Under the pieces are notes generated by a model. It did not search any database and was not told the origin of the DNA. It saw only the letters and a program-made list of their open reading frames with translations. From contig VGBT01000001.1 of the NCBI GenBank assembly GCA_016870395.1, positions 4,376 to 68,375 on the forward strand: a stretch of DNA of 64,000 nucleotides, read 5' to 3'. This DNA is from Actinomycetota bacterium. Lineage in GTDB: Bacteria; Actinomycetota; Acidimicrobiia; IMCC26256; JAENVU01. Both the position numbers and the translations under genes were made by a program. This document shows, piece after piece, positions 1-64,000 of this stretch. Within the stretch, counting starts at the first letter, position 1. The number at the start of each line of letters is the position of its first letter.

Positions 1-225
1 GTCTGGGTCGGCACACTGATCCCGGGCGCGGAGATCCCGGGCAAGAACAAGACGGACATCGTCGTCTTCCGCGATGCCGCCACTGGTCGAGAGCTTGCAC
101 GATCGGCCCGGTTGCCGTACATGACACAGGGAAGCGCCATTCAACCCGGGTACGGAGGCAGCGTCTTCTTTCCCGGCGCGGAAGGGACCCTGGTCAAGGT
201 CACACCAACACCCGAGAAGAACTGA
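1..225 (+). CDS. C-terminal fragment of an unidentified protein (gene starts upstream of window)
   Basis: Frame 1 is open from base 1 to TGA at 223-225 (75 codons, ...GSVFFPGAEGTLVKVTPTPEKN*). Third codon positions are GC-rich as in neighbouring genes. Family not recognised. Confidence 0.4.
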   Translation, partial: VWVGTLIPGAEIPGKNKTDIVVFRDAATGRELARSARLPYMTQGSAIQPGYGGSVFFPGAEGTLVKVTPTPEKN

Positions 226-451
226 CACGGTCGCGACCGAGACGTTCGCGGCCGTTCTCACCCGTCCTGTTCGGCGCCGCCGTGTACCTCACTGGCCTGT
301 GGTCGGTTTCGCGATGGCTGGCGGTGCACGCGCCGGAAATCCTGGCCAGGATCGAGGGCAGAGGTCGACGCGGTGAGAGGTTTCTCGGCCAACTCACGCC
401 AGGCGCTGCGGCGACCAGTCGCGACTCTCGCGCTTGTTCTGGTCGAACGAG

Positions 452-525
452 TGGAGACGATGGGACTCGAACCCACGACCCCCTGCTTGCAAAGCAGGTG
501 CTCTAGCCAGCTGAGCTACGTCCCC
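452..525 (-). tRNA. tRNA-Ala (anticodon TGC)
   Basis: The reverse complement GGGGACGTAGCTCAGCTGGCTAGAGCACCTGCTTTGCAAGCAGGGGGTCGTGGGTTCGAGTCCCATCGTCTCCA folds as a cloverleaf. It has the G3:U70 alanine identity pair and anticodon loop TT-TGC-AA. CCA is not encoded. Confidence 0.95.
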
Positions 526-626
526 GAGACACACGACGGTACCGCGTCCACACCCTGCCGGCGCCACGCGTCCCGACGCGCGTTCTGGTCGTCGGGGTGC
601 GCCGCTCCGGCGTCAAAGCAGGGCGT

Positions 627-1049
627 CTACTGGTAGCCCACCATGATCTGCTCGACCCACCACGCCGGGGCCGCGTTCATCAGGGTGCCGAGGTCCCAGT
701 AGTCCCACCACCGGGTGACCCGACCGTCGTGGACCTCGTGCACCGACACGAACGGCAGGCGCACGTGCTCGCCGGTTGGCCAGTACCAGTCCTCGGAGTG
801 CTCGGTGATCACCATGTCGCCCTCGGCGACCATCGGCCCGCCGTTCAGCACGTAGCGCTCCAGCGGCTCGAGGCCCAGTCGCAACCTCGCCTCGATCGCC
901 GCGGGCCCACGCGCTCCGTCTTCCGGGGCGGGCACGTCGGTGTAGTGCCCGTCCTCGGAGAAGCACGCCGCCACCGCGGCGAAGTCCCGGCGCGCCAGGG
1001 CCGCCCAGAGCTCCTCGATCAACGCCTTGTTCGCATTCGGGTCGCTCAC
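627..1049 (-). CDS. SnoaL-like / limonene-1,2-epoxide-hydrolase-like NTF2-fold protein
   Basis: This is the C-terminal 140 aa of ORF 627..1808 (VSDPNANKALIEELWAALARRDFAAVAACFSEDGHYTDVP...RVTRWWDYWD), typical of the SnoaL/LEH fold. GTG at 1049 is chosen as start. The upstream part of the 393-aa ORF is Ser/Arg-rich and antisense to moxR. Confidence 0.65.
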   Translation of the reverse strand: MSDPNANKALIEELWAALARRDFAAVAACFSEDGHYTDVPAPEDGARGPAAIEARLRLGLEPLERYVLNGGPMVAEGDMVITEHSEDWYWPTGEHVRLPFVSVHEVHDGRVTRWWDYWDLGTLMNAAPAWWVEQIMVGYQ

Positions 1050-1116
1050 GGGCCCGCACGCTAGCGGAGGCCGACTCCGGTCAAGCCGGTCGCTCCCGGC
1101 GCCGACAAAACAGCGA

Positions 1117-2085
1117 ATGTCCTCGCCCGAGCTACGTCCGAGCGACCTCGGGGTCGCAGCCGCGTCTCGGTTCGCGGCCGCCCTCGGCGAGCGTCTGGGG
1201 ACCGTGCTGCGAGGCAAGCCCGAGCCGGTCCGGCACGCGCTGGTCACGCTGCTCGCCGGCGGCAACCTCCTCGTCGACGACGTCCCCGGCGTGGGCAAGA
1301 CCCTCCTCGCGAAGGCGATCGCTCGCGCCGTCGGCGGCACGTTCCGCCGCATCCAGGGCACGCCCGACCTGCTTCCCTCCGAGCTCACCGGCGTCTCGGT
1401 GTTCCATCTCGCCGGCAACGAGTGGGAGTTCCGGCCCGGCCCGTTGTTCGCCAACGTGGTGCTCGTCGACGAGCTCAACCGCGCCACGCCGCGCACCCAG
1501 TCTGCGCTGCTCGAGGCGATGGAGGAGCACCAGGTCACCGTCGACGGCGTGAGCCGCCCCCTGCCCGTGCCCTTCTTCCTCGTCGCGACGCAGAACCCGT
1601 TCGAGACCGCCGGCACCTTCCCACTGGTGGAGGGCCAGCTCGACCGGTTCATGATCGTCACCGAGATCGGGCCACCCGACCCACTCACCGAGCGCTCGCT
1701 GCTCCTCGGCGAGGGGGGCGAGCCTGCACTCGCCGAGCTGCCCGCGCTCGTCGAGCCGACCGCGCTGCTCGCTGCGCGTGGCGCGACCCAGCGCGTGCAC
1801 TGCAGCACCGCGCTCGCGGACTACGTGGTCGCCGTCGCTAACGCGACCCGTTCGCACGCCGAAGTGGTGATCGGCGCGAGCCCACGCGCCGCACTCGCGC
1901 TCCTACACGCGGCCCAGGCAAGTGCGGTACTCGACGACCGCGACTACGTCGTTCCCGACGACGTGGCGCGGCTGGCCCCGGCCGTACTGGCCCACCGGCT
2001 CGTGCTGCGTGACCCGGTCCGCCTGCGGGAAACCCGGACGCTCGTCGACGGGCTCGTCGGGACGGTCCCCATCCCGAGGCCGTGA
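1117..2085 (+). CDS. moxR: MoxR-family AAA+ ATPase
   Basis: Walker A is DDVPGVGKTLLAKAIA and Walker B is VVLVDELNRATPRTQSALLEAMEE. QVTVDG...FFLVATQNP is diagnostic of the MoxR/AAA_3 family. Start is ATG 1117 (MSSPELRP). Confidence 0.9.
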   Translation: MSSPELRPSDLGVAAASRFAAALGERLGTVLRGKPEPVRHALVTLLAGGNLLVDDVPGVGKTLLAKAIARAVGGTFRRIQGTPDLLPSELTGVSVFHLAGNEWEFRPGPLFANVVLVDELNRATPRTQSALLEAMEEHQVTVDGVSRPLPVPFFLVATQNPFETAGTFPLVEGQLDRFMIVTEIGPPDPLTERSLLLGEGGEPALAELPALVEPTALLAARGATQRVHCSTALADYVVAVANATRSHAEVVIGASPRAALALLHAAQASAVLDDRDYVVPDDVARLAPAVLAHRLVLRDPVRLRETRTLVDGLVGTVPIPRP

Positions 2086-3017
2086 GCGGGCGCGGGCTGC
2101 CCGTGCCCGCGGCCCCGCGCCGCGCCACCGTCGTGCTCCTCGCGGTGTCGTTGGCGCTCTACGTCATCGCCCGCACCACCGGCGCCGGGTGGGACGTCGT
2201 GCTGATGTGCGCGGTTGCCGGCACGCTCGTCGTGGCCGCCCTCCTCCCCGCGTGGGGGCTGCTCCGCACCGGCGCCGCCGTCGAGGCTCCCCGCGACGCC
2301 ATCGCCGGCCACCCGTTCGCCTGCACCCTTTCGCTGTCGGGGCACGGACCGGAGCTCGTCGTGCGCGTCGAAGACCCTCCGGGCGAGCGCGTCCGAGCCC
2401 GCGCCGGCACGCGCGGGACCGTCACGGTCGTTCCGCCGGAGCGCGGTGTGCTTCACGGCGTGCGGGTCGAGCTGCGCCACGCGGGGCCGCTCGGCCTCTT
2501 CGCGTGGCGCCGGTGCATCCGCGTCCCCCTGGCGTTCGGCGTCGAGGTGGCCCCCCGACGGAGCCCCGTCGCGCTCCCTGCACTCGCCGGGGCCGGCCAC
2601 ACCCCCCTCGACGACCCGAGCGCGGGGTCGCCCGGCGCTGAGCTGACCCGCGGCGCGCGCGCCTACGTGGACGGAGACCCGATCCGGCTCCTGCACTGGC
2701 CCGCGACCGCGCGCACCGGCACCGTTCTGGTGCGTGAGATGGAAGGGCCCCGTCGGCCCCGCGTGGTCGTCGTCGCGGACTTGCGCGGTCCTGATCCGGA
2801 GAGCGCAGCCTCGCGCGCCGCCGCGATCGCGGACGATGCCCTTCGCAGGGGCGCGCGTGTCGAGCTCGCCACCGCCGAGCCCGACGGACCGTGCCTTGGC
2901 GAGGTGGTGAGCACGATCGACGTCGGTCGCCGCCTGGCCCGGGCCGTACCCGGCGTACCGGCAGCGGTCGGCTTCCCGAGCGGCGCCCAGGTGCTCCACG
3001 TCGGGAGCACGGCGTGA
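2082..3017 (+). CDS. DUF58 domain protein (MoxR partner)
   Basis: The GTG start overlaps the moxR stop (GTGA). There are N-terminal TM helices. The motif RAYVDGDPIRLLHWPATARTGTVLVREMEGP is typical of DUF58. Confidence 0.8.
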   Translation: MSGRGLPVPAAPRRATVVLLAVSLALYVIARTTGAGWDVVLMCAVAGTLVVAALLPAWGLLRTGAAVEAPRDAIAGHPFACTLSLSGHGPELVVRVEDPPGERVRARAGTRGTVTVVPPERGVLHGVRVELRHAGPLGLFAWRRCIRVPLAFGVEVAPRRSPVALPALAGAGHTPLDDPSAGSPGAELTRGARAYVDGDPIRLLHWPATARTGTVLVREMEGPRRPRVVVVADLRGPDPESAASRAAAIADDALRRGARVELATAEPDGPCLGEVVSTIDVGRRLARAVPGVPAAVGFPSGAQVLHVGSTA

Positions 3018-5146
3018 AGGCGCGTGCCCCCGAGCAACCCGAGGACTCGATCGCGCTTCGCGCGGCGGTGCTGGCCGCGCTCATGGCCGCGGCGATTGCG
3101 GTGCTCCGCGAAGGCGTGGGCCGCTCCTCGCTGTGGCCCGTCGTGCTCGTGGGCTACCCGCTCGCCTTCACCGTCGCCCACCTCACCCGCCGATCCCGGC
3201 CGTTGCTGCTCCGAGCGGCCGTCAGCGCGATCGCGATCGTCGTCGTCGTGCTGTTCGCCGCGTCGATTACCGTGGGAACCATCGCGGCCGTGCAGGTCCC
3301 GCTCGCCGAGGTGTTCATGGTGCTCCTCGGGCTCCAGGCCCTCGAGGCTTCGGGACGACGGGGGCTCATGGTGTCGCTGCTCGCCGCGCTCGTGCTCGTG
3401 ACACTGGCCGGTGTGTTCTCGATCTCGACCGCGCTCGCTCCCTGGCTGGCTGGGTGGGCGTTCGCCACGCTGCTCGCGCTCGCGCTCGCGCACCGCTCGG
3501 AGCTCGAGCGCCTCCCCCGGCTCGACGGTGCCGCTTCTCGCCCCTCGGCGGGCATCCGGACGGCGCTCGGCATCGCCGCTGCGGTGTTCGCGGTCGTGAC
3601 CCTGCTCGGCGCGGCCGCGTTCGCGGTGGCACCGGTGGCCGGTACCGACCGATCGTTCACCTTCCCGGCCGAGCTCCCGCCGAGCGAGGCGGTCCCGGAG
3701 CCGGGCGGGCTCTCCAACCCGAGTCTCGGAGGAGCCGATCCCGCTCGTCGAGCCGCTCCGGGCGAGCCCGGGGGCAGAAGGTCGGCGTTCGGCTACTTCG
3801 GCTTCTCCGACGAGCTCGACACCGGCGTACGGGGCCGGCCCGACGACACGCTCGTGATGCGGGTGCGGGCCGCATCCCCCGACTTTTGGCGCGGCCAGAC
3901 CTTCGACCGCTGGGACGGGCGCACCTGGCGGGCGTCCGACGATCACCCCCGTCCGGTTCGCGGCGGACAGCCGATCGGGATCCCCCGCGTCCTCGACGAC
4001 GGCCCCGCGAACGACTTCGCGGCCGTGGACCAGCTCGTCCAGACCTACTACCTGGAACAGGCGGGCCCAAACGTGATCTTCGCTGCGGCCACCCCCACCA
4101 GGCTCTACTTCCCCGAGCGAACGATCTTCCAGATGCCGGACGGCGCGCTACGCGCGGGAGTGCGACTCGATCCCGAAAGCGTGTACACGGTCGTGAGCCA
4201 GCGGAACCTCGTGACCGAAACCGCGCTCCGGGTCAGCGACGCCACCCAGGTTGCACCGGAGATAGCGGCGAAGTACGCCGCACCACCGGAGACGACGGCG
4301 CGTGTCCGAGCGCTCGCCGCGTCGGTCGCGGCCGGTGCGCCGACGACCTACGACAAGGTGCGCGCCCTCGAAACCTGGATCGGCGCGCATACGCGCTACA
4401 CGCTCGACATCCCGCCGCTGCCACGAGGGCACGACGCGGTCGACCAGTTCCTGTTCGTCGACCGGCGCGGCTTCTGCGAGCAGATCGGTACGAGCCTCGT
4501 GGTGATGCTGCGCGAGCTGGGGATCCCGGCGCGCCTCGTCGTCGGCTACACACCGGGTGAGCGCAACCCGTTCACCGGCCTCTACGAAGTTCGGGCGAGG
4601 GATGCCCACGCGTGGGCCGAGGTGTACTTCCCGGGCGTGGGCTGGCAGGGCTTCGACCCGACCGCTTCCGTCCCGTTGGCGGGTGATGCCGCGATCGACG
4701 GCGCGGGCACAGGCGCGCTCGCGTACCTGAACGCACGGATCGACCTGCCGGCGTGGCTCGGCCCGGTGCTCGCGTTGCTCGCAGTCTTTGTCGTCCTTTC
4801 GTTCGCGGCCCGTTCCTGGACGCGTCGGACCCGTCGGGTGCGCGCGGCGAGACCGACGAGCTGGGCCGGAGTCCGCCTCGAGCGGCTGGAACGCCTCGGT
4901 CGCCGACGCGGTCGCGATCGCGCGGCGGCAGAGACCACGCCGCACTACGCCGCGGCACTCGGCGCGCTCGATCCTATCCACGCGCCTGCGCTGGCGGCGG
5001 CGGCGCGGGTGCTCGACGCGTCGATGTTCTCCGGTCGTGCCGTCGACGAGGCCGCCGCGAGTGCCGTCGACGGGCTGCTCGAGCTGCTCGACCAGAACTG
5101 GGACCGCGCCCGTCACCCCGAGGATCTCGTCCCCACCCCGAGCTGA
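3014..5146 (+). CDS. Transglutaminase-like membrane protein
   Basis: The GTG start overlaps the DUF58 stop (GTGA). There are multiple N-terminal TM helices. The transglutaminase core carries a Cys-His-Asp triad (RRGFCEQ...DAHAWAEVYFPGVGWQGFDPT). A C-terminal TM helix is present. Confidence 0.85.
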   Translation: MKARAPEQPEDSIALRAAVLAALMAAAIAVLREGVGRSSLWPVVLVGYPLAFTVAHLTRRSRPLLLRAAVSAIAIVVVVLFAASITVGTIAAVQVPLAEVFMVLLGLQALEASGRRGLMVSLLAALVLVTLAGVFSISTALAPWLAGWAFATLLALALAHRSELERLPRLDGAASRPSAGIRTALGIAAAVFAVVTLLGAAAFAVAPVAGTDRSFTFPAELPPSEAVPEPGGLSNPSLGGADPARRAAPGEPGGRRSAFGYFGFSDELDTGVRGRPDDTLVMRVRAASPDFWRGQTFDRWDGRTWRASDDHPRPVRGGQPIGIPRVLDDGPANDFAAVDQLVQTYYLEQAGPNVIFAAATPTRLYFPERTIFQMPDGALRAGVRLDPESVYTVVSQRNLVTETALRVSDATQVAPEIAAKYAAPPETTARVRALAASVAAGAPTTYDKVRALETWIGAHTRYTLDIPPLPRGHDAVDQFLFVDRRGFCEQIGTSLVVMLRELGIPARLVVGYTPGERNPFTGLYEVRARDAHAWAEVYFPGVGWQGFDPTASVPLAGDAAIDGAGTGALAYLNARIDLPAWLGPVLALLAVFVVLSFAARSWTRRTRRVRAARPTSWAGVRLERLERLGRRRGRDRAAAETTPHYAAALGALDPIHAPALAAAARVLDASMFSGRAVDEAAASAVDGLLELLDQNWDRARHPEDLVPTPS

Positions 5147-5181
5147 CCGCCGAGCTCGGAGCGAGAGCAGCCGCGGAGGGA

Positions 5182-6186
5182 TCAGGCGACGGGGACGCCC
5201 TCGAAGACCGCGGCCTTCACGCCGCGGCCCGCGAGCTCGGCGAGGAACGCCCGGGCCGCGACGATCTCGCCCAGGCCGTGCGTGCCGACCTCGGGCAGCA
5301 GCAGCCCCGGGAGCGCTCCCGCCAGCGCGGCTGCCGTGACACCAAGCACCGCGCCGGCCGCGATCGCGGTGCGCTCGATCACGCCGTAGACGAGCACCTC
5401 GCGCAAGCGGCCCCGCCGCCCCCACACCTCGACCCGCAGCGCACCCCAGCTCTCGGCGTCGGCCTTGCGGGGCCACTGCCACCACGACCGCGCCTCGGGC
5501 TCGGCCATCCGGACGCTGACTCGCTGCGCGTCGGGGAACGCGTGCTGGAGCAATGCCACGCCCGGCGCCACGAGCTGGCACTCCTGCGCGCCCACCGGGT
5601 CGGGAAACCACACGAGCTCGTGACCGGTTCGCTTGGTCGGCACGAGCAGGCCGTCGCGCACCTCGGCCGGGCGCTCGCGCCGGGCGCGGCGCGAGCTCGC
5701 GACACATGCCTCGCCTCCCGCCCCGAAGCGGGCCACGCCGACCTCGTCGACGTGCTCGAGTGCGTCGGACGCGTGACGGGCGAGCACATCGGCCAAGCCG
5801 GGTGCGAGACCGGCACCGGCGGCGACGAGCACACCAGCCGCGCGAGCGGGACCGTCGAGCACCTCCAGCCCGGCCAGACCGACGGAGTCGTCCCCGGCCG
5901 AGACAATGGGGATCCCCGCGGCGATGGCCGCCTGGGCGACCGCCGCGTCCGCCCCGGTCCGCAAGGCGCAGGCGATCGCGCTGAGCCCACCGGGCAGCGG
6001 ACGCCCGGGCTTCCAGTCGAGCGGTTCGGCATGCGGGGCCATCACCGTGGACAGCCGCTCGGCACGCTCGAGGTCGCGGCTCGCGACGAGCAGCCGCGCG
6101 ATGCCGGGGGTCTCCACCAGTTGGCGGGCGGCGCGGCCACCAACGGCGCCGGCGCCGACCAGGAGAACCGTCGCGCCGTCGGTCAA
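5182..6186 (-). CDS. Saccharopine-dehydrogenase-like NAD(P)-binding protein
   Basis: Rossmann motif TVLLVGAGAVGGRAARQL sits at the N-terminus, and overall similarity is to Sacchrp_dh-type proteins. The start is uncertain: TTG 6186 places GxGxxG about 10 aa from the N-terminus, while the longest ORF starts at 6252. Confidence 0.6.
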   Translation of the reverse strand: MTDGATVLLVGAGAVGGRAARQLVETPGIARLLVASRDLERAERLSTVMAPHAEPLDWKPGRPLPGGLSAIACALRTGADAAVAQAAIAAGIPIVSAGDDSVGLAGLEVLDGPARAAGVLVAAGAGLAPGLADVLARHASDALEHVDEVGVARFGAGGEACVASSRRARRERPAEVRDGLLVPTKRTGHELVWFPDPVGAQECQLVAPGVALLQHAFPDAQRVSVRMAEPEARSWWQWPRKADAESWGALRVEVWGRRGRLREVLVYGVIERTAIAAGAVLGVTAAALAGALPGLLLPEVGTHGLGEIVAARAFLAELAGRGVKAAVFEGVPVA

Positions 6187-6193
6187 CGTCGGG

Positions 6194-6331
6194 TCACCGG
6201 AGGTCGGGTCCGGTGAGCTCCCGCCAGCCCCCGCTCGTGGGCGGTACCCCACCCTTGCCCCGCAGCTTGATCAGCGCACCCGCGAGGGCGGCCACCAGCA
6301 GCACGACCACACCTCGACGGAACGCACGCAC
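6194..6331 (-). CDS. Possible 45-aa single-TM peptide (speculative)
   Basis: GTG 6331 gives VRAFRRGVVVLLVAALAGALIKLRGKGG... with one hydrophobic helix, and the stop lies 8 nt before the TTG start of the downstream gene. There is no homology support. Confidence 0.2.
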   Translation of the reverse strand: MRAFRRGVVVLLVAALAGALIKLRGKGGVPPTSGGWRELTGPDLR

Positions 6332-6342
6332 CCCCGGAGCAT

Positions 6343-6365
6343 ACCCAGCGACATGACTGTGGGGC
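6343..6365. repeat. 23-bp perfect direct repeat, copy 1 (acccagcgacatgactgtggggc)
   Basis: Identical to 6433-6455, exactly 90 bp away. Confidence 0.9.
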
Positions 6366-6432
6366 ACCAACGACGACTGCCGCTCGGTAGACGCTTCCCG
6401 GTGCTCAGGCTCGCAAGGCACGGCGCCGGGCC

Positions 6433-6455
6433 ACCCAGCGACATGACTGTGGGGC
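6433..6455. repeat. 23-bp perfect direct repeat, copy 2, overlapping the 3' end of tRNA-Ile
   Basis: Identical to 6343-6365. The last 6 nt are the 3'-terminal GCCCCA of tRNA-Ile (minus strand). Confidence 0.9.
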
Positions 6456-6523
6456 TAGCTGGAATCGAACCAGCGACCTCATCCTTATCAGGGATGCGCT
6501 CTAACCGACTGAGCTATAGCCCC
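6450..6523 (-). tRNA. tRNA-Ile (anticodon GAT)
   Basis: The reverse complement is GGGGCTATAGCTCAGTCGGTTAGAGCGCATCCCTGATAAGGATGAGGTCGCTGGTTCGATTCCAGCTAGCCCCA. It forms a cloverleaf with anticodon loop CT-GAT-AA. CCA is not encoded. Confidence 0.95.
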
Positions 6524-6564
6524 GGTGGGAGCGAGCAGGCTAACAGTCGGGATCGGCTGCGAGC

Positions 6565-7044
6565 TCAGCGGCGGGGCTCGGACTCCGAGAGGGTGACCTC
6601 GAAACCGCCGAGCACCTCCGCGAAGAGGTTGTAGAGCGCGGCGCCGACGACGGTGAGGATCGTGGCGAGGGCGACGAACACGACGCCCACGAGCGCTGCG
6701 CCCTCGAGGATCTGCACCGGGACGAGGCGGTAGTTGTTCGAGGTGAGGATATTGCCCATGAACTTCTCGACGTCGTGGATCGCGCCGAGCCCGTCGGCGA
6801 TGAGCCAGAGCGCGACCCCGGCCGCCACGACCACGAGCACCGAGGCGAGGTAGAAGCAGAGCGCGATCTTGAGGACGGACCACAGGTCGAACTTGCTCAC
6901 CCGGACCCGGGACTGGCGGACGACGGGATCGGGCTCGGTCTCGGGCTCGGTCTCGGTCTCGGTGACTGCGACCGCCGCCTTGCGCTTGCGCTGCCGCTTG
7001 GACTTCGCCACCGGGGGTGCGGTCACGACCGGAGCCGGGTCCAT
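6565..7044 (-). CDS. DUF3566-type membrane protein (positional homologue of M. tuberculosis Rv0007)
   Basis: It lies immediately downstream of gyrA. There is an N-terminal charged/TE-repeat region followed by SKFDLWSVLKIALCFYLASVLVVVAAGVALWLI...LYNLFAEVLGGFEVTL, typical of DUF3566. Confidence 0.8.
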   Translation of the reverse strand: MDPAPVVTAPPVAKSKRQRKRKAAVAVTETETEPETEPDPVVRQSRVRVSKFDLWSVLKIALCFYLASVLVVVAAGVALWLIADGLGAIHDVEKFMGNILTSNNYRLVPVQILEGAALVGVVFVALATILTVVGAALYNLFAEVLGGFEVTLSESEPRR

Positions 7045-7048
7045 CGTG

Positions 7049-9511
<2,463 letters not shown>

Positions 9512-9538
9512 GCCGTACCTCCCGGTGCGTGATGGTGG

Positions 9539-13099
<3,561 letters not shown>

Positions 13100-13312
13100 T
13101 CAACGAGTGGGCGTTTCGGGCCTTGCACCTCGGACGCCGGTCCGGTCCCGCGAACCCGGTGCGCCGGGGGTCGAATTCCGGGTAAAACCGCAGGTCGGAG
13201 GCCCAATTGCCGTGACAATAAGCCTACCAGACCCCTGTGACGCTCTCAGGTCTCCACGAGCCGGAATTTCCGGGGGGTCGCCGCCGGCGGGCGCGCGCCG
13301 GACCCGCGGGTG

Positions 13313-13624
13313 TCAGGGGCTCCTGAGGGGCCCGACCGACACCCGTACCTCCCGCACCTCGACGCCTGGCACCTCCGTTGCGATGCGCTCCACCAGCACC
13401 CGGTCCAGGTACCGGAGCTGACCGGCCCAGGCCGGGCCGTCGGCCACGATCGCGAGCACGCCGTCGCGGACCGCCCGCGGGCGCGTGTGCGCGGCGAGTG
13501 CCGGTCCGACGAGCTGCGCCCATGCCGCACCGAGCGCGGCGAGCCCTCCCGGACGGCCGAGCCCGAGGTCTCTGCGCACCGCACCGAGCGCGTCGGCGAT
13601 CGGGCGCGGTTCGTCGCTCGTCAC
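13313..13624 (-). CDS. dciA: DUF721 / DciA-like protein (positional homologue of Rv0004)
   Basis: The GTG start overlaps the recF stop (GTGA). The sequence ...LGAAWAQLVGPALAAHTRPRAVRDGVLAIVADGPAWAGQLRYLDRVLVERI is typical of DUF721. It lies between recF and gyrB as in other Actinobacteria. Confidence 0.75.
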   Translation of the reverse strand: MTSDEPRPIADALGAVRRDLGLGRPGGLAALGAAWAQLVGPALAAHTRPRAVRDGVLAIVADGPAWAGQLRYLDRVLVERIATEVPGVEVREVRVSVGPLRSP

Positions 13625-14724
13625 GGCTCCAGCACCCGGCCCGCCTCGACGCCGACCCACGCGTCGGCACGGACCCCCTCGGGCACCGCAGCTGCGGTCG
13701 TGAGCAGCGTCTGGGTCTGCGGGAGGTGCAGGACCAACGCGGCGGAACGCTGCGGGTCCAGCTCGCTGAACACGTCGTCGAGCAGCAGCACCGGCTCCGC
13801 CCCGGCCAGCTCAGCGACCACCCGGTGCCCGCCGAGACGCAACGCGAGGGCGAGCGTCCGCTGCTCACCCTGCGACGCGTGGTTCCGCGCGTCGAGCCCG
13901 CGCAGCTCGAGTGCCCAGTCGTCGCGATGTGGACCGACCAGGCTCACCCCCCGCTCGAGCTCACGCCGGCGCAACGCCTCCAGAGCCGCCCGCATTCGCT
14001 CGTCGACGTCGTCGACGTCGAGCGGGCAGTCGCTCCAACCGGGCGAGTACCGGGCCGCAAAGCCCGGCGCGTCTCCCGCGAGCGAGCAGTAGGCGTCCTC
14101 CGCCTCGGGAGCAAGGCGCGCCGCGAGCCGGAGCCGCCCGCGCACGAGCTCACCCCCGGTCTCGACCAAGCGCTCGTCCAGCACGTCGAGGGTGCGTCGG
14201 TCGTCGTCGTCACGCACACCGGCGCGCAGCAGCGCGTTGCGTTGTCGCACGACGCGCTCCACGTCGCCGCGTACCCCGGCGAAGCGCGGGATGCTCGCCT
14301 CCAGGAGGTCGTCGAGGTAGTCGCGACGCGCGGCTGGCCCGCCCTTGACGAGGTCGAGATCGTCCGGTGCGAACACGGTGACCCGAAGATGCTCGACGAG
14401 ATCTCGCCGCCGTTGCAGCGGCTGCTTGTTCACCAGGACCCGGTTGCGCCCGACCGCCCGGATCGCGGCTTCCACCAATGTCGCGTGCTCGTCGTCGTGC
14501 GCAATCTCCGCGCGCACGATCGCCTCCTCGGCACCCGCGCGCACCAAGGCCGCGTCGCTCACCGCCCGCATCGATCGCCCGGTCGCCACCCACGCAACCG
14601 CTTCGAGCAGGCTCGTCTTTCCCTGCCCGTTGGTGCCGGTGATCACGGTGCACCCCGGCGCGAGCGCGAGGTCGAGCGATTCGTAGCAGCGGAAGTCGCG
14701 CAGCCAGAGGTGGCTCAGCCGCAT
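13621..14724 (-). CDS. recF: DNA replication/repair protein RecF
   Basis: The N-terminus is MRLSHLWLRDFRCYESLDLALAPGCTVITGTNGQGKTSLLEAV (Walker A). The C-terminal signature is SQGEQRTLALALRL and Walker B is VLLLDDVFSELD. Confidence 0.95.
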   Translation of the reverse strand: MRLSHLWLRDFRCYESLDLALAPGCTVITGTNGQGKTSLLEAVAWVATGRSMRAVSDAALVRAGAEEAIVRAEIAHDDEHATLVEAAIRAVGRNRVLVNKQPLQRRRDLVEHLRVTVFAPDDLDLVKGGPAARRDYLDDLLEASIPRFAGVRGDVERVVRQRNALLRAGVRDDDDRRTLDVLDERLVETGGELVRGRLRLAARLAPEAEDAYCSLAGDAPGFAARYSPGWSDCPLDVDDVDERMRAALEALRRRELERGVSLVGPHRDDWALELRGLDARNHASQGEQRTLALALRLGGHRVVAELAGAEPVLLLDDVFSELDPQRSAALVLHLPQTQTLLTTAAAVPEGVRADAWVGVEAGRVLEP

Positions 14725-14737
14725 CGCGGCTCCCCGC

Positions 14738-15832
14738 TCAGGAGATGCGCACGGGCATCAGGAGGTACAGGAACTCCGGGTGGTCCGAACCGCGCAGGGT
14801 TGCCGGCTTCAAAGGGTCCAGCGTCTCGAGGACGGCTTCCTCGCCGTCGATCGCCAGCAGCCCATCGAGCAGGAACTGTGGGTTGAACGCCACGGTGAGG
14901 TCGGTGCCCTCGAACTTCGCGTCCAGCGCCTCGACTGCGTCGGCGCGTTCTTGGGCCGTCGCGGAGAGCTCGAGGCAGTTGGCCGACATGGCCAGCCGAA
15001 CCGGCGTCGTGTCCCGTCCTTCGCCGACGATCTGCATCAAGCGGACCGCTTCTTCCAACGCCGCGCGCTCGATCGTCAGGCGATTCGGGTAACCCGCCGG
15101 CACGAGCTGTTCGTAGTTCGGAAACTCGCCCTCGATCAGGCGTGTCGTCACCGAGCGGGCTTCCGATGCGAACCGCACCTCACGCTCGCCGAGGGTCACC
15201 TGCACGTCACCTGACGAGAAGACGCGAGCAACCTCGTCGAGACCCCGCGCGTTCACCAACACCTTCTGTCCCTCGGCGAGCATCCCGACGCCCGCCAGGT
15301 CACGCACCGCGAGCCGGTAGGAGTCGGTCGCGACGAGACGCAGCCCACCGGTGGTCGCGGTGATCAGCACACCCGTGAGGATCGGTCGCGCGTCGTCCTT
15401 CGACGCGGCGCGCGTCACCTGCCGCAGGGCCTGTGCGAAGGGACCCGCGTCGATCGTGACCGTGGAACCTCCTGGATCGGGTGAGCGCGGGAATTCGTCG
15501 GCCGGCAGCAGACGTACGCTGGCTCGGGCCGGACCTGCAGAGATACGAGCGTCGTCGCCTTCGACCTCGAAAGTGACCGCGCCGGGTCGCAGCCGCGTCG
15601 TCAGCCCGTCGAACAGCTTGGCGGGAACGACGGCGTCACCCGGTGTCTCGACCTGGGCCGGCACCTGTACCCGGATGGTCAGGTCCAGGTCGCTTCCCAC
15701 CAGCTCGACGTGGTCGCCGACCGCGCTGACCTTCACGCCCGAGAGCACCGGCAACCCGGCGCGCTCGGCTGCCGCGCGCTGGGCAGTGCCGATGGCCTCG
15801 GCGAGGGTGTCGCGCTCGCAGCGGAACTTCAC
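14738..15832 (-). CDS. dnaN: DNA polymerase III beta sliding clamp
   Basis: 364 aa with three-domain clamp similarity (MKFRCERDTLAEAIGTAQRA...LMPVRIS). SD ggaggtgg lies before the GTG start. Position is between dnaA and recF. Confidence 0.95.
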   Translation of the reverse strand: MKFRCERDTLAEAIGTAQRAAAERAGLPVLSGVKVSAVGDHVELVGSDLDLTIRVQVPAQVETPGDAVVPAKLFDGLTTRLRPGAVTFEVEGDDARISAGPARASVRLLPADEFPRSPDPGGSTVTIDAGPFAQALRQVTRAASKDDARPILTGVLITATTGGLRLVATDSYRLAVRDLAGVGMLAEGQKVLVNARGLDEVARVFSSGDVQVTLGEREVRFASEARSVTTRLIEGEFPNYEQLVPAGYPNRLTIERAALEEAVRLMQIVGEGRDTTPVRLAMSANCLELSATAQERADAVEALDAKFEGTDLTVAFNPQFLLDGLLAIDGEEAVLETLDPLKPATLRGSDHPEFLYLLMPVRIS

Positions 15833-16057
15833 GATCCACCTCCGGGATACGAGTTCAAAGAGTTTGCTAGCATCAGTAGTAGAGCCTGTGGATTGTGGAT
15901 GACCAGCGGTCGGTGCTGGTCAGACCGGGAAGCGTCGTCCCGTGGTCGTCCACCGTTTCCCCAGGGCGGTGACGGCAAGATGTCGCGTGGGTGTGGTTCC
16001 CCACCGACGCGCCGAGATTTCCCCACCGGTCCAAAGGCTTATCCACCGGTGAGCGGC
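15833..16057. other. Putative oriC core (dnaA-dnaN spacer with DnaA boxes and an AT-rich stretch)
   Basis: - Locally AT-rich stretch gagttcaaagagtttgctagcatcagtagtagag at 15851-15884.
- Overlapping boxes TGTGGATTG (15887-15895) and TGTGGATGA (15894-15902).
- TCGTCCACC at 15946-15954.
- TTCCCCACC at 15997-16005 and 16019-16027.
- TTATCCACC at 16039-16047.
- The actinobacterial oriC is classically in this spacer. Confidence 0.6.
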
Positions 16058-17557
16058 TCATGCGCCGGTGCCGAGCCGGACGCGACTCATGAGCTCGTTC
16101 ACCTGGGCGAACACGTTGTGACGCTCGGTCATCTGCGACTTGATCTTCTCGACCGCGTGGATGACGGTCGTGTGGTCGCGGCCTCCGAACACCTCCGCGA
16201 TGCGCGGGTACGAGAAGTCGGTGAGCTCCCGGAAGACGTACATCCCGATCTGGCGAGCGGTCACAAGCGGCCGCCGCCGGCTCTTTCCGCAGAGGTCCTC
16301 GACGGTGAAGCCGAACATCTTGGCGGTCTCGTCGAGGATCAGCTCCGGGGTGACCACCCGCGGGGTCGCCGGCGGAAGGAGGTCGGCGAGGACCTGCTGG
16401 GCGACCTCCTCGGAGAGGGGCTCCCGGTTGAGGCTGGAGTACGCTGCGACCCGGATCAGAGCTCCTTCGAGCTCGCGTACGTTGTCCGAGATGTTGGAGG
16501 CGATGAAGTTCAGGACCTCGGGCGGGATCCCGTCGAGGCGCTCGGACTCCGCCTTCATGCGCAGGATCGCCAGTCGGGTCTCGAACTCGGGTGGTTGGAC
16601 GTCGGTGATCAGGCCCCACTCGAGTCGAGTGCGGAGGCGGTCCTCGAGGCGGGGGATCTGCCGGGGCGGCCGGTCCGAGGACAGCACGATCTGATTGCCG
16701 GCGCCGTGCAGCGAGTTGAAGGTGTGGAAGAACTCCTCTTGGAGCTGCTGACTGCGCTCCAGGAACTGGATGTCGTCGACGAGCAGCACATCGACCTCGC
16801 GGTAGCGACGTCGGAACGCGTTGCCGGCGTTGTTGCGGATTGCGTCGACGAACTCGTTCATCATCGTCTCGGTGGACACGTACCGAACCCGGGTGAGCTT
16901 GTGTACGTCGCGTACGTAGTTGCCGATCGCGTGCAGGAGGTGGGTCTTGCCCAGCCCCGCGGGTCCGTAGATGAACAGTGGGTTGTAGGAGCGAGCCGGG
17001 TTCTCGGCCACCGAAAGGGCTGCCGCGTGGGCGAAGCGGTTCGAGGCGCCGATCACGAACTGGTCGAAGGTGTAGCGCGGGTTGAGTGCGGTCCATGGGG
17101 CCGGGGGCTCGTCGGAGCCGAAGGCCGGCGCCGGTCCGGTGGGCGGGCCCGGCACCGCGCCCGGTGCGGCCGAGGCCGGCTCGGGGCGGTACAGCTCGTG
17201 GGCGGCCAGCTTCACCGGCTCGTCGGTGCGGGGCGTGGACTCGACCACCAGCTCCACGGCGATCTCGTCTCCGCTCACGTCGTGGAGCAGGTCACGCAGG
17301 AGGCCCGCATAGCTGGAGCGGATCCGCTCGGCCGCGACCGAGCTGGGCACGCCGAGGATCAGGACGCCGTCGGCGTAGCGGACCGGCTGGACGTCACGGA
17401 ACCATGTGGTCCAGGTTGCCTCGGTGAGTTGGGCGCGTAGCGCCGTGGCACCCGAGCGCCAGAGGTCCTGTGCCGCGGTCGCGCCGCCTTCGATCTTTTC
17501 CACAGCCCCGTCCACACGTGTGGAGAAACGATGGATGACGGACCCGAGGGCCCGCAT
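16058..17557 (-). CDS. dnaA: Chromosomal replication initiator protein DnaA
   Basis: - AAA+ core is NPLFIYGPAGLGKTHLLHAIGN, with LLVDDIQFL.
- The C-terminal DNA-binding domain contains ...VTARQIGMYVFRELTDFSYPRIAEVFGGRDHTTVIHA.
- Start is taken as ATG 17557 (MRALGS..., SD ggagcggaga).
- An alternative start is GTG 17503.
- The 687-aa longest ORF is rejected. Confidence 0.93.
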   Translation of the reverse strand: MRALGSVIHRFSTRVDGAVEKIEGGATAAQDLWRSGATALRAQLTEATWTTWFRDVQPVRYADGVLILGVPSSVAAERIRSSYAGLLRDLLHDVSGDEIAVELVVESTPRTDEPVKLAAHELYRPEPASAAPGAVPGPPTGPAPAFGSDEPPAPWTALNPRYTFDQFVIGASNRFAHAAALSVAENPARSYNPLFIYGPAGLGKTHLLHAIGNYVRDVHKLTRVRYVSTETMMNEFVDAIRNNAGNAFRRRYREVDVLLVDDIQFLERSQQLQEEFFHTFNSLHGAGNQIVLSSDRPPRQIPRLEDRLRTRLEWGLITDVQPPEFETRLAILRMKAESERLDGIPPEVLNFIASNISDNVRELEGALIRVAAYSSLNREPLSEEVAQQVLADLLPPATPRVVTPELILDETAKMFGFTVEDLCGKSRRRPLVTARQIGMYVFRELTDFSYPRIAEVFGGRDHTTVIHAVEKIKSQMTERHNVFAQVNELMSRVRLGTGA

Positions 17558-17847
17558 CACCTGTCTCCGCTCCGTCGGCCTGCCGCGGACCTGACGGTCC
17601 GACGGGGAAGTGCGCCGCATCGAGGCCGATGCGATCGGCGCGCGGGCGACCGTAGCAAAGCCGCTCCGCGAGTCACAAGGGGAGCGGTCCAGATCGCGTT
17701 GCGACATTTCTCGCCCGTTCGTGGGGAGATCCCCAAAACCTGGGACCGATCGCGCGGTTGGTGGGGAGATGTCCACCGTGGAGCACGCTACGTGACGTCG
17801 ACCGGCGGTCACGGTGAGCCACGCCGCTCGACAGCGCTGGCGTCGCG

Positions 17848-17877
17848 TTGCGAGCACCGGTTGCCGCGCCATACACT
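17848..17877 (+). promoter_or_regulatory. Possible sigma-70-type promoter for rpmH
   Basis: TTGCGA (17848-17853), an 18-nt spacer, then TACACT (17872-17877), about 90 nt upstream of the rpmH start. This is pattern only. Confidence 0.3.
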
Positions 17878-17966
17878 CTGCCGTTTCGCCGATCCCCGCC
17901 GGGCCGGCCCACCCCCTGCTGCAGGGCCCGCCCCACCCACGGGCGACCCCTCCGAGGAGGCCATGC

Positions 17967-18101
17967 GTGAAGCGGACCTTCCAGCCGAACAACCGGAAGC
18001 GCAAGAAGAAGCACGGGTTCCGCCTTCGGATGAAGACCCGCGCCGGGCGGGCCGTGCTCAAATCGCGGCGCGCCCGGGGCCGCGCCCGCCTCTCAGCCTG
18101 A
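17967..18101 (+). CDS. rpmH: 50S ribosomal protein L34
   Basis: [44 protein letters not shown]. The GTG start is preceded by SD gaggagg. Confidence 0.92.
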
Positions 18102-18421
18102 TCTGGCGAGTCCGCGGTCATGGAGCGTTCCGGGACCTCTTACGAGCGCCGATGCGCAGAGACGGACCCCTGTGGCTACGGTTCCGGGCCGGCGAGGGGC
18201 CTGAGCCCCCGCGGGTCGCGTACGCGGTCGGTCGCAAGGTGGGCCCCGCTCCAGTGCGCAATCGGCTCCGACGTCGCCTCCGAGCGGCCGTCGACGAGAT
18301 GGCCGGCGAGCTGTCGGCCGGCGCGAGCTACCTGTTCGGTGCGGAGGCCGCGGCCGTGAGGCTCAGCCCCGACGAGCTGCGAGCGGCCGTGCGCCGACTG
18401 GTGAGCGGAGCGCCGCGATGA
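18098..18421 (+). CDS. rnpA: Ribonuclease P protein component
   Basis: ...[19 protein letters not shown]...[28 protein letters not shown] carries the RnpA RNR motif. The start is uncertain: no ATG/GTG/TTG lies between the rpmH region and the conserved N-terminal segment, so CTG 18098 (overlapping the rpmH stop) is used. Confidence 0.75.
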
Positions 18422-18690
18422 CGGCTCCGATGATCACACGCCGCCCGAGGCTGGCCGCGCGCATCGGGATCCGGTGCATTCGGGGCTACCAGCACCTCAT
18501 GGCGTGGGCCCCGCCGCGCTGTCGCTTCTTCCCCACCTGCTCCCAGTACACGCTCGAGGCGATCGAGGGTCACGGGTCGTTGCGCGGGACCTGGCTGGGT
18601 CTCCGGCGCATCGGACGGTGCCATCCCTGGCATCTCGGCGGCGTCGATCATGTTCCCGAGCCGAACACACGTTCGCATCCATCGAGGTAG
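18418..18690 (+). CDS. yidD: Membrane protein insertion efficiency factor YidD
   Basis: ATGA overlap with rnpA. The conserved sequence is [52 protein letters not shown]. Confidence 0.9.
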
Positions 18691-18695
18691 GTCTC

Positions 18696-19673
18696 GTGCA
18701 AGAGGTCTGGGACGCTATTCGAGAAGGCCTGGGCTGGCTCCTGGCCTTCTTCTACTCGATCATCCCCAATACGGGCGTCTCGATCATCATGCTCACCGTC
18801 GTGGTGAGGTTGGCCCTGTTCCCGCTGACGGCCAAGCAGGCGAAGTCGATGATCGCCATGCAGAAGGCCCAGCCGGAGATCAAGAAGATCCAGGCCAAGT
18901 ACAAGAACTCCAAGGACCCGCAGGCCCGCCAGAAGCTCAACGAGGAGCTGATGGCGTTCTACAAGGAGCACAAGATCAACCCCCTCGGGGGTTGTCTGCC
19001 GATCCTCGCTCAGATGCCGGTCTTCCTCGCGCTGTACCAGACGCTGAACCAGATCCAGAAGTTCATCCCCACCGATTCGCAGATGTTCGCCGACGTCTGC
19101 GGATCGGCGACGACGGCCGCGCAGTGCAAGAACCCGCAGCTCATCTTTTTCGGGATGGATCTCACCCAGTCCGCGAGCGCGGCCAAGGGCGGCTTCGGAT
19201 CCGCGCTCCCCTACTTCGTGCTGGTCGGCCTGGTGGTCGTGACCGCGTACCTGCAGCAGCGCCAGACGATGCGGGCCCAGACGCAGGCCAACCCGCAGAT
19301 GCAGGTGATCGGCAAGGTCTTGCCGGTCGTGTTCGGGTTCATCGCCCTCAGCATGCCGGCGGGCGTCACCCTCTACTTCTTCACCAGCAACCTCTGGCAG
19401 CTCGGCCAGCAGGAGGTCGTGTACCGCAAGTACCACTCGCCGCAGGGCGCGGGTGGTGGGGGCAGGGGCGACGCCGGAGGAAAGGGCGGCGGCGCCGCGA
19501 TCGAGGCGAAGAGCACCGAGGTCACCAAGGACAAGAGCGGCGGCAAGACCAACGCCGCCAAGGGGGCGGACAACGCTGCGGCCAAGGGTGGCGGCGGAAC
19601 TGCCTCGGGAGGCGGATCCGGTGGCAGCGGCGGGACGAACCGCCGCCGGAACAACCGAAAGCGGAAGCGATAG
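18696..19673 (+). CDS. yidC: Membrane protein insertase YidC
   Basis: GTG 18696 follows SD gaggtagg. The sequence is ...IIMLTVVVRLALFPLTAKQAKSMIAMQKAQPEIKKIQAKYKN...GCLPILAQMPVFLALY. The C-terminal tail is basic and Gly-rich. Confidence 0.9.
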   Translation: MQEVWDAIREGLGWLLAFFYSIIPNTGVSIIMLTVVVRLALFPLTAKQAKSMIAMQKAQPEIKKIQAKYKNSKDPQARQKLNEELMAFYKEHKINPLGGCLPILAQMPVFLALYQTLNQIQKFIPTDSQMFADVCGSATTAAQCKNPQLIFFGMDLTQSASAAKGGFGSALPYFVLVGLVVVTAYLQQRQTMRAQTQANPQMQVIGKVLPVVFGFIALSMPAGVTLYFFTSNLWQLGQQEVVYRKYHSPQGAGGGGRGDAGGKGGGAAIEAKSTEVTKDKSGGKTNAAKGADNAAAKGGGGTASGGGSGGSGGTNRRRNNRKRKR

Positions 19674-20489
19674 ATGGAGTGGGTAGAGACCACCGGGCGT
19701 ACGGTTCCAGAGGCCCTCGACGCTGCCCTGGACATGCTCGGGGTGCACGAGGACGAGGTCGAGTTCGAGGTGCTCGTGGAGCCCAAGTCGGGGTTCCTCG
19801 GCCGGTTCGGCGGGGCGGACGCGCGCATCCGAGCGCGGGTGAAGCCGGTGTCGCGGGAGAAGCCAGGTGACCGGCGCCGGCGCAAGCAGGGACGAAGGCG
19901 TGAAGGCGGGGGTGGCGATCGGCGTAGCGACGGCCGTCGTCCGCGAAACGGAGGGCGGGGGGCAAAGCCCCGCGCGGACGAGAAGGCACGACCCAACGAG
20001 GGAGAGCAGCAGATGAGCGAGTCGGCGACGATCCCGATCGAGGAGCAGGCGGCAGCCGCGGTGGAGTTCGCCGCCGGTCTGGTCGACGCTTTCGGCTCTC
20101 GGGCCGAAGTCACGTCCGTGATCGACGACGACGTGATCAACGTCGACGTCGCCGGCGACGATCTCGGACTGCTGGTCGGGCCGAAGGGAGCGACGCTCCA
20201 GGCGATCGAAGAGCTCGTGCGTGCCGTCGTCCAGCGCGAGAGCGGGGGATACGGTGCCCGGGTCTACGTCGACGTCGCCGGGTATCGGGCCAAGCGTCGG
20301 ATCGCGCTCGAGGCCTTCACCCGGAAGATCGTGGCCGAGGTCGTCGAGTCGGGCGAGGAGCAGGCGCTCGAGCCCATGGGTGCGGCCGACCGGAAGGTCG
20401 TCCACGACACGGTCAACGAGATCGACGGGGTGGAGACCCTCTCCGAGGGTGAGGATCCGCGCCGCTACGTCGTGATCCGTCCGCTCTGA
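19674..20489 (+). CDS. jag: Jag/KhpB-type RNA-binding protein (Jag_N, KH, R3H domains)
   Basis: MEWVETTGRTVPEALDAALDMLGV... is the Jag N domain. The C-terminal R3H is EPMGAADRKVVHDTVNEIDGVETLSEGEDPRRYVVIRP. The gene starts directly after the yidC stop. Confidence 0.85.
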   Translation: MEWVETTGRTVPEALDAALDMLGVHEDEVEFEVLVEPKSGFLGRFGGADARIRARVKPVSREKPGDRRRRKQGRRREGGGGDRRSDGRRPRNGGRGAKPRADEKARPNEGEQQMSESATIPIEEQAAAAVEFAAGLVDAFGSRAEVTSVIDDDVINVDVAGDDLGLLVGPKGATLQAIEELVRAVVQRESGGYGARVYVDVAGYRAKRRIALEAFTRKIVAEVVESGEEQALEPMGAADRKVVHDTVNEIDGVETLSEGEDPRRYVVIRPL

Positions 20490-20491
20490 CG

Positions 20492-21115
20492 GTGACTCCG
20501 GGGTCGGCTCCGGAGCTCGTGGAGCTGCTCGAGCATGCCCGGGAGATCGGCCTGCTCGGACCCGGGCCGATCGGCAAGCACTTGGCGCACGCATCGGCCT
20601 GGGCGTCCGCGCTGGGGCCCTTCGGAGGTCGGCTGCTTGATCTGGGCAGCGGGGCCGGGGTGCCCGGCCTGATCCTGGCCCTGGCCTGGCCGGACTGCGA
20701 GCCCGTTCTGCTGGATGCCTCCAGGCGCCGAGTCGCGTGGCTGCGCCACTCCATCCGGAAGCTCTCGCTCGAGGATCGGGCCGTGGCCGTGGCCGCGAGG
20801 GCCGAGATGGCCGGACACGACCCGCGGTATCGGGAGCGGTTCGATCTCGTGGTCGCGCGAGGCTTCGGCCCTCCGGCGGCTACCGCCGAGTGCGGTGCCG
20901 CGTTCGTGACCCCCGGGGGACGGCTGAGCGTGAGCGAGCCCCCCGGTGAGGCGCCCGGCCGGTGGCCCGAGGGCCGGCTCGAGGATCTGGGATTCGGGCC
21001 GGCGTCCCGAGTCGTGCACGGGCGCGCCTCGTTCGTTATCCTGCCGAAGCGGGGGGCGATCGCCGAGCGCTGGCCGCGCCGGAATGGCCGCCCGCACCGT
21101 CGCCCGCTCTGGTAG
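20492..21115 (+). CDS. rsmG: 16S rRNA (guanine527-N7)-methyltransferase RsmG/GidB
   Basis: SAM motif LLDLGSGAGVPGLILALAW, plus RRVAWL...FDLVVARGF. It sits in the conserved position before parA. Confidence 0.9.
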   Translation: MTPGSAPELVELLEHAREIGLLGPGPIGKHLAHASAWASALGPFGGRLLDLGSGAGVPGLILALAWPDCEPVLLDASRRRVAWLRHSIRKLSLEDRAVAVAARAEMAGHDPRYRERFDLVVARGFGPPAATAECGAAFVTPGGRLSVSEPPGEAPGRWPEGRLEDLGFGPASRVVHGRASFVILPKRGAIAERWPRRNGRPHRRPLW

Positions 21116-21156
21116 CTGCACGCGGACCACCTCACCGGCGCCGCGTGGAGCCGGAA

Positions 21157-21172
21157 TGTTTCACGTGGAACA
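21157..21172. promoter_or_regulatory. parS centromere-like site
   Basis: TGTTTCACGTGGAACA is the exact reverse complement of the canonical parS 16-mer TGTTCCACGTGAAACA. It lies in the rsmG-parA spacer. Confidence 0.85.
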
Positions 21173-21234
21173 TGCTCGAAACCCTTGACCAGCGCCTGAG
21201 GGTGGTCGAGGATCCAGTCCGACGAGGAGGTCAG

Positions 21235-22464
21235 ATGGAGGGGAGCGACGGAAAGCGTCGAGGACGCCGCCTGTTCGGAGCCCGGCGTCGCCCCGACGAG
21301 CCGGTCGAGACCCCTGCAGACGATTCGGAGGTGAGCGATCTGGCCACGCCATCGACTCCCACGAGCCCGTCCGAGCCTGCTTCCGCAGCCGCGGTCCCGG
21401 GTGCGGCGCCCGCACTGCCGAATGCCGCCCAGCCACCTGCCGCCGAGCCAGCGCGCAGCGACCGGGTCGCGGCCTCGGCGAGCGTGGTGGTGCCATCACC
21501 CGATCAAGGGACGGTCGATAGTCCCGGCTCCGCCACTGCGGACGCGGCCGCGCCTCGCGCCGTGCCCGGTCCCGAGGTGACGCGGGCGGTGACGGAGCCG
21601 TCCGCCCCACCTGCCTCCGCCCAGATTGTCGGGGGCTCGGTCGAGCCGACGCCACCCCAGGCGCCCGAGCCGGCGGCGGATTACGAGCTGCCGCGGATCA
21701 TCGCTATCGCGAACCAGAAGGGCGGGGTGGGCAAGACCACCACCTCCGTGAACCTGGGTGCAGCGCTGGCCGAGCTCGATTTCCGGGTCCTGGTGATCGA
21801 CCTCGATCCGCAGGGGAACGCGACAACCGGGCTCGGGATCAACGCCCGCAACCTCCAGGCCTCGATCTACGACGTGGTCATGAACGACGCCGCGCTGGAG
21901 GACTGCATCGAGCCGACGTCGTTGAAGAACCTCTTTCTGGCTCCCGCCACGATCGATCTGGCGGGGGCGGAGATCGAGCTGGTCCCCGCGTTCAGCCGCG
22001 AGCTCAAGCTCCGGCGGGCCCTCGAGGAAATCAGAGACGAGTACGACTACGTGATCATCGACTGCCCCCCTTCGCTCGGCCTGTTGACCGTCAACGGGCT
22101 CGCGGCGGCCGACGACGTGATCGTCCCGATCCAGTGCGAGTACTACGCGCTCGAAGGTCTAAGCCAGCTCGTTCGCAACGTGGAGCTCGTCCAGAAGAAC
22201 CTCAACCGCGGACTCGACGTGAGAGGCATCGTCCTGACGATGTACGACGCGCGCACGAAGCTGGCCGACCAGGTCGAGAAGGAGGTGCGCAACCACTTCG
22301 GACCCCGGGTCTACCAGACGGTGGTGCCCCGGACCGTGCGGCTCTCGGAGGCTCCGTCCTTCGGGCAGCCGATCATCCTGTTCGACCCGACTTCCCGCGG
22401 CGCGGTGGCGTACCGGGAGCTGGCGAAAGAGGTGAGCAGTGGCGCGACGCGGCGGGCTGGGTAA
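21235..22464 (+). CDS. parA: Chromosome partitioning ATPase ParA/Soj with a long Pro/Ala/Ser-rich N-terminal extension
   Basis: Deviant Walker A is IAIANQKGGVGKTTTSVNLG, with VLVIDLDPQGNAT and a ParA C-terminal helix. ATG 21235 is preceded by SD gaggagg. About 150 aa of low-complexity sequence precede the ATPase core. Confidence 0.9.
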   Translation: MEGSDGKRRGRRLFGARRRPDEPVETPADDSEVSDLATPSTPTSPSEPASAAAVPGAAPALPNAAQPPAAEPARSDRVAASASVVVPSPDQGTVDSPGSATADAAAPRAVPGPEVTRAVTEPSAPPASAQIVGGSVEPTPPQAPEPAADYELPRIIAIANQKGGVGKTTTSVNLGAALAELDFRVLVIDLDPQGNATTGLGINARNLQASIYDVVMNDAALEDCIEPTSLKNLFLAPATIDLAGAEIELVPAFSRELKLRRALEEIRDEYDYVIIDCPPSLGLLTVNGLAAADDVIVPIQCEYYALEGLSQLVRNVELVQKNLNRGLDVRGIVLTMYDARTKLADQVEKEVRNHFGPRVYQTVVPRTVRLSEAPSFGQPIILFDPTSRGAVAYRELAKEVSSGATRRAG

Positions 22465-23302
22465 GGGACTGGGGGCACTGATCCCCGCCGGTTCGACGGA
22501 GGGGTCAGGTGGGCTCGAGGAGATCCCGGTGGCCGCGATCCGGCCGAACCCCTATCAACCCCGGGAACACTTCGACGAGGAGGAGCTGGCGGCGCTGGCG
22601 GAGTCGGTGCGCGAGGTCGGGATCCTCCAGCCGGTTCTCGTGCGGTCGGTGGGCGACGGCTTCGAGCTGATCGCCGGCGAGCGGCGGTGGCGGGCCGCCC
22701 GCAGGGTGGGGCTGCAGCAGATCCCTGCCTTGGTGCGCGACACGGATGACGCGTCGGCCCTCGAGCACGCCTTGGTGGAGAACGTGCACCGTGCGGACCT
22801 GAACTCCATCGAGGAGGCGGCCGCGTACCAGCAGCTCGTCGAGGACTTCGGCCTCACCCACGAGGAGGTTGCGGCACGAGTCGGGCGGAGCCGGGCGACG
22901 GTGTCGAACACCCTGCGCCTCCTGCAGCTTCCCCCGACCGTGCAGCGCATGGTCCGCGACCGAGCGCTGTCGATGGGACACGCCCGCGCCCTGCTCGGCA
23001 CCCCCGACCGGGCCCTCCAGGAGCAGCTGGCCAAGCGGATCGTGGCCGAGGAGCTTTCGGTGCGAGCGGTGGAAGAGCTCCTGCGCACCGAGCCCGAGGT
23101 CACGGCGAACGACTCGGCCGTCGATGCCGCCGTTGCGACCCGGCGCCTTCGTCCCCCTGGGCTGGTCGAGCTGGAGCAGCTGCTAGGCGACCATCTCGAC
23201 ACCCGCGTCAAGATCGACATGGGGACCAAGCGAGGGAAGGTCGCCATCGAGTTCTCCACCCTCGAGGATCTCGAGCGGATTTACAAGCTGATCACGGAGT
23301 AG
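22439..23302 (+). CDS. parB: Chromosome partitioning protein ParB
   Basis: MARRGGLGKGLGALIP... The ParB box is QPVLVRSVGDGFELIAGERRWRAA and the HTH is THEEVAARVGRSRATVSNTLRLL. The gene overlaps the parA 3' end. Confidence 0.95.
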   Translation: MARRGGLGKGLGALIPAGSTEGSGGLEEIPVAAIRPNPYQPREHFDEEELAALAESVREVGILQPVLVRSVGDGFELIAGERRWRAARRVGLQQIPALVRDTDDASALEHALVENVHRADLNSIEEAAAYQQLVEDFGLTHEEVAARVGRSRATVSNTLRLLQLPPTVQRMVRDRALSMGHARALLGTPDRALQEQLAKRIVAEELSVRAVEELLRTEPEVTANDSAVDAAVATRRLRPPGLVELEQLLGDHLDTRVKIDMGTKRGKVAIEFSTLEDLERIYKLITE

Positions 23303-23330
23303 TTGCCGAGCGGCCCGGCGCAGCCCACGG

Positions 23331-24329
23331 TCACTCGTGGTCGGTGGGTTCCTCGATGCCGCGACGGATCCCGCGCGCGATCGCGTGCGCGATCTCGGCC
23401 GCGCGCTGAAGCGCCTGGGCCATCGCCGCGGAGTCCCCCTCGGCGATGAGCGCGCAGACGACGGCCGCCATCCTGGTCTCGCGCAGGATCGCGTACGTCC
23501 GACCTGTGACCGTGCCCGGCTCGGCCGCTCCGACGACCGGACCGAGCTCCTCTCGGATGCGCAGGGCGACCTGGCGGCCGGCTTCGGAGCGGAACTGGCC
23601 GGCTCCGTAGTGCAGACAGCGGCAGCCCGGTCGATCGCCCGAGCGTAGTGCCACGATCAGCTGCGCGTCCCAACGGTTGGCTCGCGCGGCCAGCTCGGAG
23701 TCGTCGGCTCCCGAGGTGTCAGCGATGACCTGTGCACCCGCGGTCGCGAGCTCGCGAGCAACCAACGTGCTGATCTGGTCGAAGCCGGGCGCGATCGCCA
23801 GGAAGACCTTTCGGCCGTCGAGCCGGCCCGGAGCGCGAAGGGCCTCCCGCTCGCGGATCGCGGCGACCGAGCCCGGGGCAAGGCGGGTGACGCGCTGCAG
23901 CGCGGTCAACGTGGCGGGCCCGGCGACCCCGTCGACCTCGAGGCTCTGGCTGCGCTGGAACTCGCGCAATGCCGTCGTGGTGTCGGGCCCGAGGATCCCG
24001 TCCTCCCGGCCGGCGTCGAAGCCGAGCCGGTTGAGGTCGTGCTGGAGCGCGGCGACGTCGTCGCCGCGCAGGTTGGGTCGGCCGAGGTAGAGCAGTCGGT
24101 CGCCGAGCTCGAAGCCACTCTCGACGAGCGCGGCCCAAGTCTGGGTACCGCAGAGCCCGTCCACTCTCAACCCGCGGGCGTCCTGGAACGCGCGGACTGA
24201 CGCCTCGGTCGGCGCGCCGAATCGCCCGAGCTCGTCGTTGGAGGGATGGCCGGCAGCCGCGAGGCGTTGCTGGAGCTCGCGGACCGCGTCACCGACGTCT
24301 CCGTTGCACAGGACCGTCGGAGTGCTCAT
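23331..24329 (-). CDS. Peptidoglycan-binding-domain protein with amidase_3-like C-terminal region (CwlM-like)
   Basis: There are two PG_binding_1-like repeats (GDVGDAVRELQQRLAAAG...VDGLCGTQTWAAL and GDDVAALQHDLNRLGFD...VDGVAGPATLTAL). These are followed by a region resembling N-acetylmuramoyl-L-alanine amidase. The gene occupies the cwlM position next to trxA/trxB. Confidence 0.7.
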   Translation of the reverse strand: MSTPTVLCNGDVGDAVRELQQRLAAAGHPSNDELGRFGAPTEASVRAFQDARGLRVDGLCGTQTWAALVESGFELGDRLLYLGRPNLRGDDVAALQHDLNRLGFDAGREDGILGPDTTTALREFQRSQSLEVDGVAGPATLTALQRVTRLAPGSVAAIREREALRAPGRLDGRKVFLAIAPGFDQISTLVARELATAGAQVIADTSGADDSELAARANRWDAQLIVALRSGDRPGCRCLHYGAGQFRSEAGRQVALRIREELGPVVGAAEPGTVTGRTYAILRETRMAAVVCALIAEGDSAAMAQALQRAAEIAHAIARGIRRGIEEPTDHE

Positions 24330-24346
24330 CGAGACTCCGACCCGGC

Positions 24347-24676
24347 TCAGCCGATGTACTCGGAGAGATCCTGGAGGAGCTGCCCCTTGCCCTTGGCGCC
24401 GACGAGGCGCTTCACAGGCGCGCCGTCCTGGAACACGAGCAGCGTCGGGATGCTCATCACGTCGAAGTGCCTGGCGATGTCGGGGTGGTCGTCGATGTTG
24501 AGCTTCGCGACCGTCAGCTTGCCGTCGTGTTCACTGGCAATTTCTTCCAGCGCCGGGGCGATCATCTTGCAGGGCCCGCACCATTCGGCCCAGAAGTCGA
24601 CCACGACGGGGGTCTCGGACGCGCGCACGGTCTCGTCGAAGGTGGCGTCGGAGAGGGTGAGGATGTGGTCAGACAC
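24347..24676 (-). CDS. trxA: Thioredoxin
   Basis: VVVDFWAEWCGPCKMIAP carries the WCGPC active site. 109 aa from GTG 24676, with SD aaagga upstream. Confidence 0.95.
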   Translation of the reverse strand: MSDHILTLSDATFDETVRASETPVVVDFWAEWCGPCKMIAPALEEIASEHDGKLTVAKLNIDDHPDIARHFDVMSIPTLLVFQDGAPVKRLVGAKGKGQLLQDLSEYIG

Positions 24677-24773
24677 GAGCAGTCCTTTCGAGCGGGGAGA
24701 GGGAACCCTGTGGTCGGGGAAGTCTAGCGACCAGCGAAACGGGACCACGGGCCCGAGCATTCCCGGCGCGCGC

Positions 24774-25718
24774 TCATCGCGCCGCCGCCGGGTGGCGGGC
24801 GCCCTCGATCCAGCGTTCGGCCTCGATCGCGGCCATGCAGCCGCTGCCGGCGGCCGTGATCGCCTGGCGGAACACATGGTCCTGCACATCGCCCGCGGCG
24901 AAGACACCCTCCACAGAGGTGCTCGTCGAGCCGGGTGCGGTCACGATGTAGCCGTTCTCGTCGAGATCGAGCTGGCCCTCGAACAGCGAGGTGCTCGGCG
25001 TGTGACCGATCGCCATGAACATCCCGGTGACCGCAAGCTCGGAGCACTCGCCGGTCACCGTGTCGCGCAGCGTCGCGCGCTCGAGCTTGGTCTCGCCGTG
25101 CAGCGCCTCGACGACCGCGTTCCAGCGGAGCTCGAGCTTGGGGTTCGCGAACGCGCGCTCCTGCATGATCTTCGAGGCCCGTAGCTCGTCGCGTCGATGG
25201 ATCAGCGTGACCTTCGACGCGAACTTCGTGAGGAAGACGGCCTCCTCGACGGCGGAGTCGCCGCCACCGACGACCGCGATCTCCTGATCGCGGAAGAAGA
25301 AGCCGTCGCAGGTCGCGCACGTGGAGACGCCGTGTCCGAGCAGGCGAGCCTCGTCGGGAAGGCCGAGCATCCGGGCCGACGCACCCGTGGTGATGATCAC
25401 GGCCTCGGCGGTGTACTCGGCGCTGCCGACCGTCACCCTGAACGGGCGAGAGGAGAGATCGACGCGTTCGGCGTCGGCGGTGACGAGCTCGGCCCCGAAC
25501 CGCTCGGCCTGCTCGCGGATGCGGGCCATGAGCTCGGGGCCCATGATCCCCTCCGGGAAGCCGGGGAAGTTCTCCACGTCGGTGGTGAGCATCAGCTGGC
25601 CCCCGGCGGCGAACCCCTCGACGACGACGGGGTGCAGGTTGGCGCGTGCCGTGTAGAGGGCGGCGGTGAGGCCGGCGGGCCCGGAGCCGACGATCACGAT
25701 GTCGCGCGGGTCAGACAC
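24774..25718 (-). CDS. trxB: Thioredoxin-disulfide reductase
   Basis: FAD motif is IVIVGSGPAGLTAALY, redox-active site is CATCDG, and NADPH motif is VVGGGDSAVEEA. 314 aa from GTG 25718. Confidence 0.95.
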   Translation of the reverse strand: MSDPRDIVIVGSGPAGLTAALYTARANLHPVVVEGFAAGGQLMLTTDVENFPGFPEGIMGPELMARIREQAERFGAELVTADAERVDLSSRPFRVTVGSAEYTAEAVIITTGASARMLGLPDEARLLGHGVSTCATCDGFFFRDQEIAVVGGGDSAVEEAVFLTKFASKVTLIHRRDELRASKIMQERAFANPKLELRWNAVVEALHGETKLERATLRDTVTGECSELAVTGMFMAIGHTPSTSLFEGQLDLDENGYIVTAPGSTSTSVEGVFAAGDVQDHVFRQAITAAGSGCMAAIEAERWIEGARHPAAAR

Positions 25719-26016
25719 GGAGCGCTTCCTCCTCGCGGATGGCGCGGCGGGACCAGCAGAACACCCCGGCGACCACGAAGATTCCCCCGAGCACCATCCA
25801 GGCTGCCCAGACCGGCAGCGGGATCGTGAGCACGCGGAACAGCAGGATCCCGAGGAGCACCGCCGCGGTCGTCGCGAAGAACGCGGCGAGCAGTCCGTAG
25901 ACCACTGCCTTGGCGGCTCGTTGCGCGGGCAGCACCGTGCGGTCGCGAACGAGCACGACCGCCTGCTCCACGACGTCGGCGGCACGGTCGGTCCAGTCTG
26001 GGCGTGCGTCGGTCAC
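25711..26016 (-). CDS. Small two-TM membrane protein of unknown function
   Basis: 101 aa with two clear hydrophobic helices (VVYGLLAAFFATTAAVLLGILLF and VWAAWMVLGGIFVVAGVFCW). The 3' end overlaps the trxB start by 8 nt. Confidence 0.5.
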   Translation of the reverse strand: MTDARPDWTDRAADVVEQAVVLVRDRTVLPAQRAAKAVVYGLLAAFFATTAAVLLGILLFRVLTIPLPVWAAWMVLGGIFVVAGVFCWSRRAIREEEALRV

Positions 26017-26132
26017 GAGGTCCTCCCTCTCGGCGGGGAAGGAGCGTAACCGAGAGGATCCCCGGGCTCACGTGGCCGCGGCCCGGTCCCGCGGGTGGGG
26101 TGACTCGGCGAAGCCCGAAGCGGACGCGAGCG

Positions 26133-26885
26133 TCAGCGCGACACCGATGTGAGGACTCGGCAGTCCTCCGCGGCGACGACGAAGACGATCGTCCGACCAC
26201 CGACGCGCATCCCGACCAGCACGGCGGGCGTGCCCTGATAGGCGCCCGTCGCGCGGAAGACCTCCTCGCGGTCCTGGGCGAGCTCCTCGGCGCATCTGGA
26301 CGAGGCGTCGGCCGGCACGGGCGCGGGCGGCGAGCTCGACGGCAGCCCCTTCTCCGGCGCGTCGGCCGCGGCCTCGCTGCTCGCGACCCGGCTGCTCTCG
26401 TCGCCCAGGAGGTCCCGGATCCGTGCCGGGTCGGTCACGTCCCCCACGTCGCCGAGGTCGCCCCGCGCGTCCGTGGCCTCGGTCGCGGTAAAGCTGGTGG
26501 AGTCCTCGCCGTCCTGAGCCACGAGGAACGCGCCCAGCCCGAGGACGACGACCGCAGCGGCCGCGACGGCGAGCGCGCGCCGGAAGCGGTGACCGGTGCC
26601 GGTCTCGGACGCCGCGACAGGCGTGCCGAGCGCGGTGTGCACGAGGCGGCGTCGACCGAGGTCGTCGAGCGGCACGGGGGTGGCGAGTGCATCGCGCGCC
26701 CGGGCGAGCGCGTCGCGTGCTGCGGGTCCGGGCGGCCAGTCGACGAGGAGATCGGTCGCCTCGGCCTCGGTCAGCGAGCGCTCGGCCGCGAACGCGGCCA
26801 GCTCGCCGTCGAGCCAGGCACTGACCGCCTCGTCGGTGTCGTCGCCGAAGGGCGGGTCGTCGCGGGTGTCGTCGGCGTCGTTCAT
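26133..26885 (-). CDS. Putative anti-sigma factor (single-pass membrane protein)
   Basis: ATGA overlap with the upstream sigma-factor gene. The N-terminal motif is AVSAWLDGELAAF, with a central TM helix ALAVAAAAVVVLGLGAFLV. Position matches anti-SigM in Mycobacterium. Confidence 0.6.
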   Translation of the reverse strand: MNDADDTRDDPPFGDDTDEAVSAWLDGELAAFAAERSLTEAEATDLLVDWPPGPAARDALARARDALATPVPLDDLGRRRLVHTALGTPVAASETGTGHRFRRALAVAAAAVVVLGLGAFLVAQDGEDSTSFTATEATDARGDLGDVGDVTDPARIRDLLGDESSRVASSEAAADAPEKGLPSSSPPAPVPADASSRCAEELAQDREEVFRATGAYQGTPAVLVGMRVGGRTIVFVVAAEDCRVLTSVSR

Positions 26886-27448
26886 GGACGACTCGTTGGA
26901 CGAACGCCGGGGCCATCGGGGTTCCCGAGGAGCTTCGCGAGCGCGGCGCGACCGCGAGCGATCCGGGACCGGACCGTGCCGGGGGGCACCTCCAGCACCT
27001 CGGCGATCTGGGCGTAGTCGAGGTCGCAGAGGTCGCGGAGCACCACGGCGACGCGGAACTCCTCCGGCAGCCGCGCGAGGCCGGCGTCGAGGTCGAGCCG
27101 GTCGGCGACGGCCTCGGGTCCGGGATCCACAGTGGCCGGTTCGGCGAGCCGGTCGCTGGGGAGCGGCCGACGGGCGCGCCGACGCATCTCGTCGAGCGCG
27201 GCGTTGACGGCGATGCGGTGCAGCCACGTGGTGAACGCAGCGCGCTCGTCCCAGCCCCCGATGGCGCGAATCACCGAGCAGAGCGCTTCTTGAGCCGCGT
27301 CCATCGCGTCATCGGGGCCCAGGATTCGGTAGCAGACCGCATGGACGCGCTCGACATGGCGCTCGAGCAGGGCTTCGAGCGCGCCACGGTCACCGCCTGC
27401 GGCCGCTCGCGCGAGCGCCGCGTCGGCGCGACGGTCATGTCGAGCCAA
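26882..27448 (-). CDS. ECF-type RNA polymerase sigma factor (SigM-like)
   Basis: Region 2 is ...VHAVCYRILGPDDAMDAAQEALCSVIRAIGGWDERAAFTTWLHRIAVNAALDEMRRR. Region 4 is VVLRDLCDLDYAQIAEVLEVPPGTVRSRIARGRAAL. TTG 27448 is chosen as start (uncertain). Confidence 0.85.
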   Translation of the reverse strand: MARHDRRADAALARAAAGGDRGALEALLERHVERVHAVCYRILGPDDAMDAAQEALCSVIRAIGGWDERAAFTTWLHRIAVNAALDEMRRRARRPLPSDRLAEPATVDPGPEAVADRLDLDAGLARLPEEFRVAVVLRDLCDLDYAQIAEVLEVPPGTVRSRIARGRAALAKLLGNPDGPGVRPTSRP

Positions 27449-28988
27449 GGACGCGCACTTCGGAGACGGCGAGCTGATACCGGTCGTTGCCGACCGGTGG
27501 GAGCTCGGTGAGCCAGAACAGCACGTAGCGCGCTGCCCGCGCGGGCTCGATGTCGGCTGTCGAAGGAGCAAGGACCATCGGGATCCCGACCTGGCTCCCG
27601 CCCAGCGTGCCTGCCGGGGGACCCCAGCCGTCGAGCTCCTCCGCGACGGTGTCCCCCAGGTACACCTGGGCGCTCCACGGCTCTGGGCCGGTGGTCGTCA
27701 TCTCCGCGCCGCTCACCGAACGCGTTGCACCCAGGTCGACGACGAAGCCGACACCGCGCTTGTTTCCACCGACATCCGGTTGGAAGTAGGTCGTGGTCTC
27801 CCACCAGGTCGCCACGTCCTGATCGATGATCGCATCGATCTGATCGGGGTTCTCCTCCCCGTCGTCGCCCTCGGGGTCGTAGTCGGTGACGGAGACGATC
27901 GGCAGCGCCTCCACCTTCGGCGCGCCGGGCGGGGACGCCCTCGCTCCGTCGTCCTCGGCGACGGAGCGGTACCCGGCGTAGCCGAGGCCGGCACCGAGGG
28001 CGAAGGCCAGGACCCACAGGATTCCACGGGCGAGCGACGAGCCACCCGGAGTGGCGGCGACGGCTGCGGGGGCGGGCGCAGCCGCTCGGGGTGGCAGCCG
28101 CACGGGCATGGTCGCGTCGGCGCGTGCCGCGGTCGGCGCACCGGAGGCCCCACCGTCCCGGAACGGCCCCAGCGCGTCGCGCATAGCCGCCGCGGTCGGC
28201 CAGCGCGCCTGCGGATCGCGGGCGAGCGCTCGCTCGAGCACCTGCTCCAGGCCCGACGGGACGTCGGGACGGGCGGTCGTCACCGGGCCGGGGGGAGCGG
28301 TGAGGCGCGCCACCGCGGTCGCGATGTCGGTCTCGGCCTCGAAGGGGGCCTCGCCGGTGAGCATCTCGTAGAGGACGAGTCCCAGCGAGTAGACGTCGGA
28401 GCGCTCGTCGACGTCGTGCCCCTCCACCTGTTCGGGTGCGAGATAGCGCGCGGTGCCGACGACCATCCCGGTTCGGGTGAGCTCGTCTCCGCCGCCACCG
28501 GCGACCTTCGCGATCCCGAAGTCGGTGACCTTCGCCCGGCTGTCGGGCTGGACGAGCACGTTGCCGGGCTTGACGTCGCGATGCACGAGACCCCGGGCGT
28601 GCGCGACGGAGAGCGCGTCCGCGACCTGAGCGGCGATGTCTGCGGCGCGACCTACCGGCAGCGCCCCGGTGGTATCGATCATCCGGCGCAGCGTCACGCC
28701 CTCGACGAGCTCCATCACGATGAACGCGATGCCATCGTCCTCACCCGTGTCGTAGGTCGCGACGATGTTGGGATGGGCGACCGCGGCGGCCGCGACGGCC
28801 TCGCGGCGGAAGCGGGTGCGCAGCGCGTCGTCGCCGCTCAGGGCCGGATCGAGGGTCTTGACCGCGACCTCGCGGGCCAGCAACGGGTCGGAGGCCTGCC
28901 AGACGGTCCCCATGCCGCCCTTCGCTATGACGCGCTCGAGGCGGTAACGGCCGCCGAGGACGCGTCCAGGCTCGAGCGGATCACCCAC
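27435..28988 (-). CDS. Transmembrane Ser/Thr protein kinase with extracellular beta-sandwich-like domain
   Basis: All Hanks motifs are intact: GGMGTVW, VAVK, HRDVKPGN, DFG, GTARYLAPE. The TM helix is GILWVLAFALGAGLGYAGY. The C-terminal domain of about 170 aa (ending ...YVLFWLTELPP...YQLAVSEVRVLG) resembles discoidin/carbohydrate-binding folds. Confidence 0.9.
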   Translation of the reverse strand: MGDPLEPGRVLGGRYRLERVIAKGGMGTVWQASDPLLAREVAVKTLDPALSGDDALRTRFRREAVAAAAVAHPNIVATYDTGEDDGIAFIVMELVEGVTLRRMIDTTGALPVGRAADIAAQVADALSVAHARGLVHRDVKPGNVLVQPDSRAKVTDFGIAKVAGGGGDELTRTGMVVGTARYLAPEQVEGHDVDERSDVYSLGLVLYEMLTGEAPFEAETDIATAVARLTAPPGPVTTARPDVPSGLEQVLERALARDPQARWPTAAAMRDALGPFRDGGASGAPTAARADATMPVRLPPRAAAPAPAAVAATPGGSSLARGILWVLAFALGAGLGYAGYRSVAEDDGARASPPGAPKVEALPIVSVTDYDPEGDDGEENPDQIDAIIDQDVATWWETTTYFQPDVGGNKRGVGFVVDLGATRSVSGAEMTTTGPEPWSAQVYLGDTVAEELDGWGPPAGTLGGSQVGIPMVLAPSTADIEPARAARYVLFWLTELPPVGNDRYQLAVSEVRVLGST

Positions 28989-29023
28989 GCCGGAACGCTA
29001 ACGCGCCCGCCGGGGGGTTCGAC

Positions 29024-29863
29024 TTACCAGTGCTCCACCCAGCCGAGCCCGATCGTCCGCGGACCGGCGTGGGTGCCGATCACGGGACCGATGATCCCGA
29101 TCTCGATCTGTTCGCGGGGAACGGTATGGGCGACCAGGTCGAGGAGCTCGTCGACATCGGGTGCGTGCGCGTGGAACATGTAGACCCCGTCGGGTTTCAC
29201 CGCGCCGGCCACCTTGTCCGCGAGGAACCGGAGGCTCTTGGACCGCGTGCGGACCTTGCCCGCCTCGGCGACCACGCCGTCACGCACCTCGATGACGGGC
29301 TTGATCGACAGCACCCCGCCGAGCAGGGCCTGAGCGGCCCCGATCCGGCCTCCCTTCTTGAGGTGCTCGAGCGTGTCGAGCGTGCCGAAGAGTCGGGTCC
29401 GGTGAGTCTGGTCCTCCACGGCGGTCGCGATCCCGTCGACGTCCTGGCCCGCCTCGGCGAGCCGCGCCGCGGCGATGCATTGCAGGCCGAGGCCCATCGA
29501 CACGCTCATGGAGTCGACCACCCGCACGGGGCACACCCCTTCCAGTGCCTTGGCCGCGAGCTGGGCCGACTGCATCGTGGCGGAGAGCCGCGACGAGAGG
29601 TTGATGCAGACGATCCCCTCGGCGCCGTCGTCGGCGAGCGCCCGGAAGCGCTGCTCGAACGCGCCGGCCGACGGCGCGGCCGTCTCGGGCAGCACCGAGG
29701 AGTCGGCCACCTTCTTCCAGAAGTCGTCGTTGGAGAGCTCGATCCGGTCGACGAACTCCTCGTCCCCGAACCGGATCGTGAGCGGCACGATCTCGATCCC
29801 GAGCCCGTCGGCCCGCTCCTGGGGCAGGTCACACGAGCTGTCGGTGACGACGCGAACCCCCAC
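29024..29863 (-). CDS. DegV-family fatty-acid-binding protein
   Basis: VRVVTDSSCDLPQERADGLGIEIVPLTIRFGDEEF...ETAAPSAGAF...INLSSRLSATMQSA is a typical DegV. GTG 29863 is preceded by a strong SD, aaggaggagg. Confidence 0.85.
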   Translation of the reverse strand: MGVRVVTDSSCDLPQERADGLGIEIVPLTIRFGDEEFVDRIELSNDDFWKKVADSSVLPETAAPSAGAFEQRFRALADDGAEGIVCINLSSRLSATMQSAQLAAKALEGVCPVRVVDSMSVSMGLGLQCIAAARLAEAGQDVDGIATAVEDQTHRTRLFGTLDTLEHLKKGGRIGAAQALLGGVLSIKPVIEVRDGVVAEAGKVRTRSKSLRFLADKVAGAVKPDGVYMFHAHAPDVDELLDLVAHTVPREQIEIGIIGPVIGTHAGPRTIGLGWVEHW

Positions 29864-29924
29864 TTGGCCTCCTCCTTGGACGTAACGACGGCGCGGGTGT
29901 TGGACCCGGGCCGCGGGCAAATGG

Positions 29925-31535
29925 TTACACGCGTTCGACGCTCGCCGCTCGGCTGCGGGGCCGGAGCGCCGCACCCAGCGCGGCCAGCTCGCCGTGGCGG
30001 AGCAGGGCCAGGACGCCCACGAAGACCGCGCCACCCGCCGCGGTGGCGGCCACGGTGGCGACCATCGCCTGGCCGGCCGTCGCGTCGCCGACGGCATTCG
30101 CCACCCCGTAGGCGACGACGGCGAGCGCGGCGGACGCCACCGAGACCCGCAGCAGCGAGGCCACGATCCGGCGGCCGTCCAGGCGGTGCAGCCGGGCTCG
30201 CATCACGGCCAGCGCGGCGACCGAGGCGACGGCGTAGGCGATCGACCACGAGAGCGCGAGCCCTTGCACCCCGAGCGACGGGTAGAGCGCGACCGCGAGC
30301 ACGATGTTGGTGCCGTTCTCGAGCACGTTGAGCAGGAACGGGGTTCGCGTGTCCTGCATCGCGTAGAAGCCCCGTAGCGTGAAGAGGTACGCCGAGAAGA
30401 AGAAGAGGCCCAGCCCGAAGGCCGCGAGCGTCTCGGCGGTGAGATCTGCCGAGCGTGTTGTGAACGCGCCGTAGTCCAGGAGCGCGCGGACGATCGGGCC
30501 GGCCAGGACCACGAGGATCGCGGCGGAGGGCAGCACCACCAGACCCATCAACCGGAAGCCGCTGCCGAAGGCGCTGCGCAGGCCGTCGGTGTCGCCGGCC
30601 TGCGAATGTCGGGCGAGCTCGGGGGCGAGCGCCGTCATGATCGACACTGCGAAGAGGCCGTGCGGCAGCTGGAAGAACGTGAAGGCGGCGAGGTACACGG
30701 ACGCGTCGCCGCTCTCGCGATACGCGAGGACGAGCACGATGAAGAACGCGACCTGGTTGGCCGCCACGTACCCGAACGTCCAGCCCGACAGCCGGGCGAG
30801 CTTGCGGACGGCGGGATGGCGCCAATCCCAGGCCCACCGGAATCCGGCGCCGGCCCGTGACAGCGCGGGTAGCAGCACGAGCGCCATCGCGACGATGCCG
30901 GCCGTGGTCCCGAGTCCCAGCAGGAGGACCATCCAGGGATCGTCGAGCACGGACTCCACCGTGGGCTCCGCCGTCATCACCCGGGGGAGTGCGAGCAGCA
31001 CCGAGATCACCACCACGTTGTTCAGCACGGGAGCGAACGCAGCCGCGGCGAAACGGCGCCGCGCGTTGAGCATCGCGGTGGCCAGCGCGGTGAGGCCGTA
31101 GAAGAACATCTGAGGCATGAACCAGCGCAACAGGTCGGTCGCGAGTTGCTGCTGGTGCTCGACCCCCGGACCGTCGGGCAGCCGAGCCGTGTAGAGCTCG
31201 ACGATCCAGGGCGCCGCGAGGACACCGAGCACCGTGATCACGGCCAGCACGGCGATCGCGACCGTGTTGATCGCATCCGATGCCCGCCGGTCTCGGTGCT
31301 CGAGATGCTCGACGTAGAGCGGCACGAGCGTCGCCGTGAGGATGCCGCCGAGCAGGAGCTCGTACACGATGTTCGGCATCGAGTTGGCGACGTTGTAGAC
31401 GTCGGTGAGCCTCGCGAAGCCGAGCGCCGCGAGCGCCGCGAAGCGGAGCACACCGGTGACGCGCGAGAGCAGGGTGCCCAGGCCGACGACCGCGCTCGAT
31501 CGCACGAGCCGGTCCTCCGCCGAACGCGGGCTCAT
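29925..31535 (-). CDS. murJ: Lipid II flippase MurJ/MviN
   Basis: 536 aa and polytopic. The N-terminus is ...VGLGTLLSRVTGVLRFAALAALGFARLTDVYNVANSMPNIVYELLLGGILTATLVP, characteristic of MurJ. Confidence 0.9.
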   Translation of the reverse strand: MSPRSAEDRLVRSSAVVGLGTLLSRVTGVLRFAALAALGFARLTDVYNVANSMPNIVYELLLGGILTATLVPLYVEHLEHRDRRASDAINTVAIAVLAVITVLGVLAAPWIVELYTARLPDGPGVEHQQQLATDLLRWFMPQMFFYGLTALATAMLNARRRFAAAAFAPVLNNVVVISVLLALPRVMTAEPTVESVLDDPWMVLLLGLGTTAGIVAMALVLLPALSRAGAGFRWAWDWRHPAVRKLARLSGWTFGYVAANQVAFFIVLVLAYRESGDASVYLAAFTFFQLPHGLFAVSIMTALAPELARHSQAGDTDGLRSAFGSGFRLMGLVVLPSAAILVVLAGPIVRALLDYGAFTTRSADLTAETLAAFGLGLFFFSAYLFTLRGFYAMQDTRTPFLLNVLENGTNIVLAVALYPSLGVQGLALSWSIAYAVASVAALAVMRARLHRLDGRRIVASLLRVSVASAALAVVAYGVANAVGDATAGQAMVATVAATAAGGAVFVGVLALLRHGELAALGAALRPRSRAASVERV

Positions 31536-31542
31536 GCGCGTC

Positions 31543-33576
31543 TCACGTCGGGACCGGCGCGACCGGCAAGGGGTTGCGCCGGGTCCGACGCCAGTGCGTG
31601 AGCCACCAGATCGCGAGGAACAGCCCAGCGCCGATGGTGAGGATCACGCCCACGCCGCTCACGACCGTCGATCGGACGGTGTAGCGCGCCTGCTGGAGGT
31701 TGAGCGCACCATCCTCCGACGTGATGGTGACGCGCAGCGGGAAGGTGCCCGACGCCCGCGACTCCACCGGGAGCCGGACGGTCGTGTTGCGGCTGGGCAA
31801 TGTCAGCACGCGCGCGTCGCCGTCGGGGAACTCGAGCTTTTCGCTGTCGAGCTGTACTCGGATCGTGACTTCGCGTCCGGTTGTGTTGAGGATGCTGATC
31901 GGTATGTCGGAGCGGCGCGAGATGAGCGTCACCGTGCGCGTGTCCGGCGCGATCACCTGATTGGCGACGCTGTGGATCTCGTTGTCCACGTGGTTGAGTC
32001 GAGCGGACGATCGTGTGCGCGCCGTCGCCGGCGACCAGGCCGACGTGAGTGCGACGAGCAGCGAGTCGCGGCCGCGCTCGACCACCGGGTCGGTCGCGCC
32101 CACCATGCTGGCGAGTCCGTCGAGGCGTCGACTCGTCGCGGTGAACGCGATGGCGCTCACCGACGGGGGCCCCGGCGCGATGGGCACGAGCTGCCGGACG
32201 ACGGGGCCCGCCTCACCCTCGCGGGGCGGAACCGTCGTCATCAGCTCGTCGAGAGAGCTCGCCTCGATCAGCGGGTTCTCGCGCAGCCCGGCGAGGACGG
32301 GGTTGATCACCTCGGGATCGGGGTTCCAGCGCCGCGCCGTGTCGACCACCACGCCTCGCAGGTCGTTCGGCTGCTCGAGCGCGACCACGCTCAGCCCGGC
32401 GAGGAAGCGCTGCGCGCGAAGTGCCGGCGTACCGGCGGTGTCCAGGAGCGCCGAGAGCTCGGGGCGCGTCTCGACCGCTGCGAAGAGCTGACCGAGGTTC
32501 TCGAGGGCGAACGGGTGGGTCGGCGTGTACTGGCCCGGGTCGTCGAGCGGCGCGAGCGCGCTCGGCGGCACGACCACGCGGTCGACACCGGCCGTTCGGA
32601 GGCGTTCGAGGTAGGCCGCGTCGAGGGGGGTGGCATCGGTGGTCCGCGGGTCCACGCGGGTGCCGAGCACCGCGTCGAGCGAGCTGGTACCGACCCGTAG
32701 CTCGTGTACCGACTCCGTGCCGAGCCCGACGGTCTCGAGGCTCGGGCCGTCGATCGGGACGAACGGAGCGGCGAGCACTTCGTGGGTGGCGGCCGCGTCG
32801 CGGATCGCAGCGCTTCCGGCGGCCGCCGTGGAATCGCGCCGTCCCTCCGCCTCCCAGGTGGCGACGGTCTCCGGCCCGGGAGCAAGGACGATCGGGATCC
32901 CGACGGCCGCGGGGAGCAGCGACGCGATCCGGTTCAGACGGCCGCCGAAGCCCACGGAGCGCGTGAAGGCCGCGGTGACGGTTCCGTCGACGCGGGTCGC
33001 CGGGTTCGCAGCGATGCGCCAGATCCAGGACAGGCGGAGCTGCTCGGCGACCAGGGGACCCTCGGCGACCGGTGCCGTCGCGACGAGATGGGTGACGAAG
33101 CCCGCGAGGACCTCGCCGCGCTCCGGGTCGCGCAGCTCGATCTCCACCGGGTAGACGCCCGCGGCCACGGTGCGTGGCAACGAGATGCGGAGCCGGTTCG
33201 GGTCGCGGGGCGCGCTCGGGTCCTGCAGGGGGAGGGTGAGGACCCGGCCGCCCTCGGGCGAGGCGGGCAGCAGCTCGACGGGCTGGGCGACCGTCCCGAT
33301 CTCGGAGCCGAGCCGCTCACCCTCGAGCGTGCGCTCGAACGCGATCCGGCTCTGCACGTAGGTGTGCACCACGGCGCGCACCTCGAGGCCCGGCGTGGCA
33401 CCGGCTAGGTCGACGCGCACGGGCACGTCGCTGCCGAGCGGTGACCACGCGGGCTGGGAGAGCAGCGCGATCGCGGGGGTGGTCGAGGTACCGGTCGCGC
33501 GCTCGGTCTGGCGGGTCGCGCTGGCGGGCAACGCCATGAGCGCCAGACCGACCGCGACCATGATCGCAACGCGCAC
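31543..33576 (-). CDS. Large secreted protein with C-terminal TM anchor (positional homologue of Rv3909; possibly DUF6049 family)
   Basis: GTG 33576 gives a signal-peptide-like N-terminus, VRVAIMVAVGLALMALPASA. The C-terminal anchor is GVGVILTIGAGLFLAIWWL followed by RRTRR. The gene ends 8 nt before murJ. The longer 884-aa ORF overlaps the GNAT gene and is rejected. Confidence 0.6.
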   Translation of the reverse strand: MRVAIMVAVGLALMALPASATRQTERATGTSTTPAIALLSQPAWSPLGSDVPVRVDLAGATPGLEVRAVVHTYVQSRIAFERTLEGERLGSEIGTVAQPVELLPASPEGGRVLTLPLQDPSAPRDPNRLRISLPRTVAAGVYPVEIELRDPERGEVLAGFVTHLVATAPVAEGPLVAEQLRLSWIWRIAANPATRVDGTVTAAFTRSVGFGGRLNRIASLLPAAVGIPIVLAPGPETVATWEAEGRRDSTAAAGSAAIRDAAATHEVLAAPFVPIDGPSLETVGLGTESVHELRVGTSSLDAVLGTRVDPRTTDATPLDAAYLERLRTAGVDRVVVPPSALAPLDDPGQYTPTHPFALENLGQLFAAVETRPELSALLDTAGTPALRAQRFLAGLSVVALEQPNDLRGVVVDTARRWNPDPEVINPVLAGLRENPLIEASSLDELMTTVPPREGEAGPVVRQLVPIAPGPPSVSAIAFTATSRRLDGLASMVGATDPVVERGRDSLLVALTSAWSPATARTRSSARLNHVDNEIHSVANQVIAPDTRTVTLISRRSDIPISILNTTGREVTIRVQLDSEKLEFPDGDARVLTLPSRNTTVRLPVESRASGTFPLRVTITSEDGALNLQQARYTVRSTVVSGVGVILTIGAGLFLAIWWLTHWRRTRRNPLPVAPVPT

Positions 33577-33629
33577 ACGCCGCGCCGCCGCACCGGGCGA
33601 GCGCCTCGGGAGTGCCCTCCCGGGTGGGC

Positions 33630-34331
33630 TCACAGAGCGCGGCCCATGACGCACAGCCCCGCGGGCAGCGGCCGGAACCCGCAGGCGCGGTAGAGGGCGA
33701 GTCCGGCGTCGTTCTCGAGCTGGGTGTTGACGAGCGCCCGCCCGACGCCGTGCCGCCGGAGCCAGCGGAGACCGTCGGCCACGACTGCGCGCCCCCAGCC
33801 CTGGCGTTGGGCTTGCGGGCGGACGGCCACCCGCTGCAGGTAGCCTTGCACGCCGGCGCGGCCCGTGATCGCGTAGGCGGCCACGGCTCCGTCGTCGCCC
33901 GCGACGCGAAAGCGCGCCGACGGCGTCGCGCCGATCGCGTTGGTGAGCCCCGTCTCGTCGAGGCGCCAGAACGGGCTGAACGCCAGGTGGTCCACGGCGA
34001 GCACCGCTGACCGATCGGAGCGACGGGCGCGCCGCGTGGATCGGTCGACCGGCGGGAGGTCGTCGAGGTCGTGCGCCAGCAGGTGTAGTCGCTCCCGCAC
34101 CGTGAAGCCGGCATCCACGAACGCGAGCGCGTCTCCGAGAGCGAGCGCGCTGGTGACGACGGACGCGTAGCCGCGCCGGCGGAGCGCGCCGACGCACCGC
34201 TCCACGACGTCGGTCGACAACGGTCGGGTCGCGCCGACCGAGAGGTAGCCGACGTCCGCATGGCCGCGCCAGGGGCCGAGCCGCGCCCAGCCGCCACGCC
34301 AGCGGAGGGTGTCCTCGCTCATGATGGGCAT
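33630..34331 (-). CDS. GNAT-family N-acetyltransferase
   Basis: The acetyl-CoA binding motif is YLQRVAVRPQAQRQGWGRAVVADGLRWLRRHG...ALVNTQLENDAGLALYRACGF. Start is ATG 34331 or 34322. The 500-aa longest ORF is rejected. Confidence 0.75.
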   Translation of the reverse strand: MPIMSEDTLRWRGGWARLGPWRGHADVGYLSVGATRPLSTDVVERCVGALRRRGYASVVTSALALGDALAFVDAGFTVRERLHLLAHDLDDLPPVDRSTRRARRSDRSAVLAVDHLAFSPFWRLDETGLTNAIGATPSARFRVAGDDGAVAAYAITGRAGVQGYLQRVAVRPQAQRQGWGRAVVADGLRWLRRHGVGRALVNTQLENDAGLALYRACGFRPLPAGLCVMGRAL

Positions 34332-34355
34332 GCAGCGTAGGCGCCGGTCGTCGAG

Positions 34356-35405
34356 ATGTCCCGGCTCGCGCGGGCTACCGTGCGCGGCGTGCTGGTCCTG
34401 GCGACAGACCCGCTCTTCGAGCGGCACGACACCGGCCGGGGCCATCCCGAGCGAGCGGCGAGGCTGGGCGCGGTCAGCGACGGCATCGCGGCGTCGGGAG
34501 TGGTCGACGGCGTGCACCGGCTGGAAATCCGCGACGCGACCCGGGCCGAGCTCGAGCGGGTCCATCCGGCGGCGTACCTCGACGGCCTCGAGGCCCGCTG
34601 CGAGGCCGGCGGTGGGTACCTCGACGCCGACACGTCGATGTCCGCTGAGTCGTACCGGGTCGCGGTGGCCGCGGCGGGAACCGGCCTGGCGGCGGTCGAG
34701 GCGCTCGCCGACGGGCTGGGCGACGCGGCGTTCCTGGCCCTGCGGCCGCCCGGGCACCACGCGCGCCCGAGCCAGGGCATGGGCTTCTGCTTGCTCAACC
34801 ACGTTGCGATCGCCGCGGCCGCGTTGGCGGCGCGGGGCGAGCGGGTGCTCGTGGTCGACTACGACGCGCATCACGGCAACGGGACCCAGGACACGTTCTA
34901 CGACGACGGGCGTGTGCTCTACGTGTCGTTCCACGAGTGGCCGCTGTATCCAGGGACGGGTCGTCACGACGAGATTGGGCGGGGCCCCGGTGAGGGGACG
35001 ACGTGCAACCTGCCACTCCCCGCGGGAGCGACCGGCGACGTGTACCTGCGAGCGCTCGACGACGTCGTGGCGCCGCTCGCCGACGGCTTCGCACCGACGT
35101 GGGTGCTCGTGTCGGCCGGTTACGACGCGCACCGCGCCGACCCGCTCACTGGCCTCGGGCTGAGCGCCGGCGACTACGCGGCGATCACCGCCCGGGTCGC
35201 CCAGTGGGCCCGGCCCGGAAGGCTCGCAGCCTTCCTCGAGGGCGGCTACGACCTCGTCGCGCTGCGCGACTGCGTCGCTGCCAGCCTGTCCGCGCTCGTC
35301 GGGGTCACCGGCGCGGTGCCCGACGGCGAGCAGCAGACCTCCGGCGGGCCCGGGCGTGACGTCGTGGAGGCCGTCGCGGACCTCTGGTCTCGCCGCGCCG
35401 GCTGA
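34356..35405 (+). CDS. Histone-deacetylase-family protein (acetoin utilisation / acetylpolyamine amidohydrolase type)
   Basis: Motifs are RPPGHHA, GFCLLNHVAIAA and VLVVDYDAHHGNGTQDTFYDD...YVSFHE, matching a class I/II HDAC active site. Confidence 0.85.
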   Translation: MSRLARATVRGVLVLATDPLFERHDTGRGHPERAARLGAVSDGIAASGVVDGVHRLEIRDATRAELERVHPAAYLDGLEARCEAGGGYLDADTSMSAESYRVAVAAAGTGLAAVEALADGLGDAAFLALRPPGHHARPSQGMGFCLLNHVAIAAAALAARGERVLVVDYDAHHGNGTQDTFYDDGRVLYVSFHEWPLYPGTGRHDEIGRGPGEGTTCNLPLPAGATGDVYLRALDDVVAPLADGFAPTWVLVSAGYDAHRADPLTGLGLSAGDYAAITARVAQWARPGRLAAFLEGGYDLVALRDCVAASLSALVGVTGAVPDGEQQTSGGPGRDVVEAVADLWSRRAG

Positions 35406-35483
35406 ACCCGCTCGAAGCCCCTACAGGGGCCCTCGGGAGGCGTCGATATCGCCTACCGGAGCCGGCCCCAGGAGGAGGAACTC

Positions 35484-36596
35484 GTGCTCGACCTCGACAA
35501 CCTTCTGCATGAGGCGGTCCGGCTCGACGCGTCGGACATCCACATCAAGGTCGGCTCCCCGCCCTACCTGCGCATCGACGGTTCTCTCGTGGCTTGCGAC
35601 CTCGACCCGGTGAAGCCGGCCGACACCGAGCGCATCGCCTTCGCGATCATGCCCAAACAGCGGGCCGACGAGTTCCTGGAGCACAGCGAGGCCGACTTCG
35701 CGCACACCCTCGCCGGGCTCGGCCGCTTCCGCGTGAACGTGATGCGCCAGCGGGGCTCGGTCGCGCTCGTGCTGCGGCGGGTGCTGCCGGGGATCCCGAG
35801 CTTCGAGGAGCTCGGGCTGCCTCCCGTGGTCCGGCGGCTGGCCGAGGAGGGTCGCGGCCTCGTGCTCGTGACGGGACCGACCGGCTCGGGCAAGACGACC
35901 ACCCTGGCCGCGATGATCGATCACATCAACGAGGTGCAGGCGCGTCACATCATCACGATCGAGGACCCGATCGAGGTGTTGCACCTCGACAAGCGCTCGA
36001 TCGTGAACCAGCGCGAGATCGGTACGGACACCGAGGACTTCCACGCAGCACTCAAGCGCGTGCTCCGTCAGGACCCCGACGTGATCCTGATCGGCGAGAT
36101 GCGTGACCCGGAGACGGTGTGGGCCGCGCTCTCGGCGGCCGAGACAGGCCACCTTGTGTTCTCGACGCTGCACACGATGGGCGCGACCGAGACGATCAAC
36201 CGGGTCATGGACTTCTTCCCCTCGTTCCAGCAGCAGCAGGTGCGCATGACGTTGGCCGGGACGCTCAAGGGCATCCTGTCGCAGCGGCTCATCCAGCGTG
36301 CCGGGGGCGACGGGCGGGTCCCCGCGATGGAGGTGCTCGTCGCGACAGGCCGGGTCTTCGACAAGATCGTCGACGCCGAGGCGACGCACGAGCTCGAGGA
36401 GATCATCGCGGAGGGCGAGTTCTACGGCATGCAGACCTTCGATCAGTCGCTGTTGGCGCTCTACGAGCAGGGCGTGGTCAAGCGACGCGACGCCATGACC
36501 ACCGCGACGAACGCGCACGACCTGCGACTCAAGCTCGACGCCCTCGATCTCACGCGAGCGCAGCAGCAGCTCGAGAACGAGTCGACCGTCTCCTAG
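35484..36596 (+). CDS. pilT: PilT-type type IV pilus retraction (twitching motility) ATPase
   Basis: ASDIHIKVGSPPYLRIDG is present. Walker A is VTGPTGSGKTTTLAAMI, Walker B is VILIGEMRD, and the His box is GHLVFSTLHT. The GTG start follows SD aggaggagg. Confidence 0.88.
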   Translation: MLDLDNLLHEAVRLDASDIHIKVGSPPYLRIDGSLVACDLDPVKPADTERIAFAIMPKQRADEFLEHSEADFAHTLAGLGRFRVNVMRQRGSVALVLRRVLPGIPSFEELGLPPVVRRLAEEGRGLVLVTGPTGSGKTTTLAAMIDHINEVQARHIITIEDPIEVLHLDKRSIVNQREIGTDTEDFHAALKRVLRQDPDVILIGEMRDPETVWAALSAAETGHLVFSTLHTMGATETINRVMDFFPSFQQQQVRMTLAGTLKGILSQRLIQRAGGDGRVPAMEVLVATGRVFDKIVDAEATHELEEIIAEGEFYGMQTFDQSLLALYEQGVVKRRDAMTTATNAHDLRLKLDALDLTRAQQQLENESTVS

Positions 36597-36669
36597 ACCG
36601 ACAGGCCGCTTGACCCGGCACCGCGCATTGGTAGTGGCTCGCGTGTTCTCCCGTGCGAGCATGTGACCC

Positions 36670-38067
36670 ATGACGTCGGTCCCGCCGCGGCTCGCCCCGA
36701 TGCTCGCGCCCGGCTCGCCGGTGCAGCGCGTGGCGACGGCACTCGCCGACGCTGGCCACGAGTGCTACCTCGTGGGGGGAAGTCTGCGCGACGCGATCAT
36801 CGGGCGGGACCCGGTTGAATTCGATTTCGCCACCGACGCCCGCTCGGAGCAGATCGAGGCGCTCTTGCGCCCGATCGCCGAGCACGTGTGGCTCCAGGGC
36901 GCGAAGTTCGGCACGATCGGCGCGCAGGTCGACGGGGTGCCGTGCGAGGTGACGACGTTTCGTGCCGACGTGTACCACCCTGCGAGTCGCAAGCCAACGG
37001 TCGAGTTCGGCGACGACGTCGAGACCGACCTCTCGCGCCGCGACTTCACCGTGAACGCGATGGCTCTGGCGCTGCCCGAGCCGCGCCTCGTCGACCCGTT
37101 TGACGGTGCCGTCGACCTCGCCGCGCGTCGGCTGCGAACTCCGATGGAGCCCGAGGTGAGCTTCGCGGACGACCCGCTCCGGATGATGCGCGCGGCTCGG
37201 TTCGTCGCCGCGTTCGGTTTCGCTCCTGCCCCCGAGCTGGTGGGCGCGGTGCGTGAGATGCACCATCGGCTCGAGATCGTGAGTGCTGAGCGGATTCGCG
37301 ACGAGCTCTCCAAGCTGCTCCTGGTCGACGACCCGGGTTCCGGCCTCTGGTTCCTCGCGAGCACGGGCCTCTCCGACGAGTTCCTTCCCGAGCTCAACGC
37401 GATGGAGCTCGAGCAGGACCCGATCCACCACCACAAGGACGTGCTCGCCCACACGATCGCGGTCGTCCAGAAGACGAGCCCCGACCTGGTGCTGCGCCTC
37501 GCCGCGCTGATGCATGACGTCGGCAAGCCCAAGACGCGCTCCTTCGAGCGCGGGCGCGCGACGTTTCACCACCACGAGGTGGTCGGAGCCCGGATGACCC
37601 GCGAGCGGCTGAGCGCGCTGAAGTACCCGACCGAGATCGTTCACGACGTGACCCAGCTCGTGTACCTGCACCTGCGGATTCACACCTACGCCATGGGCTG
37701 GACCGACGCCGCGGTGCGCCGCTACGTGCGCGACGCGGGGCCGCTGCTCGAGCAGCTCAACGAGCTGCAGCGCTGCGACTGCACCACGCGCAACGAGCGC
37801 AAGGCCCGCGCGCTCGCCCGGCGCATGGACGAGCTCGAGGAGCGCATCGAGGTGCTGGCAGCGCAGGAGGAGCTGCGCGCGATCCGCCCACCGCTCGACG
37901 GCTGGCAGGTCATGGCGTTCCTCGGAGTGGAGCCGGGGCGGGTCGTGGGCGAAGCGCTCGCGTTCCTCCTCGAGGCCCGCCTTGAGGAGGGCCCGATCGA
38001 GGAGGCCGACGCCTACGCGCGCCTCGCGGCGTGGGCACGGGAGCGCGGCATCGAGCCCGTCGGTTAG
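36670..38067 (+). CDS. cca: CCA tRNA nucleotidyltransferase (PcnA-like) with HD domain
   Basis: The nucleotidyltransferase motif is CYLVGGSLRDAIIGRDPVEFDFAT, with GTIG...TTFRADVY. The HD domain is HHHKDVLAHT...LMHDVGKP. Confidence 0.9.
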   Translation: MTSVPPRLAPMLAPGSPVQRVATALADAGHECYLVGGSLRDAIIGRDPVEFDFATDARSEQIEALLRPIAEHVWLQGAKFGTIGAQVDGVPCEVTTFRADVYHPASRKPTVEFGDDVETDLSRRDFTVNAMALALPEPRLVDPFDGAVDLAARRLRTPMEPEVSFADDPLRMMRAARFVAAFGFAPAPELVGAVREMHHRLEIVSAERIRDELSKLLLVDDPGSGLWFLASTGLSDEFLPELNAMELEQDPIHHHKDVLAHTIAVVQKTSPDLVLRLAALMHDVGKPKTRSFERGRATFHHHEVVGARMTRERLSALKYPTEIVHDVTQLVYLHLRIHTYAMGWTDAAVRRYVRDAGPLLEQLNELQRCDCTTRNERKARALARRMDELEERIEVLAAQEELRAIRPPLDGWQVMAFLGVEPGRVVGEALAFLLEARLEEGPIEEADAYARLAAWARERGIEPVG

Positions 38068-38721
38068 CTACACGCCTTCCTTCTTCGCGCGCCACAGCAC
38101 GGCTTCGGGGGTGAGTACGCGGCCCGCGGCGCCACGCGGCGGCTCGGGCTCGAGGAGCGTGTCGATCCGGAACCCTGCGCGCTGCAGGCTGGTGAAGACG
38201 GTGCCGATCTGGTGCGGGTACACCGTCACCGGCTCGGCTTCGGTCCCCCTGTTCACCTGGCCGTCGTCGAAGTAGGAGCGCGTCAGGCTCGGGCGGGTCA
38301 GCGGCAGCGCGCCCTCCGGGGTGGCCTCCGCGGGCATGCACAGCGCCATCGGATGCGGGAGGGCGAACGCGAAGATCCCGCCGGTGCGCAGCACCCGGTG
38401 CACCTGGCGGAACACGCGGTCGAGGTCGGGGAGTCCGGCCAGCGCGTCGGCTGAGACGGCGACGTCGACGGAGTCGGCGCGCAGGAACGCGAGGTCGGCC
38501 AGGTCGGTGGCGTGGAACTCGAGCCGGACCTCGGCCTCTTGCGCTGCCGCTCGCGCCGCGTCGGCGTGGGCGGCAGCGCTGTCGATTGCGATCACCGTCG
38601 CGCCCTCCCGCGCGAGGCCGATCGCCGCTTCGCCGGGACCGCACCCGAGCTCGAGCACGCGCTTGCCGGCGACGTGGCCGAGCATGCGGCGGAGGGCGGC
38701 GCGGGGTGTCTCGTCTGCCAT
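38068..38721 (-). CDS. Class I SAM-dependent methyltransferase
   Basis: The SAM-binding motif is RVLELGCGPGEAAIGLAREGATVIAIDSA, with GGIFAF. The gene converges on cca with no gap. Confidence 0.8.
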   Translation of the reverse strand: MADETPRAALRRMLGHVAGKRVLELGCGPGEAAIGLAREGATVIAIDSAAAHADAARAAAQEAEVRLEFHATDLADLAFLRADSVDVAVSADALAGLPDLDRVFRQVHRVLRTGGIFAFALPHPMALCMPAEATPEGALPLTRPSLTRSYFDDGQVNRGTEAEPVTVYPHQIGTVFTSLQRAGFRIDTLLEPEPPRGAAGRVLTPEAVLWRAKKEGV

Positions 38722-38779
38722 GCGCCGGTTTCTACACCTGGCGTGGCCGCCTGACCACCACTTCGCCGGCCTCGAGGGC

Positions 38780-39862
38780 TCAAACTCGGCTCGCGAAGTC
38801 CTCGACCATCTGGTGGGCCTCCTCGTCGCGGTACTGCACCGGCGGCGACTTCATGAAGTACGCCGAGGGCCCGAGCAGTGGACCGCCGATGCCGCGGTCC
38901 TTGGCGATCTTGGCGCAGCGCAGCGCGTCGATGATCACGCCGGCCGAGTTGGGCGAGTCCCAGACCTCGAGCTTGAGCTCCACGTTGAGCGGCACGTCGC
39001 CGAAGTTGCGGCCCTCAAGGCGGATGTAGGCCCACTTGCGGTCCTCGAGCCAGGCCACGTGGTCCGACGGGCCGATGTGCACGTCGTCGGCCTCGATGCC
39101 GTGGTCGAGCTGGCTGGTGACGGCCTGGGTCTTCGAGATCTTCTTCGACTCGAGCCGCTCGCGCTCGAGCATGTTCTTGAAGTCCATGTTGCCGCCGACG
39201 TTGAGCTGGTACGTACGGTCGAGCACCATGCCGCGGTCCTCGAAGAGGCGGGCGAGGATGCGGTGCACGATCGTGGCGCCCACCTGGCTCTTGATGTCGT
39301 CGCCGACGATCGGCACGTTGGCCGCGGTGAACTTCGCCGCCCACTCGGGATCCGACGCGATGAACACCGGGATCGCGTTGACGAACCCGACGCCGGCGTC
39401 GAGGCACGCCTGCGCGTAGTGCTTCTGGGCTTCCTCGGAGCCGACGGGCAGGTAGCTCACGAGCACGTCGGCCTCGGTGTCACGCAGCACCTGGGCGACG
39501 TCGACGGCCGGTGCCGGGCTCTCCTCGACGGTGAGCCGGTAGTACTTGCCGAGCCCGTCGAGCGTGGGCCCGCGCTGCACGAGCACGCCGGTGTCGGGGA
39601 CCTCGGAGAACTTCACGGTGTTGTTCTGGCCCGAGAACACGGCCTTGGAGAGCGGCAGACCCACCTTGGCGGCGTCGACGTCGAAGGCGGCGACGAGTTC
39701 GACGTCGCGCACGTGGTAGCCCCCGAGCTCCACGTGCATGAGGCCCGGCACCGACTCGATCGGGTCCGCGTCGTTGTAGTACTCGATGCCCTGGGCCAGG
39801 CTGCTCGCACAGTTGCCGACGCCGGCGATGGCGACTCGGATCTTCGAACCGCTCGTGCTCAT
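38780..39862 (-). CDS. ino1: myo-Inositol-1-phosphate (inositol-3-phosphate) synthase
   Basis: [29 protein letters not shown]...[15 protein letters not shown]...[12 protein letters not shown] 39862 follows SD aaggag. 360 aa. Confidence 0.92.
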
Positions 39863-40491
39863 GCGGAAGCTCCTTTTCGGGTCGGGGTGTCGAGCGCGTC
39901 GCGCTCGGCCCGGATGAGGTCGTCGACCCACGCGAGGTCGAGCTCGGTGGACGAGGTGCGGTGCTCTACGAGAGAGCGGGTGTAGCGGTCGAGTGCGGGT
40001 CCTCGGCTCCGACGGGCGCGCGCCAAGCGATCGGTCAGCTCGGCGCGGCGGCGCTCGAGCAGCGCGAGCCGGGCAGCCGGGTCGAGGTGGCGGCAGAACG
40101 CGAGCTTGAGCGAGAAGAGGCGCTCGTCGTCACCGTCGTCGTCGGCGGCGAGCAGCTCGGCGAAGTGGCGCTCGCCGGCCGGTGTGATCCGGTAGGCCTT
40201 GCGTGCCCGTCGGCCCGTGGCTCCCGCGACCAGGCGCAGGCGCGCGGCGGCGGCCTCCCCGTCGACGGACCCGGTGGCCGGGACCGCCCGGGAAGTCGGG
40301 CCCCCCATGGCGGTCGCGTCGCCGGTGACCACCGCGATCGCGCCGGCGCGCTCGAGGCGCCGCAGCGCCGGGTAGAGCGAGCCGAACGACACGCCCCAGA
40401 AGGCGCCCAGCATCTCGCCGAGGCGCTTCTTCAGCTCGTAGCCGTGGAGCGGCTGCTCCTTGAGGAGGCCGAGGACGGCCAGCTCCAGCAT
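39859..40491 (-). CDS. PadR-family transcriptional regulator
   Basis: [54 protein letters not shown] overlap with ino1. The padR-ino1 pairing is the same as Rv0047c-Rv0046c. Confidence 0.85.
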
Positions 40492-40516
40492 TCTGGGGCT
40501 CCGTTCGAGTATCCGG

Positions 40517-40539
40517 CGATATATCGAAACGATATATCG
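40517..40539. promoter_or_regulatory. Tandem 10-bp palindromes CGATATATCG x2 (putative operator/promoter element between padR and the divergent gene)
   Basis: CGATATATCG at 40517-40526 and 40530-40539, 13-bp period. They begin 26 bp upstream of the padR start, inside the only strongly AT-rich patch of the spacer. Confidence 0.45.
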
Positions 40540-40670
40540 AAGAGCAGTATACGCGTCTCTGCGTGCATCTGCAAGCACCCCCGTTCCCGCTCCCGCGCCT
40601 TCGGCGCAGGCCGCTCGGGCCCCGGCTCGGGGTCCGCACGGTACGTGCGGGCCTGGTCCTCGCCTTCGGC

Positions 40671-41081
40671 ATGCGGTCGGTCTCCAGAGTCCCGAATGCT
40701 GCCTACACTGCGGCGGTGCCTCGCGGTACCGACTACGCCCTGGCCCGCCGGGCCGTCCTGCGGGACCTGCGCCTCGGCACGCGGGCCCGCGAGGACGTCT
40801 GCGACGCCCACCCCGAGCTCGTGCGGGCGGCCCGCAACGTCGGTGAGCCGGCGACCGCCGACTGCCCGGTCTGTGGCGGCGGCGAGCTCTACTTCGTGTC
40901 CTACGTCTACGGCGACGGCCTGAAGGCGGCGAACGGCTGCTGCCTGTCGTATCCGGGCGAACTCGACAAGCTCCGGGCCAAGCACGACGAGTTCGACTGC
41001 TACGTCGTCGAGGTCTGCGTCGACTGCCGCTGGAACCACCTCGGCCGCCGCGAGCTCCACGGCCGCCGCCACGCGGGTTGA
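40671..41081 (+). CDS. Cys-rich conserved actinobacterial protein (DUF5318-like), divergent from padR
   Basis: ...YALARRAVLRDLRLGTRAREDVCDAHPELVRAARNVGEPATADCPVCGG...YVVEVCVDCRWNHL has CxxC plus CxxC (putative zinc ribbon). The start is uncertain (ATG 40671 or GTG 40716). Confidence 0.6.
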   Translation: MRSVSRVPNAAYTAAVPRGTDYALARRAVLRDLRLGTRAREDVCDAHPELVRAARNVGEPATADCPVCGGGELYFVSYVYGDGLKAANGCCLSYPGELDKLRAKHDEFDCYVVEVCVDCRWNHLGRRELHGRRHAG

Positions 41082-41276
41082 CACGCATCTCGCTGACCGG
41101 CCCGGGCTCCGGGTGGTCCGGGCCTGAGCACCGGCACCGAGGTCACCGAGCGGTGGCCGTCGTTGGTGCCGCTCAGATTCCGGCAAGTTGGGCCGGGGTG
41201 ACGGCGCGTTCGTAGCGGGTCTACGATTCTTCTTGCCGCCGGGAGCCGTGGGAGCCCTGGACGGCGGAGGTACACC

Positions 41277-42170
41277 ATGGCGCCGACCGCGTCCACGCGA
41301 CCCCGTCCTCTCAGCGCGCCCGACATCGCGGCCGCGAAGGGCGACGGCCATCCGCTCGTGATGGTCACTGCCTACGACGCGCCGACCGCGCGCATCGTCG
41401 ACGAGTCGGGGGCCGACATGATCCTCGTCGGCGACTCCCTGGCGATGGTCGTGCTCGGCTACGACGACACGCTCCAGGTGAGCACCGCGGACATGGCGCA
41501 CCACGTGGCCGCGGTTGCCCGCACCAAACCTCGGGCCCTGATCGTGGGCGACCTGCCCTGGCTCAGCTACCACTTGTCGCGCGAGGAGACGGTGCGCAAC
41601 GCGGCCACCCTGGTCCGGGCCGGCGCGGGCGCCGTGAAGCTCGAGGGCGGGCGCAAGCGCCTTGACTCGGTGAGCGCGATCCTCGACACCGAGATCCCGG
41701 TGATGGGCCACCTCGGCCTCACTCCCCAGTCGGTGCACGCGATCGGCGGCTTCAAGGTGCAGGGCCGTGAGCTCGATGCGGCGCGGGCGATCGTCGACGA
41801 CGCCGTCGCCCTGGCCGAGGCGGGCTGCTTCGCCATCGTGCTCGAGTGCGTGCCCGACGGTGTCGCGCGGATGGTCACCGACGCGCTCGACGTGCCGACG
41901 ATCGGGATCGGTGCCGGTCGGCACTGCGACGGTCAGGTGCTGGTGTTCCACGACCTCGTGGGGCTCGAGGACCGCAAGGTGCCGAAGTTCGTCCGCCGCT
42001 ACGCGGACATGCTCGGGATGGGGCTCGACGCCGTCGGCCGGTTCGTCGCCGACGTGCGCGCCGGGACGTTCCCGTCGAGCGAGGAGACCTACCACATGAC
42101 CGACCGGATGGCCGAGGCCCTCGACCTCTACGGCGAGGCCCCTCCGGTGAGTGTCACACCCCCCGCGTAG
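41277..42170 (+). CDS. panB: 3-methyl-2-oxobutanoate hydroxymethyltransferase
   Basis: ...PLVMVTAYDAPTARIVDESGADMILVGDSLAMVVLGYDDTL...VKLEGG...GHLGLTPQS...IVLECVP. Confidence 0.92.
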   Translation: MAPTASTRPRPLSAPDIAAAKGDGHPLVMVTAYDAPTARIVDESGADMILVGDSLAMVVLGYDDTLQVSTADMAHHVAAVARTKPRALIVGDLPWLSYHLSREETVRNAATLVRAGAGAVKLEGGRKRLDSVSAILDTEIPVMGHLGLTPQSVHAIGGFKVQGRELDAARAIVDDAVALAEAGCFAIVLECVPDGVARMVTDALDVPTIGIGAGRHCDGQVLVFHDLVGLEDRKVPKFVRRYADMLGMGLDAVGRFVADVRAGTFPSSEETYHMTDRMAEALDLYGEAPPVSVTPPA

Positions 42171-42312
42171 GGTTCACCCCGATAGGTCAGCGTCGGAGCT
42201 CTACCGGGAGGGGCTGCTAGCCTCCTCCGGTTCCACCGGGCCCTGGGTCCGGACAACCAGCCCTGCTCCCCGGCACCGTGGTGAGGCTTGTCGCCTCGGT
42301 GAACCTGGGAGC

Positions 42313-42333
42313 CCGCAGGCGGATCGCCTGCGG
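42313..42333 (+). promoter_or_regulatory. Stable hairpin in the rpsF 5' leader (possible S6:S18 autoregulatory element)
   Basis: CCGCAGGCG-gat-CGCCTGCGG has 9-bp perfect arms and ends 4 nt before the SD gaaggagg of rpsF. Confidence 0.35.
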
Positions 42334-42353
42334 TCCGAAGGAGGTGACGGCCC

Positions 42354-42707
42354 ATGCGGCCGTACGAGGTCATGGTCATCCTCGACGCGGACCTGGAGGA
42401 GGAGACCATCCGGTCCGCCGTCGATCGCTATGTCGCGCTGCTCGAGTCGAAGGGCGCCCAGAAGGGCCCGGTCGACCTCTGGGGCAAGCGGCGGTTCGCC
42501 TACGAGGTCAAGCACCGCTGGGAGGGCTACTACGTCGTCCTCCAGGCGAAGGCCGAGCCCGCGGCGATGGACGAGCTGCACCGGACGCTCTCCCTGGCAG
42601 ACGAGGTCATCCGCCACAAGGTGCTGCGCATCCCCGAGCACGTCTACGGGAAGCTCGGCGGCACCCCCACGGCGGAACCGACAGAAAGAGCAGCAAACGA
42701 TGGCTGA
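42354..42707 (+). CDS. rpsF: 30S ribosomal protein S6
   Basis: MRPYEVMVILDADLEEE...WGKRRFAYEVKHRWEGYYVVLQ... Confidence 0.95.
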   Translation: MRPYEVMVILDADLEEETIRSAVDRYVALLESKGAQKGPVDLWGKRRFAYEVKHRWEGYYVVLQAKAEPAAMDELHRTLSLADEVIRHKVLRIPEHVYGKLGGTPTAEPTERAANDG

Positions 42708-43194
42708 CAACGCGATCACCGTGGTGGGGAACCTCACCCGAGACCCCGAGATCCGCTACACCGCCGGAGGCCAGCCCCAGGCTCGCCTGGGGGTGGCCGT
42801 GAGCCGGCGCTGGCAGAACCGCCAGACCAACGAGTGGGAGGAGCGCACCAGCTTCTTCAACGTCACCGTGTGGGGCGACCAGGCCGAGAACATCTCGTCG
42901 TCGCTCTCGAAGGGCAACCGCGTCATCGTCAACGGCCGGCTCGAGCAGCGCAGCTGGGAGCCCGAGCCGGGCGAGAAGCGCTCGGTCGTCGAGATCGTCG
43001 CGGACGAGGTCGGCCCGAGCCTGCGCTGGGCGACGGCGGAGGTCAACCGCACCGAGCGCCGGGGTCCCGGTAGCGGTGGCGGGGACTTCGGCGGTGGGGC
43101 CGGCGGTGGCGGTGGCGGCGCGAGCCGGCCCGCCGGGGGCGCCGGGGGCGCGGCTCCGGCCTACGAGGATTTCGGGGACGAGGAGCCCTTCTAG
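42700..43194 (+). CDS. ssb: Single-stranded DNA-binding protein
   Basis: [40 protein letters not shown]...[13 protein letters not shown]. There is a Gly-rich linker and an acidic tip, DFGDEEPF. Confidence 0.95.
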
Positions 43195-43222
43195 GGCTGC
43201 GAGATCGCGGGAGAGCGAGACG

Positions 43223-43705
43223 ATGGCGAGAGACAGAGACCGGCGAAAGGGTGGCGCCGCCGCAGACCGGCGGCGCCAGCCCAAGAAGAAGATCTCGATC
43301 CTGACCCAGGAGAAGATCGACTGGGTCGACTACAAGGACGTGAACCTGCTGCGGCGGTTCATGTCGGAGCGGGCCAAGATCCGGGCGCGCCGCGTGACCG
43401 GCAACAGCACCCAGCAGCAGCGCGCGGTGGCGCAGGCGATCCGGGTCGCCCGCGAGATGGCGCTGCTGCCCTACAGCGTCCGCCAGGTGACCCAGCGCGG
43501 TGGGCGCGGACGCCGTGACCGGGACCGCCCCGACCTCTCCGCTCCGATGCCCACCCCCGATGCGCCGCCGCCGGTCGTCGTCGACGACGACGTCGATGGG
43601 CCCGAGGGCGTGTCGTTCGAAGCCGGTGCGACCGAGGTCACCGAGGTGCTCGACGCCTCGGCGGAGGTCGTGGAGGCTGCGATCGAGCAGGAGGTCGGGG
43701 AATGA
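43223..43705 (+). CDS. rpsR: 30S ribosomal protein S18 with about 75-aa C-terminal extension
   Basis: The S18 core is [53 protein letters not shown]. It is followed by an RG-rich then Pro- and acid-rich tail up to an ATGA overlap with rplI. Confidence 0.9.
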
Positions 43706-44148
43706 AGGTCGTGCTGCGCTCCGACGTCGAGTCGCTGGGCAAGAAGGGTGACCTGCTCGAGGTCGCGAACGGCTACGCCCGCAACTACCTGGTACCCCGG
43801 GGTCTCGCGATCGTCGCGACGAAGGGCGTCGTGGCCCAGGCCGCGTCGATGCGGCGCAACCGCGAGGTGCGCGATGCCCGCGACCGGGAGGCGGCCCAGG
43901 AGCTGGCTGGGCGGCTCACCGCCGCGGCCGTCCAGATCAAGGTGCGCGCCGGCGAGGGCGGCAAGCTGTTCGGCTCCGTGACGGCCGCGGACGTCGCCGC
44001 CGCCATCGCGGCGGTCTCGGGCGTCGAGCTCGACCGGCGCAAGGTCGAGCTCGCGGAGCCGCTCAAGGCGCTCGGGCCGTTCGAGGTGACCGTCCGCCTG
44101 CACCCCGAAGTCGTCGTCGCGATCCCGATCGAGGTCGTCGCCGAGTAG
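43702..44148 (+). CDS. rplI: 50S ribosomal protein L9
   Basis: [36 protein letters not shown]... Confidence 0.95.
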
Positions 44149-44257
44149 CCGCGTTCTCCCGGGATCCGCGTTTGCTGTCACACCCCTGAACGACAATGGG
44201 TTGCGCGCGCTTTCGCCCCGACCGCCCACCCGATCGGCTTGGGGATGACGGACCGCG

Positions 44258-44277
44258 TGATCCACAGGTCATCCACA
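44258..44277. promoter_or_regulatory. Two DnaA-box-like direct repeats T(G/C)ATCCACAGG spaced 11 bp, upstream of dnaB
   Basis: TGATCCACA is at 44258-44266 and TCATCCACA at 44269-44277. Each has a 7/9 match to TTATCCACA with an intact ATCCACA core. A related CTCCCCACAGG lies at 44314-44324. Confidence 0.35.
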
Positions 44278-44457
44278 GGGAATTCACACGAGAAACCGGG
44301 GTTTTGCCTCTTCCTCCCCACAGGGGGTGGATGCGACCATGCCCGGGGCCCACGGCGTAGAGCCGGCGTCGAACCAGGGTCGGCGGAAAGCGGTCTGCAC
44401 CACCGCCCTGGGCACTCGGAACGCTCGTGTGCGGACGGGCAGGATCGAAGGGGACGC

Positions 44458-45819
44458 GTGGTCCAGATCGACGACGAGCGGGCGAGTCGACGCGGTGCCG
44501 GCCGGGTCCCGCCGCACAACCTCGAGGCCGAGGAGTCGCTGCTCGGAGCGATGCTCCTGAGCCGCGACGCGATCACGGCCGCGGTGGAGGCCCGGGTCGA
44601 CGCGGCCGACTTCTACAAGCCCGCCCACGCCCACGTCTTCGAGTCGATCTGGTCGCTCTACGAGCAGGGTGAGCCCGTAGACCCGGTGACGGTCGCCGAG
44701 GAGCTCCGGCGCAAGGAGCTGCTCGAGCCCCTCGGCGGCAAGGGGATGCTGCTCGGGATCCAGGCCGCCACGCCGGCCTCGGCCAACGCGGGTCACTACG
44801 CAAAGATCGTCAGCGAGCTCGCGCTGCTACGCCGTCTGATCACCGTGTCGGGCGAGATCGCCGAGTCGGCCTACGCCCAGCCCGACGACGTGACCGCGAC
44901 GGTCGACCGGGCCGAGGCGATGGTCTTCGAGGTCGCCGAGAAGCGCATCTCCGAGTCGCTCGTGCGCGTGTTCGAGTCGATCACCCAGACCGTCGACCAG
45001 CTCGAGGCCCTCTACGGCGAGGACGACGCGCTCACCGGTGTGCCCACCGGCTACAACGACCTCGACGGGATCCTGCTCGGGCTCCAGCCCTCGACGCTCG
45101 TGATCGCCGCGGCCAGGCCGGGGATGGGGAAGTCGAGCTTCGCGCTCGGTGCCGCCGCGAACGTCGCGATGGTGAGTCGGCGTCCGGTCGTCTTCTTCTC
45201 GATGGAGATGGGCTCGCTCGAGCTCACCAAGCGCATGCTCGCGGCCGAGGCGCGGGTCGAGGCGCGCAAGCTGCAGACCGGCAAGCTCAACGACGCCGAC
45301 TGGGGCCGGCTGCACACCGCGATGAGCCATCTAGGTGATTCGCCCATGTTCATCGACGACAACCCGCACTGCACCGTGATGGAGATGCGGGCGAAGGCTC
45401 GCCGCATCAAGGCGCGCTACGGCGACCTCGGGCTGATCGTCGTGGACTACCTGCAGCTGATGAGCTCGCCGCACCGGGTGGAGAGCCGACAGGTGGAGGT
45501 GTCGGACTTCTCGCGAGGCCTCAAGATCCTCGCCCGCGAGCTCGACTGCCCGGTGCTCGCGCTCAGCCAGCTGAACCGCCAGCTCGAGTACCGCCAGGAC
45601 AAGCGCCCGATGCTGGCCGACCTTCGTGAGTCGGGATCACTCGAACAAGACGCGGACGTCGTGCTGTTCATCTACCGCGACGAGGCGTACAACCCGGAGT
45701 CCGACCAGCGCGGTGTCGTGGAGCTGATCGTGGCGAAGCACCGCAACGGCCCCACCGGCTCGGCGCGCCTCGCGTTCCTCGACCACTTCGTGAAGTTCGC
45801 CAACATGGCCAAGGACTGA
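44458..45819 (+). CDS. dnaB: Replicative DNA helicase DnaB (no intein)
   Basis: PPHNLEAEESLLGAMLL is present. Walker A is AARPGMGKSSFAL and Walker B is LIVVDYLQLM, with RGLKILARELDCPVLALSQLNR. GTG 44458 follows SD gaagggga. 453 aa. Confidence 0.93.
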   Translation: MVQIDDERASRRGAGRVPPHNLEAEESLLGAMLLSRDAITAAVEARVDAADFYKPAHAHVFESIWSLYEQGEPVDPVTVAEELRRKELLEPLGGKGMLLGIQAATPASANAGHYAKIVSELALLRRLITVSGEIAESAYAQPDDVTATVDRAEAMVFEVAEKRISESLVRVFESITQTVDQLEALYGEDDALTGVPTGYNDLDGILLGLQPSTLVIAAARPGMGKSSFALGAAANVAMVSRRPVVFFSMEMGSLELTKRMLAAEARVEARKLQTGKLNDADWGRLHTAMSHLGDSPMFIDDNPHCTVMEMRAKARRIKARYGDLGLIVVDYLQLMSSPHRVESRQVEVSDFSRGLKILARELDCPVLALSQLNRQLEYRQDKRPMLADLRESGSLEQDADVVLFIYRDEAYNPESDQRGVVELIVAKHRNGPTGSARLAFLDHFVKFANMAKD

Positions 45820-45835
45820 CCGCCGGCGCCCGGAG

Positions 45836-46318
45836 TCAGGTGGGCCTCGACCAGTCTCGATTCGGGTCAGCGGGTGGTGCCTGGAAGCCGGGCCGAGGCC
45901 GCCAGCCCGATTCCTGGAGATCCTCGAGCACGTGGACCATGTTGAGCAGGTCCTCCTCGTAGGAGAACTTGCCGTTGCCCGCGTAGACGAGCGTCGAGAT
46001 GCCCGACTGCCGGTACTCGGAGCCGTCGGCGCGCGCCCCGGGCGTGACCTGGGCCCACTTGACCACCACGTGGTCCCCGTCGATCGCGCTGAACTCGATC
46101 GGGAAGCGCCAGTCGTCGAGGCCCCGCATCGACTCGTCGAGGAACGCACGCAGCTCGACGATGCCCTCGACGCGGCCCCACGCCGGGTCGAGGTAGACGA
46201 CGTCGTCGGTGAAGAAGTCGGCGAGATCGGTCCACGTGGCGTCGCCGGCTTCGATGCTGGCGCGCAGCGCGCAGTATCGATCGACCGTGGCCTGGACTTC
46301 TTCACGGGGATGGGACAT
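45836..46318 (-). CDS. SnoaL-like / NTF2-fold protein
   Basis: 160 aa. VDRYCALRASIEAGDATWTDLADFFTDDVVYLDPAWGRVEG...DHVVVKW is typical of the SnoaL_2 fold. Confidence 0.65.
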   Translation of the reverse strand: MSHPREEVQATVDRYCALRASIEAGDATWTDLADFFTDDVVYLDPAWGRVEGIVELRAFLDESMRGLDDWRFPIEFSAIDGDHVVVKWAQVTPGARADGSEYRQSGISTLVYAGNGKFSYEEDLLNMVHVLEDLQESGWRPRPGFQAPPADPNRDWSRPT

Positions 46319-46408
46319 CGATCGCTCCTCTCTCGTGGGCGCCTTCGCCGCCGCCCGGGGCGGCCGGTGTCGGTGTGGGCGGCTTCGGCTCCTGACTGCT
46401 CGGTCGGC

Positions 46409-47068
46409 TCAGAACAGCTTCATGGTGGGGCTATCGTGCTCGCGCAGGTCGGCGAGCGCCACCTCGACGCACTCAACCCCGCGGCTCTCGGCGAACACGC
46501 GGGCCTGCGGCTTGATGTGGGTCGCGACGAACATGCCGCGTGTCGGCGCCAACCGCGAGTCGAGGTCAAGGCGCTCCTGGTAGCGCAGCAGCTGCTCGAC
46601 GCCGGCGATCTCGCCGACGCGCTTGATCTCGACCGCGACGGCTCGACCGTCGGCGTCGCGACAGAGCAGGTCGATCGGGCCGATGTCGGTCGGGTACTCG
46701 CGGCGCACGAGGGTGAGGCCGTCGCGCAGCGCCTGCACCCGCGCCGCGATGAGCTGCTGCAGCTCGGCCTCGACCCCCTCTTTCTCGAGCCCCGGGTCGT
46801 CGCCGAGCTCGAAGCGCCGGTCCTCGATCACCTCGTGCAGCTCGACGCGCAGCACCTCGCCCTTGGGGCTCTCGGCGACCAGGACGCCGTCACGTTCCCG
46901 GATCTCGCAGGGGGGGCTCATCCAGTTGAGCGGCTTGTACGCGCGTGCGTCGCAGTGCACCGCGATCGAGCCGTCGGCCTTCAGGAGTACCAGGCGCAGC
47001 GCGGGTGGGAGCCGGGCGCCGAGGCGGCCCTCGTAGGTGACCGAGCAGCGGGCGACGATGACGCGCAC
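46409..47068 (-). CDS. nucS: Endonuclease NucS/EndoMS (non-canonical mismatch repair)
   Basis: VRVIVARCSVTYEGRLGARLP...LLKADGSIAVHCD...YPTDIGPIDLLCRDADGRAVAVEIKRVGEIAGVEQLLRY. 219 aa from GTG 47068. Confidence 0.9.
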   Translation of the reverse strand: MRVIVARCSVTYEGRLGARLPPALRLVLLKADGSIAVHCDARAYKPLNWMSPPCEIRERDGVLVAESPKGEVLRVELHEVIEDRRFELGDDPGLEKEGVEAELQQLIAARVQALRDGLTLVRREYPTDIGPIDLLCRDADGRAVAVEIKRVGEIAGVEQLLRYQERLDLDSRLAPTRGMFVATHIKPQARVFAESRGVECVEVALADLREHDSPTMKLF

Positions 47069-47181
47069 GGCCGGATGTTGGCACAGGCATCCGAGGGATC
47101 CACTTGGTGCGGGAACCGCAACGGTTCCAAGCAGCGTCCAACGCCACGCGAGAGGAACCAGACGAGACGAGGAGGTGCGCG

Positions 47182-48123
47182 ATGGGCGCCAGGCGTTGGT
47201 TCGGAGTCGCAGCAGTCGTGGTGGTGGTCCTGTTGGCCACCGGGGGCATCGTCGCGTCGATCTCGGGCGGGGACGGCCTGCGGCGGGCACGAGACACGAG
47301 CCGCTCGGACCCGATGGTCGTGGCCGAAGACGGGATGGCGCCCCACGCGCCCGCGGGGTCGGCGGCCCTCGTGGACGAGACGACCTCGAGCGGTGACGAA
47401 AGCACGGCCGCGCAGAGGGTGGTCAGGTCGGCCGATCCGATCCCGGTCCTGCCGACGCGGGTGGTCAAGACCGCGACGCTCTCGCTCGACGTGCGGCGCG
47501 GCCGGCTCGACGACGCGTACGCGTCGGTGCTCGGCACCGTCGAGGGTAGCGGTGGGTTCGTCGCGGGAAGCAGCCGGTCGAAGGGCCGCGCCGAGCTCAC
47601 CCTTCGGATCCCGGCCACTCGGTTCGAGACGACGGTCGCGGCGCTGCGGGGGATCGGCGAGGTGACCGACGAGTCGGTCTCGGGTGAGGACATCACCGCG
47701 CAGTACGTGGACCTGGAGTCTCGCCTGCGCAACCTTCGCGCTCAGGAGGCGGTGCTGCTCGACCTCATGCGCCGGGCCGAGACCGTGCAGGACTCGATCG
47801 CAGTCCAGCAGCAGCTCTCGGGCGTGACCGCGCAGGTCGAGCAGCTCGAAGGCCAGCGCCGGTTGCTCGACGACCAGTCGGGGTTCGGCACGCTCTTGGT
47901 GGCGCTCGCGGTGACCGGCGTGCCGTCGGGATCACCGGCGCAGCCGTCGACGCTCGCTCGGGCCTGGGAGGACGCGACCGGTGTCGCGCTCGACGTCGTC
48001 GGTGGCGTGATCGTGGTCCTAGGCGCGTTGGTGCCTCTTGCCGTTCTCGGGGCGCTGCTCGGATTGCCGGTGTGGCTTTTGCTGCGAGGCCGTCGCAAGC
48101 AGATCGGTACGCTGGCTCCGTGA
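47182..48123 (+). CDS. DUF4349-domain membrane-anchored protein
   Basis: There is an N-terminal TM helix. The sequence continues VVKTATLSLDVRRG...ELTLRIPATRFETTVAALRGIGEV...EDITAQYVDLESRLRNLRAQEAVLLDLM. A C-terminal TM helix is present. SD gaggagg lies before ATG 47182. Confidence 0.75.
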   Translation: MGARRWFGVAAVVVVVLLATGGIVASISGGDGLRRARDTSRSDPMVVAEDGMAPHAPAGSAALVDETTSSGDESTAAQRVVRSADPIPVLPTRVVKTATLSLDVRRGRLDDAYASVLGTVEGSGGFVAGSSRSKGRAELTLRIPATRFETTVAALRGIGEVTDESVSGEDITAQYVDLESRLRNLRAQEAVLLDLMRRAETVQDSIAVQQQLSGVTAQVEQLEGQRRLLDDQSGFGTLLVALAVTGVPSGSPAQPSTLARAWEDATGVALDVVGGVIVVLGALVPLAVLGALLGLPVWLLLRGRRKQIGTLAP

Positions 48124-48407
48124 GCAGTTTCTACGACGACGTGCTCCGGGAGCTCGTCGTTGCCCTCGGCGCCGCGCTGTTCGTGGCCAACGTGCTGGCG
48201 CTGCTCCGCCGACGTCGCGACGCCGAGGAGCGGGGCGCGAGGAGCAAGGCGCGAAGTGCGAAGGCCAAGGGCAGCTCTCGGGTGGTCACGACGGGCCGCA
48301 CGCGCGAGGGCGAGCTCGTGCAGGCCCCCGTCGCCCGATCGCTGGTGTTCGCGATCCTCGGTCTCGTGATGACGATCGCCGGGCTCGCCGCGATCGTGGC
48401 GCAGTAG
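48120..48407 (+). CDS. Small two-TM membrane protein of unknown function
   Basis: GTGA overlap with the upstream gene. The helices LVVALGAALFVANVLALL and LVFAILGLVMTIAGLAAIV flank a basic loop. Confidence 0.45.
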   Translation: MSSFYDDVLRELVVALGAALFVANVLALLRRRRDAEERGARSKARSAKAKGSSRVVTTGRTREGELVQAPVARSLVFAILGLVMTIAGLAAIVAQ

Positions 48408-48718
48408 CCCGGCAGACCCCGGTACATCCAGGTCGGCCGTGCCTTCGGCGTAGATCAGGGAGATGCCGGGAGCGCCTGAGCGTCCACGGCGGGCTCGTCG
48501 GGCCCACCTCCCCAACCGAGGGGCTCTGTTGCGTTGAGTCGGATCTGGGCGCGGTGGGGTGTGAGTCGCCGTCGGGTTGCAGCTCAGATCGTGGCGGCGA
48601 GGTCGGTGAACGCTTGCTCGACTCGTCGGTGGATGACGCGGACCCCGGTGGCGCGTTGACGGTTGTCCTGGCCTGAGGGCTTGGGGCATGGTCGCTCACT
48701 GAACCTCGAAGGAGGAAC

Positions 48719-49036
48719 GTGAGCGAGAAGCGCAAGTACCGGACGTTCAGCCCGGAGCAGAAGACCGAGATCGTTCTCGCGGGTCTGCGCGGTGACCGCA
48801 CGGTGCGGGATGTGTGCCGCGAGGCGGGGATCGCCGAGACCCTCTACTACCAGTGGCGTGACCGCCTGCTGGAGGGTGGGAAGGCGGCCCTGGCGACGAG
48901 CCGCGATCGGGGCAAGGACCCGACCGAGCTCGAACTCCGCGAGGCGAAGAAGCGGATCGCCAAGCTGGAACGGTCGCTCGGCCGCAAGACCTACGAAGCG
49001 GAGGTCGCGGGGGAACTCTTGCGGGACTGGACGTGA
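48719..49036 (+). CDS. IS3-family transposase OrfA (HTH)
   Basis: KRKYRTFSPEQKTEIVLAGLRGDRTVRDVCREAGIAETLYYQWRDRLLEGG plus a leucine-zipper-like ELREAKKRIAKLERSL. SD gaaggagg lies before the GTG start. Confidence 0.85.
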   Translation: MSEKRKYRTFSPEQKTEIVLAGLRGDRTVRDVCREAGIAETLYYQWRDRLLEGGKAALATSRDRGKDPTELELREAKKRIAKLERSLGRKTYEAEVAGELLRDWT

Positions 49037-49893
49037 GCGTCCGCGTGTCCAGAGCCCGCGCGGTCGTCGCCACCGGACGACGCCCCATGGTGGTGGCGAA
49101 GGTGGCGGGCATCTCTCGGCAGGCGATCTACCGGCCACCGACGCGTCGGCCCGCCGCGGCTGGTCCCGGTCGGGTGGGTCCGGACGATCAGGCGATCGTC
49201 GAGGTCGCCAAGGCCAACGCGACTGACGGGACCCGGATGGTCGCGGCGATCGCGTCTCGGGAGCTCGGGAAGCCGGTGAACCGCAAGCGGGTGCAACGCG
49301 TCATGCGTACCCACAAGCTGCTCCAGCCGACGCGCGGGTCGGGCCGCCGGCGTCGGCCGGGGTTCTTCCGGGTGACGCGTCCGGACGAGCTGTGGCACAT
49401 CGACATGACCAAGGTCTGGACCGCGCAGCACGGCTGGGTCTACCTGCACGCGATGGTCGACTGCTGCACCCGGGAGATCACCGGCTGGAACCTCGAGCTG
49501 CGTTGCCGTGATGACGAAGCCATCGACGCCGTGGAGGAGGCGGTCCTCGCGCGGGGTGTTCGGCCCGGTGAGCTGACCCTTGGCAGCGACAACGGCAGCC
49601 AGTTCACCAGTCGGGACTTCCGCCGGCATCTCTCGGCGCGGGGGATCACCCACCGTCGTGGCGGCTACCGCGACCCCGAGAGCCAGGCGTTCATCGAGAG
49701 CTGGTTCGGGCAGTTCAAGAAGCGGTGCGCGTGGCGCGCCGAGTGGGAGACCATCGACCAGGCGAGAACCGAGATCGGCGCGTACATCGACGCGTACCAC
49801 CACCGGCCCCACTCCGGGCTCGGCTACCGCACCCCCCGAGAAGTCGCCAGCACCTGGCGAGACACCCCAGATCTACAAACCCGAGCGACCTGA
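49033..49893 (+). CDS. IS3-family transposase OrfB (rve/DDE integrase core)
   Basis: The DDE triad context is LWHIDMT, LGSDNGSQFTS and ESWFGQFKKR, followed by YHHRPHSGLGYRTP. The GTG start overlaps the orfA stop and the frame is -1 relative to orfA. Confidence 0.9.
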   Translation: MSVRVSRARAVVATGRRPMVVAKVAGISRQAIYRPPTRRPAAAGPGRVGPDDQAIVEVAKANATDGTRMVAAIASRELGKPVNRKRVQRVMRTHKLLQPTRGSGRRRRPGFFRVTRPDELWHIDMTKVWTAQHGWVYLHAMVDCCTREITGWNLELRCRDDEAIDAVEEAVLARGVRPGELTLGSDNGSQFTSRDFRRHLSARGITHRRGGYRDPESQAFIESWFGQFKKRCAWRAEWETIDQARTEIGAYIDAYHHRPHSGLGYRTPREVASTWRDTPDLQTRAT

Positions 49894-50064
49894 ACCGACA
49901 ACCAGAACGGGGTCCACGTCAGGAGGCGTGCCGAAACCGGCGGACACCCGAGCCGACGGCGACACGACCTCGTTAGGTCACGCGAAGGTCACGGTGCCGA
50001 TCTTGGCGTCGCCCACGACGAAGGCCCAGGCTCCGGAAACCCCGGATGACCTGGGCCTTCATGT

Positions 50065-50138
50065 TGGAGCGGGTGACGAGAATCGAACTCGCGTTCTCAG
50101 CTTGGGAAGCTGATGTTCTGCCTCTGAACTACACCCGC
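50065..50138 (-). tRNA. tRNA-Gly (anticodon CCC), CCA encoded
   Basis: The reverse complement is GCGGGTGTAGTTCAGAGGCAGAACATCAGCTTCCCAAGCTGAGAACGCGAGTTCGATTCTCGTCACCCGCTCCA. It forms a cloverleaf with anticodon loop TT-CCC-AA. Confidence 0.95.
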
Positions 50139-50222
50139 GGAGCCCTCGAACCTAGCAAAGCACCCCTGCAATGGGATCCCGTCGGCCGATCTGACGATCC
50201 GGGGCGCGGCAAAGGGGGCGAC

Positions 50223-50609
50223 ATGGGAATTACCAGCGGGGTCTACAAGGTGCTGCTCGTCGCGCACGTCCTGAGCGCGATCGTCGGCCTCCTCACCGTG
50301 TTCCTCAACGGGCTATACGCCCGGGAGTCGAAGCGCCGACCCGAACCCGGTGGCCTGGCGATCTCGCGGGCCAACCTCACGGTGAGCCTCGTCGCGGAGA
50401 AGGCGATCTACGCGGTCTTCCTGCTCGGCGTACTGATCCCGACTTCCAAGCGCATCAACGTGTTGTTGGACGAGAGAGTGAGCGCCGGCCCACCGGCGGG
50501 CGCGGCTGCTGGGCCGCCGCCCCAGGTCGCCCAGGTCGAGGCCCTCGACAGGCGCGCCGGCAGTCCGCCATGGCCTTGCCCCTGCTCCTCGTCGCCCTCC
50601 TCTGCCTGA
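50223..50609 (+). CDS. Membrane protein of unknown function (3' part possibly frameshifted)
   Basis: MGITSGVYKVLLVAHVLSAIVGLLTVFLNG...AIYAVFLLGVLIP shows TM helices after SD aaggggg. The last 50 or so codons are low-complexity, while a hydrophobic helix (MALPLLLVALLCLMVW) is encoded in another frame ending at 50632. Confidence 0.4.
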   Translation: MGITSGVYKVLLVAHVLSAIVGLLTVFLNGLYARESKRRPEPGGLAISRANLTVSLVAEKAIYAVFLLGVLIPTSKRINVLLDERVSAGPPAGAAAGPPPQVAQVEALDRRAGSPPWPCPCSSSPSSA

Positions 50610-50681
50610 TGGTCTGGCGACCGGGGATCTGACTGACACGGCCCGGCTGGGCTCGGCGGTCGGTTGCTAGCGTCCCCGCCC

Positions 50682-51254
50682 GTGATCCTCTCCGACCGCT
50701 CCATCAAGGAGGCCCTCGTTTCGGGCCGCATCGTCGTCGAGCCGCTCGACCCGCGTGACGTGCAGCCCAGCTCGGTCGACCTCCACATCGACAAGTACTT
50801 CCGGGTCTTCCGCAACGACACGACGCCCTACATCGACCCCAAGCAGGCCCAGGAGGACCTCACCGAGATCGTCGAGGTCGAGGAGGGCAACGCGTTCATC
50901 CTCCACCCCGGCGAGTTCGTGCTCGGCTCCACCGCCGAGTGCGTGCAGCTGCCCTCCGACCTCGTGGCGCGCCTCGAGGGGAAGTCGTCGTTGGGACGCC
51001 TCGGCCTGCTCATCCACAGCACCGCGGGATTCGTCGATGCCGGATGGGACGGGCACCTCACGCTCGAGCTGTCGAACGTTGCGAACCTGCCGATCGCTCT
51101 GTACCCCGGCATGAAGATCGGCCAGATCTCCTTCTTCCAGATGACCACCGAGGCGGAGCATCCGTACGGCAGCAGCGAGAAGGGCTCGAAGTACCAGGGT
51201 CAGCGGGGACCGACGCCGAGTCGCTACTACCTCAACTTCCGCGACGACCGGTGA
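50682..51254 (+). CDS. dcd: dCTP deaminase (Dcd; possibly bifunctional dCTP deaminase/dUTPase as in Mycobacterium)
   Basis: [22 protein letters not shown]...[10 protein letters not shown]...[38 protein letters not shown] 50682 is chosen as start. Confidence 0.92.
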
Positions 51255-51829
51255 GCCCGCGCGCAGTGGTGCGCTGCAGCTGGGCGGGCAACGACCCGCT
51301 GATGGTCGCCTACCACGACGACGAGTGGGGGGTTCCCGTCCACGACGACCGGCGCCTCTACGAGAAGATCACGCTCGAGGGCGCGCAGTCCGGGTTGTCA
51401 TGGCGCACGATCCTTGCCAAGCGCGAGGGCTATCGCGCCGCCTTCGCCGGCTTCGACCCGGCGAAGGTCGCGCGCTTCACGCCGGCGCGCGTCGAGCGCC
51501 TGCTGCAGGATCCGGGCATCGTGCGGAACCGCATGAAGGTCGAGTCCACCATCGACAACGCGCGCGCGGTCCTTCGCCTGCAGCGCGACGAGGGCAGCCT
51601 CGACGCGTACCTCTGGGGCTGGGTCGACGGCACGCCGATCGTCCATCGCCGGAAGGGCCTCGGCGACATCCCCGCGCAGACCGACCTCTCGAAGGCGATC
51701 AGCAAGGACCTGAAGCGAAGGGGCTTCCGCTTCGTCGGCCCGACGACGGTCTACGCCATGATGCAGTCGGTCGGCCTGGTCAACGACCACACCGTCGACT
51801 GCTTCCGCCACACCCAGCTCGCCGGCTGA
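51251..51829 (+). CDS. tag: DNA-3-methyladenine glycosylase I
   Basis: [48 protein letters not shown]...[26 protein letters not shown] overlap with dcd. Confidence 0.9.
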
Positions 51830-51934
51830 CACCGCCGACCACGTTCCTGCGCCGAAAGCGCGCGCCCTGGTGCTCGGATTCGGCGCCGAATGTGAGCACT
51901 GGAGCGCGCGAATCGCGCGTCTAAACGGGGCGGG

Positions 51935-52426
51935 TCAGCGGGGGTAGAAGGCGTTCGTCGCGTCCTCGACGGCGATGAGCTCCTCGACGGTCGGACGCCC
52001 GGCGCTCCCGGCGCGCAGCGCGGCCGACGTCGCCGCCCGGTTGTTCTTGCACACCGCCGCGGCGTCGTCGGCGTCGGGGCTCACCCACACCGCCGCGATC
52101 AGCACGAGCCGGCCGACGGCGCCCGGTGCGATGGTGCGATCTGCGAGGGCGTCGCGCACCCCGAGTGCCAGCCCTGCCTGTGCCGCACCCCAGGTGAGCT
52201 CGGCGTGGCGCCCGCCCGTGATCGCGGCCTTGTTCACGAAGAGCGTCGGCGGAGTCAGGGCGAGCGACGGTCGGAGCGTGGCCACGAAAGGGGCGTGCCC
52301 GGACGTCGGGGTGGCCAGCGCCGTTGCCCACGCGGTGCCCACGGGTCCGTCCCGCTCGCCCAGCACCGTGTTCACGTGGGCGGCGTTGACACCGTCGCCG
52401 ACGAACGACTCCCCGATCTGCATCAT
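51935..52426 (-). CDS. Formaldehyde-activating enzyme (Fae) family protein
   Basis: IGESFVGDGVNAAHVNTVLGERDGPVGTAW...PPTLFVNKAAI...WGAAQAGLALGVRDALADRTI...VWVSPDADDAAAVCKNN aligns by eye along its length with methylotroph Fae ([25 protein letters not shown]...NTLMFNKVTI...). ATGA overlap with the upstream gene. Confidence 0.75.
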   Translation of the reverse strand: MMQIGESFVGDGVNAAHVNTVLGERDGPVGTAWATALATPTSGHAPFVATLRPSLALTPPTLFVNKAAITGGRHAELTWGAAQAGLALGVRDALADRTIAPGAVGRLVLIAAVWVSPDADDAAAVCKNNRAATSAALRAGSAGRPTVEELIAVEDATNAFYPR

Positions 52427-53247
52427 GTCGGTGTGGAGAGGGCCTCGGTGCGGCCGTAGCGTACGAGCTTGAGCAAGTCGGAGCTCTCGGTCCCGGGAGC
52501 GGTGTCGTAGCCGAGGAGCGCGACGATCCGTGCCACCGGTCCGGTCACCGGGCTGACTCGGTGCAGCGAGCGGCGACCCTCGAACACCATCAGCGTTCCG
52601 GGTTCCATCGGGTACCGCACCACCGACGCGCCCGCCTCGCCGGCGAGGATGCGCGCGACGTCGTCGTAGTTCTCGTCGTCGTCGGTGCGGGTGGAAGGCG
52701 CGCATTCGAAGTCGCCACCTGACTCGCTGCTGCGGATCGCCACGGAGACGACGAAGTCGGTGGAGTCGTAGTGCCAGCCCTGGACGTGTTCCTCCTCCAT
52801 GCGGGTCAGGTTGAGCGCGCCGAGGGGGTCGTCCATGCGATACAGCGCGCCGCGCCCCACGATGCCCGCGATCCAGTCGGTGAGCCGGTCCCACTCGTAG
52901 AGCACGCGGATCGGGCAGTCGCGGGGTACGAGGTCGTACGCGAGCACGCGCGTCAGGCTGTGCACGGAGGTCCGCTGTGGGTGTCCCTCCGGGAACGAAT
53001 CGTCGGGGAGCCCCAGGTACGGCGTTCCCCACACGTCCTCCAGGTGCCCGCCCGCCGCGCACCGGTCGACGTCTGCCGCGACCGCGGCGACGGCCTCGGG
53101 CCGCAGGAACCCGGGCAGGCGGGCCACGCCGTCGGCGGCGAGCGTGGCGTGCAACGAGGCGACCACGTCACGGCGATGCGGGTCGTCGTGGGGCGCGCCC
53201 ACCGGGTAGCGATCGACGGCGACGTACGACGCCGGGTCCCAAGCCAT
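52423..53247 (-). CDS. Fe(II)/2-oxoglutarate-dependent oxygenase-like protein
   Basis: A candidate HxD...H facial triad is present (QGWHYDSTDF ... GRRSLHRVSPV), with a following Arg. 274 aa from ATG 53247, preceded by SD gaggaggtgg. The subfamily is not identified. Confidence 0.6.
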   Translation of the reverse strand: MAWDPASYVAVDRYPVGAPHDDPHRRDVVASLHATLAADGVARLPGFLRPEAVAAVAADVDRCAAGGHLEDVWGTPYLGLPDDSFPEGHPQRTSVHSLTRVLAYDLVPRDCPIRVLYEWDRLTDWIAGIVGRGALYRMDDPLGALNLTRMEEEHVQGWHYDSTDFVVSVAIRSSESGGDFECAPSTRTDDDENYDDVARILAGEAGASVVRYPMEPGTLMVFEGRRSLHRVSPVTGPVARIVALLGYDTAPGTESSDLLKLVRYGRTEALSTPT

Positions 53248-53287
53248 GACCACCTCCTCGGGGCTCGGTGGCGCAGAAACCTGCGGG

Positions 53288-55513
53288 TTACACGCCGGGG
53301 TCGAAGTCGGCGCCGGCGGGTCCGGTGAGCGACGGTTCGCTCTCCAGCGCCTCGACGAGCACCTCGGCGATGTCGGACACCACGACGTCCTCACGGCCTT
53401 CGCCCTTGATGCCGTCGTCGAGCATCACCCAGCAGAACGGGCAGGCGACGGCCACCCGGTTCGCACCGGTCGCGAGCGCCTCCTGGGCCCGCTCCGTGTT
53501 CACCTTCTTGCCGATCGACTCCTCCATCCACATGCGTGCCCCGCCGGCGCCGCAGCACATGCCACGCGTCCCGTTGCGCGGCATCTCCACGATGTCGATG
53601 CCCGCGAGCGTGCCGATCACCTTGCGCGGCGCGAGGTACACGTCGTTGTGCCGGCCGAGGTAACACGAGTCGTGGTAGGTCACGCGGTCCGCGAGCGACG
53701 CGCCGGCGAGCGAGAGCCGCCCATCGGCCACGAGCTCGGAGAGGAACTGCGAGTGGTGTACCACCTCGTAGCTTCCGCCTAGCTGCGGGTACTCGTTGCG
53801 CAGCGTGTTGAAGCAATGCGGGCATTGCGTGATGATCTTGCGCACCCCGAGCCCGTCGAGCGTCTCGATGTTCTGCATCGCGAGCATCTGGAAGATGTAC
53901 TCGTTGCCGGAGCGGCGAGCGCTGTCGCCGGTGCACAGCTCGCTCGGACCGAGGATCGCGAAGTCGATGCCGGCGCGCTGGAGCAGCTTCGCGAGTGCGC
54001 GCGTCGTCTTCTTGTTGCGGTCGTCGAAGCTCCCGGCACACCCGACCCACATGAGGTATTCGTGGTCGAACGCCCCTCCGGGCTCCACCACCTCGACACC
54101 CTCGAGGTCGCCCACCCAGTCGGCCCGGTCGCCCTGGTTCATCCCGTAGACGTTGGCCGAGTTCTCCATCGACCGGTACACGTTGCCGAGCGAGGCCGGG
54201 AAGTTGCTCTCCATGAGCGAGAGGTACCGGCGCATGTCGAGGATCTTGTCGAGGATCTCGATGTTCACCGGGCAGATCTCGTCGCACGCCTTGCAGGACG
54301 TGCACGACCAGAGCTCCTCGGCCGTGATCCGCTCGAACAGCGAGTCGGCCGAGACCGTGATCTCCATGTCGACCCCGATGGGCGGTGAGACCGGCGGGGA
54401 GCCGGTGGCGTCCATCACCTCGCCGGTCTTGAGGACGATCTCGCGCGGATCCAGCGGCTTGCCGGTCGCGTGCGCGGGGCACACCGAGGTGCAGCGCCCG
54501 CACATGGTGCACGCGTCGGTGTCGAACAGCTGCTTCCAGGTGAAGTCCTCGACGGTCGCCGCGCCGAAGGTCTCGAGCTCGGTCTCCATGAGGTTCGGCA
54601 TCTCGCGCATCGCACCCTTGGGGCGGGGCTTGTCGCTCAGATACATGTTCATGGGGCTCGTGATCATGTGGCGCAGCATGGTGGTGGGCAGGATCACGAG
54701 GAACGCGAGGAACGCGACCACGTGGACTGCCCACGACCACCGGTACAGGTCGGAGAGCCCGCTCGTCGACCAGTCCTCGAAGAACCCCGAGAGGCCCCAG
54801 CTCAGGAACGACCACTTCTCGAAGTCGGCGGCGTTGCCGACCGTCGCCCGTAGCTCGGCGATGCGGAGCGTCTCGGTGCTGAACCCGGTGAGAGCGATGA
54901 CCAGGAACACGCTGAGGATCGCGAGGTGCTCGGGCTTGGTCTTGATCCGGATCCGGTAGGGCCGCTGGCCGTAGCGACGAGCGAAGGCCCAGACGATCCC
55001 CACGACGAACACGATGCCGGCGACCTCGGCGAGGAACGCGTAGGTCTGGTACACGCGCCCCTGGAGGAACTTCCAGCCCGTCGGGAGCTGGTGGTCGAGC
55101 TCGAGGAGCACCGTCGCGACGAACAGGACGAGGAACCCGAAGTAGATGAACGAGTGCATCACCCCCGCTGCAGGGTCGCGCAGCAGCGTGCGCATCCAGA
55201 CGCCGCGGCGGAAGTCGCGCATCCGGCGGTGGACGTTGCCCTTCGTGGTCTTGCGGTCGTCGGGTCTGCCGCGCTCGTAGTTGCGGACGCGCAGCGACAC
55301 GAGCCAGGCGACGGTGAACAGCGCGACCGAGACCACTGCGTAGAAGGCCACGAGCATCGCGTCGGGGATGTTGACGAACACCTCGCGGTCGATCGGGACG
55401 TCCTCGTGCCATCCCGTGATCTCCGGCGCGATGCCCGACGCGACGGTGCCGATCGCGGCGAGGACGCCGACGGCGAGCACGAGCTGATGTGGCTTCGGCA
55501 GGAAGCGACGCAT
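53288..55513 (-). CDS. Membrane-bound Fe-S oxidoreductase (NarI-like TM domain + 2x[4Fe-4S] + two CCG domains; Rv0338c-like)
   Basis: There are six or so N-terminal TM helices. Ferredoxin motifs are CTMCGRCTSVCPA and CTSCKACDEICPV. The HdrD/GlpC-type cysteine-rich CCG motifs are CPHCFNTL, DSCYLGR, CCGAGG and CPFC. Confidence 0.85.
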   Translation of the reverse strand: MRRFLPKPHQLVLAVGVLAAIGTVASGIAPEITGWHEDVPIDREVFVNIPDAMLVAFYAVVSVALFTVAWLVSLRVRNYERGRPDDRKTTKGNVHRRMRDFRRGVWMRTLLRDPAAGVMHSFIYFGFLVLFVATVLLELDHQLPTGWKFLQGRVYQTYAFLAEVAGIVFVVGIVWAFARRYGQRPYRIRIKTKPEHLAILSVFLVIALTGFSTETLRIAELRATVGNAADFEKWSFLSWGLSGFFEDWSTSGLSDLYRWSWAVHVVAFLAFLVILPTTMLRHMITSPMNMYLSDKPRPKGAMREMPNLMETELETFGAATVEDFTWKQLFDTDACTMCGRCTSVCPAHATGKPLDPREIVLKTGEVMDATGSPPVSPPIGVDMEITVSADSLFERITAEELWSCTSCKACDEICPVNIEILDKILDMRRYLSLMESNFPASLGNVYRSMENSANVYGMNQGDRADWVGDLEGVEVVEPGGAFDHEYLMWVGCAGSFDDRNKKTTRALAKLLQRAGIDFAILGPSELCTGDSARRSGNEYIFQMLAMQNIETLDGLGVRKIITQCPHCFNTLRNEYPQLGGSYEVVHHSQFLSELVADGRLSLAGASLADRVTYHDSCYLGRHNDVYLAPRKVIGTLAGIDIVEMPRNGTRGMCCGAGGARMWMEESIGKKVNTERAQEALATGANRVAVACPFCWVMLDDGIKGEGREDVVVSDIAEVLVEALESEPSLTGPAGADFDPGV

Positions 55514-55545
55514 GCGACCCCCAAGGAGAGACCGCGGAAACCTAC

Positions 55546-55971
55546 CTACTGCACGGACTTCGCATCAGCATCGCGAAGGCGCTTGGCCATACCGGCGAGG
55601 AGCTTGCGTGCGAAGCCGGGAACCTCGTCGATGATCCCGCCGAACTCCCGCTGGCCGAGCACGACGACCTCCATGGGCGTCTCGGCGACCACCGTGGCGT
55701 TGCGGGGGGCCTTGTCGAGCAGGGCCAGTTCGCCGAACGCGTCGCCCGGTTTGATCGAGGCGACCTTGCGTCCCCGGCGGGTGACCTTGGCGGTGCCCTC
55801 GACGATCACGAAGAACTCCGAGCCGGTGGTCCCTTCGGTGACCAGCACCCGCCCGGCGTCGACCTTCACGTCCTCGGCCCGGCGCGCGATCAGGGCCAGC
55901 TCCTTGCGGGAGAGGGCCGAGAACAGCGGCACTTGGGCGAGGTGGTCGAGGAAGGCATCGCGGCGGGCCAT
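55546..55971 (-). CDS. Stand-alone cyclic-nucleotide-binding domain protein
   Basis: VPLFSALSRKELALIARRAEDVKVDAGRVLVTEGTTGSEFFVIVEGTAKV...GDAFGELALLDKAPRNATVVA is a canonical cNMP-binding fold. 141 aa with no output domain. Confidence 0.8.
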   Translation of the reverse strand: MARRDAFLDHLAQVPLFSALSRKELALIARRAEDVKVDAGRVLVTEGTTGSEFFVIVEGTAKVTRRGRKVASIKPGDAFGELALLDKAPRNATVVAETPMEVVVLGQREFGGIIDEVPGFARKLLAGMAKRLRDADAKSVQ

Positions 55972-56129
55972 GCGGGGAAATCTAAACCGCCGGGAGAGCC
56001 AGGGGAAGGAGATGCCTCGATGAGCCGGGAATAGCAGCCCTCTGATAGAAGTTGCCAACTCTCGACTCAAGGTTCCGCCCAACGGGGCGCCCAATCCCAC
56101 CAACCCCCACTACCACGGAGGCAACACCC

Positions 56130-57994
<1,865 letters not shown>

Positions 57995-57998
<4 letters not shown>

Positions 57999-58561
57999 AC
58001 GCGTCCGACCAGCCGGAGCCGGCTGACGCGCAGGCCGACGCGCAGGCCGACGCGCAGGCCGACGCGCAGGCCGACGCGCAGGCCGACGCGCAGGCCGACG
58101 CTGTCGTCGTCGAGGCCGATTTCGGGCGCCTGATGGGCGAGCGCGACGAGATGCGAGCGCTCGCTCAGCAGGTCCAGGCCGACTTCGAGAATTTCCGCAA
58201 GCAGTCGCTCAAGCGGGAGACGGCGGTGATCGAGCGAGCGACCGAAGGACTCGTCGAGGCGCTGTTGCCGGTGCTCGACAGCTTCGAGCTGTGCGTCGGC
58301 CAGTTGGGCAACGACACCGACCCGCCGGTGCGCAAGGGCGTCGAGCTGGTCTACGCGGAGTTGCTGAGCGTGCTGGAGAAGGCGGGCCTCGAGCGCATTG
58401 ACGCGCTGGGTCACCCGTTCGACCCGAACGAGCACGAAGCGGTGATGTCGGAGGCGGGCAACGACGGCGACGACGGCCCGGTCGTCAGCGACATCATGCG
58501 CACGGGGTACCGGCTCAAGGGGCGCGTGGTTCGCCCGGCGATGGTGAAGGTGGCCGGCTAG
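57995..58561 (+). CDS. grpE: Nucleotide exchange factor GrpE
   Basis: GTGA overlap with dnaK. ...[15 protein letters not shown]...LLPVLDSFE...[12 protein letters not shown]. The N-terminus carries (DAQA)6. Confidence 0.93.
58025..58096 (+). repeat. Six perfect tandem copies of a 12-bp unit (gacgcgcaggcc) inside grpE
   Basis: Direct reading shows the unit repeated at 58025, 58037, 58049, 58061, 58073 and 58085. It is in frame and encodes DAQA x6. Confidence 0.95.
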
Positions 58562-58564
58562 CCG

Positions 58565-59710
58565 ATGGCCCCGCAGCGGGAGTGGTTCGAGACCGACTAC
58601 TACTCGGTCCTCGGCATCGCGCACGATGCGTCCGACAAGGACGTCACCCGCGCCTACCGCAAGCTCGCGAAGCGGTACCACCCCGACGCCAACCCCGGCG
58701 ACACGGCCGCCGAGGAGCGGTTCAAGGAGATCTCGGCGGCCAACGACGTGCTCGGCGATCCCGAGAAGCGCAAGGAGTACGACGAGGTCCGGCGGATGGT
58801 GGCCTCCGGCGCGTTCCGCGGCGGCCCGGGCGGGTTCGCCGGCCCGGGCGGGTTCGACGTCGACGGGGAGTTCGATCTCTCCGACCTCCTCGGTGGTCTC
58901 TTCGCGAACGCAAGGCGCGGCGGCCCGGGTGCGGGTCGCGGCCGGCGTGGAGCGCGCCGTGCGCCGCAGCGAGGCCAGGATCTAGAGACCGAGCTGCACC
59001 TCGACTTCCTCGAGGCCGTCCACGGCGTGACCACGTCCGTCGGCTTCACCGCGGACGCGACATGCTCCGCGTGCCAGGGGACGGGTGCCGAGCCGGGCAC
59101 CATGCCCGAGCCGTGCCCGGACTGCGGCGGGAGCGGCGAGGTCGCGATCGACCAGGGGCCGTTCTCGTTCGCGCAGGTGTGCCCGACATGCGGTGGGCGC
59201 GGCGCGATCGTGCGTACGCCGTGCAAGCGCTGCCGCGGCCGCGGCGCGGAGGTTCGTCCCCGGGAGGTCAAGGTCAAGATTCCGGCGGGCGTCGACGACG
59301 GTCAACGCATCCGGGTCAAGGGCCGGGGTGGCGCGGGGATCAACGGTGGTCCACCGGGCGACCTCTACGTGGTCGTGCACGTTCGCCCGCACTCGTTGTT
59401 CGGTCGGAGGGGCAAGCTCGACCTCACGGTGCACGTGCCGGTGACGTTCGCGGAGGCTGTGCTCGGGGCCAACGTGAAGGTGCCGACGCTGGCGGATCCG
59501 GTGACGCTGAAGGTGAAGCCGGGGACGGCCTCCGGCACCACGCAGAAGGTGAAAGGTCGGGGCATCCAGCCGGCGAAGGGCAACGCGGGCGACCTGCTCG
59601 TCACCTTCGACGTCGAGGTGCCCACGAAGCTGAACACCGAGCAGCGAGCCGCCGTCGAGGCGCTCGCAGCAGAGTTCCCTGGCGACCCCCGCGAGTCGTT
59701 CGACCTGTAG
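58565..59710 (+). CDS. dnaJ: Molecular chaperone DnaJ
   Basis: The J domain is [36 protein letters not shown], followed by a G-rich linker. There are four CxxCxGxG zinc-finger repeats. Confidence 0.95.
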
Positions 59711-59724
59711 CCGATCAGGAGGCG

Positions 59725-60105
59725 ATGGTGATGGTGCAACACGACGAGAGGGCGCTGTACATCATCTCGGTGGCCGCCGATCTCGCCGGTGTGCACCCGC
59801 AGACGTTGCGCATCTACGAGCGCAAGGGACTGATCGAGCCGGCCCGCACCGAGGGCCGGAGCCGGCGCTACTCCGAGCGCGACATCGCGCTGCTGCGTCA
59901 CATCCAGGCCCTCACCCAGGAAGGGGTGGGGTTGGCCGGCGTTCGGCGCATCCTCGACCTGGAGGCCCGGGTGGCCGATCTCGAGGACGAGCTCGCGCAG
60001 GCCCGAGTCGAGGCGGTGGCCGCGGTCGACCGGGTGCACCGTAGCTACCGGCGCGACCTCGTGCCGCTCAGCCGAACAGTCGTCCCCTCCCGCTGCCGAG
60101 CGTGA
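59725..60105 (+). CDS. hspR: MerR-family heat-shock repressor HspR
   Basis: [56 protein letters not shown]. It is the last gene of the dnaK operon. SD caggagg lies before the ATG. Confidence 0.9.
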
Positions 60106-60169
60106 CACAGGGGAATGCCGACCTTGGCAACGTCGTTGTCACGGTGCGATCTCGAACCGAGGGAGCCGC

Positions 60170-62776
<2,607 letters not shown>

Positions 62777-62960
62777 CGGGCAAGGGGACCGGAACGCCGG
62801 GCTCGGGTCCGGGGGTGTCCAGCGTCGACTACGCTGTACCCAACGTGAGTGCTGTCGCGTTCCTGGCCGTGCCTCCGAGCGCAGCCCTTTGCGTTCTCGG
62901 CGGTCGCGTTCCCGACTCCGGCCGTCCCGGCAACAGGTCGGATCGTCCCAAAGGTGTCCA

Positions 62961-64000
62961 GTGCCCGGCGCGGTGATCGTGGGCACCCAGTGGGGTGACG
63001 AAGGCAAGGGCCGGTTCACCGACTACCTGGCCAAGGAGGCGTCGCTCTGCGTGCGCTACCAGGGCGGCCACAACGCCGGCCACACCCTGGTGGTCGACGG
63101 CGAGGTCTTCAAGCTCCAGCTGGTGCCGAGCGGGGTGCTCTACCCGTGGGTCGTCCCCGTGATCGGCAACGGCGTGGTTGTCGACCCCGAGGTGCTGCTG
63201 GCCGAGCTCGACATGCTCGAGGGCCGGGGCATCGACAGCCGCCGCATCCGGCTGTCGGGCAACGCGCATCTCATCATGCCGTACCACCAGGAGCTCGACC
63301 GGCTGAACGAGCGCTACCTCGGCAAGGCGAAGCTCGGCACCACCAAGCGCGGCATCGGGCCGGCCTATGCCGACAAGGCGATGCGCGTCGGCCTGCGGGT
63401 GCAGGACCTGCTCGACCCGAAGATCTTCCGCGAGAAGCTCGATCTCGTGCTGCGCGAGAAGAACGGTGTGCTCACGAAGGTCTACAACCGTCTCCCGGTC
63501 GACGCCGCCGCGCTGGCCGAGCAGTACATGGCCCTCACGCCGAGGCTCGAGCCGCTCATCGCCGACACGGTCCACCTCGTGCACCAGGCGCTCGACGCGC
63601 AGCAGTGGGTCCTTCTCGAGGGCGCCCAGGCGACGTTTCTCGATCTCGACCACGGCACCTATCCGTTCGTCACCTCGTCGAACCCGGTTGCCGGCGCGGT
63701 CGGGGCGGGTGCCGGCGTGGGTCCGCGCGACGTCGAGCGGATCGTCGGCGTCGTCAAGGCCTACACGACCCGGGTCGGCAGCGGTCCGTTTCCGGCCGAG
63801 CTCCCCGAGGGTGACTCGGTGGGTGACCTGCTCGTCGAGCGCGGCGCCGAGTACGGCACGAACACGAAGCGCCGGCGCCGGACCGGTTGGCTCGACCTCG
63901 TGATGGTGAAGCACGCGCTCCGGCTCAACACCTGCACCGAGATCGCGCTCACCAAGCTCGACGTGCTCTCCCCGTTGCGCGAGCTCAAGGTGTGCGTGGC
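62961..64000 (+). CDS. purA: Adenylosuccinate synthetase (5' part; continues beyond window end)
   Basis: GTG 62961 opens [44 protein letters not shown]...[14 protein letters not shown]...TYPFVTSSN...[14 protein letters not shown]. The frame stays open to base 64000. It is absent from the ORF track because it has no stop in the window. Confidence 0.92.

Follow-up and report, generated by a model that had tools for sequence, protein, structure and literature searches.

Several known systems remove N- or S-linked methyl groups and hand the C1 unit to a reduced pterin, among them dimethylglycine oxidase/dehydrogenase, sarcosine oxidase SoxA and the TMAO demethylase Tdm, which all have a GcvT-like domain, and DmdA, of a folate-dependent demethylase family. 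Fe(II)/2-oxoglutarate (2OG) oxygenases are supplied with electrons by 2OG, and their reaction outcome is not predictable from the fold. BesD, HalA-D and the Lys/Orn hydroxylases (PF23169; 6NIE, 7U6H, 7JSD) act on free small-molecule amino acids; we know of no demethylase in the BesD superfamily, and of no BesD-family enzyme with Fae as its genomic partner. Fae of Methylobacterium extorquens is a single-domain protein of ~165 aa, and Fae of this type belongs to an H4MPT gene island. Methylotrophs such as Methyloversatilis universalis have divergent Fae-family proteins of unsettled function, Fae2 and Fae3, which coexist with canonical Fae and the full H4MPT pathway; Fae3 is induced on methylamine, an N-methyl substrate (PMC5023235). 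Mycobacterial Rv0338c, or EtfD, serves beta-oxidation as ETF:menaquinone oxidoreductase (PMC8593149, PMC13083937).

Relatives of BesD/HalD, Fae and EtfD lie side by side in the window, the whole 64,000-nt stretch of Actinomycetota DNA analysed here. The minus-strand gene quartet at 51935–55971 has gaps of 32 nt and 40 nt, followed by a 4-nt ATGA overlap; this geometry, given in the sequence-only reading, was exact when the minus strand was re-read. We conclude that the four genes are two independent pairs, adjacent by juxtaposition: a housekeeping pair of a cNMP-binding protein gene and etfD, and an oxygenase–Fae pair. On the plus strand, dnaK (56130–57998; HSP70, 622 aa) is divergent from cNMP–etfD and opens a dnaK-grpE-dnaJ-hspR-clpB block. 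At the other end, also on the plus strand, tag (51266–51829; DNA-3-methyladenine glycosylase I, PF03352) is convergent with Fae, and dcd (50664–51254; dCTP deaminase, DCD domains) forms part of the flanking housekeeping synteny.

In a domain search, the 741-aa Fe-S membrane protein encoded at 53288–55513 (minus strand) showed two CCG domains, 4Fe-4S dicluster domains and a NarI-like membrane part. It matches M. smegmatis EtfD (9ojn_A) with an E-value of 1.8e-129 (phmmer), and the alignment with mycobacterial EtfD covers both its membrane and soluble parts. Every ligand of clusters D1-D4 listed for EtfD (PMC13083937) is conserved, with equivalents of Cys301/304/307/311/412/415/418/422/503, Cys538/581/584/637/672/673/709/712 and His583 all kept; the haem ligands His78 and His241 correspond to H120 and H282, and Arg306 and Phe230, near the menaquinone, are kept as well. 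Judged by these alignments, the protein is an orthologue of mycobacterial EtfD, and the earlier label of "Rv0338c-like, function unknown" gives way to an assigned function as ETF:menaquinone oxidoreductase (PMC8593149, PMC13083937). It would pass electrons from electron-transfer flavoprotein to menaquinone by way of four Fe-S clusters and a b haem. Its Acidimicrobiia homologues are 73–85% identical. It differs from mycobacterial EtfD in being without the ~30-kDa disordered C-terminal tail and in the conserved gene that precedes it (55546–55971, minus strand; ATG start, TAG stop), since the M. tuberculosis EtfD gene presumably has no such gene in front. The product, a 141-aa stand-alone cNMP-binding domain (PF00027 at 67 bits in a profile search), has the cAMP-binding domain of mycobacterial Pat as its nearest match and, as a conserved neighbour of EtfD, is a possible regulator.

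All three related Acidimicrobiia genomes (L168, L169, L170) have the 141-aa cNMP gene directly upstream of etfD and are without oxygenase–Fae. Their gene order is dnaK divergent from cNMP–etfD, which converges on tag–dcd, with tag–dcd following etfD in L168 and L170. The end of etfD is only 31 nt from the convergent tag in L168, and other genes occupy this site in L169 and L170. Since the relatives have cNMP–etfD without the pair, oxygenase–Fae is an insertion of ~1.46 kb in this lineage (51830–53287, missing at the equivalent site in L168), flanked by the stop codons of etfD and tag; tag forms the right-hand boundary of the ancestral gene order. The GC content is 0.71–0.72 in the oxygenase–Fae segment versus 0.66–0.67 in etfD.

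In 67 of 80 species-representative genomes, at oxygenase identities down to 39%, the gene immediately downstream of the oxygenase is Fae, and Fae also adjoins the oxygenase in all 22 metagenome loci containing it, an adjacency far beyond chance. Species with the pair are mostly Acidimicrobiia, with some Myxococcota; to our knowledge, these hosts include no methylotrophs. The translational coupling proposed from the ATGA overlap in the window recurs as a stop/start overlap in 63 of 89 pairs, in 55 of them by 4 nt, and in a further 18 the genes are no more than 20 nt apart. The flanks of the pair vary by lineage (mdh, GNAT, SnoaL, GH2, FG-GAP, MDMPI and others), and homologues of EtfD, the cNMP-binding protein, DnaK or Dcd were near the oxygenase or Fae in none of the 160 other loci. 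Conserved gene neighbourhood thus holds for the pair, but not for the four-gene combination that had been put forward as a unit. Dependence within the pair runs mainly one way: an oxygenase gene seldom lacks Fae, whereas only 18 of 61 Fae relatives come with the oxygenase, as would be expected of a Fae that handles formaldehyde in general and has been recruited by one of several sources. In the 13 of 80 species in which the oxygenase is without adjacent Fae, most loci have no obvious C1 partner nearby. A literature search found no publication on the pair. Oxygenase–Fae is a previously undescribed module of two genes that stay linked in at least 67 bacterial species.

The first gene of the module (52423–53247, minus strand) encodes an oxygenase of 274 aa, which in a profile search matched PF23169 HalD at 48.6 bits (cut-off 26) and no AlkB-type profile. 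The top Foldseek matches of its AF2 model (pLDDT 95.4) are BesD, HalA/B/D and lysine hydroxylase 7jsd, with TM 0.65–0.75 and 16–20% identity; common to them are a double-stranded beta-helix core, a length of ~250–280 aa, GWH-x-D/G and LHR motifs and the position of the 2OG-binding Arg. The motif HxD…H (H159-Y-D161…H229) is invariant in 31 homologues, R240 is also invariant, and these residues align with GWHWDD…LHR of the lysine hydroxylase. With its HxD…H motif, the oxygenase belongs to the hydroxylase type within the BesD/HalD superfamily and is no halogenase. At this identity it represents a separate family with at least 488 clusters at 50% identity, set apart from BesD/HalD by its own invariants (many Arg residues, a C-terminal K-x-x-R-Y-G-R motif) and by Fae as genomic partner. 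Fae-less homologues in Dongiaceae/Rhodospirillaceae lie in an operon of the type LysR|Oxy-PhyH-(DddP-like)-SBP-(DmdA-like GcvT)-Pirin, and this alphaproteobacterial context points to methylated-osmolyte and C1 metabolism, which we count as suggestive. A PhyH-oxygenase fusion was also found and is likewise counted as suggestive.

The second gene (51935–52426, minus strand) encodes a protein of 163 aa whose earlier assignment to the Fae family is borne out by profile cut-offs (PF08714, 150.9 bits, cut-off 27; the equivalog-domain model TIGR03126, 127.1 bits, cut-off 118.05), by fold (pLDDT 92.7; TM 0.88–0.92 and rmsd 1.2 Å to 1Y5Y/1Y60) and by the catalytic His. This residue, H17, equivalent to His22 of M. 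extorquens Fae, is invariant in the clade, the Phe84 position is Trp and Gln88 is kept as Gln; for the roles of the three M. extorquens residues we presume those given by Acharya et al. 2005. The homologue has the single-domain build and fold of M. extorquens Fae, but differs from it in its coupling to a 2OG oxygenase and in its Acidimicrobiia and Myxococcota hosts. Because it is 32% identical to M. extorquens Fae, and its clade 32–36% identical to canonical Fae with invariant residues of its own (N19, which is Asp in M. extorquens, H44, H74 and W114), the acceptor and even the reaction of this clade may differ. No mch, mtd, fhc, H4MPT-biosynthesis or methanofuran genes were seen in the window plus 10 kb, and no H4MPT/methanofuran genes recurred in the examined loci. 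The clade, with its own partner gene, is a group apart from the similarly divergent Fae2 and Fae3, and, unlike these, the homologue had no second Fae gene beside it in the window or the examined loci.

On the strength of the conserved pairing, our leading hypothesis is a formaldehyde-releasing oxygenase joined to formaldehyde capture, and a putative demethylase with a formaldehyde trap is a plausible form of it. The demethylase activity is put forward as putative because BesD, HalA-D and lysine hydroxylase, its enzyme's closest relatives of solved structure, carry out C-H halogenation or hydroxylation of free Lys/Orn and are not known demethylases. The oxygenase would hydroxylate a methyl group carried on a heteroatom of a small zwitterionic metabolite, candidate substrates being an N-methyl amino acid, betaine or a similar methylated osmolyte, and the resulting carbinolamine would collapse to formaldehyde. 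The Fae homologue, made from the same mRNA and so in matched amounts, would then join the formaldehyde to a reduced pterin, either H4MPT or, if that is absent, another acceptor such as tetrahydrofolate. If true, a toxic aldehyde would be detoxified and its C1 unit retained for use. Such a pair would resemble the GcvT/DmdA systems, and a DmdA-like GcvT protein indeed shares the operon of the Fae-less oxygenase homologues; its putative oxidant, however, is an Fe/2OG oxygenase where those systems use a flavoprotein or direct methyl transfer, and its trap is a separate Fae-fold protein where GcvT-type systems have a GcvT-fold domain. As the best explanation of the whole locus, two modules with oxygenase–Fae acting in formaldehyde release and capture stand, in our estimate, about evenly between right and wrong.

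We regard as unlikely, yet as the strongest competitor, a plain C-H hydroxylase acting on a free amino acid or similar small molecule, with a Fae-like protein that has diverged to a formaldehyde-free reaction and could, for example, process the hydroxylated/carbinolamine product or catalyse the condensation or opening of another aldehyde-amine adduct. All structural neighbours of the oxygenase are Lys/Orn hydroxylases or halogenases, and both the divergence of the Fae clade and the lack of H4MPT genes in the window plus 10 kb fit this alternative. So do the aldehyde-rich operons of the clade: of 80 Fae loci, 31 have the gene in a HAL-like lyase/MR_MLE/ALDH operon where no source of formaldehyde is evident, and clade members also lie with betaine- or peptide-type ABC transporters, a betaine-aldehyde-dehydrogenase-like ALDH and Fe-ADH, or adjoin a class-III-like Zn-ADH. 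The transporter, ALDH and ADH contexts we also count as suggestive of our leading hypothesis. Against it, the homologue exceeds the TIGR03126 cut-off, superposes on Fae at 1.2 Å and keeps the catalytic His, an aromatic residue at the Phe84 position and the Gln88 equivalent, and the DmdA-like/DddP-like context points to methyl and C1 metabolism.

Repair or salvage of methylated bases, or of other alkylation/formaldehyde damage, is improbable. Here free 3-methyladenine from Tag, for example, would be a substrate for oxidative demethylation by the oxygenase, much as DNA is for AlkB, and Fae would clear the formaldehyde. The convergent tag gene in the window and a co-directional tag closely preceding the pair in 11 species loci of Acidimicrobiales argue for it, but this linkage is confined to two related lineages; tag is missing from the remaining 56 pair-bearing species loci, ~30 of which (a freshwater Ilumatobacteraceae-type group) show mdh beside the pair instead, and from 20 of 22 metagenome pairs, and the oxygenase has no AlkB-type match. 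Because tag already stands beside etfD in the pair-less relatives L168 and L170, its adjacency here reflects the insertion point.

A single operon, with EtfD as redox coupling and the cNMP-binding protein as second-messenger control of the demethylase and Fae, was the model of the sequence-only reading and is very improbable: its short spacers, co-directional genes and lack of a detected terminator would allow read-through, but it is already contradicted by synteny, with the pair linked to EtfD or cNMP in 0 of 160 other loci and cNMP–etfD standing without it in three relatives, the GC content of the two halves is unequal, and 2OG oxygenases, drawing electrons from 2OG, require no redox partner, while EtfD has its established role elsewhere (PMC8593149, PMC13083937). 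Given the 40-nt gap and no terminator detected among the four genes in a simple scan, etfD and oxygenase–Fae may possibly share a transcript, which would then be incidental. The motif GAGGAGG lies 7 nt 5' of the oxygenase ATG.

The four genes were read as open reading frames (ORFs) on the minus strand of positions 51880-56120. A cyclic-nucleotide-binding (cNMP) protein of 141 aa (55971-55546) is followed after 32 nt by an Fe-S membrane protein of 741 aa (EtfD, 55513-53288), after a further 40 nt by an Fe(II)/2-oxoglutarate (2OG) oxygenase of 274 aa with a GAGGAGG ribosome-binding site (53247-52423), and then by a homologue of the formaldehyde-activating enzyme (Fae) of 163 aa (52426-51935), whose ATG overlaps the TGA of the oxygenase (ATGA). 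The co-directional arrangement and spacers described in the sequence-only reading were thus reproduced, and the domain assignments of all four genes were upheld by Pfam and NCBIfam profile matches. In the NCBI record (P0127), the oxygenase is modelled as a 174-aa 'hypothetical protein', 64% of the ORF at 52423-53247; we prefer the 274-aa ORF because homologues and the ribosome-binding site support the full length. The window is a replication-origin neighbourhood from an uncultured actinobacterium that appears to belong to the class Acidimicrobiia, with dnaA, dnaN, yidC, jag, parAB, trxB, murJ, dnaB, panB and ino1 on its left side, and dnaK-grpE-dnaJ-hspR-clpB followed by pur genes on its right side. 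A scan of 51700-56300 for sigma-70 promoters and intrinsic terminators returned none, a result that is uninformative for an actinobacterium of 70% GC.

From our comparison of gene order, we conclude that the locus very probably consists of two separate modules, cNMP-etfD and oxygenase-Fae, and not of the single four-gene unit that had been proposed. Three relatives with EtfD homologues on megabase contigs (L168, L169 and L170) were compared. All have the clpB-hspR-dnaJ-grpE-dnaK genes divergent from a 141-aa cNMP gene and etfD, and cNMP-etfD occurs in them without the pair. In L168, a convergent tag gene (DNA-3-methyladenine glycosylase I) lies no more than 31 nt beyond etfD and is followed by dcd (dCTP deaminase), which is the framework of the window minus the oxygenase and Fae genes. 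The spot after etfD is occupied by a DUF2254 gene in L170, and by RDD and glutathione-peroxidase genes in L169. Homologues of EtfD, the cNMP protein, DnaK and Dcd were found within approximately 8-10 kb around oxygenase or Fae homologues at none of 160 loci (80 species-representative loci retrieved with the oxygenase profile and 80 metagenome loci retrieved with Fae). Since the relatives lack the pair and the linkage is missing from all 160 loci, we read 51830-53287 as a two-gene module inserted between etfD and tag, where the gene content varies. A functional four-gene operon was rejected because synteny contradicts it: the sequence facts and the oxygenase-Fae pair of the sequence-only reading stand, and its inclusion of EtfD and the cNMP protein does not. 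The GC content within 51500-55500, which steps from 0.66-0.67 over etfD to 0.71-0.72 over the pair, is consistent with a separate acquisition of the pair. Read-through transcription from etfD into the pair is possible, though it would be incidental.

The pair recurs across many genomes. Of the 80 species genomes, 67 have Fae directly 3' of the oxygenase and in the same orientation, with oxygenase identities to the window protein as low as 39% among the carriers, and 13 have the oxygenase with no adjoining Fae. The pair is also present at each of the 22 metagenome loci with an oxygenase gene. Stop and start codons overlap in 63 of 89 pairs (by 4 nt in 55 of these), and a further 18 pairs are spaced by 20 nt or less. 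The ATGA of the window is the modal overlap, and both the translational coupling and the linkage of the two genes are borne out by these counts. Carriers are mainly Acidimicrobiia, namely Iamiaceae, Microthrixaceae (including Ca. Microthrix parvicella) and Ilumatobacteraceae or acIV-type freshwater MAGs, next to four Myxococcota or "Deltaproteobacteria" MAGs and one Acidobacteria-labelled MAG. Because the GC3-based caller gave noisy results at loci of lower GC, neighbouring genes were identified by tblastn and clustering. In Ilumatobacteraceae they encode malate dehydrogenase and an acyltransferase, and in other lineages GNAT, SnoaL, FG-GAP, GH2 or MDMPI/DinB proteins. The flanks vary by lineage, and the pair moves as an autonomous unit; specific neighbours that would be conserved with it were rejected in view of this heterogeneity. 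The tag gene adjoins the pair convergently in the window (51266-51829) and lies co-directionally, approximately 300-3000 nt upstream of the oxygenase, in 11 Acidimicrobiales species (L022, L023, L025, L027, L029, L031, L034, L042, L052, L078 and L084). As this linkage is confined to two related lineages and missing from the rest, tag was rejected as a general partner; its adjacency may reflect shared synteny or hint at a link with methylated-base salvage. A full-text literature search returned no description of an oxygenase-Fae pair.

The oxygenase matched PF23169 (HalD) with 48.6 bits (cut-off 26), and its only other profile matches were weak ones to TauD and WelO5. Its AF2 model (pLDDT 95.4) has the DSBH fold, and the top 41 Foldseek matches were all BesD, Hal or lysine hydroxylase chains, with TM-scores of 0.65-0.75 and identities of 16-20% to BesD/HalA-D halogenases and lysine-hydroxylase homologues. 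The iron triad H159, D161 and H229, together with the 2OG-binding R240, is invariant in 31 of 31 sequences, in agreement with the HxD…H Fe/2OG oxygenase originally recognized. The motifs align to 7jsd and 7u6i: in a profile search of PDB sequences, G-W-H-Y-D aligned to GWHWDD of the hydroxylase and GWHWGD of HalB, and L-H-R-V-S-P to the second His motif. Radical halogenases of the BesD, HalA-D and WelO5 type need HxG/A, whereas this enzyme has W-H-Y-D, and because the Asp is invariant we assign it to the hydroxylase type. AlkB and JmjC enzymes are known formaldehyde-releasing 2OG demethylases; membership of these families was rejected, with no 2OG-FeII_Oxy_2 or JmjC match at E < 0.01. The oxygenase family comprises at least 488 clusters at 50% identity (E ≤ 1e-30), is nearly always single-domain, and has no name in NCBIfam or in the literature that we found. 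Among the best 150 family representatives there was no oxygenase-Fae fusion. Rare fusions are P0507 and P0404 (537 aa and 838 aa, respectively): in the former a PhyH dioxygenase is N-terminal to the oxygenase, which echoes the overlapping oxygenase and PhyH genes of Dongiaceae, and in the latter the oxygenase is joined to an aldo/keto reductase.

The Fae homologue scored above the cut-offs of both PF08714 (150.9 bits, cut-off 27) and the equivalog-domain model TIGR03126 (127.1 bits, cut-off 118.05). Its AF2 model (pLDDT 92.7) superposes on 1Y5Y/1Y60 with TM-scores of 0.88-0.92 and an rmsd of 1.2-1.9 Å, and no other fold was found in the PDB below E 0.06. Identity to M. extorquens Fae is 32%. 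His22 of the latter, which we take to be the acid catalyst, corresponds to H17, which is invariant in 146 clade members; profile scores, fold and the retained His position confirm membership of the Fae family. The roles of His22 and the pterin-cleft residues of the M. extorquens enzyme were reportedly described by Acharya and co-workers in 2005. In the cleft, W79 takes the place of Phe84, Gln88 is retained (Q83), and an Asn stands at the Asp of M. extorquens Fae (chain position 23). Invariant residues of the clade's own are N19, H44, H74 and W114. Fae is regarded as a hallmark of methylotrophs and of methanogen-related C1 pathways. No H4MPT, Mtd, Mch, Fhc or other C1 genes were detected in the 64-kb window plus 10 kb. 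Our full-text search found nothing on H4MPT in Acidimicrobiia, and an opinion article only lists 'Actinomycetes' among the taxa with some H4MPT/MF genes (Chistoserdova 2016).

The dependence between the two proteins is asymmetric, in that, of 61 close Fae relatives whose upstream sequence was long enough, only 18 have the oxygenase. Thirty-one of the 80 metagenome loci hold a (HAL-like lyase)-Fae-MR_MLE-ALDH (BADH/PuuC-like)-HIBADH-like-Fe-ADH operon (L004 6675-16543; L113, L138, L147, L161, L164, L167 and others), which adjoins ABC transporters of the Opp or OpuA type; this gene arrangement is also found in a cultured species, Kibdelosporangium persicum. A smaller set of loci shows the order IclR-ZnADH (class-III/NDMA-ADH-like)-Fae-SDR-FAD oxidase-FGGY kinase. 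Because the Fae proteins of the three contexts intermix at approximately 60-69% identity and have the invariant residues in common, they probably represent one functional type, as judged from their sequences. At L086 (3274-6581), two MttB-family methyltransferase genes and a gene for a B12-binding protein lie approximately 3.4 kb from a Fae relative; such genes are typical of quaternary-amine:corrinoid methyl transfer. Oxygenase homologues without Fae (37-40% identity) were found at four Dongiaceae/Rhodospirillaceae loci, which we count as one observation because they belong to a single lineage. Their operon reads LysR / oxygenase-PhyH dioxygenase-(DddP-like M24)-PotD-like binding protein-DmdA-like GcvT-…-Pirin, with 390 bits for the M24 protein against the DddP model and 308 bits for the GcvT protein against the DmdA model. 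This context is one of methylated-zwitterion catabolism with a folate-dependent C1 enzyme.

We conclude that the oxygenase, an Fe/2OG hydroxylase, and the Fae homologue, a genuine protein of the Fae fold, form a fixed, co-translated partnership. In the mechanism that we propose, the hydroxylase would attack a heteroatom-bound methyl group, the hemiaminal would yield formaldehyde, and Fae would trap the formaldehyde on a reduced pterin. We give such demethylation plus formaldehyde capture an almost even chance. The asymmetric dependence fits a role of Fae as a general handler and of the oxygenase as a dependent source. The mechanism is further supported by the DmdA-like/DddP-like operon that lacks Fae, the PhyH-oxygenase fusion also existing, and by the tie of the Fae clade to betaine-type transporters and choline/betaine-aldehyde-type dehydrogenases. 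As BesD-family enzymes bind free amino acids, an N-methyl amino acid or betaine is the most economical guess for the substrate. Against the mechanism, we know of no demethylase in the BesD superfamily. The species whose oxygenase stands apart from Fae (13 of 80) also count against it, as do the many Fae loci in which a formaldehyde source is not obvious, and the fact that H4MPT production could not be established for the carriers. Dimethylglycine/sarcosine oxidases and TMAO demethylase, which pass the C1 unit to tetrahydrofolate via a GcvT-fold domain, are alike in the logic of C1 handover, whereas both components of the pair are different, the one being an Fe/2OG oxygenase of the BesD type and the other a stand-alone protein with the Fae fold. 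A more far-reaching reading, which we consider rather unlikely, is that the oxygenase represents a new class, within the BesD superfamily, of Fe/2OG demethylases for small molecules (N-methyl amino acids, betaines or related methylated osmolytes), and that its obligate, distinct Fae partner would trap formaldehyde on a carrier other than H4MPT, e.g. tetrahydrofolate. It would cover non-methylotrophic Acidimicrobiia, abundant freshwater lineages included, without a methanopterin pathway.

If the pair acts in this manner, enzymatic formaldehyde trapping would extend to ordinary heterotrophs, given that dozens of non-methylotrophic species carry a separate Fae clade firmly tied to a BesD-like oxygenase. 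It would also suggest that Acidimicrobiia, which abound in lakes, soils and activated sludge, have an unrecognised route for the use of methylated compounds, and demethylation would join the chemistry of the BesD-type 2OG-oxygenase family, which is currently mined for halogenases and hydroxylases. Consisting of two small soluble proteins, the pair is a testable handle on the role of Fae homologues beyond H4MPT-dependent methylotrophy.

The record can be corrected for the neighbouring gene, as the earlier label of an Rv0338c-like protein of unknown function is out of date. Rv0338c is now named EtfD, a membrane oxidoreductase that acts between the electron-transfer flavoprotein of beta-oxidation and menaquinone (PMC8593149), and a cryo-EM structure of M. 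smegmatis EtfD has been published (PMC13083937). The window protein matched the latter (9ojn_A) with E 1.8e-129 and 436 bits, with both membrane and soluble regions aligned. Alignment to 9ojn_A, checked against the residue list of PMC13083937, revealed that all ligands of clusters D1-D4 (17 Cys and His583) are kept: Cys503/538/581/584 of the linear 3Fe-4S cluster D1, Cys637/672/673/709/712 and His583 of the non-cubane cluster D2, Cys311/412/415/418 of D3 and Cys301/304/307/422 of D4. The haem b ligands His78 and His241 are kept as H120 and H282, as are Arg306 and Phe230, and only the disordered C-terminal tail (approximately 30 kDa) of the mycobacterial protein is absent. Acidimicrobiia homologues show 73-85% identity. 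EtfD is thereby far more closely conserved than the oxygenase and Fae, in keeping with its place in core respiration. Genes for the EtfD partners EtfAB and acyl-CoA dehydrogenases were not found in the window.

The cNMP protein (PF00027, 67.3 bits, cut-off 27.5) contains the phosphate-binding cassette (FGE…R, here F-G-E-L-A-L-L…P-R-N-A), has no output domain and is nearest to the cAMP-binding domain of mycobacterial Pat. Each of the four Acidimicrobiia genomes compared has a stand-alone 141-aa gene of this type immediately before etfD, in divergent orientation to dnaK (cNMP-etfD at 55546-55971 and 53288-55513 in the window, 6499-9235 in L168, 6329-9208 in L169 and 6499-9229 in L170). Its product may regulate ETF:menaquinone electron transfer in response to cyclic nucleotides, and this conserved partner of EtfD hints at cyclic-nucleotide control over the entry of electrons from beta-oxidation.

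Some further features of these loci were observed. In L170, the dcd gene (11194-13236) is split by an intein that contains a homing endonuclease of the LAGLIDADG type. The window contains an IS3-type transposase at 48719-49893, in which orfA (HTH_Tnp_1) overlaps orfB (rve domain); the ENA contig of the same strain stops just right of this element, approximately 2 kb left of the inserted pair. A 12-nt tandem repeat at the 5' end of grpE (58021-58101) codes for (ADAQ)n at the GrpE N-terminus. The copy number is 6.8 in the window and 2.8 in another assembly, from a near-identical strain (L001 4374-4406), so that either the copy number is polymorphic or the repeat collapsed during assembly.
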